Shown: one piece after another, positions 1 through 28,028 of the stretch
Position numbering within the stretch: position 1 is the stretch's first letter
How the letters are laid out: the number at the start of each line of letters is the position of its first letter
Source of the DNA: a virus
Lineage: Duplodnaviria; Caudoviricetes
IMG/VR virus record: IMGVR_UViG_3300020044_005424
Span: 1 to 28,028 of that record
Strand: one strand, 5' to 3'
DNA: 28,028 bases
Notes under the pieces: model-generated
What the model was told of the DNA's origin: nothing
Databases searched by the model: none
What the model saw: only the letters and a program-made list of their open reading frames with translations
Made by a program: the position numbers and the translations under genes

Positions 1-344
1 GTTCGCTTTTGGGCGGTGAGTTCACCAATCCGTTGAAGGAGGCGGCTCTTACCTTTTTTGGCAAGCTCTTGGATCTGCTCCGGCGAGAGATTCAACAGGT
101 CTATGTCTGACTGCTCCTCGGTTTCCTCTGATTCCTCCTCGGATTCTTCCTCGGTTTCCTCCACCTCTTCCTCGTCATCTTGACTGGCAGGTTCGGTTTC
201 TTCGGTTTCCTCGGTATCCTGGGGTTCCTCTTCGGTCTCCTCTGGTGCAGTTGCTTCCCCAATTCTCCGAGCGATAAGCTCCTCGAATGAGATATTGTCC
301 ACCGATTCTTCAGCCTCGGCGTTAGCTTGATTGGTATTAGTCAT
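1..344 (-). CDS. Putative capsid scaffolding protein, truncated at window edge
   Basis: Not in ORF track. Manual translation from ATG at 344: MTNTNQANAEAEESVDNISFEELIARRIGEATAPEETEEEPQD...KSRLLQRIGELTAQKR, open to the edge. Very acidic N-terminus followed by an 'RIxELT' coiled-coil start, downstream of portal. Confidence 0.7.
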   Translation of the reverse strand, partial: MTNTNQANAEAEESVDNISFEELIARRIGEATAPEETEEEPQDTEETEETEPASQDDEEEVEETEEESEEESEETEEQSDIDLLNLSPEQIQELAKKGKSRLLQRIGELTAQKR

Positions 345-383
345 TTTGTACGCTGGTTAACGCCCTGCGGTGGCGATGAGTGA

Positions 384-412
384 AGTCAAGCATTTAATCC
401 TTACTAAGTCAA
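384..412 (-). promoter_or_regulatory. Candidate promoter for scaffold/capsid operon
   Basis: Minus strand reads TTGACT-N17-TTGACT about 40 nt upstream of the ATG at 344; the -10 is imperfect. Confidence 0.4.
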
Positions 413-533
413 GTAGTTTGGTAAGGTATTAGACTTGACGCATTATGTCAGAAATAATGTGTAGTTTTTCTGACAAAACCGTGACAAATACTGGGTACTT
501 TTTGTCACAAGATTTGACGCAAAAACATGCGTC
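408..533. repeat. Four adjacent inverted repeats with (T)GAC cores
   Basis: GTCAAGT 408-414/ACTTGAC 433-439; TGTCAGAAA 446-454/TTTCTGACA 467-475; GTGACAAA 481-488/TTTGTCAC 501-508; GACGCA 516-521/TGCGTC 528-533. Confidence 0.7.
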
Positions 534-626
534 TTTTCCCGTCTAGCGTGTGTCTTTCGGGCTAAGCATGCATCTTTGGGGTTGGTCTAACCCTTGGCCG
601 CAAATTGCGACCTTAAAGATTTCCTA

Positions 627-654
627 TTGACTAGGGGTAAGAATGTGGTATTTT
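627..654 (+). promoter_or_regulatory. Sigma70-type promoter
   Basis: TTGACT 627-632, 16-nt spacer, extended -10 TGgTATTTT 646-654. Confidence 0.55.
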
Positions 655-657
655 GGC

Positions 658-767
658 GTTGACGACGAAGTAGGATTCACGTCACCATTCACCCCTCCGG
701 CGCGTAGAGCAATGGATCTAGGGCTGGCACGAGTACTCCGACCTCCTCGTGCTAGCCCTTTGTTTTT
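658..767 (+). ncRNA. Candidate two-hairpin small RNA or leader ending in a terminator-like stem
   Basis: Hairpin TGACG-ac-GAA[GTAGGA]TTC-a-CGTCA 660-684; 14-bp stem AGGGCTGGCACGAG/CTCGTGCTAGCCCT 720-759 followed by TTGTTTTT; directly downstream of a promoter. Confidence 0.5.
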
Positions 768-1077
768 CAAGGTGCTAGTTCCTAGTGGAACAAGACAGCC
801 ATTAGGACGGGCAAAGGGGTATGAGAATACTTCACTACCATTAGGCTCGCGGCTGGCTCTGATTCCAACCTATCATCCAGCGTCCGTTATAGGCTTTAAT
901 CCGAAGCGGGGGGAAGAGCGCACAACCGAATTGGGTCTCTAGAAATAGGGGTTCCACATGGTAGACCACGAATCATAGGGTTTATTAACACAGCCCTAAG
1001 AGGTTGGTGTGTCTTTTTCCTCTCGGAGGGAAGTTTGATCGAGCGTAAGCGAGGTGACTGTCTTAATTAAAGGTCAC

Positions 1078-1102
1078 AAGTGTAAGTCAAGTGTAAGTCA
1101 AC
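1078..1102. repeat. Tandem 11-bp direct repeat AAGTGTAAGTC x2
   Basis: aagtgtaagtc aagtgtaagtc aa; each unit gives TTGACT on the minus strand; one helical turn period. Confidence 0.7.
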
Positions 1103-1130
1103 TTAACCGTTGGTGATGCCATACACCATG

Positions 1131-1178
1131 AAAAATAATTAAAATTATTCTTGAACGCTACAAAACACCCTATAAAAT
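1131..1178 (+). promoter_or_regulatory. Promoter for the sigma-region-4-like gene
   Basis: A/T-rich UP-like tract, TTGAAC 1151-1156, 16 nt, TAAAAT 1173-1178; ATG at 1194. Confidence 0.55.
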
Positions 1179-1193
1179 AAGCCTCGAAACGCT

Positions 1194-1685
1194 ATGAATG
1201 CAGAACAAATACAAAAGGAAATCAGATCGGTGGATAGGAAAATCGAGTTCGAGAAGGGCAAGATCGTTAGGATCAACCAAATCATTGATACGATTAGAGG
1301 CAACATTGATCAACTCGATATCCAAAAACGACAACTTAAAAAGAAGCTGACACTTATCGGAAAAGACGAGAAGCTCCCCAATGGATGCGAGATAAGCCTG
1401 GATGGGTTTTGGATGCAGATCATGGAGTCTGGGATTGATAAGCGAGATATATTTATCCTTCAGAACGATGACCTAAAACCAGCTCAACTTGGTCGGCTCT
1501 TGGGCATAACGACTGGTAGGGCGTATCAACTCAAGCAACACGCGATAAGAAAGATGAGAAGGCGCGAGAGACTTGAGATAATTGAAGACTATTACGAAGA
1601 CATTGAGTACGCCCACCATGTCCGTGACTTTAATCAGTTGATTGAGGAGCAAGACGCTAAAGATAAGATCGTCCTAATGGCGTAA
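1194..1685 (+). CDS. Coiled-coil plus sigma70 region-4-like HTH protein (putative transcription regulator)
   Basis: N-terminal heptad coiled coil; DKRDIFIL...LKPAQLGRLLGITTGRAYQLKQHAIRKMRR resembles sigma region 4.2 (EIGxxxGVTRERVRQIExxALRKLR). No region 2 seen. Confidence 0.7.
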   Translation: MNAEQIQKEIRSVDRKIEFEKGKIVRINQIIDTIRGNIDQLDIQKRQLKKKLTLIGKDEKLPNGCEISLDGFWMQIMESGIDKRDIFILQNDDLKPAQLGRLLGITTGRAYQLKQHAIRKMRRRERLEIIEDYYEDIEYAHHVRDFNQLIEEQDAKDKIVLMA

Positions 1686-1723
1686 AGAAAACACCCCCGA
1701 GAGATTTTAACCTCCCGAGGGTG
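1684..1723 (-). terminator. Intrinsic terminator, minus strand
   Basis: CACCCTCGGGAG-loop-CTCTCGGGGGTG-TTTTCTTT; 12-bp stem with two G-U pairs that form only on the minus-strand RNA. Confidence 0.8.
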
Positions 1724-1791
1724 AAACTATGAAACGAACGATGAAACAAAACACACGCTACCTACAACGATCAAGTCTTCGCTAGCGTGCG
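1684..1791 (-). ncRNA. Candidate trans-acting sRNA with anti-start-codon seed
   Basis: TTGACA at 1825-1820 with weak -10; 5' stem CGCACGCTA/TAGCGTGTG; unpaired UUUUGUUUCAUCGUUCGUUUCAUAGUUU; 3' terminator. Confidence 0.55.
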
Positions 1792-1821
1792 GGGAATGCT
1801 TAGACCATTCCAGCGGGTTTG

Positions 1822-2127
1822 TCAAGCTATCCGTTTCGGCCCAACTCCAGCAGGGCCAGTAAAGCTCCCTTGTGGTTGCGGAATTCCCATTCCAGCTTGG
1901 CTTCCTTGAGCTGCCATACCAGACTGACCCATTCCGCTCATTGAGGCTGGAATCTGTGAGTAGGTAGCAGATGACATTGTTCCACGAGCTTTATTCTGAG
2001 ATGTGGCTGGTCGGTAGAACATGCTTGTAGGCATTGCTTTTGCGGCTTGGGCTTTCATGGCATTCATGCCACCCATTGACTGCATCTTGTTGGAGATTGC
2101 CTTGTTAAGGCCTTGGCGATTCATCAT
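1822..2127 (-). CDS. Hypothetical low-complexity M/Q/S/G/A-rich protein
   Basis: 101-aa ORF co-oriented with the late operon, A/T-rich leader; no acidic residues, probably disordered. Confidence 0.6.
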   Translation of the reverse strand: MMNRQGLNKAISNKMQSMGGMNAMKAQAAKAMPTSMFYRPATSQNKARGTMSSATYSQIPASMSGMGQSGMAAQGSQAGMGIPQPQGSFTGPAGVGPKRIA

Positions 2128-2152
2128 TATTTATTATTTTCTATATTGGTTG

Positions 2153-2356
2153 TTAGGATAACACTGAGAGTAGCTCATCCAGCGTAGAGATGCTTCCTGC
2201 GAGCTTCATCACATCATTCGATGATTCTGCTTGGCGGAAATCTCCAAAGAACTTCTCACGCTCATCGTGGATGAACTGAAGGATGGCGGCATACTCCTCG
2301 CGGTCACGGAGGGCTTCTACGGCTACTTGGATGGTTGGTTTCGGTATCGGTGTCAT
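2153..2356 (-). CDS. Hypothetical head-module protein
   Basis: 67-aa helical ORF in the usual position between portal and scaffold. Confidence 0.7.
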   Translation of the reverse strand: MTPIPKPTIQVAVEALRDREEYAAILQFIHDEREKFFGDFRQAESSNDVMKLAGSISTLDELLSVLS

Positions 2357-2359
2357 GGC

Positions 2360-2485
2360 TTACTTGCGCTTAGCTGTTTTCTTAGGCACACGGCTCATCT
2401 TGATCTCAACCTCGACATAGCCTTTACCTTTGCCTTTACGCTCCATCTTTTCGTGGCCGCAGCCACATGATTTACCTTTTTTCAT
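2360..2485 (-). CDS. Small basic hypothetical protein (41 aa)
   Basis: Not in ORF track. MKKGKSCGCGHEKMERKGKGKGYVEVEIKMSRVPKKTAKRK fills the gap between flanking genes with 3-nt spacers. Confidence 0.65.
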   Translation of the reverse strand: MKKGKSCGCGHEKMERKGKGKGYVEVEIKMSRVPKKTAKRK

Positions 2486-2488
2486 AAG

Positions 2489-3043
2489 TTATCCTTGTTG
2501 CATTTGTTGGGTTTGCACCAAATACTTTGATGCGTTAATTAAAAACTCTGGGTTGTCTTGGAATTGTCCGAGTCCAGCATTGCATCTGGCACACAAAAGA
2601 CCTCTGACTTTGCCAGTTTTGTGGCAATGGTCAACGCACAAAAAGCGTTCTTCTCCGTCTTTGGTAATTCCTTGTTGGGATTCGTTGCAGATAGCACAAA
2701 GCCCCAGTTGCGACTCATACATGGAAATATAGTCTTCATTACTTAGACCATATTGCCGCATCAGTCGATTACCTCTGATTCTTTGCTGATTTCTTTCGCT
2801 CCAGTTTTTGAATGACTTACTTTTCTTCTCCTTATTGGCATGATGCCATTCTCTTAGGGTTGCTCTAGATTTCTCTACATTTGACCAATATCTCGTTTTG
2901 GCGTTTTTATTTGCAGCATCGCGCATGGATAGGAACTTCTCTGATGTCACCCATTTTTGTTTTCCGTTTTGCTCGTAACGCCAGAATACAAGTTTAGTAT
3001 TCTCGTCAACTTGCCCATGTTTTAATCTAATAGAGGAGTCCAT
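2489..3043 (-). CDS. Endonuclease VII-family (His-Me finger) free-standing homing endonuclease
   Basis: YGLSNEDY..Q.GLCAIC...LCVDHCHKTGKVRGLLCARCNAGLGQFQDN matches the Endonuclease_7 pattern; AT-richer than portal; TAATG overlap with portal stop. Confidence 0.9.
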   Translation of the reverse strand: MDSSIRLKHGQVDENTKLVFWRYEQNGKQKWVTSEKFLSMRDAANKNAKTRYWSNVEKSRATLREWHHANKEKKSKSFKNWSERNQQRIRGNRLMRQYGLSNEDYISMYESQLGLCAICNESQQGITKDGEERFLCVDHCHKTGKVRGLLCARCNAGLGQFQDNPEFLINASKYLVQTQQMQQG

Positions 3044-5109
3044 TACTGCTGCATGTTCTGCGTTATGATTCCACCCATTTGGGCGGGACGAACTCCAATT
3101 TTACCAATTTCGGCATTTTCCATTTGTTGCAATTGGAACTGATAAGCCTCCATATATTTCTGAAGCCTTGCACCAAACGCCTCGTCCTGCTGTGCGCGTT
3201 GCATGATGTCTGGTTGCTGGACATACGCTTGGATCATCTGCATTGCCATCTGTGCGCCATTAGGCTGGGCGGGAACTTCGATGCCGGCGAAGATCTTAGC
3301 AAGGTCATCTGTGACATTCTTTTGAACCTTCTGTTGTGCCTCCTCTGCTGGCTGGAGAACATAGTCAGCAAAGATTGGGTTGATGCTGGATGCCGTGAAC
3401 TCAAGCAACTTATTCACATCCATGATGCCGTTGCGGTCTAGCTGCACCAATGACACCATGTTCTTGAGCTGCGTCTCGGCAGTCTCTGGGTCGTTGCTCT
3501 GTGAGTCGAAGTTGACCACGATGCTGAAGTTTTCATCAGCCGAACCCTTGGTCATCACCTGTGGGTTGGGATTGCCAGTAACTTGGAAGAACACTTCATC
3601 TGGCCCCATTCTCTGATACAACTTCCACGCCATGTTCAGTACATCGCGGACATGATCCAAGAACTTAGACACCACGAATTGCTGGCGTGAGGCGGAGATT
3701 GGGTTGGACATATCCAGACCAACGGCACGGTCTGCCTGTGCGGTCATGGATACCTCAACCTCAACAGAACCGTTGTCAGCTGGAGGCGGTGGCCCCCATT
3801 GGATCTCACCAAGGCGGCGATACGGAACCCTTACTCCTGGCCCCCAATCAGAGGGAGGACGACCAGCCGGGTGCAGCAATGGAGGGAGAGTAGCCAGAGA
3901 AGCACGATCAATACGAGAATCACGCTCGGTCTTGATTTGCATTTGCGCTCCACGGAGGATGTCCGAGAAGGTCTGGGTTTCGTACATGCGCTTCTGGTCG
4001 TTCGATAGGCGCGTAACCACAAAGGGGTAGTCGTCATAGCCGTTAAGGAGTTCGTGTTTGGCGAAACCTTCTGTGGTTGGGTGGAAGACCGTACAGTAGA
4101 TGCCCTCAGAACCGTCCTCCTCGTCAATCAAACGCTGGTAGCCATACACCACCATTACTAGGTCGTTGTCGTCCGTGATAGGCAAGCGGTCGATTGTCTT
4201 GAGCTTCTCGCCGTCGAGATACATGGAATCTTTACCACGAAGCCGCTCGATAGCATTCTCAACCCAATCGGCATCCCAGCCCTCGGAGGTTACTTTTTTC
4301 TCAAGCTCCTGAGATGTTAGGAATGTGCGCCAGAACACATACGGAGCGCGTTGAGGATCAGTCACATACGATGGGAAAAGAACCTCGCCATCGGGGGCGC
4401 ATGAGTAAACTACTGGGCAATCTACCGATGTACGAGGAACAGAGACTTCAGCCAAACCCTTCTTGCGAAGATCCATAATGGCTTTTTTTGCACGCTTTGA
4501 CGACAGGTCGGGGAATGCTGTCTGAAGCATACCGAATACCATCTCGTCATCAGCACCACTAACAATAAGTTCCGCTAGATCGGGGGAGACTTGTGCGATT
4601 TCCTCGATGGATACCTGTTGCAAATATGTCCTTTTTTCACGCTTCCATCCGACATACGACACCATCAACCCCTTCTCTAGCAGATAATTAGCACCCAATT
4701 CCATCTGTTGACGGAAGTTCGGGATGTATGTGGAGCGCATCCACTTGAGGAACCCAGACACCATTGAAGCCCGTGGCATAGATGCCATTGATGTCGGGAA
4801 CGCCTTAATGTGGGAACGCTGCAATGCTTGGTCCAGGATAGCCACAAATGCGTCGATACGCTCTCCGACGACATTGACCTCAATATCACTAGCTCCCTGC
4901 CAAGGAAAGGCATTTGCGGCTTGTTTACGGAGGTCGTCTGATTTACCCGGCCAAAGGTTACGGCGGTCATCATACGAGCGCAAGCAAGCCTCAAAGTATT
5001 CCTCCAAGTCAATAAGGCAATTGTCGTAGGCATCAGCCAACGCCATGACATTAGGTCCGTCCTCGGCGTAGATCATCGACTCTTCTTGCTCTTCTGTTGG
5101 TGCGCTCAT
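3043..5109 (-). CDS. Portal protein
   Basis: 688 aa, downstream of TerL; PWQGASD near N-terminus, YPFVVTRLS motif, Q-rich helical C-terminal barrel as in P22-like portals. Confidence 0.8.
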   Translation of the reverse strand: MSAPTEEQEESMIYAEDGPNVMALADAYDNCLIDLEEYFEACLRSYDDRRNLWPGKSDDLRKQAANAFPWQGASDIEVNVVGERIDAFVAILDQALQRSHIKAFPTSMASMPRASMVSGFLKWMRSTYIPNFRQQMELGANYLLEKGLMVSYVGWKREKRTYLQQVSIEEIAQVSPDLAELIVSGADDEMVFGMLQTAFPDLSSKRAKKAIMDLRKKGLAEVSVPRTSVDCPVVYSCAPDGEVLFPSYVTDPQRAPYVFWRTFLTSQELEKKVTSEGWDADWVENAIERLRGKDSMYLDGEKLKTIDRLPITDDNDLVMVVYGYQRLIDEEDGSEGIYCTVFHPTTEGFAKHELLNGYDDYPFVVTRLSNDQKRMYETQTFSDILRGAQMQIKTERDSRIDRASLATLPPLLHPAGRPPSDWGPGVRVPYRRLGEIQWGPPPPADNGSVEVEVSMTAQADRAVGLDMSNPISASRQQFVVSKFLDHVRDVLNMAWKLYQRMGPDEVFFQVTGNPNPQVMTKGSADENFSIVVNFDSQSNDPETAETQLKNMVSLVQLDRNGIMDVNKLLEFTASSINPIFADYVLQPAEEAQQKVQKNVTDDLAKIFAGIEVPAQPNGAQMAMQMIQAYVQQPDIMQRAQQDEAFGARLQKYMEAYQFQLQQMENAEIGKIGVRPAQMGGIITQNMQQ

Positions 5110-5396
5110 GATGGCATGTATTCGTAGAACTGCTCGCCTACTTCGGGGCGTATCATAACAACTTTTATAGGTTTGCCAACTAGTTTGTGCGAAACCCGAG
5201 GTGGAGCCTTAACTGGGACTGCCTCACCATCCATGCGAACCATTACCCAACTAGGGTTTGGGCATTTGCGGATAACTAGATAATCACCCTCATAGGTGGT
5301 GTCATCTTGAGGTTCCACGGGGGAATCAAGGGTTTCTGGCTTAGCTTTTGGTGGGCGACCGCGCTTTGCTGCTTTCTTAGTTGGTGCTGTTTTCAT
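5106..5396 (-). CDS. Hypothetical protein with AT-hook-like motif
   Basis: KKAAKRGRPPKAK at the N-terminus, small beta-rich C-terminus; ATGA overlap with portal. Confidence 0.7.
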   Translation of the reverse strand: MKTAPTKKAAKRGRPPKAKPETLDSPVEPQDDTTYEGDYLVIRKCPNPSWVMVRMDGEAVPVKAPPRVSHKLVGKPIKVVMIRPEVGEQFYEYMPS

Positions 5397-5565
5397 GGTT
5401 TAGTTTAGATTTCATGTATCGAATCGCATGTTCAAGAGTCTCAATCTCCTCTGTAAGTCTAGGGGTTTTTCCATATTCTTCCATTTTCGCCCTCTTGAGA
5501 TACGCTTCCTTTAGGCAGTCAATGATAAGTTCCTCGGCAACTATCGGTTTGTTTTGAGTCTTCAT
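5377..5565 (-). CDS. Hypothetical protein
   Basis: 62-aa ORF tiling between TerL and the next gene. Confidence 0.65.
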   Translation of the reverse strand: MKTQNKPIVAEELIIDCLKEAYLKRAKMEEYGKTPRLTEEIETLEHAIRYMKSKLNHENSTN

Positions 5566-5571
5566 AGCTTG

Positions 5572-7167
5572 TTAGTAGCCTCCAGCTCCTTGTCTTGTAG
5601 CAAGATTTCTGGTTTCGTCAACATGATCTATGCCTGCAATGGCGGCGTAACGCAGAACATCGACTGGATCTTTCCATGCTTCCTTCAAACCCCCATCACC
5701 CGTGTATTCCGACAACGCTTGGATAATGTTCTCACACTCTGAAGAGACATAGAAATGCGGTCGGTTGACCGAATCCGCAGGTCTAGTGGTGTCCCATGAC
5801 ATCTTGCCAATAAGTGCCTGTAGTCCATCGTCGATGTCTAACCCTGGAGCTGGAATACAAACCATGCCGGCATCATTCAAATCCTCGATGATAGAGGATG
5901 CCCCATCCGCAGACTGGTATTTTGCCGCTCCAAGCCGAGGGTCAATCAGTCTTTCAAAGATCTTCTCATCACCCTCAAGCTCGGCAATCAAGTCCATGTA
6001 GTCACGGATACCAAAACCCTGTCCTTTAGCCCCTTGTCCTGGCATCCACTTCCCACCCTTCCACTCAGCCCAGTCACCTACATCGACACCCGGCCACTCA
6101 CGATATACCCAAAATGTACCAGACGCATCCACAGCAATCCAAGCCATAAACCAATTCTTCGCACCCGCTGGATCAATAATCTGATAGCGAGTAACATTCG
6201 TAGTTGGGATCTCTGATGGCTGGACAACATTGACTTCTTTATTGAACTTGGGAAACTTGGTGGCGTGGGACTTAACTGGAACCCCGTACGCGCGAATTAG
6301 AATCTCCTCCCGAGGCCTTCCAACTAGGGTTTCCTTGATTCGCTCGTAGCCACCGAAAGGGTTATCCTTGGAATGGAAGTAGTGGACGCTGGCGTTGCGC
6401 TTCTTACTCCGTTGGACATAGGGGACAAGCTCACCGTTGAGCAGCTCAGCCTCGACGCTCTGGACGCTTGTAGCCCCATCTAAGTATTCCTTAATCACTT
6501 CAGTCCACCCGTCAATCGGGGTGAATGTCACCAGCATCTTGGAGTTGCGGGTAGCAAGACGGAATCGCAGGGTGTCAATAAGCTCGTTACCAAGAAGGTA
6601 TTCGTCCAACCATACGCCGATGTTGTGCCACTGGGGGTCACGGCTACCAAGCTCCGCACCTTCTAGGATAGTTGGGTTATTCTGATACTGAGAGTAGGTC
6701 TTAAAGATGATCTGCGAAGCATTCGGCAGGATCAACGAGTTATCCGTGAATCCGTTCTTTTTCGTGTACGAGATGTAGGCGTTAGCCGAGGTTTGCTTTG
6801 TCCTCATCTCATGCGGCAACCAGTTCCACACCGCGCTTTGCTGCTGGCGGATGCTCACCTCCGATGTCTGGGCAAAGCAGAAGATCTCTGACTTTGGGTT
6901 CTCGATGGCAGCTTTGACTACACAATAAGATCCCCACGCAGTTTTCCCGCTGTTTCCCCCGAGTGCTAAAACCTCAGAGACTTGCGACAATTGCTCTTCA
7001 GCTTTCTCCCAATGCGGAAGCCTAAACCCGTAGCGGAATGGGTCTTTCTCGGCATTCTCGATGGCCTCATGGTAGATCCGATGAAGCTCAATGAGATCAT
7101 CTGGCTCCATCAAGGCTACCTCGTCATCGCTGGGAGGCTGGAGGATTGGGTGTTTGCGCCACTGCAT
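5572..7167 (-). CDS. terL: Terminase large subunit
   Basis: Walker A LALGGNSGKT, Walker B VWLDE, coupling motif VTFTP, RNase H-like IIDPAG and C-terminal KDPVDVLRY. Confidence 0.93.
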   Translation of the reverse strand: MQWRKHPILQPPSDDEVALMEPDDLIELHRIYHEAIENAEKDPFRYGFRLPHWEKAEEQLSQVSEVLALGGNSGKTAWGSYCVVKAAIENPKSEIFCFAQTSEVSIRQQQSAVWNWLPHEMRTKQTSANAYISYTKKNGFTDNSLILPNASQIIFKTYSQYQNNPTILEGAELGSRDPQWHNIGVWLDEYLLGNELIDTLRFRLATRNSKMLVTFTPIDGWTEVIKEYLDGATSVQSVEAELLNGELVPYVQRSKKRNASVHYFHSKDNPFGGYERIKETLVGRPREEILIRAYGVPVKSHATKFPKFNKEVNVVQPSEIPTTNVTRYQIIDPAGAKNWFMAWIAVDASGTFWVYREWPGVDVGDWAEWKGGKWMPGQGAKGQGFGIRDYMDLIAELEGDEKIFERLIDPRLGAAKYQSADGASSIIEDLNDAGMVCIPAPGLDIDDGLQALIGKMSWDTTRPADSVNRPHFYVSSECENIIQALSEYTGDGGLKEAWKDPVDVLRYAAIAGIDHVDETRNLATRQGAGGY

Positions 7168-7520
7168 TACTTGGTTTTGTATGCGTCTGTCTCCATGAAA
7201 ATGTCAACAATCCTATAAACGCTACCGCATTCCTCACATCCAAATGTATCTTCCTCCGATGGGAAAGACCCTCTATTCCCGTCAACAAAGTGAAGCTCTC
7301 GACGCTTCTTGCAATACTTGCATACGCCAATGAAGGGCTTAACGAACTTCTCCAGCACCACATTCCAAATCTTAGCGTTGAACTTCTCTGCTAAATACGA
7401 AGCGTAAACGCTGGTGTGGCACTTGTGCTGAACGCCGTCATGCTCGACCATGTAGTGCCGAACGAGGTTGCCTCCATCCTTGGCGTAATCAGCGTATCTG
7501 GATTCTGGTTCTTGTATCAT
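7167..7520 (-). CDS. Hypothetical zinc-ribbon protein
   Basis: CKYC...CEEC pairs; overlaps both neighbours (ATGA, TAATG). Confidence 0.65.
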   Translation of the reverse strand: MIQEPESRYADYAKDGGNLVRHYMVEHDGVQHKCHTSVYASYLAEKFNAKIWNVVLEKFVKPFIGVCKYCKKRRELHFVDGNRGSFPSEEDTFGCEECGSVYRIVDIFMETDAYKTK

Positions 7521-8068
7521 TCTACGATTTCGGCCTCTACCGCTTGCGTTTTGACTTTATTGGCAATCCTGGACTTTGCCTCTGCAATCATCTTGGCGGC
7601 ATCGTCAATAGACGGCCCCTTGCGATGCTCGACAATGGTACTCGCCATGCCAGAGAGCTGTCCAGCCTTATCGGTCATAATGCCAATAGTCAACGCCAAT
7701 CGGTCTGGTGAGATAGCCTTAAGTTGGTCTGGATCACGGCTTAGTTGCTCTGCCTTCTCGAACAAAAGGTCTGTGTACTCAGCAGCAGCAATAGCGTAGC
7801 GTTTGGAGAACTCCTTGCGCTTTGACTCCAGCGTATCGTTATGCCTCCACTCCAGCGCACGAACAGTCTCATGCGTCACCCTGCATTTCTTGGCAATAGC
7901 ATTGATACGCCCACCCTGCGCCAGCATCCAGAGGATCTGTGCCGCCACATTCGGGTTGTAGTTCTCGATAGTGTTCCGAGGGAATTGCTTAGCCCTTTCC
8001 TTGACCTCAAGGAAGAACTCTTTCATCGCCTCTTTACTATCAATCGCTGATAGGTCTTCGTCGCTCAT
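7517..8068 (-). CDS. Putative terminase small subunit
   Basis: HTH-like GRINAIAKKCRVTHETVRAL followed by helical oligomerisation region and C-terminal VEAEIVE tail; upstream of terL. Confidence 0.6.
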   Translation of the reverse strand: MSDEDLSAIDSKEAMKEFFLEVKERAKQFPRNTIENYNPNVAAQILWMLAQGGRINAIAKKCRVTHETVRALEWRHNDTLESKRKEFSKRYAIAAAEYTDLLFEKAEQLSRDPDQLKAISPDRLALTIGIMTDKAGQLSGMASTIVEHRKGPSIDDAAKMIAEAKSRIANKVKTQAVEAEIVE

Positions 8069-8511
8069 TTGTTTTGGTCGCGTTCTTGCGACTGCCCACT
8101 TATAGCAAGAGAAATGCTTCTGGCAAGAGCTGGATTGCGATATTCTTTACCAGTCCTGCGATAAGACTCGGAAATGCTCGGTGTTGCCAACCTACGACTC
8201 GGCGTACCAATGCTTGACGCTCTGCGTTTCGCACCAGCCGCCCTGGCATCGGCTTCCATTTGGGACATTAAATCGGCTTGGCTTGTGCCTGATACTGCTG
8301 TCGTTGCTTCTTGGCCAGTAGACGGACGAGAAACGCGTTGCTGTTTGAGAACATCAATGGCTTCTGCGAGCTTCTCAATGTTTCTGATGTCTCCTTCGAG
8401 TTTGTCGATAATGGCTTTAATGTCTTCATTATTTATGTTTTTCGATTGTTTTGCTCGATTCAGAGCCTTTTCTGTTCTGTCCCATGCTTGCAAAATTTGT
8501 TGATCAGTCAC
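8065..8511 (-). CDS. Probable C-terminal part of the large virion protein (frame open from about 8700)
   Basis: The frame stays open about 60 codons upstream of the GTG (NNLIKEFEETSRQELRDIFGYID...) and overlaps the end of the 1399-aa ORF in the -1 frame. Confidence 0.6.
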   Translation of the reverse strand: MTDQQILQAWDRTEKALNRAKQSKNINNEDIKAIIDKLEGDIRNIEKLAEAIDVLKQQRVSRPSTGQEATTAVSGTSQADLMSQMEADARAAGAKRRASSIGTPSRRLATPSISESYRRTGKEYRNPALARSISLAISGQSQERDQNK

Positions 8512-8687
8512 GCCACGGACATACTGTTGAAACTCTGGAGTCTCACGAACAATCTCAGATTTGCGGTTTTTTGATCTTTTAACGGAATTCCCAAGTTCTG
8601 CAAGCTCAACAATCTTATCGGTCGTGTCGTCAATGTATCCAAAGATGTCACGAAGCTCTTGTCTTGAGGTTTCTTCAAACTCTTTGA

Positions 8688-11600
8688 TTAGATTGTTTTG
8701 TCAACAACTCGCTTGCCAGTGGGTCTTACTCCAAGTTGCCTTGAACCCTGATCGGTAAAATAACCAAACGGAAGCTCGTAAATAACACCATTTGCATCTT
8801 GGAGGACTGGCCTCCCACCATCATCTACAACAGTACCGACACGACCTTGGAACTCAACCTCGCTTCCAACTAAATCAGAGATTGTTGGATCGACCGCCAT
8901 AGGTGGCTCTTTCTGGAACGCTAATGGCTTAAATTTGCCTTCCTGCTCGCCAATGTAAGCCCGAATGTCATTTGGCGTGATTGACCCACCTGCGCCAGAA
9001 CCTTGTACTTTTGACAATGGCACTTTTGACCTTTTAGCCAATTCAGCGGCAAGCCTTGTTGCTTTTGGTTTGCCTTGCGGCATGTATCTCGAGTCTTTAG
9101 AGGTGTCAACAATAGTCAACGCTGGAACTGTTTCTGGCAATTTTTCACCTTTGGCGTTTAACACACGCAACGCATCATACCTACTAGATCCTTCAAGAAC
9201 ATATGGATATTTGTCATTCTCCCAAACCAAAATCATTGGTGATTGAATTCCGTTTTTCTTTATTGATTCCGCCAGCTCTAATGTTTTTTCTTTTCCACCA
9301 ATAAAATATGTGGGATATTTTTTATCTTGAGTATCAATAATAAAGTCTATCGGGACATCTCTAGTCCCCATCTCTTCAAATTTATCTAGTGATGATGTAA
9401 TGGAAGAAACATTTGGTATTGGTTCTTTGTTTTTAGATGTTGGGAAATTCTTAATTTCATTAGTAATTTCTTTGTATCCAATCTTTTTGGGCGCGGTGCT
9501 AACATTATTTTGCTCTGGAGCAAGTTCACCATTTCGATTAAATCTTGGTGACTGGGGTATCAAGTTATCACGAAGGCTGTAATATGATGTAGGGCCGTAT
9601 GGGATAACAACATCGCCAGAAGTCTTGATTGCGCTTTGAAGTCGGTCAAATGCAAATGTTCGGTAGATACCAGTCACAAGATCTGGAGACACCTTCTGCA
9701 TCATTGGGTTGATTCCAAGTTGACGGGTTGTTTGTTGACCTTGAACGGAGTTGATAAAGTTCTTCCGTTTCTGCCAGTTCTTGGGATCTACGCTTTGATA
9801 GTAAGCATCAGTCGATCCACCCTTGTTTTGAATTTCAACGGACTTCTCAATATCTTCGTAGATTTTCTTGCGAGTAAGGTTTAGTTCCTTAGCAATCTTG
9901 TTTTTAACTGCGCGGTCAACATTCTTCTCAAGCTGGCGCAAGTCCATTGCCTCGAGATACAAGCGACCTTTTTTCAACACCCATTTCGTAGGAACTACAT
10001 AGTTCTCAGTAAGACCACCAAATTGCTCTGAACGACCTTGCTTGATTGGTTTATTGACAAGAAGAGTACCATGATTTACTGGAGCTTCAATTTCAGATTG
10101 GAGTAGTAAAGCCTTACCAAACTCGCCATTGTCAATAACACCAGCTTCCTCTAGTGCCTTTAGGTGGTCATCAGTAAGGATTCCTTCTCCGTTGCCGTTC
10201 TTGTCTGGAATAAGGACACCGTTTGGCAACTTCTCACCACGCGCTACGATTTGCTTATTAACTTGATCTAAAACGCTTGTCGCTTGATAGTGCTTAGGGT
10301 TATCGGATTTAACATCGACAACCTTCTGGACTCTCGCTGCTTTTGGCTTGCCAGCGGTTTCTCGGTACATTTGGCGCACCATCGCCTTTACTTCTGGCAG
10401 CTCCCTAAACCCGTCAGCAAGCAATCCTGTCCCCATCACCATGCGTCCACCGGCATCAGTGGCTCCACCCATCTTGAAGTGTAGGTTTTTGACAATAGGC
10501 GTAGCATTAAACAATGTTCTAAAGCTACCTTCAATGGCACGACGAAGTGGGGTTTTGCGGGACTCTTTGTAAAGATTACCTTTAAGAGTATCCTCTAGAA
10601 GCGTCTGTACACCTTGATCGGTGTAATACTCAACAGCAAGCTCATCCAAGGCCGCTGGTGTCATATCATTCTGCTCACGAAGGTTGTTGTATTCGTCTGC
10701 CCACGCTTTAAACTCTGGGTCTAAAGTTCCATCTGGATTACGAACAAGTCCTCTCTGCGTGTCATCTCCCAACATTCGAGCTACAATTGCGCTATCCTTT
10801 TGCCACACATGCTGAATCATGTGTCCAGCTTCGTGCATAGCCACCTCCTTCAAGAACCCAACCTTGTCGTTAATGTTTACAACGGCTTTTTGTCCAACAG
10901 GGTCAAACTTGTTATTGCCAGTAGTGTTGATTTCCCACTTGAACGACCCAGGGTATGCCGCATCAATGTTTGAAAGCGCATACCTAAAGTCACGGTCTTT
11001 TAGTCCATCGAACACGGCTATTTGGTCAGCATCCAGCTTATTTCGATAGTTGGTCATTTGGTCAATGTTGACCTGCTCCATGTCCTTTTTGCCACCAATG
11101 ACTCGGCCAAGTCCACCAAACACCAATGCATCACGGGCGGCGTATTTAAGCGTGTTTTCGTCAATTCCTTGAGAGTTAATCGCGTTGTATGAGAATGTAG
11201 CAGGTGCAGCTTGAGCAGTACCCTTAGCCATGCTCGCAAACCCTCTCACCAGCGGCGTGGAGTAATCACCAAGTGTGGCGACAGCCCTACCGATACCGCC
11301 AACACTTTCGTTTGCGGCCAAGCGGCGGAAGAACGGTGTTGAGCTACTCCTTTGGAGCAATTCCTCGCTAACCGCATTACCAAATTTTGACATCTTGCGA
11401 AGAGCTGGAACCGAAGCCATCAATCCAAGTCTTGCTCCGACATATCCTGCTGCCGCCTGTGGGAAAGGAATAGATAGCGTTGTAGCAATTAGAGATGGGA
11501 TTCTGTATCTAAATACACTTCTCTCCACTTTTCTCAAAAAGCCATTAACCCTAGCAACACCATTGCCAAGTTTTTCAGCACCATTTGCCATGCCTTTGGT

Positions 11601-12887
11601 TGCCCCAGACGCAACTGTGCGAACAGCATCTCCTGCCGTTTTAGCTGTATCCAAACCAATCTCAAGTTGATTTGCGGTCTTACTTACATTCTGGATGCCG
11701 TCATCAATAATTCCAAGGCGGGTTTGGACTGCTTGCGATTGAGTCGTTAGGTCATCCAGCTTCTTAGTAAGTTCTGTTGCTTTTTCCGTAGCCCCAATGC
11801 GAATCGCATCATCAAGTTGACCAGACACAGCCGCTGTCTCATCAGATAGTTTAGCAACATCGGCTAAAACGCTAGATCTAGCGGCATTGAGTTCACGACC
11901 ATAATTGACAATCTCAATTCCCCTTTTTGCTTGGTTTGCTTTGCGAACAGTTCTGATGATATTAACGCCAGCTCCAAGTCCAGCCGTAGCTAGACCTACA
12001 GCAATACCTGGCACATCTGCTGGAAGACTTGCGGCAGCGCGAACGCTGTTAATGTCCTCCTCGTATTTTTTTAGGCCTTGTTCTTCTCCAAGTTCAGCCA
12101 CATATTGAGATTTTGCTGACTGTTGCGCATCAAGAACTTGCTCCCCAGCCCCAATCAAACTTGCGGTTTCAACCGCATCCATGTCTTTTTGAGATCTTTC
12201 AATAAGAGCCAGCTTGTAATCCCTTTTTTTATTCAACTCGTCAGCTTGTTCTTGGGGTATATTACCCATAGACACAGCTGCGTTGAGTCTTTGCCTATCA
12301 ATAAACCTAGTTAACTTCGCTCCACTTGTTACCGCTGTCTCAAGAATTGAATCAATTGCTTCAGATTTCTTAGCGATGTCTTTTTCGTACGCTTGTTTTA
12401 TTGTCTCTGATTCAGATAAACTAGCAATTGGTGGAGTAACGAGTTGTCCTATGCCCTTGCCAATGGCTATAGCACCTTCACCAAATTCCTTGAATGCCTC
12501 TGTCCATGTTCGCTCTGGTTGCGCGTCAATCCCGCTTTTTTTGCGTATTGCGTACAACTCAGCTTTTTTAGGGTCAATGGCATCATCGCTCATCCCGCCA
12601 TCCAAATAAGCGGTAGGATCGGTAAGCTCGTCCAGGTTTGCAGTAAACGCTTCGCCCTTAGTGGTCATTGATCCATCCCTGTTGATGAATCCTTTGTCAA
12701 CCAGAGCCTTGTATCGACGACCCTCTGGAGTCAAGGTCTTCTCGTCTTGAGCTAACCCAAGACCAATCATATCTTGAATTGAAGATATTGGCCTAACCCC
12801 TTGTTCTCCAAATCTGGATGCAAGAAATTCGTTATTTCTTACTAGCACATCTTTTGCCAGCAATGCTTGATTTTCCTCTTTCGCCAT
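8688..12887 (-). CDS. Large internal virion/ejection protein, multi-domain
   Basis: Last and largest of three Ala/Gly-rich genes after the tail genes; contains HEAGH zincin-like motif, ParB-like segment and E3-binding-like segment. Confidence 0.7.
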   Translation of the reverse strand: MAKEENQALLAKDVLVRNNEFLASRFGEQGVRPISSIQDMIGLGLAQDEKTLTPEGRRYKALVDKGFINRDGSMTTKGEAFTANLDELTDPTAYLDGGMSDDAIDPKKAELYAIRKKSGIDAQPERTWTEAFKEFGEGAIAIGKGIGQLVTPPIASLSESETIKQAYEKDIAKKSEAIDSILETAVTSGAKLTRFIDRQRLNAAVSMGNIPQEQADELNKKRDYKLALIERSQKDMDAVETASLIGAGEQVLDAQQSAKSQYVAELGEEQGLKKYEEDINSVRAAASLPADVPGIAVGLATAGLGAGVNIIRTVRKANQAKRGIEIVNYGRELNAARSSVLADVAKLSDETAAVSGQLDDAIRIGATEKATELTKKLDDLTTQSQAVQTRLGIIDDGIQNVSKTANQLEIGLDTAKTAGDAVRTVASGATKGMANGAEKLGNGVARVNGFLRKVERSVFRYRIPSLIATTLSIPFPQAAAGYVGARLGLMASVPALRKMSKFGNAVSEELLQRSSSTPFFRRLAANESVGGIGRAVATLGDYSTPLVRGFASMAKGTAQAAPATFSYNAINSQGIDENTLKYAARDALVFGGLGRVIGGKKDMEQVNIDQMTNYRNKLDADQIAVFDGLKDRDFRYALSNIDAAYPGSFKWEINTTGNNKFDPVGQKAVVNINDKVGFLKEVAMHEAGHMIQHVWQKDSAIVARMLGDDTQRGLVRNPDGTLDPEFKAWADEYNNLREQNDMTPAALDELAVEYYTDQGVQTLLEDTLKGNLYKESRKTPLRRAIEGSFRTLFNATPIVKNLHFKMGGATDAGGRMVMGTGLLADGFRELPEVKAMVRQMYRETAGKPKAARVQKVVDVKSDNPKHYQATSVLDQVNKQIVARGEKLPNGVLIPDKNGNGEGILTDDHLKALEEAGVIDNGEFGKALLLQSEIEAPVNHGTLLVNKPIKQGRSEQFGGLTENYVVPTKWVLKKGRLYLEAMDLRQLEKNVDRAVKNKIAKELNLTRKKIYEDIEKSVEIQNKGGSTDAYYQSVDPKNWQKRKNFINSVQGQQTTRQLGINPMMQKVSPDLVTGIYRTFAFDRLQSAIKTSGDVVIPYGPTSYYSLRDNLIPQSPRFNRNGELAPEQNNVSTAPKKIGYKEITNEIKNFPTSKNKEPIPNVSSITSSLDKFEEMGTRDVPIDFIIDTQDKKYPTYFIGGKEKTLELAESIKKNGIQSPMILVWENDKYPYVLEGSSRYDALRVLNAKGEKLPETVPALTIVDTSKDSRYMPQGKPKATRLAAELAKRSKVPLSKVQGSGAGGSITPNDIRAYIGEQEGKFKPLAFQKEPPMAVDPTISDLVGSEVEFQGRVGTVVDDGGRPVLQDANGVIYELPFGYFTDQGSRQLGVRPTGKRVVDKTI

Positions 12888-12898
12888 TTTATTAAATT

Positions 12899-15067
12899 CT
12901 ATTCTCCAGACTGGAATCCTTGAAGAAACGATGCGTCAGCTTCAGCTTGACTTGATGGGCTTGTTGGAGTTGACCCTACAGTCACAAGTGGAGTTGATTC
13001 AATAATTTTGTCAATCTCAGACTGGATAACATACGGGTCTGCGTTTTGAGACTGCATTTTTGAAATAATCTTTGCTATTGTAGCTGCTCGTTCAGCATAT
13101 TTAAGCTTAAACTCAATGATCTTTTTGTTGCCTTCTGTGGTTTTGCCCATATTAGGTGACAGAACGGTTTTAAAGTAATCCATTTCACGATCACTAATAG
13201 CACCCTTAGTTAGAGCGATATTTCTCATGGCCAACTCACCAACGCGAGCTTGGAATTGTTCTTCATTGGAAACATCAGCCCCAAGTATCTTCTTAGCCGT
13301 CATTAGAGTTTGTCTGCCGAAACCAGTTTTTACGCTAGCGTCAAGCAGCCCGACAATTTCTTTAAATGGGGCAATATCTTGTGCCGCAGATACTCCAGTC
13401 GCTCTAACATCAGACTGCAATTGATCAAGATTAGTTAACCTTCTTGTTTCAAGCTCCTCTTGTGGAGTTTTGGTGTATCTTGGGGTTTGCCCGCCGGCGG
13501 TTACACCACTTACCGTGAAGTTTCCATCATTAGTGGGAATGGCATCCACCTTAAATCCTCGATCAGTAAGGTTTTTTACTTGTTCCGCGTTCATAATAGT
13601 CCCTTGTTGCTGTTGTCCACCACCAACTGGAACGCCCCTAACAATAGGTCTTTGAGCGGGTTGTGGTTGCTGATTAAGCCTTAGTTCAGTGGGCATTCCA
13701 CCACCAGCTTGCGCTGTTTGAAGGTTTTGTCCTTGCTCTATTTGTGATGCCAGATCTGATTGTTGAGAAGGTGTCATCCCAATTTCTGGTATAATCTCTC
13801 CAACTCTGGTTATTGAATCAGATAGATTTACAGTTGGCACAGATTGGCTTGTTTGAGATGGGCCTTGCGGTACTCCACCAGATTGATAGAACTTAAATCC
13901 AGATGCAATCTTCTCGTCTGGAATGCTTCCACGGAATCCTTCCGCTGATGCTGTAGTACGCATCCACTTGCCCATCCACTCTGGATCGTTTAGCTTTTCT
14001 TGAGTGATCACCTCGTCGGTATCCATTCCGGGTTGAACCGTGCGCCCACCCCACTTACCCTTCGTCCAGTAGTGACGCATTTCACCAACGGTTTTGCCTA
14101 CTGGTTTCATTTGCTTGAAGTGCGCCATGTTGGCGGCAATTCCAGATTCAATATTTGGGTAGTATCCTACGGGGTGTCCATCACCAATGACACCCTTTCC
14201 TGCAAGTCCATACTTTAAGAATTTCTCACTAGGATACGCGCCACCGGGGTTATTGTACCTATTGGGTGCAGGAACTCCATTGTATGGAATATTAACTTTT
14301 GGAATTGATGACTTAATAGAGACATCTGGAGTACCAACCATTGAGAGGGCATTAGATATTCCAGTTGCATCATACTGAGATGTTGGCTGAAGTTCCCCCA
14401 TGCCACCTTCTTCTCCACGGAAATACTTTTCTGTGTCTATGATTGGCCTTTTAGTATCATAGTCGTAAGCGTTTCCAAAATCGTCTTTCCATACCCTTTC
14501 TTTAATTTCCCGGCCACTTTCCGGGTCGAAGATAGAAATTTCACCCTCTGTTCTTTTAGCTGCCTCAGATTCAGCTGCTTGTTGTGCGGCTTGCTGCCTA
14601 ACACCAAGTTCTGCGGCTTGCATTCCAAGCCCAGCTTGGCGATATTCTTGATCAGCAGCGAACTTCTGTTGCTCAAATGACATGTTCGCCCTGTTGCGCA
14701 TTTCTCCAATGCCCATGTTGATAATACTCGCAGCCACCTCAGCTTCTGCGGCTCGATCATTTAGTGGGTTATTTTCGTCCTTAATTCTATTTCTTGCGCT
14801 TTCAAGTGGTTGAGCCAAGTCTGGGAACAATTTAATTGCAGCGTCGATTTGCAGGTCTGCTTGTTTAATGAGCTTCTTCTTCTCCCCCTGCTGCTTGAAG
14901 TAGTCGCCTGCGGTTTTACCTATGGCTTCCACACTTTTTGCTATACCCTCACCAGCACCCTCAATTCCCCTTGCGTACGCTTTTCCTATCTCATACGCAC
15001 CAGAGAAGTCGTATTTGAACGCATTTGGGTTAACTCCAGCACCTAATATGTTTCTTCCGCCGATCAT
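12899..15067 (-). CDS. Internal virion/ejection protein with putative lysozyme-like insert
   Basis: Q/A-rich helical N-terminus, RYNNPGG...YPNIESG motif, C-terminal KGAISDREM motif seen in podovirus DNA-transfer proteins. Confidence 0.6.
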   Translation of the reverse strand: MIGGRNILGAGVNPNAFKYDFSGAYEIGKAYARGIEGAGEGIAKSVEAIGKTAGDYFKQQGEKKKLIKQADLQIDAAIKLFPDLAQPLESARNRIKDENNPLNDRAAEAEVAASIINMGIGEMRNRANMSFEQQKFAADQEYRQAGLGMQAAELGVRQQAAQQAAESEAAKRTEGEISIFDPESGREIKERVWKDDFGNAYDYDTKRPIIDTEKYFRGEEGGMGELQPTSQYDATGISNALSMVGTPDVSIKSSIPKVNIPYNGVPAPNRYNNPGGAYPSEKFLKYGLAGKGVIGDGHPVGYYPNIESGIAANMAHFKQMKPVGKTVGEMRHYWTKGKWGGRTVQPGMDTDEVITQEKLNDPEWMGKWMRTTASAEGFRGSIPDEKIASGFKFYQSGGVPQGPSQTSQSVPTVNLSDSITRVGEIIPEIGMTPSQQSDLASQIEQGQNLQTAQAGGGMPTELRLNQQPQPAQRPIVRGVPVGGGQQQQGTIMNAEQVKNLTDRGFKVDAIPTNDGNFTVSGVTAGGQTPRYTKTPQEELETRRLTNLDQLQSDVRATGVSAAQDIAPFKEIVGLLDASVKTGFGRQTLMTAKKILGADVSNEEQFQARVGELAMRNIALTKGAISDREMDYFKTVLSPNMGKTTEGNKKIIEFKLKYAERAATIAKIISKMQSQNADPYVIQSEIDKIIESTPLVTVGSTPTSPSSQAEADASFLQGFQSGE

Positions 15068-15071
15068 GACT

Positions 15072-16133
15072 TTATTTGATTAGTGAGTAGTTAACCATCT
15101 TAATTCCGTTACGGCTAGATACTGCTTTGGGAATTTCTTTCTCAACATCTTGAGCCATAACTCCCATTTGAGTTTTATTGTCTCCCTTGTACTTGAATGT
15201 GTAAATTGGTAGACCCATCTTGGTTTCACCAATCTTTTCGATGTCTTTTTTGACTCGTCTATCTGATGCCGCTGATCCAATCCCTTGAGCAACCCCACTA
15301 ATAATATTACCAGTAGCACTTATTTTTGACGCGGAAACATTCGCTTTGTTTGCTTGAGTTGCAGTTTTAGCAGAAAGAACATTTCCACGCTCGGTCGCGC
15401 CAATGTTAAGAGCGGTGTCAGAGCTAAATAGTTGTGGCGTGCTAGCCCCAAGTGATTGCTGGGCAGATGTAAGATAGCTTTGACCAAGGGTAAGCCCGGT
15501 TGGCGTTTGGGTGATCAACTGCATCCCCGGAGTAGAATAGAATTGGGATGCTTGATTATAAGCGTTTTGTCGAGCCGTGTCAGCCTCTGTTCGTTTGCCT
15601 TGAAGGTACGATTCCCTGTTTAGAACCTCTTGAGCAATTGCAGCATTTCCACCAAGTCTTCCACTTGCGGCTGCTGCTTCCCTTGCTGCTTGTTGTGCTG
15701 ATCTGGTTTCCTCAGCGGTCAACCCTTGAGATAATCTATATGCGGCATTTGCCCGTTGTTGTGCTTGAGATACAAGTGATGCTTGCTCTGGAGATAGCGC
15801 CTGCATTACACCACGCGCTCCACTAGCGAGTTGCCCCTGCCCGTAAAGTTCACCCATGCGAGCTTGTTGGACTTGACTAACGCCCTGCAATCCAAGTTGA
15901 CCTCCAAGTTGGGAATACCCAGTGCCATATTGGCCAATATCTGATATATTTAGAGCAGCATATTGCGGTCGATATGTTCTCTCAAAATCAAGTACATCAC
16001 CTTGAGTTGATTTGTACGCACCAAGAAGTTTACTTATATCAGATGTTAAATCTCCTTGTGTTGCTTTTTCATAATCTACGGCGTAATCTGAACTACTGGT
16101 AGATCCAAAAAAACTATCTGATAGTGACGACAT
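15072..16133 (-). CDS. Ejection/pilot-like protein with C-terminal peptidase S74 (intramolecular chaperone) domain
   Basis: A/Q/G-rich body; ends SDRRVKKDI..IG....GLPIYTFKYK.....MGVMAQDVE...P.AV......VNY. Confidence 0.75.
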   Translation of the reverse strand: MSSLSDSFFGSTSSSDYAVDYEKATQGDLTSDISKLLGAYKSTQGDVLDFERTYRPQYAALNISDIGQYGTGYSQLGGQLGLQGVSQVQQARMGELYGQGQLASGARGVMQALSPEQASLVSQAQQRANAAYRLSQGLTAEETRSAQQAAREAAAASGRLGGNAAIAQEVLNRESYLQGKRTEADTARQNAYNQASQFYSTPGMQLITQTPTGLTLGQSYLTSAQQSLGASTPQLFSSDTALNIGATERGNVLSAKTATQANKANVSASKISATGNIISGVAQGIGSAASDRRVKKDIEKIGETKMGLPIYTFKYKGDNKTQMGVMAQDVEKEIPKAVSSRNGIKMVNYSLIK

Positions 16134-16142
16134 AACTTAATT

Positions 16143-16466
16143 TTATCTATTGAATTTTTTTATTTTAATCAGCCTAACTGCTGGCGAGTTCCTTGTGAGC
16201 CTTTGGAACGCAAAATACTTGTAGCTTTGAATAAACACTTGTGCCAGCGACTTGGGACTTCCAGAGAAGTATGTGACGAAAATCGTGTCGCAATCTGAAT
16301 CTTTTGATGGAACCATTGGGTCTTGAGACTTGCTGTAAAACCCAACCGCAAAAACATCATTAGTGCAAATAACAAAACCATGACATAGATGCCGAGACAA
16401 AACATCTTTAAGGTCTTGATTGTGTTTTTTGTAAAAGTCATTGGCTGATTCTAGTAATCTATTCAC
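16143..16466 (-). CDS. Hypothetical virion-module protein, possibly GNAT-like
   Basis: 107 aa, AT-rich; sits between tail and ejection genes, the position of T7 gp13/P22 gp14-like genes. Confidence 0.55.
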   Translation of the reverse strand: MNRLLESANDFYKKHNQDLKDVLSRHLCHGFVICTNDVFAVGFYSKSQDPMVPSKDSDCDTIFVTYFSGSPKSLAQVFIQSYKYFAFQRLTRNSPAVRLIKIKKFNR

Positions 16467-16483
16467 ATTGGATTGCCATGTTT

Positions 16484-17230
16484 TTATGCTGCCTCGTAAG
16501 TGCCGTTAATCTGAATAACATCACCTGTAAAGAAAGGAAAAGGTTGAAACCCATATATTGGATGATACACCGCATAATTCCCACTCGTTGATGTACACTT
16601 CACAAATGCAGTTGTTGTATTTTTAATAAACATTCCACCGGGATATGATGTGAAAGCTGACGAGTCATATAGAATAACATTTGCTATCACACCACGAAGA
16701 TCAGATGTAGCAGCTACTGGAAGCGTCATTTCGATTTCGCTTAATCCAGAGAAACTTGTCGTAGATCCATATGTAAACGATGCCCAAAAAACAACAGTGT
16801 TGCCAATTCTGGCATATTTACCAACTCGTACAGCATTGCCGACGGAACCACCACTTACCAATGTGAAAACTGGTGTGAATGAAACCCAATCCAAACTCAA
16901 CTTGCTATTTGTTACCGCTGAATTCGCAATTTTATCCGTAGTGATGTTTGAGTCTGGAATCTTAATTGTAGTTACTGCCCCATCTGCAATTTTTGCTGTA
17001 GTGATAGCTGAATCTGGAATCTTTGAGGTAGTTACTTGATTGTCACCAATCAATGCCGTCTTTATCCCGCTATTTGGAATCTGCATTTGGCCACCAGCAG
17101 TAATTTGAAGTCCTTGATTTGCAACAATAGCGTCACTAATGAACGACGATTCATCCATTATTTGGTTGAGCTTCGTAGATGTGATCTGCTCGTTGTTGGT
17201 AAATGTCCTAGATGTATTGACGACTGCCAT
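16484..17230 (-). CDS. Short tail fibre/needle protein
   Basis: ITSTKLN N-terminal attachment motif, about five 10-residue repeats (ITTAKIADGA), C-terminal GKYARIGNTV...GTYE receptor-binding-type head domain. Confidence 0.75.
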   Translation of the reverse strand: MAVVNTSRTFTNNEQITSTKLNQIMDESSFISDAIVANQGLQITAGGQMQIPNSGIKTALIGDNQVTTSKIPDSAITTAKIADGAVTTIKIPDSNITTDKIANSAVTNSKLSLDWVSFTPVFTLVSGGSVGNAVRVGKYARIGNTVVFWASFTYGSTTSFSGLSEIEMTLPVAATSDLRGVIANVILYDSSAFTSYPGGMFIKNTTTAFVKCTSTSGNYAVYHPIYGFQPFPFFTGDVIQINGTYEAA

Positions 17231-17233
17231 AAA

Positions 17234-19993
17234 TTATTTCTGTGATATAATTGCACGGTTAGAAACCGCTCCTGATATTTTAACGGAATGCACCTTGGGG
17301 GAGCCTAGAGTTCTTGTCAAGATCATAGTTCCCGTATAGCCGCGAATGCCACCAAGTCTGCATCTAATTGTTGCAGTTTCAGATTCCCCGGCCGAGTTTG
17401 CTTGTACAACATCACCTCCAACTAATTGGTATTGCTGTCCAGTTGGAGTATTTACAATTTCGTATCTTCCTCCAAAAAAGTTGGTTGTAGTTCCAATGGG
17501 ATAAGATGAATCTGGATCTTCCGCCGCAAATGCAATTTGGTATTCAGCTATATCTCCAGCGAGTGCTTGCATTTGTATTTGAGCATCCGTAAACCTTTTG
17601 CGCTCTTGAGTCCCAAAGTCGTACCCACGGGTAGTTAGAGAGGCGTTGATTGGCTCAGAATCAATAGTAGCACTACCAAACTCGGCTGAAATGCTATCCG
17701 CTGGAGAGTCAACTGCCTCCATCTTGTGGATGCCACCACTAGACGACACGGCATAAAGGTCATTTCGCACTCCAGCCCCAGCGGCTACAAAGTCTGTGAT
17801 CAAAAACCCAGAACTTCCGTAAGTGTCGAGCGACTCCCAGCCTTTATTCAAAAAATTGAATACCAAAATAGCGTTGTTCCCTAACGCATCGTCAGCACCC
17901 GCTACGGAATCCAGCGGAACCGCGAGGTAGTATCTGTTGTCGTAGTAAACCGCAGTAGCATTTCCAGCTAGTCTGGCGTTGATGCGGTCAATATATGGCT
18001 GGATGTTCTTGGAAAGTGGTTCCTCAGTGCCACGAAGGTTGTAATCGTTAAAGAAGGTGAGGGCGTAAACCCCGTTATCAGACAGGAACATCAAGTTGTT
18101 GGCTTGCATCACCACGGACTTGCGAGCCAAACAGCCCACCTCACTGGTTAGTTCTTTAACTACGGTGTCTGCAAGGCTCCCTTGAGTACCGACAACCGCA
18201 TGGATGCTGTTGCGATTCATTACCACCAATGCATCGTCGTAGTACCCGTGCATAGCCACGGTATAATCGGCAGTGCCACCAGAAATACGGAATTGATTCA
18301 GCACCCGATCATATGTATTGCTGTCCAAGATGTCAGACGCAATGATCTCGTCGGAAATTCCACGATTTGTGTAAGTCGAAGCCGTCAATGTGCCACCATT
18401 TTCGTACAGATATGGCATCCACAGGCGGCGTTGGAAGTAGGTAGCCCAAGGTGGGCCGGGCATATAAGAGAAGCCAAGGCCAATAGACTCCTGTTGTGAG
18501 TAGTGGATTGTGTGAGTCCCGTTAGGTTCGCTAGTAAAAAACTGCCAAGTATTGTATGTTGGAAGTGCTGAAACATTCAAAATATCTCCAACATTAAGAA
18601 CTTCAAAAACGGACATGGTTTTAGCCAACCTTAATGACTGGCCAATAGAGAATGGGTTATCTTGAAGTGCCGTAAATGCGTACTCGGTATCAGGAAAAAA
18701 TGAACCAGTCGCTAATGTAGCAACCTTGGTAGAACCATTATAATCATTAATTGTTCTTGTGGCTGCGGAAATCGAAAGAGTCGCGTTATTGTAGAAATCA
18801 TCTACTGGAGATGGGCTAAACCCATCATCGAAAAAAGATGGGAACTCAATAGTATTACTTTCCTTGCGAACCGTAGCTCCAGTAACAGTGTAAGTGCCAA
18901 TAGCACCAGTAAGTGGAATTGTAAAAGTGGTGGTATTGGTAACCGTGACCACACGCACTCCGTTAGGGTCTGGCCCAGCGGATTGCGTTATCCCGCTAAT
19001 TAACACGGAGTTTCCAGTCGTCAATCCGTGAGCTGTTGATGTCACAATGGTAACGATGTTTGTACCAGCAGTAGCACTTGAAACATTATAAGAAATCCCA
19101 ACACCTTTAGCAATACCGCTAGACAACTGGTAGTCACCAGCAACTAATGTGATGGTGGCTGTCCCATTATTCATGGTAATATTGTTGTTACCATTGTAAT
19201 CCTTGCCTGCTTGGTATGGGCCTCCTGGAACCTTTATGAATTGTGTGTCAATCCCATCCCATTGCAATGCAGACTGCCCACCACGGAAGATAATCACCTT
19301 GTCGAAGACCTGCAGCATCGAAACCTCAACCCCAGCATCCAAAGTAATACCAGTAGGGAAGGTCAAATCTGTGACCCCTTCTGTGCCTGTAGCAGCTAAC
19401 TTAGAAACATCGATCTTCTTAACCCCAGCATTCGTCGCCACAAGGATATACTCCTTATTGGTTTCATTGGGATTACTGAACAAGCAAGAAGCACGAACAT
19501 CGGAAACCACATCGTCATTGATTAAGGTTGCACTAAGCGTGCCAGTCTGGTCACTGATAGTCGTAAGACCAGTCACAACGCAGCTCATGGTGTTTGCGTC
19601 AACATAGGTCAACTCACGCACACCGTTAATCGTAACATTGCCAGCAAGCCCAGAGATTGTAGCATAACCAGTACTGCCAGCCGCAAACCCATGTCCAGTA
19701 ATTGTAAGGCTCAACACCTCATCTAGAACCGAGGCAGCTGTAATGCTCTTGCTGGTATTGATTAAATAGAACGGCAGCCGCAACGGGGTGCCTGCAGTAG
19801 TCAGACTGGTCTTCTGGGCAATGACTGCCTTACGAGGCTTCCAGTAACCCTCCATCCGCCCGTTAAGGCTCTCCCTAACCTCACCTTCCTTCAACTGGTT
19901 GAGCTGAAGCCTACGGTTCACACCATAGAACCCACGATCACCCGCATCGGCAATCGCGTCATCTAACCCACCAGTAGACCTGAACTGGGACAT
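17234..19993 (-). CDS. Tail nozzle/stabilisation protein (P22 gp10 / T7 gp12-like) with inserted beta domains
   Basis: 919 aa beta-rich; YFQRRLW, EVGCLARKSV, FLSDNGVY, PLSKNIQP, YDNRYYLAVP motifs; inserted 'TAHGL' and 'GHGF' beta modules. Confidence 0.75.
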   Translation of the reverse strand: MSQFRSTGGLDDAIADAGDRGFYGVNRRLQLNQLKEGEVRESLNGRMEGYWKPRKAVIAQKTSLTTAGTPLRLPFYLINTSKSITAASVLDEVLSLTITGHGFAAGSTGYATISGLAGNVTINGVRELTYVDANTMSCVVTGLTTISDQTGTLSATLINDDVVSDVRASCLFSNPNETNKEYILVATNAGVKKIDVSKLAATGTEGVTDLTFPTGITLDAGVEVSMLQVFDKVIIFRGGQSALQWDGIDTQFIKVPGGPYQAGKDYNGNNNITMNNGTATITLVAGDYQLSSGIAKGVGISYNVSSATAGTNIVTIVTSTAHGLTTGNSVLISGITQSAGPDPNGVRVVTVTNTTTFTIPLTGAIGTYTVTGATVRKESNTIEFPSFFDDGFSPSPVDDFYNNATLSISAATRTINDYNGSTKVATLATGSFFPDTEYAFTALQDNPFSIGQSLRLAKTMSVFEVLNVGDILNVSALPTYNTWQFFTSEPNGTHTIHYSQQESIGLGFSYMPGPPWATYFQRRLWMPYLYENGGTLTASTYTNRGISDEIIASDILDSNTYDRVLNQFRISGGTADYTVAMHGYYDDALVVMNRNSIHAVVGTQGSLADTVVKELTSEVGCLARKSVVMQANNLMFLSDNGVYALTFFNDYNLRGTEEPLSKNIQPYIDRINARLAGNATAVYYDNRYYLAVPLDSVAGADDALGNNAILVFNFLNKGWESLDTYGSSGFLITDFVAAGAGVRNDLYAVSSSGGIHKMEAVDSPADSISAEFGSATIDSEPINASLTTRGYDFGTQERKRFTDAQIQMQALAGDIAEYQIAFAAEDPDSSYPIGTTTNFFGGRYEIVNTPTGQQYQLVGGDVVQANSAGESETATIRCRLGGIRGYTGTMILTRTLGSPKVHSVKISGAVSNRAIISQK

Positions 19994-20247
19994 TAAGCGC
20001 GGTAACCAATAACAACACCAGAAGCAAGCGTAAAGCCAGTGATGTTGCCACCAATGCCAATACCCGCAGGGATAGAGACACCAACCAACTTCGCGCTAGC
20101 ATTCGTGATGTTTGGCGCAGTAAACACAGAGAAATTAGTGTCACCAACAGTCTGAACCCAACGGAATGGGCCAACAGCCACATCCGTACCAGAGTACACC
20201 TGTCCGCCGCCTTGACCTTGAAGATCGTATGAATCGCCTCGTGGCAT
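19993..20247 (-). CDS. Small beta-rich hypothetical virion protein
   Basis: 84 aa, first gene of the minus-strand operon, TAATG overlap with the nozzle gene. Confidence 0.7.
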   Translation of the reverse strand: MPRGDSYDLQGQGGGQVYSGTDVAVGPFRWVQTVGDTNFSVFTAPNITNASAKLVGVSIPAGIGIGGNITGFTLASGVVIGYRA

Positions 20248-20294
20248 AATATAAATAAGTTTCTAAGCACAAGTCCATCTCGCGCTCACACAAC

Positions 20295-20324
20295 CAATTA
20301 CCACAACACCACACATAATGTCAA
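20295..20324 (-). promoter_or_regulatory. Candidate promoter of the virion operon
   Basis: Perfect TTGACA at 20324-20319, then 17 nt to GTAATT. Confidence 0.5.
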
Positions 20325-21147
20325 CCATAAACACAAATGTTACCTATCTGGCACATTTAAGCACAATACACTAGACCTATCCACAAATAACCCCGAACGG
20401 GAACCAACCCACTAACGACGAACCACACCCACAATCTCCAATAGTAGGTAACTGCCCAATTGTAGGAATTTTTGTGGGGCTGGTTTATGGATAGCAATGA
20501 TAAAAATATTTCCGACTCGACCCCCTCCCCCCTGTTCATGTGCGCAGTGTTCATGTGTGCAATGCGGGCAATGTAAACGATCGTTTAAGTCATGCACTTG
20601 GCTTGTGGATTGGCAGTGCCGGAATCATGAGTAACGCGCTAATGTTAGAGCATACAATCTGTAGTGGATTGCTAAGGTATTAGCCTGGCGCGCGCTGCAT
20701 CTTGTGGCTTGGAATTGTTCACACTTATTCACAGAACAAACTTCTGGACAAGTTTTGCATTCTCTGTGTAGAATCCTGCCGGAGGCGGAAGGGAAGCCAT
20801 TACATTACGCTTTCCCCTAGGCTGACCGATGCGAGACATCTTGTCTTTGTCATGCGCACGGTGATTGTTTCTCTTGAATAGGTGAACGGATATTCTGATG
20901 GGTTTCGCTTCGCTCTTATTCTCTCCGCTTCACTTCATCGCCTCACCTTTATAGGGAATGACTAGCGGCTCTGAAGCTTGGTTCCCTAGTGGTTTGCTTT
21001 CCCTAGGGCTTGAAAGTTAACGCTGGCCATGAGATTTGTTCATTGCTTGTGGTTGAGGGAAACTCTTGGAAATAAAGGGTTTCGTGGCTTGTCAATCTTA
21101 TTTCGATGAATTGTTGAAATATATTTTCAAGTTGTTGGCATTTTTTA

Positions 21148-21176
21148 TTGGCAATGTTCTCGCCATGTTCTAGATT
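21148..21176 (+). promoter_or_regulatory. Early promoter
   Basis: TTGGCA-N17-TAGATT preceded by AT-rich sequence, upstream of the first early ORF. Confidence 0.55.
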
Positions 21177-21227
21177 GATTCCGTTGCCAGCAAACAAGGC
21201 ACACTCCAACAATAACCAAATACAACG

Positions 21228-21389
21228 ATGAAACAAGCATTCCCACTTCCATCACGAGCCGAACTTGATTCGGCATTTGTTGCAATATATCGCTCCGACA
21301 TGCCGCACATCCACAAGCAGACTTTGCTTGTCTTGATGGAACGCGCAAAGCGTGAGGCAGACCGCAAGCTCGCAAAGCTCTCCAAATAA
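21228..21389 (+). CDS. Early hypothetical protein (53 aa)
   Basis: Not in ORF track. MKQAFPLPSRAELDSAFVAIYRSDMPHIHKQTLLVLMERAKREADRKLAKLSK; A/C-rich leader. Confidence 0.65.
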   Translation: MKQAFPLPSRAELDSAFVAIYRSDMPHIHKQTLLVLMERAKREADRKLAKLSK

Positions 21390-21408
21390 CCAGAACCAAA
21401 CAATCAAT

Positions 21409-21597
21409 ATGAAACCAACCCGCACAATTCACATCAACGGATGGGAAATCAACAAATACGAGAACTATAGCAAGGTTCGTTATGTTGCGACTTACCGAAA
21501 CGAGCTTGGAGAAATCGTAAAAGATTTTTCAAGGCAAAAACTTTCAGCCGTCAAAGAAATTATTAAGCTTCAGAAAGCTTTCTCTGAAATCGCATAA
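21409..21597 (+). CDS. Early hypothetical protein (62 aa)
   Basis: Track ORF 21352..21597 re-started at ATG 21409 (MKPTRTIHING...), which follows an A/C-rich leader. Confidence 0.65.
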   Translation: MKPTRTIHINGWEINKYENYSKVRYVATYRNELGEIVKDFSRQKLSAVKEIIKLQKAFSEIA

Positions 21598-21619
21598 TCA
21601 CCAACCAGAACCAACCAAT

Positions 21620-21781
21620 ATGAACCAATACAAAGCTACAACGCGCGTACCTCACATCTCCGAGCCCTTTGTGGATTGGTACAATGCGGAGACGGAGGAA
21701 CAAGCCCGCGCAATGTGGTCATGTGACCGCGAAACCTATGGCTTGCCAGTAGATGCAAGCGTCAAATTTGAAAAGCAATAA
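21620..21781 (+). CDS. Early hypothetical protein (53 aa)
   Basis: Not in track. MNQYKATTRVPHISEPFVDWYNAETEEQARAMWSCDRETYGLPVDASVKFEKQ. Confidence 0.65.
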   Translation: MNQYKATTRVPHISEPFVDWYNAETEEQARAMWSCDRETYGLPVDASVKFEKQ

Positions 21782-21807
21782 CAAACCAAACCAAACCAAA
21801 CAACGAT

Positions 21808-21945
21808 ATGACAACGAACAAACTCCGTAGATATTTCATTGACTCAATGCAAGAAGGACTTGCAAGTGTTTCAGATGCTCGCTTTTCACGCTTGGCGCGC
21901 GCCGTGGCGTATTTGAATCAACGCATGGAAAGGGGGGTGGCATGA
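21808..21945 (+). CDS. Early hypothetical protein (45 aa)
   Basis: Not in track. MTTNKLRRYFIDSMQEGLASVSDARFSRLARAVAYLNQRMERGVA; ATGA overlap with next gene. Confidence 0.65.
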   Translation: MTTNKLRRYFIDSMQEGLASVSDARFSRLARAVAYLNQRMERGVA

Positions 21946-22208
21946 ACACACTTGCCACGCTTAAGCATCACGTCACGGGCGCAATCGAACGCGGAGAGGC
22001 GCAAGCCATTGTTGAGATGCCTTGCAAGCCATGGCATGACTTTTCCGAGCTTGTCGGGGCAATCCGCAATTGTGAGACGCGCAAGCAATTTGACCGCATG
22101 GAAAGCCTATGTGATAAGGCGTATCACGGCGGGGCAATCACGGCAAAGCAACTGGCAAAGTTGGACGGTTTGCAAGCGGATTGCATGATTGAAAGGGGGG
22201 TGATTTGA
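21942..22208 (+). CDS. Early hypothetical protein
   Basis: 88-aa ORF, coupled at both ends. Confidence 0.7.
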   Translation: MNTLATLKHHVTGAIERGEAQAIVEMPCKPWHDFSELVGAIRNCETRKQFDRMESLCDKAYHGGAITAKQLAKLDGLQADCMIERGVI

Positions 22209-22342
22209 AAACATCCGACCTTTTCCTTGCCGTTGCCCTTGTGGCATTGCTTGCCCTGGCCATTGCCGTCACAAGCGGCGTGCTTGGCGGCCCTTCAGAC
22301 TTGGAAATGTTCCAACGGGCTTCCGAGCCTTTCGCCCGCTGA
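22205..22342 (+). CDS. Small single-pass membrane protein (45 aa)
   Basis: Not in track. TTG start overlapping upstream TGA, purine-rich SD; MKTSDLFLAVALVALLALAIAVTSGVLGGPSDLEMFQRASEPFAR. Confidence 0.6.
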   Translation: MKTSDLFLAVALVALLALAIAVTSGVLGGPSDLEMFQRASEPFAR

Positions 22343-22389
22343 AAATAAATCAAAAATCCGCTTGAATTGCTAATAGGTGTGCATAAACT
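22342..22389 (+). promoter_or_regulatory. Second early promoter
   Basis: A-tracts, TTGAAT 22362-22367, 16 nt, TAAACT 22384-22389; same layout as the promoter at 1151. Confidence 0.55.
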
Positions 22390-22392
22390 ACA

Positions 22393-22442
22393 AGTCGAAA
22401 CCGCGTAAGCGGTCTGCCAGTAATGCTGGCACTGATGAGACT
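22393..22442 (+). ncRNA. Type II hammerhead ribozyme
   Basis: AGTC-GAAA-CCGC(GTAA)GCGG-TC-TGCCAGT(AAT)GCTGGCA-CTGATGA-GACT: complete catalytic core, stems III and I closed, stem II open; predicted cleavage after GUC at 22414. Confidence 0.93.
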
Positions 22443-22482
22443 ACAACAAAACAACAACAACAACAACGAAAGGAAAACAACG

Positions 22483-22845
22483 ATGAAAAAAACAATGACC
22501 ACAAGCGATATCGCACATGAATTGATCGACGATGGAAACGCGAATTGGAGCCGTGCGGGTGCATTTGCCCTTGCCGAATACCTCGAAGAACTCGAAGAGA
22601 GCACGGGCGAGGAGATGGAGTTTGACCATGTGGCAATTCGATGCGAGTGGAGCGAATATGCCGACCTGGAAACTTGGCTCTCCGAATACTACGCCCGCCC
22701 GATTCCCGCCGCCTACGAATCCGCCGGCATCGATCTGGACGGTGAGGAAGACGAGGAGGAAAAAAAAGAGTTGATTCGCTCGCACATTCAAGACCACGGG
22801 ACTCTGATTGAGTTCAACGGCGGAATCGTCGTCTCGTCATTCTAA
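22483..22845 (+). CDS. Highly acidic early protein (possible DNA mimic)
   Basis: Re-started at ATG 22483; ALAEYLEELEESTGEEMEFDHVAIRCEWSEY; strong D/E excess. Confidence 0.7.
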   Translation: MKKTMTTSDIAHELIDDGNANWSRAGAFALAEYLEELEESTGEEMEFDHVAIRCEWSEYADLETWLSEYYARPIPAAYESAGIDLDGEEDEEEKKELIRSHIQDHGTLIEFNGGIVVSSF

Positions 22846-22863
22846 CCCTAACCCACCGAAACT

Positions 22864-23067
22864 ATGAAAACGAAAACGCAAAAACCCGCGCTCACCCTTG
22901 CGGGGGAGTTTCAAAAAGGTCTTGAAAGCGGGGAGTATCCACACCCCGAAAATACCCTAAAAGCAATCTCGGCAATCGTCCGAAAATCCACCGAGCCGCT
23001 TGTCCGCGCCTACTGGTCGGGGTACTTGTGCAAACTCACGCCCGATCAAATGAACATAGAAAACTAA
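22864..23067 (+). CDS. Early hypothetical protein
   Basis: 67-aa ORF with A/C-rich leader. Confidence 0.65.
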   Translation: MKTKTQKPALTLAGEFQKGLESGEYPHPENTLKAISAIVRKSTEPLVRAYWSGYLCKLTPDQMNIEN

Positions 23068-23079
23068 CCCACCGAAAAA

Positions 23080-23193
23080 ATGAACACACACAAACACACG
23101 CAAGGCCCCTGGTGCATCCACCGGGCATATGAGCGATCAAGACTTGCAAAACGCCCTCGCTGTCATTGCCAAGGTGAAAGGGGGGCGGCATGA
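23080..23193 (+). pseudogene. Probable internally deleted remnant of an 'HTPGPW' phage gene
   Basis: Starts MNTHKHTQGPW; another frame carries DLQNALAVIAKVKGG, resembling the usual C-terminus of this family; the middle is absent. Confidence 0.4.
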
Positions 23194-23342
23194 CTGAATC
23201 ATGGGTTATCATCGACAAGCAAACGGGAAAGGCCGTGGCGGAAATTTACGATCCGCGCAAGGTTGCATTATTGAAACCCGACTTTTACGCCGTGCCAGTG
23301 GAAACCTACTTGCAAAGCATAAACGGAAAGGGCAAGCCATGA
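23190..23342 (+). CDS. Early hypothetical protein (50 aa)
   Basis: Not in track. MTESWVIIDKQTGKAVAEIYDPRKVALLKPDFYAVPVETYLQSINGKGKP; ATGA overlaps at both ends. Confidence 0.7.
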   Translation: MTESWVIIDKQTGKAVAEIYDPRKVALLKPDFYAVPVETYLQSINGKGKP

Positions 23343-23653
23343 GCCGGCCACAATGGGAAAACGATGCGCTTCTCGCGATCATGCGCGATGGGGTGGCGAT
23401 TGAGGATGCGCCTTGGGTGCTTGAATGCATCCAGAAAGCGGTAAATGACATCGCAGAAATGGACGATGCCGACCGATTCCCGCTTTACATGGAATACCAC
23501 GAAAATGACCGAGCGGCATTGTGCAACCTGGACGCTGAAGCGTTCTCGGATGTACTAGCATGCCTTGGCATTGACTTGCACCGATTGGAGACGCTATGGG
23601 AGCGAAAACACCTTGACCCGCCGACTGACGATGTTGACTGGTCTATGGAGTAA
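23339..23653 (+). CDS. Acidic hypothetical protein
   Basis: Track ORF 23201..23653 re-started at the coupled ATG 23339 (MSRPQWEND...). Confidence 0.7.
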   Translation: MSRPQWENDALLAIMRDGVAIEDAPWVLECIQKAVNDIAEMDDADRFPLYMEYHENDRAALCNLDAEAFSDVLACLGIDLHRLETLWERKHLDPPTDDVDWSME

Positions 23654-23673
23654 ACCACAAACGAAACGAAAAA

Positions 23674-23898
23674 ATGACACTTGAAAAAGCAAAACGAGAC
23701 GGAGCAAGGCATGACTATCAAATGGCAAGCTCTGCATTCAATGAGAGGATACACCTTATCACAAACCGCGACCCGTGGGGGCGTTATGCGTCCCTAATGG
23801 TGGGGTGCTACGGGGTGAACATCGAGCGGCGAGAGGTTGCGAAAATGCTTCGCCATTGCCGCAGAATCGAAAGATCAAATGGAAAGGTGGCGGCATGA
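23674..23898 (+). CDS. Hypothetical protein
   Basis: 74-aa ORF, A/C-rich leader, ATGA overlap downstream. Confidence 0.65.
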   Translation: MTLEKAKRDGARHDYQMASSAFNERIHLITNRDPWGRYASLMVGCYGVNIERREVAKMLRHCRRIERSNGKVAA

Positions 23899-24332
23899 AA
23901 AAATTCAAACTAGAAAGGTGGAATTCCAACCTTGAAAAACAACTTGGATCTATGGGTGTACCAATGCAAGTTGCATACTGGGGCGATCTTGTAGTAGTGA
24001 CCAGAAGGTGCGCACAAGAGATGTTCAAAAGGGGGATGATCACGGGCGCAAGAAATTGCCGCTTTGGTGATTCCGACAAGCGAGTGTTTGAAGATAGGCA
24101 AAGGCAACGCATGGAGTCTGGCGCATCAATTGACATTTGCGTCAGACCATCTGGAAAACCTGGGACATGGATGATTTCGAGCAAGTCAATGAACTACGAA
24201 GCCCCATCAACAAATCCCGCTAGAGATATGATGTTGCTTACTAATGAATGGTGGGAGATGATCGATCATGGAGATGGTTCATTTGAACACCAATGCGCTG
24301 GGGAATGGAGAATGGAAACACCAACCATATGA
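23895..24332 (+). CDS. Hypothetical protein
   Basis: Track ORF 23775..24332 re-started at the coupled ATG 23895 (MKKFKLERW...). Confidence 0.65.
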   Translation: MKKFKLERWNSNLEKQLGSMGVPMQVAYWGDLVVVTRRCAQEMFKRGMITGARNCRFGDSDKRVFEDRQRQRMESGASIDICVRPSGKPGTWMISSKSMNYEAPSTNPARDMMLLTNEWWEMIDHGDGSFEHQCAGEWRMETPTI

Positions 24333-24517
24333 AAAAGCAAATGATCTTGGCCTTGACTATCTTCGGTCACCTATTCCTTTTCCTTTTCGTGGATTCGCTA
24401 TTCGAAGCCCCGACAAGGTGGAAAATGTGGGCATTCTACGGCTCAAGCCTGCTATCCGTGGCGGTCTGGGGGGCATATGTGATCAAAGACGACATGGACG
24501 GAGGGGGAACCGCATGA
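24329..24517 (+). CDS. Small two-TM membrane protein
   Basis: MKKQMILALTIFGHLFLFLFVD...WAFYGSSLLSVAVWGAYVI; coupled at both ends. Confidence 0.65.
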   Translation: MKKQMILALTIFGHLFLFLFVDSLFEAPTRWKMWAFYGSSLLSVAVWGAYVIKDDMDGGGTA

Positions 24518-24870
24518 AAGTTAATTGGAAACTCTACGACGATCTGGAGGCGGACAAGTTCGCGTTTTTGGTTCGCATCGTGGCCGAAGTGTTTTCCGTC
24601 ACACCCGAACAAATCCTTTGCCGCTCACGATTCGCCCGATGGGTTGAGCCTCGGCAACTTGTGGCGACTATTTGGAGCGAAAACCATTCATTGCAGGAAA
24701 CAGGCTACAGGCTCGACCGGCATCACGGGGCGGTTATGCATGCACGGGAGCGGGTAAGGTTCTTGATCGAGCATGACGACCGATTCGCAGACAATGTGCG
24801 CGAGTGCCTCCAACGCCTAATAAACGAAGTCCCTATGGAAGAAGAAACCCCAAAAGAAAAAACAGCATGA
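24514..24870 (+). CDS. Stand-alone DnaA C-terminal (domain IV)-like HTH protein
   Basis: VAEVFSVTPEQILCRSRFARWVEPRQLV...SLQETGYRLDRHHGAVMHA parallels DnaA VAxxFxxxxxDLxSKxRxxxxxxPRQIAMY...SLxxIGxxFGRDHTTVxHA. True start is ATG 24514. Confidence 0.85.
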   Translation: MKVNWKLYDDLEADKFAFLVRIVAEVFSVTPEQILCRSRFARWVEPRQLVATIWSENHSLQETGYRLDRHHGAVMHARERVRFLIEHDDRFADNVRECLQRLINEVPMEEETPKEKTA

Positions 24871-25070
24871 GACGCAGACGCATCACGAAAGCCGACCTTG
24901 AGAAAAGGATTTCCGAACTCATAGCGGAAAACAAATACCTTCTGTCCATGTTTGAAATGACAGCGCGGAGACTCGATGCCTACAAAAAAGCCGATTATGA
25001 GCGGAAACTAAAGGAACCTCGTCCTAGGCACAGCTTGACAATAATAACAGGAAAGAAAAAAACACCATGA
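24867..25070 (+). CDS. Basic coiled-coil hypothetical protein
   Basis: Re-started at the coupled ATG 24867 (MRRRRITKADLEKR...). Confidence 0.65.
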   Translation: MRRRRITKADLEKRISELIAENKYLLSMFEMTARRLDAYKKADYERKLKEPRPRHSLTIITGKKKTP

Positions 25071-25282
25071 TTAAACTATTTAGCTTGCAAGAGATGGCAG
25101 ATGACTTGAAACTGCCTCCAGCTGTGGTTGCTCTCTGGGCTACTGATGGCTACATACCTTATGTAAGGAAGGATGGACTTCCTTTATTCGATCCCATCGC
25201 GGTGGGGACGCACATCGCAAAACAATTGAACGAACTAAACAAAATCGACGATGGAAACACAACAGACACAACCACAAACTGA
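25067..25282 (+). CDS. Excisionase/MerR-like winged-HTH protein
   Basis: LFSLQEMADDLKLPPAVVALWATDGYIPYVRKDGLPLFD pattern. Confidence 0.7.
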   Translation: MIKLFSLQEMADDLKLPPAVVALWATDGYIPYVRKDGLPLFDPIAVGTHIAKQLNELNKIDDGNTTDTTTN

Positions 25283-26025
25283 AGCGATTGCGGCGCACGA
25301 ACCGCAAAACACGGGCATTCTGGCGCAAGTCGCGGCTGAAACACAAGCATTCGAGCTTGTGCAACGGCAAGCGATGATGCTCTCAAAGAACCCTAGTCCC
25401 CAAGGACTTTGCCGGCAATGTAGCAAACTGCGCGATTGCCCTCAATGTGGCAAAGCGCACAAGGCTCGACCCTTTGATGGTCACGCAAAACCTCGCCATT
25501 ATCCACGGGCGGCCAAGCTGGAGCGCAACGGCACTGATCGGCATGATCAACGCTAGCGGGAAATTCTCCCCCTTGCGCTTCGTGATGGACAACGACGAAA
25601 CCCCAACATCCTGCTACGCTGTCGCGCGTGACATGGCAACGGGTGAGGAACTCAAAGGCGAGCGCATCACGCTGGAGATGGCAAAGAAGGAAGGCTGGAG
25701 CACAAAGAACGGAAGCAAGTGGCTGACCATGCCTGGTCAAATGCTCCGCTATCGTGCCGCTTCATTCTGGAGCCGTGCATACGCCTCGGACATGTCGCTG
25801 GGCATGTACACGCAGGACGAGGTGCGAGACTTTGCAGAACCCCCGCGCAATGTCACCCCGAAGGCGAACCCATTCGTAGCTGAACCAGAACCCGAGCCGA
25901 AAGCTGAACCCGTCGAGGTTGTCGAGGCGCAGGTTGTTGAGGATAAGCCCAAGGGGAACACAAAACCCCACGCTGAAAAGATCGCAGAAGCATTCGAGAA
26001 AATGACCAAGGAGGTAGAACCATGA
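25251..26025 (+). CDS. RecT/Red-beta-like single-strand annealing protein, frameshifted near 25388
   Basis: Two track ORFs join as ...QAMMLSK|TLVPKDFAGNVANCAIALN...LAIIHGRPSWSA...SKWLTMPGQMLRYRAASFWSR; directly upstream of a RecE-like exonuclease. Confidence 0.8.
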
Positions 26026-26831
26026 GCAAGCTAGTCTACAACCTCGGGCGCAAGTATTACGAGGGGGGCGCAAGCCCCTCCAACTTGGGCGGGTATGTCT
26101 CCAAAAGCATGCTCTGGGACTTTGATCAAAGTCCTTGGAAATGGTTCCATAGTGGGCCGAAAGAGACAACACCGGCGATGGAGTTTGGAAGCCTTGTGCA
26201 TTGCCTTGCCCTCACGCCTACCGAGTACGCCGAAACCTATGCCGTTAGCGAATACGACTCATTCCGTACCAAAGCGGCACAGGAATGGCGGGATTCAATG
26301 GTGGCACAGGGTAAAATCTGCATCACGCAAGCCCAACTCAACGCCGCCAACGAATGTGCGGAGTCGATCTTAAATGACCTCGACATCCAGCCGCTATTTG
26401 TCACCGGCTACAAGACCGAGGTTGCCGTCTACTCGCAGATCGGGGAAACCAAGGTGCGCGGGATGATCGACCTTGTGCCACAGGCGGGGGATGACTTGGT
26501 GGACATCAAGACCACTTCGAGTATTGGCAAAGCTGACGACCTAGCGTCCCTTGTGGTGCGCCGAGGCTACCATTGGCAAGCCGCCCTCTACCTAGACCTG
26601 TTCAACGCCGCCACGGGGCTGGAGCGCACGAATTTTGTGCTTGCCTTTGTCGAAACATCTGCGCCTTATGAAACCGCAATCGTCAACTTGTCCGGTGATT
26701 TCATCGAGCAAGGGCGAATCGGGTACATGAACGCCATAGCTAAATACCAGAAATGTGTCTCGGAGAAGATGTTTCCGAAGGCAGTTGAAGGAATCCAAGA
26801 ACTCTCATTCCCCAAGTGGGCAATCAAATAA
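26022..26831 (+). CDS. RecE/exonuclease VIII-like PD-(D/E)XK nuclease (DUF3799-type)
   Basis: SKSML, TPAMEFGSLVHCLAL, KVRGMIDLV...DIKTT, YHWQAALY. Confidence 0.9.
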   Translation: MSKLVYNLGRKYYEGGASPSNLGGYVSKSMLWDFDQSPWKWFHSGPKETTPAMEFGSLVHCLALTPTEYAETYAVSEYDSFRTKAAQEWRDSMVAQGKICITQAQLNAANECAESILNDLDIQPLFVTGYKTEVAVYSQIGETKVRGMIDLVPQAGDDLVDIKTTSSIGKADDLASLVVRRGYHWQAALYLDLFNAATGLERTNFVLAFVETSAPYETAIVNLSGDFIEQGRIGYMNAIAKYQKCVSEKMFPKAVEGIQELSFPKWAIK

Positions 26832-26840
26832 CAATACGCC

Positions 26841-27146
26841 ATGAAGCAAACAATAGACATAAGCCTGGACACAACGAAGATCGACAAGACCGCTCTCTAC
26901 GAGTCACCGAAGAACGGGAAGAAATACCTCTCCGTCACGGTTCTGATTCGTGAAGAGAAGGACAAGTACGGATACGATGGTTTCGTCGTCCAGAAGATCA
27001 GCAAGGAACGCAAGGCCGCAGGCGAGAAAGGCCCGATCCTTGGTAACTGCAAGATCGTCGACTGGGAGGCACAGAAGCCAAGCGTGATCAAGGCGACTCT
27101 TCATCCAGACAAGTGGGATGATGAGGATTCGGAGATCCCTTTTTAG
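26841..27146 (+). CDS. Putative single-stranded DNA-binding protein
   Basis: Beta-rich body, acidic DDEDSEIPF C-terminal tail, follows recombinase and exonuclease. Confidence 0.65.
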   Translation: MKQTIDISLDTTKIDKTALYESPKNGKKYLSVTVLIREEKDKYGYDGFVVQKISKERKAAGEKGPILGNCKIVDWEAQKPSVIKATLHPDKWDDEDSEIPF

Positions 27147-27147
27147 C

Positions 27148-27215
27148 ATGGGTAATCTTGAGTGATGACAAGATGGGTGACCATTCCTTGGCCCGAGGGT
27201 TCATCGCAGGGCAAA
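27148..27215 (+). ncRNA. Candidate kissing-loop structured RNA
   Basis: ATCTTG[AGTGATGA]CAAGAT and GCCC[GAGGGTTCATCGCA]GGGC; loops complementary over 7 nt. Confidence 0.45.
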
Positions 27216-27234
27216 CCACTTTCCGATAACACTT

Positions 27235-27441
27235 ATGATTGAAATGTTGACACCAATGGAGGCGCAGAAGCTGGGTCATGTCCCGCTTACTCGCCCATAC
27301 AGAGAAGACTATGAACACGAAATGAGATGGCTTCGCACCGTTCTGCGTGACATGAGGGGATGCAACTTCTCCCTTGTGGATACTGGCAGAGGGCTTGAAG
27401 TCTGGAGACACAAAAAAGAACTAAACACGATCAAAGAATAA
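27235..27441 (+). CDS. Hypothetical protein
   Basis: 68-aa ORF in operon context. Confidence 0.65.
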   Translation: MIEMLTPMEAQKLGHVPLTRPYREDYEHEMRWLRTVLRDMRGCNFSLVDTGRGLEVWRHKKELNTIKE

Positions 27442-27445
27442 CACC

Positions 27446-27604
27446 ATGAAACTGAAACAAATCTACAAACCTGTTCGCGCCATTGGCAGCGACCCGCATT
27501 TAACCGTAGCCATCATGTCTGCCTTGGCATCGCCCAAGCATCGCAGGAGCGGACTAATTGAAGCACTCAAACGCCTAGCCAATAAGTATGGAGTTGCTAT
27601 TTAA
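27446..27604 (+). CDS. Hypothetical protein (52 aa)
   Basis: Not in track. MKLKQIYKPVRAIGSDPHLTVAIMSALASPKHRRSGLIEALKRLANKYGVAI fills the gap. Confidence 0.6.
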   Translation: MKLKQIYKPVRAIGSDPHLTVAIMSALASPKHRRSGLIEALKRLANKYGVAI

Positions 27605-27800
27605 CGACCTACCAGAAGAGCTTTCACCTCGCCTCAAGTGGCAGGAGAAGAAGGGAATTAAGACAATGCGCCGCGATGATGGAAAATGGGTGGCGTACAA
27701 GACCGAAACCCGCTTCAACAACTCCGATGAGAACGAGGTGGATGCTGTGATAGGACTGGCGAAGAAGCTGAAACTGAAATTGTGGCAGGAAGAAAACTAA
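27588..27800 (+). CDS. Hypothetical protein
   Basis: 70-aa ORF in operon context. Confidence 0.65.
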   Translation: MELLFNDLPEELSPRLKWQEKKGIKTMRRDDGKWVAYKTETRFNNSDENEVDAVIGLAKKLKLKLWQEEN

Positions 27801-27812
27801 AACAAATCAACG

Positions 27813-28028
27813 ATGTGGATACTACCAAAGCAATTACACACATTGGACTCTGTGCAGGATACGGAGGCATTGAACTTGGACTTAAACGAGTCATCCCAAC
27901 TATGCAGTCAGTCGCTCTTTGTGAGATCGAAGCCTTCCCCATTGCGAACTTGGTTGCAAAAATGGAAGCGGGACTCATGGAGTCAGCACCTATATGGACG
28001 GATCTTAAAACCTTCCCTTGGGAAAGCT
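27813..28028 (+). CDS. Overlapping alternative-frame ORF, possible second methyltransferase subunit (truncated)
   Basis: ATG at 27813 behind an A/C-rich leader: MWILPKQLHTLDSVQDTEALNLDLNESSQLCSQSLFVRSKPSPLRTWLQKWKRDSWSQHLYGRILKPSLGKA, 72 codons with no stop. Confidence 0.55.
   Translation, partial: MWILPKQLHTLDSVQDTEALNLDLNESSQLCSQSLFVRSKPSPLRTWLQKWKRDSWSQHLYGRILKPSLGKA
27815..28028 (+). CDS. DNA (cytosine-5)-methyltransferase, truncated at window edge
   Basis: Not in track. GTG start: MDTTKAITHIGLCAGYGGIELGL...LCEIEAF...PIWTDLKTFP, giving motifs I (variant), II and III. Confidence 0.85.
   Translation, partial: MDTTKAITHIGLCAGYGGIELGLKRVIPTMQSVALCEIEAFPIANLVAKMEAGLMESAPIWTDLKTFPWES

Follow-up and report, generated by a model that had tools for sequence, protein, structure and literature searches.

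Most characterised phage small RNAs have either a single antisense gene or host mRNAs as their targets. Two described systems come closest to the element reported here. The enterobacterial RNA GcvB is described as using a G/U-rich seed against ACA translation enhancers and C/A-rich initiation regions (PMC3879156), and the C4 RNA of phages P1 and P7 as a transcript of three stem-loops that RNase P cuts to ∼77 nt, whose loops a′ and b′ pair, and which serves antirepressor control in lysogeny (PMC5320573). The lambdoid and P22 RNAs sar, OOP and aQ have one named target gene apiece; PreS, VpdS and DicF associate with Hfq and work in trans, largely on host mRNAs (PMC12197685). The portion of that review considered here, the 38 undescribed phage sRNAs of its Table S1 aside, presents no RNA directed against a shared early start context or a recombinase start, and a literature search (titles and abstract openings, mostly non-subscription) returned none.

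Here we describe a small cassette on the minus strand of an uncultivated phage sequence, located between the portal and scaffold genes. Like GcvB, its predicted RNA would repress multiple targets through a single-stranded G/U-rich stretch placed on C/A-rich initiation regions. Unlike GcvB, which is a chromosomal gene with targets in amino-acid transport and metabolism, it is phage-encoded, 70–106 nt in length and without sequence or Rfam match; its seed includes anti-AUG and covers the first codons of mostly SD-less genes, and its predicted targets are the phage's own. Like C4, it would be a phage trans-acting antisense RNA with two pairing elements against ribosome-binding regions of its own mRNA, seed and target changing together. 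Unlike C4, it consists of two hairpins around an open linker, has many loose predicted targets and no Rfam hit, and belongs to phages that give no integrase or HTH_3 repressor matches. The cassette RNA is outside both the GcvB and the C4 families. As for sar, OOP, aQ, PreS, VpdS and DicF, the proposal is of a phage small RNA that tunes translation of phage or host mRNAs.

Genome layout and sampling

The window, that is, the whole stretch of DNA analysed, is a 28,028-nt (28-kb) fragment of a tailed phage (Caudoviricetes; IMGVR_UViG_3300020044_005424, positions 1–28,028). Its minus strand carries the structural genes, and its plus strand, from 21228 on, carries small early and recombination genes. 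The portal gene (3043..5109, minus strand) was the query for collecting relatives, and 133 loci were gathered with portal proteins of 77–100% identity. A conserved 67-aa gene (2153..2356, minus strand), which lies upstream of the cassette and is seen across relatives, was the locus marker; a further set of 53 contigs, picked for the annealase gene, contained 25 with this marker upstream of the locus. On the other side, the window has a convergent accessory 163-aa ORF (1194..1685, plus strand), which is absent beside the cassette in most relatives. In genomes G001–G014 and loci L286–L444, RecT-like and ERF-like annealase genes swap upstream of the exonuclease VIII gene. In one relative (G002:C1:1-4800), early genes are located on the opposite strand at the left end; this is an inverted arm, probably an assembly artefact.

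None of the five complete relatives matched PF00589, PF07508 or PF01381, the integrase, serine recombinase and HTH_3 repressor families searched, which makes lysogeny control unlikely. SD-scarce phyla include Bacteroidota and some Verrucomicrobiota (PMC10783764). The host is likely to come from an SD-poor phylum; the host trace is one 3-kb contig inside a Nanopelagicaceae MAG, which may be mis-binned. The host phylum may be Verrucomicrobiota.

Anatomy of the cassette

On the minus strand, the cassette begins with a −35-like TTGACA (1825–1820), which overlaps the TGA stop of the upstream ORF 2127–1822. After a spacer of 17, it is followed by a −10-like TAAGCAT (1796..1802), which is non-canonical; transcription would start near 1790. 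The cassette promoter was not among the predictions of a consensus promoter scan of the window. The predicted sRNA (1684..1791) is about 105 nt in length and contains one 5′ hairpin (1752..1791), one open GU-rich core of 28 bases (1724..1751) and one intrinsic terminator (1684..1723). The core has two UCAU (anti-AUGA) seeds, at 1749–1737 and 1734–1723; the terminator is formed by a 14-pair stem (1723–1692) with three G-U pairs and a U-tract to 1684, which exists on the minus strand only. The sequence-only reading had proposed a minus-strand TTGACA, 5′ hairpin, unpaired core and terminator, and all of them are present. Its preference for this strand also held: the 109-nt stretch 1684–1792 folds at −41.8 kcal/mol (z = −4.98) on the minus strand and at −24.8 kcal/mol, 17 kcal/mol worse, on the plus strand, and the G-U pairs of the terminator point the same way.

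Rfam 15, which includes GcvB and C4, gave no hit at gathering score across the window and none at E ≤ 1 in 300–2000. Three sequencing runs of the same study yielded one 35-nt piece, located outside the cassette, which has no bearing on the expression claim. The long 5′ hairpin of the window (1791–1752) is like that of a sister clade (L052/L167, ∼82% portal identity) and unlike those of close relatives; it is best read as a module exchange within the cassette.

Conservation of the cassette

The cassette was found in 96 of the 133 portal loci, 90 by a detector built on promoter, GU-rich stretch and terminator (52 distinct bodies) and six on a second look; the remaining 37 loci stop within 2.4 kb of the portal gene, some of them inside the cassette. 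It is also present in all 25 further marker-bearing contigs, in 19 by detector and in six by eye, three of the latter with an uncertain 5′ end. The genes flanking it vary on both sides between relatives, and in the three relatives scanned, the window included, there is one copy per genome. All 58 distinct cassette sequences fold better on the sRNA strand, by a mean of −10.5 kcal/mol. The 5′ hairpin is swapped among three forms, long, cUUCGg and GAAA, the short cUUCGg or GAAA-loop forms being those of most relatives, and one stem position of the terminator shows compensatory changes (T-A, C-G, A-T). The conservation of TTGAC is partly by construction, because TTGAC[A/T] at 58–150 nt before the terminator served as the search anchor of the detector; of the 63 distinct cassette promoters, 34 carry a TTTAnT-like box and four carry TAnnnT.

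By sequence, the cores, which are 75% G+U, group into 19 lineages. CAU occurs 19 times in the 19 lineage representatives, against 3.8 expected and a maximum of 11 in 5000 shuffles. It is present in 14 of the 19 representatives, and five lineages are mostly without it; UCA is retained even in these cores. Each core carries one to three UCAU in the open region, and the core units expand and contract like slippage products. The core type of L062, L063 and L143 has a 17-nt match to the opening codons of a 108-aa gene on the opposite strand (L178:9868–9545, L178 only) and also matches the ERF start; there is a hint here that seeds may arise by capture of gene starts.

More distantly, 80 loci and phage C75C1, at 50–56% portal identity, gave no cassette by detector, where many loci are short and the detector had missed real cassettes; visual inspection of nine distant loci showed none immediately ahead of the scaffold gene. 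A pattern scan gave 35 matches, 18 of them known homologues and the others unrelated, and blastn against GenBank phages gave no meaningful match. Nor did we find a feature of cis-antisense RNAs or type I antitoxins: no conserved opposite-strand ORF lies over the cassette, and the opposite-strand neighbours vary or are absent. Sequence features of a trans-encoded sRNA are present, namely a putative promoter of its own (with non-canonical −10), a seed, an intrinsic terminator and conservation apart from the flanks. On this comparison, the cassette is a conserved, predicted RNA element without an Rfam family.

Complementarity of the core to early gene starts

The core has exact matches at 21224–21236 (13 nt), 22858–22869 (12 nt) and 22479–22488 (10 nt), each spanning the ATG of a real-looking start; the ORFs concerned encode 53 aa (21228), 67 aa (22864) and 120 aa (22483), respectively. 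These matches had been named before, together with one-bulge extensions of the second and third, and both extensions are readable in the sequence. For the chance test, we used 43 hand-curated starts and two nulls, one of shuffles keeping both ATGs and one of seeds sampled from the start profile of the phage itself. The three best ATG-anchored matches add up to 35, which is better than these matched nulls (P = 0.0022 and P = 0.0025, respectively); for three matches of at least 10 nt, P is 0.011 and 0.039. The target genes were also said to have no SD. This fails for 22483, which has an SD-like AAAGGA, and agrees with the curated starts in general, most of which are SD-less (SD-like words occur at 7 of the 24 starts on the plus strand and at 4 of the 19 on the minus strand). 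Overlapping, ATGA-coupled genes of the window (21925–21945, 22188–22207, 23173–23192, 23878–23897 and 24497–24516) have a strong G-rich SD-like word; the uncoupled genes, with A/C-rich SD-less leaders, form a second start class.

Conservation of the three named targets is poor: a comparison with 15 genomes and ∼130 loci gave no homologue of 21228, two of 22864 and six of 22483, and by this distribution all three are accessory genes; in the G004/G005 clade, no exact core match longer than 11 nt to the phages' own genes was found. The core mirrors the commonest early start contexts, which are ACT or ACG before AUG-AAA in the clade of the window and AUG-ACA or CAA-AUG in the sister clade, and it also mirrors A/C-rich leaders and first codons. 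The bases beside UCAU vary in step with the start contexts.

Pairing energies were predicted using a simplified IntaRNA-like script, with Turner stacking values, approximate loop costs and ViennaRNA accessibility; all energies below are predictions only. Plain RNAduplex ranking was swamped by G-U noise and was dropped in favour of this accessibility-corrected script. In the window, mean predicted pairing is −7.5 kcal/mol for early starts, −4.3 for late starts and −3.0 for random sites. On early starts, the window core does better than 22 of 22 plain and 20 of 20 CAU-keeping shuffles; the G005 core beats 12 of 12 shuffles twice and the G013 core 10 of 10, and the G011 core pairs with almost nothing. 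The predicted sites at the named starts are 21222..21237 (ORF 21228; −15.3 kcal/mol, rank 2 in the window), 22858..22885 (ORF 22864; −13.2 kcal/mol, rank 4) and 22475..22493 (ORF 22483; −12.2 kcal/mol, rank 7), all on the plus strand. The strongest predicted site (27306..27329, plus strand; −17.2 kcal/mol) is inside the CDS 27235–27441 and is probably incidental. A 93-aa late gene was considered as a conserved target and rejected; its start contexts do not track the seed.

The annealase start is a recurrent predicted target

We ranked the 748 distinct starts of 15 genomes against 11 cores, leaving out three windows that overlap the sRNA itself. For 8 of the 11 cores, the best start is a RecT/ERF start, although such starts make up only 13 of the 748; the RecT and ERF family identities were confirmed. 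This recurrent target was absent from those named in the sequence-only reading. In the window, the predicted site at the start of the RecT-like gene is 25227..25259 (plus strand), with −10.0 to −10.3 kcal/mol, in the 12th percentile of early starts. The gene itself (25251–26025) is split into 25251–25556 and 25447–26025 by a frameshift near codon 47; it is intact in relatives, so that the split is an assembly error or a dead allele.

The first-ranked RecT/ERF start often belonged to another phage. This better pairing with the alleles of other phages suggested a weapon against relatives, and 26 new genomes were therefore tested. Self-avoidance was ruled out, because own alleles rank better than the middle among 40 (median 11.5 of 40; own percentile 0.09, compared to 0.21 for non-self alleles). 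Among the early starts of a phage, that of its annealase falls within the top quarter in 37 of 40 phages and within the top tenth in 22. For the 26 held-out genomes, which like all genomes in the own-allele tests are related to one another, the own-allele residual is −1.73 kcal/mol and is negative in 23 (p < 5e-5). Among held-out lineage representatives, it is negative in 11 of 11 (p = 0.0024), three of these lineages being also in the discovery set. The signal is found within RecT carriers (p = 0.011) and within ERF carriers (p = 1.5e-4), and it is gone with shuffled cores, for which the residual ranges from −0.37 to +0.56. Own neighbouring early genes of the held-out genomes have a weaker residual (−0.65, p = 0.001); in 18 of 26 genomes, the annealase takes one of the top two places among them (7.1 expected).

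Other numbers are more modest. Across all 40 phages, the 15 lineage representatives give p = 0.04 only, and no more than 7 of the 15 cores outperform every one of their five shuffles. Only three phages have their own allele ranked first among the 40, and many own-allele energies are between −6 and −12 kcal/mol. The window core pairs at −19.6 kcal/mol with the G001 allele and at −10.3 with its own RecT start; the G009 core pairs at −2.2 kcal/mol with its own RecT start and at a mean of −14.5 with ERF starts, which G009 does not carry. Natural allele pairs thus include a strong own match (G001) and a mismatch (G009). At the annealase locus of L449 (L327), a start 320 nt upstream of RecT is predicted to form an own duplex of −22.6 kcal/mol, far more stable than the one at its RecT start.

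Among control genes, the exonuclease residual is not significant (−0.38, p = 0.14, n = 39), and the own-genome residuals of the SSB-like gene (+0.54, n = 19), the 52-aa gene (+0.22, n = 12) and the portal gene (+0.30, n = 15) are positive; the 52-aa and portal controls are without power, since the annealase signal is also not significant on those sets (p = 0.53 and 0.16, respectively). The linked late 67-aa gene has a marginal own-genome residual (−0.62, p = 0.03). With all early starts of the first 14 genomes, we observed no own-genome preference (p = 0.41 and 0.27) and only a weak clade preference; five windows overlapping the sRNA were excluded, and G011 was left out of this test and of the cross-phage allele comparison. 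Covariation of seed and target across related phages, an expectation of the sequence-only reading, therefore appears statistically in the 26 held-out genomes, not in the first 14, and not as one-to-one changes: no base-by-base compensatory seed-target pair was seen among the relatives compared. Its broader idea of a multi-target off-switch for early genes is in part sustained, by the conserved stand-alone cassette and by pairing that tracks own early starts, and in part weakened by the poor conservation of the genes it named. As modelled here, no start is predicted as a target more consistently than that of the ssDNA-annealing gene, RecT or ERF, which the phage itself carries, and support for the cassette targeting own early genes, annealase first, is moderate.

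Neighbouring elements and promoters

A second conserved element is located between the cassette and the scaffold gene (window ∼655–760, minus strand; also in L038, L156, L160, L164 and L173–L186), overlapping the ORF 643–942. It consists of a hairpin and, ∼50 nt downstream, a segment to which the hairpin's arm and loop are complementary; in 30 matches the two covary as GAGGTCGGA/TCCGACCTC, GAGGTAGGA/TCCTACCTC, GAAGTAGGA/TCCTACTTC, GAGGTCGAA/TTCGACCTC and GAGATAGGA/TCCTATCTC; one match mixes two types with a mismatch, and the same is seen in the window. It has no Rfam hit (300–2000 searched) and looks like a pseudoknot or an alternative-pairing switch.

Many late-strand promoters of the clade (e.g. 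window 415–385, and the cassette promoters) are of the type TTGAC[A/T]-17/18-TTTAnT or TTGAnT, without the usual A at −11, and in distant relatives the scaffold gene is preceded by boxes of the TATAAT type. The promoter type of the clade may point to a host sigma variant or an activator.

Alternative explanations

The cassette could be nothing more than the portal operon's 3′ end with its terminator; the core would then be what is left of a captured early start expanded by slippage, resembling such starts at DNA level and not acting in trans. In its favour, core and early leaders repeat each other in direct orientation on one DNA strand, genes of the opposite strand whose starts are A/C-rich insert into the cassette interval, one core matches 17 nt of the start of such an inserted gene in another phage, an overlap of TTGAC with the upstream stop codon is frequent, and the core units grow and shrink as slippage products do. 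However, a remnant should decay, yet across 19 lineages the open GU-rich core, a 5′ hairpin distinct from it and CAU have been retained; moreover, other terminators in four genomes are without such a core, leaders of late-strand genes are A-rich as transcribed, the reverse of the core's composition, and the core tracks two unrelated annealase families ∼20 kb away. We consider this origin without function unlikely. It is quite unlikely, too, that the RNA is mainly a weapon that silences the annealase and early genes of co-infecting relatives while the carrier's alleles drift. The strongest duplexes (−15 to −23.6 kcal/mol) are usually with alleles of other phages, and G009 fits ERF starts that it does not possess, but with 39 non-self alleles in the comparison, the best of them should outdo a single own allele, and own alleles pair better on average, not worse, with no self-avoidance.

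No better odds are given to host mRNAs with the same SD-less A/C-rich context as the main targets, for shut-off or anti-defence, the likeness to phage starts being a shared start dialect. The seeds correspond to the commonest start contexts (ACT/ACG-AUG-AAA and AUG-ACA), which host genes may share, but an own-genome preference within one annealase type would be unexpected if host genes alone had shaped the core. The repeated UCA(U) might also serve as a protein-binding sponge, CsrB-like or as a nuclease decoy, rather than as seeds, and the one to three UCAU per open core, with UCA kept where CAU is lost, would suit such a site; with the bases flanking UCAU changing with start contexts and CAU-keeping shuffles losing the pairing advantage, we hold this to be very unlikely. 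The plus-strand 18-codon mini-ORF (1729–1785), the alternative offered by the sequence-only reading, has next to no probability as the functional unit: good plus-strand start contexts exist, but it is not conserved among relatives and was rejected because the opposite-strand ORFs range from 2 to 79 codons in shifting frames; they are absent in 7 of 52 distinct bodies, and every structure signal favours the minus strand.

Discussion

Our preferred reading, to which we give a probability of roughly 55%, is that the cassette encodes a GcvB-like, multi-target, trans-acting antisense sRNA that damps early translation, with the annealase start as its most consistent target. The RNA would be transcribed from the TTGAC promoter or released from the 3′ end of the portal operon, and its protected 5′ end, open seed and terminator would give it the anatomy of a base-pairing sRNA. 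In early genes of the same phage, the GU-rich core would pair with the AUG, the A/C-rich leader before it and the first codons, G-U pairs widening the reach of the core. Since most starts are SD-less, initiation is probably signalled by the open leader and would be prevented by pairing in that region; by analogy with GcvB, the step affected would be 30S loading.

The cassette lies on the late strand, and its promoter type TTGAC-17-TTGAnT is common to the scaffold gene; this position and the scaffold-like promoter suggest an early-to-late damper. In the likeliest role, early and recombination genes would be turned down as genome copies rise and packaging begins. A bolder version, which we find doubtful, is that this lytic family uses its one tiny RNA as an anti-start-codon master switch, the seed being re-tuned to the resident RecT or unrelated ERF gene and to the start dialect, and that the RNA both enforces the early-to-late change and cross-silences the recombinase genes of co-infecting relatives. 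Such cross-silencing could limit mosaic exchange.

How small lytic phages without a repressor shut off their early genes is largely an open question. The new part would be the tracking of RecT/ERF starts by an anti-start RNA, as the sequences predict it. If true, the cassette would act as a temporal switch that needs no protein and recognises the SD-less start context common to an entire class of genes, and its RNA would follow the recombinase start across a non-homologous gene replacement.
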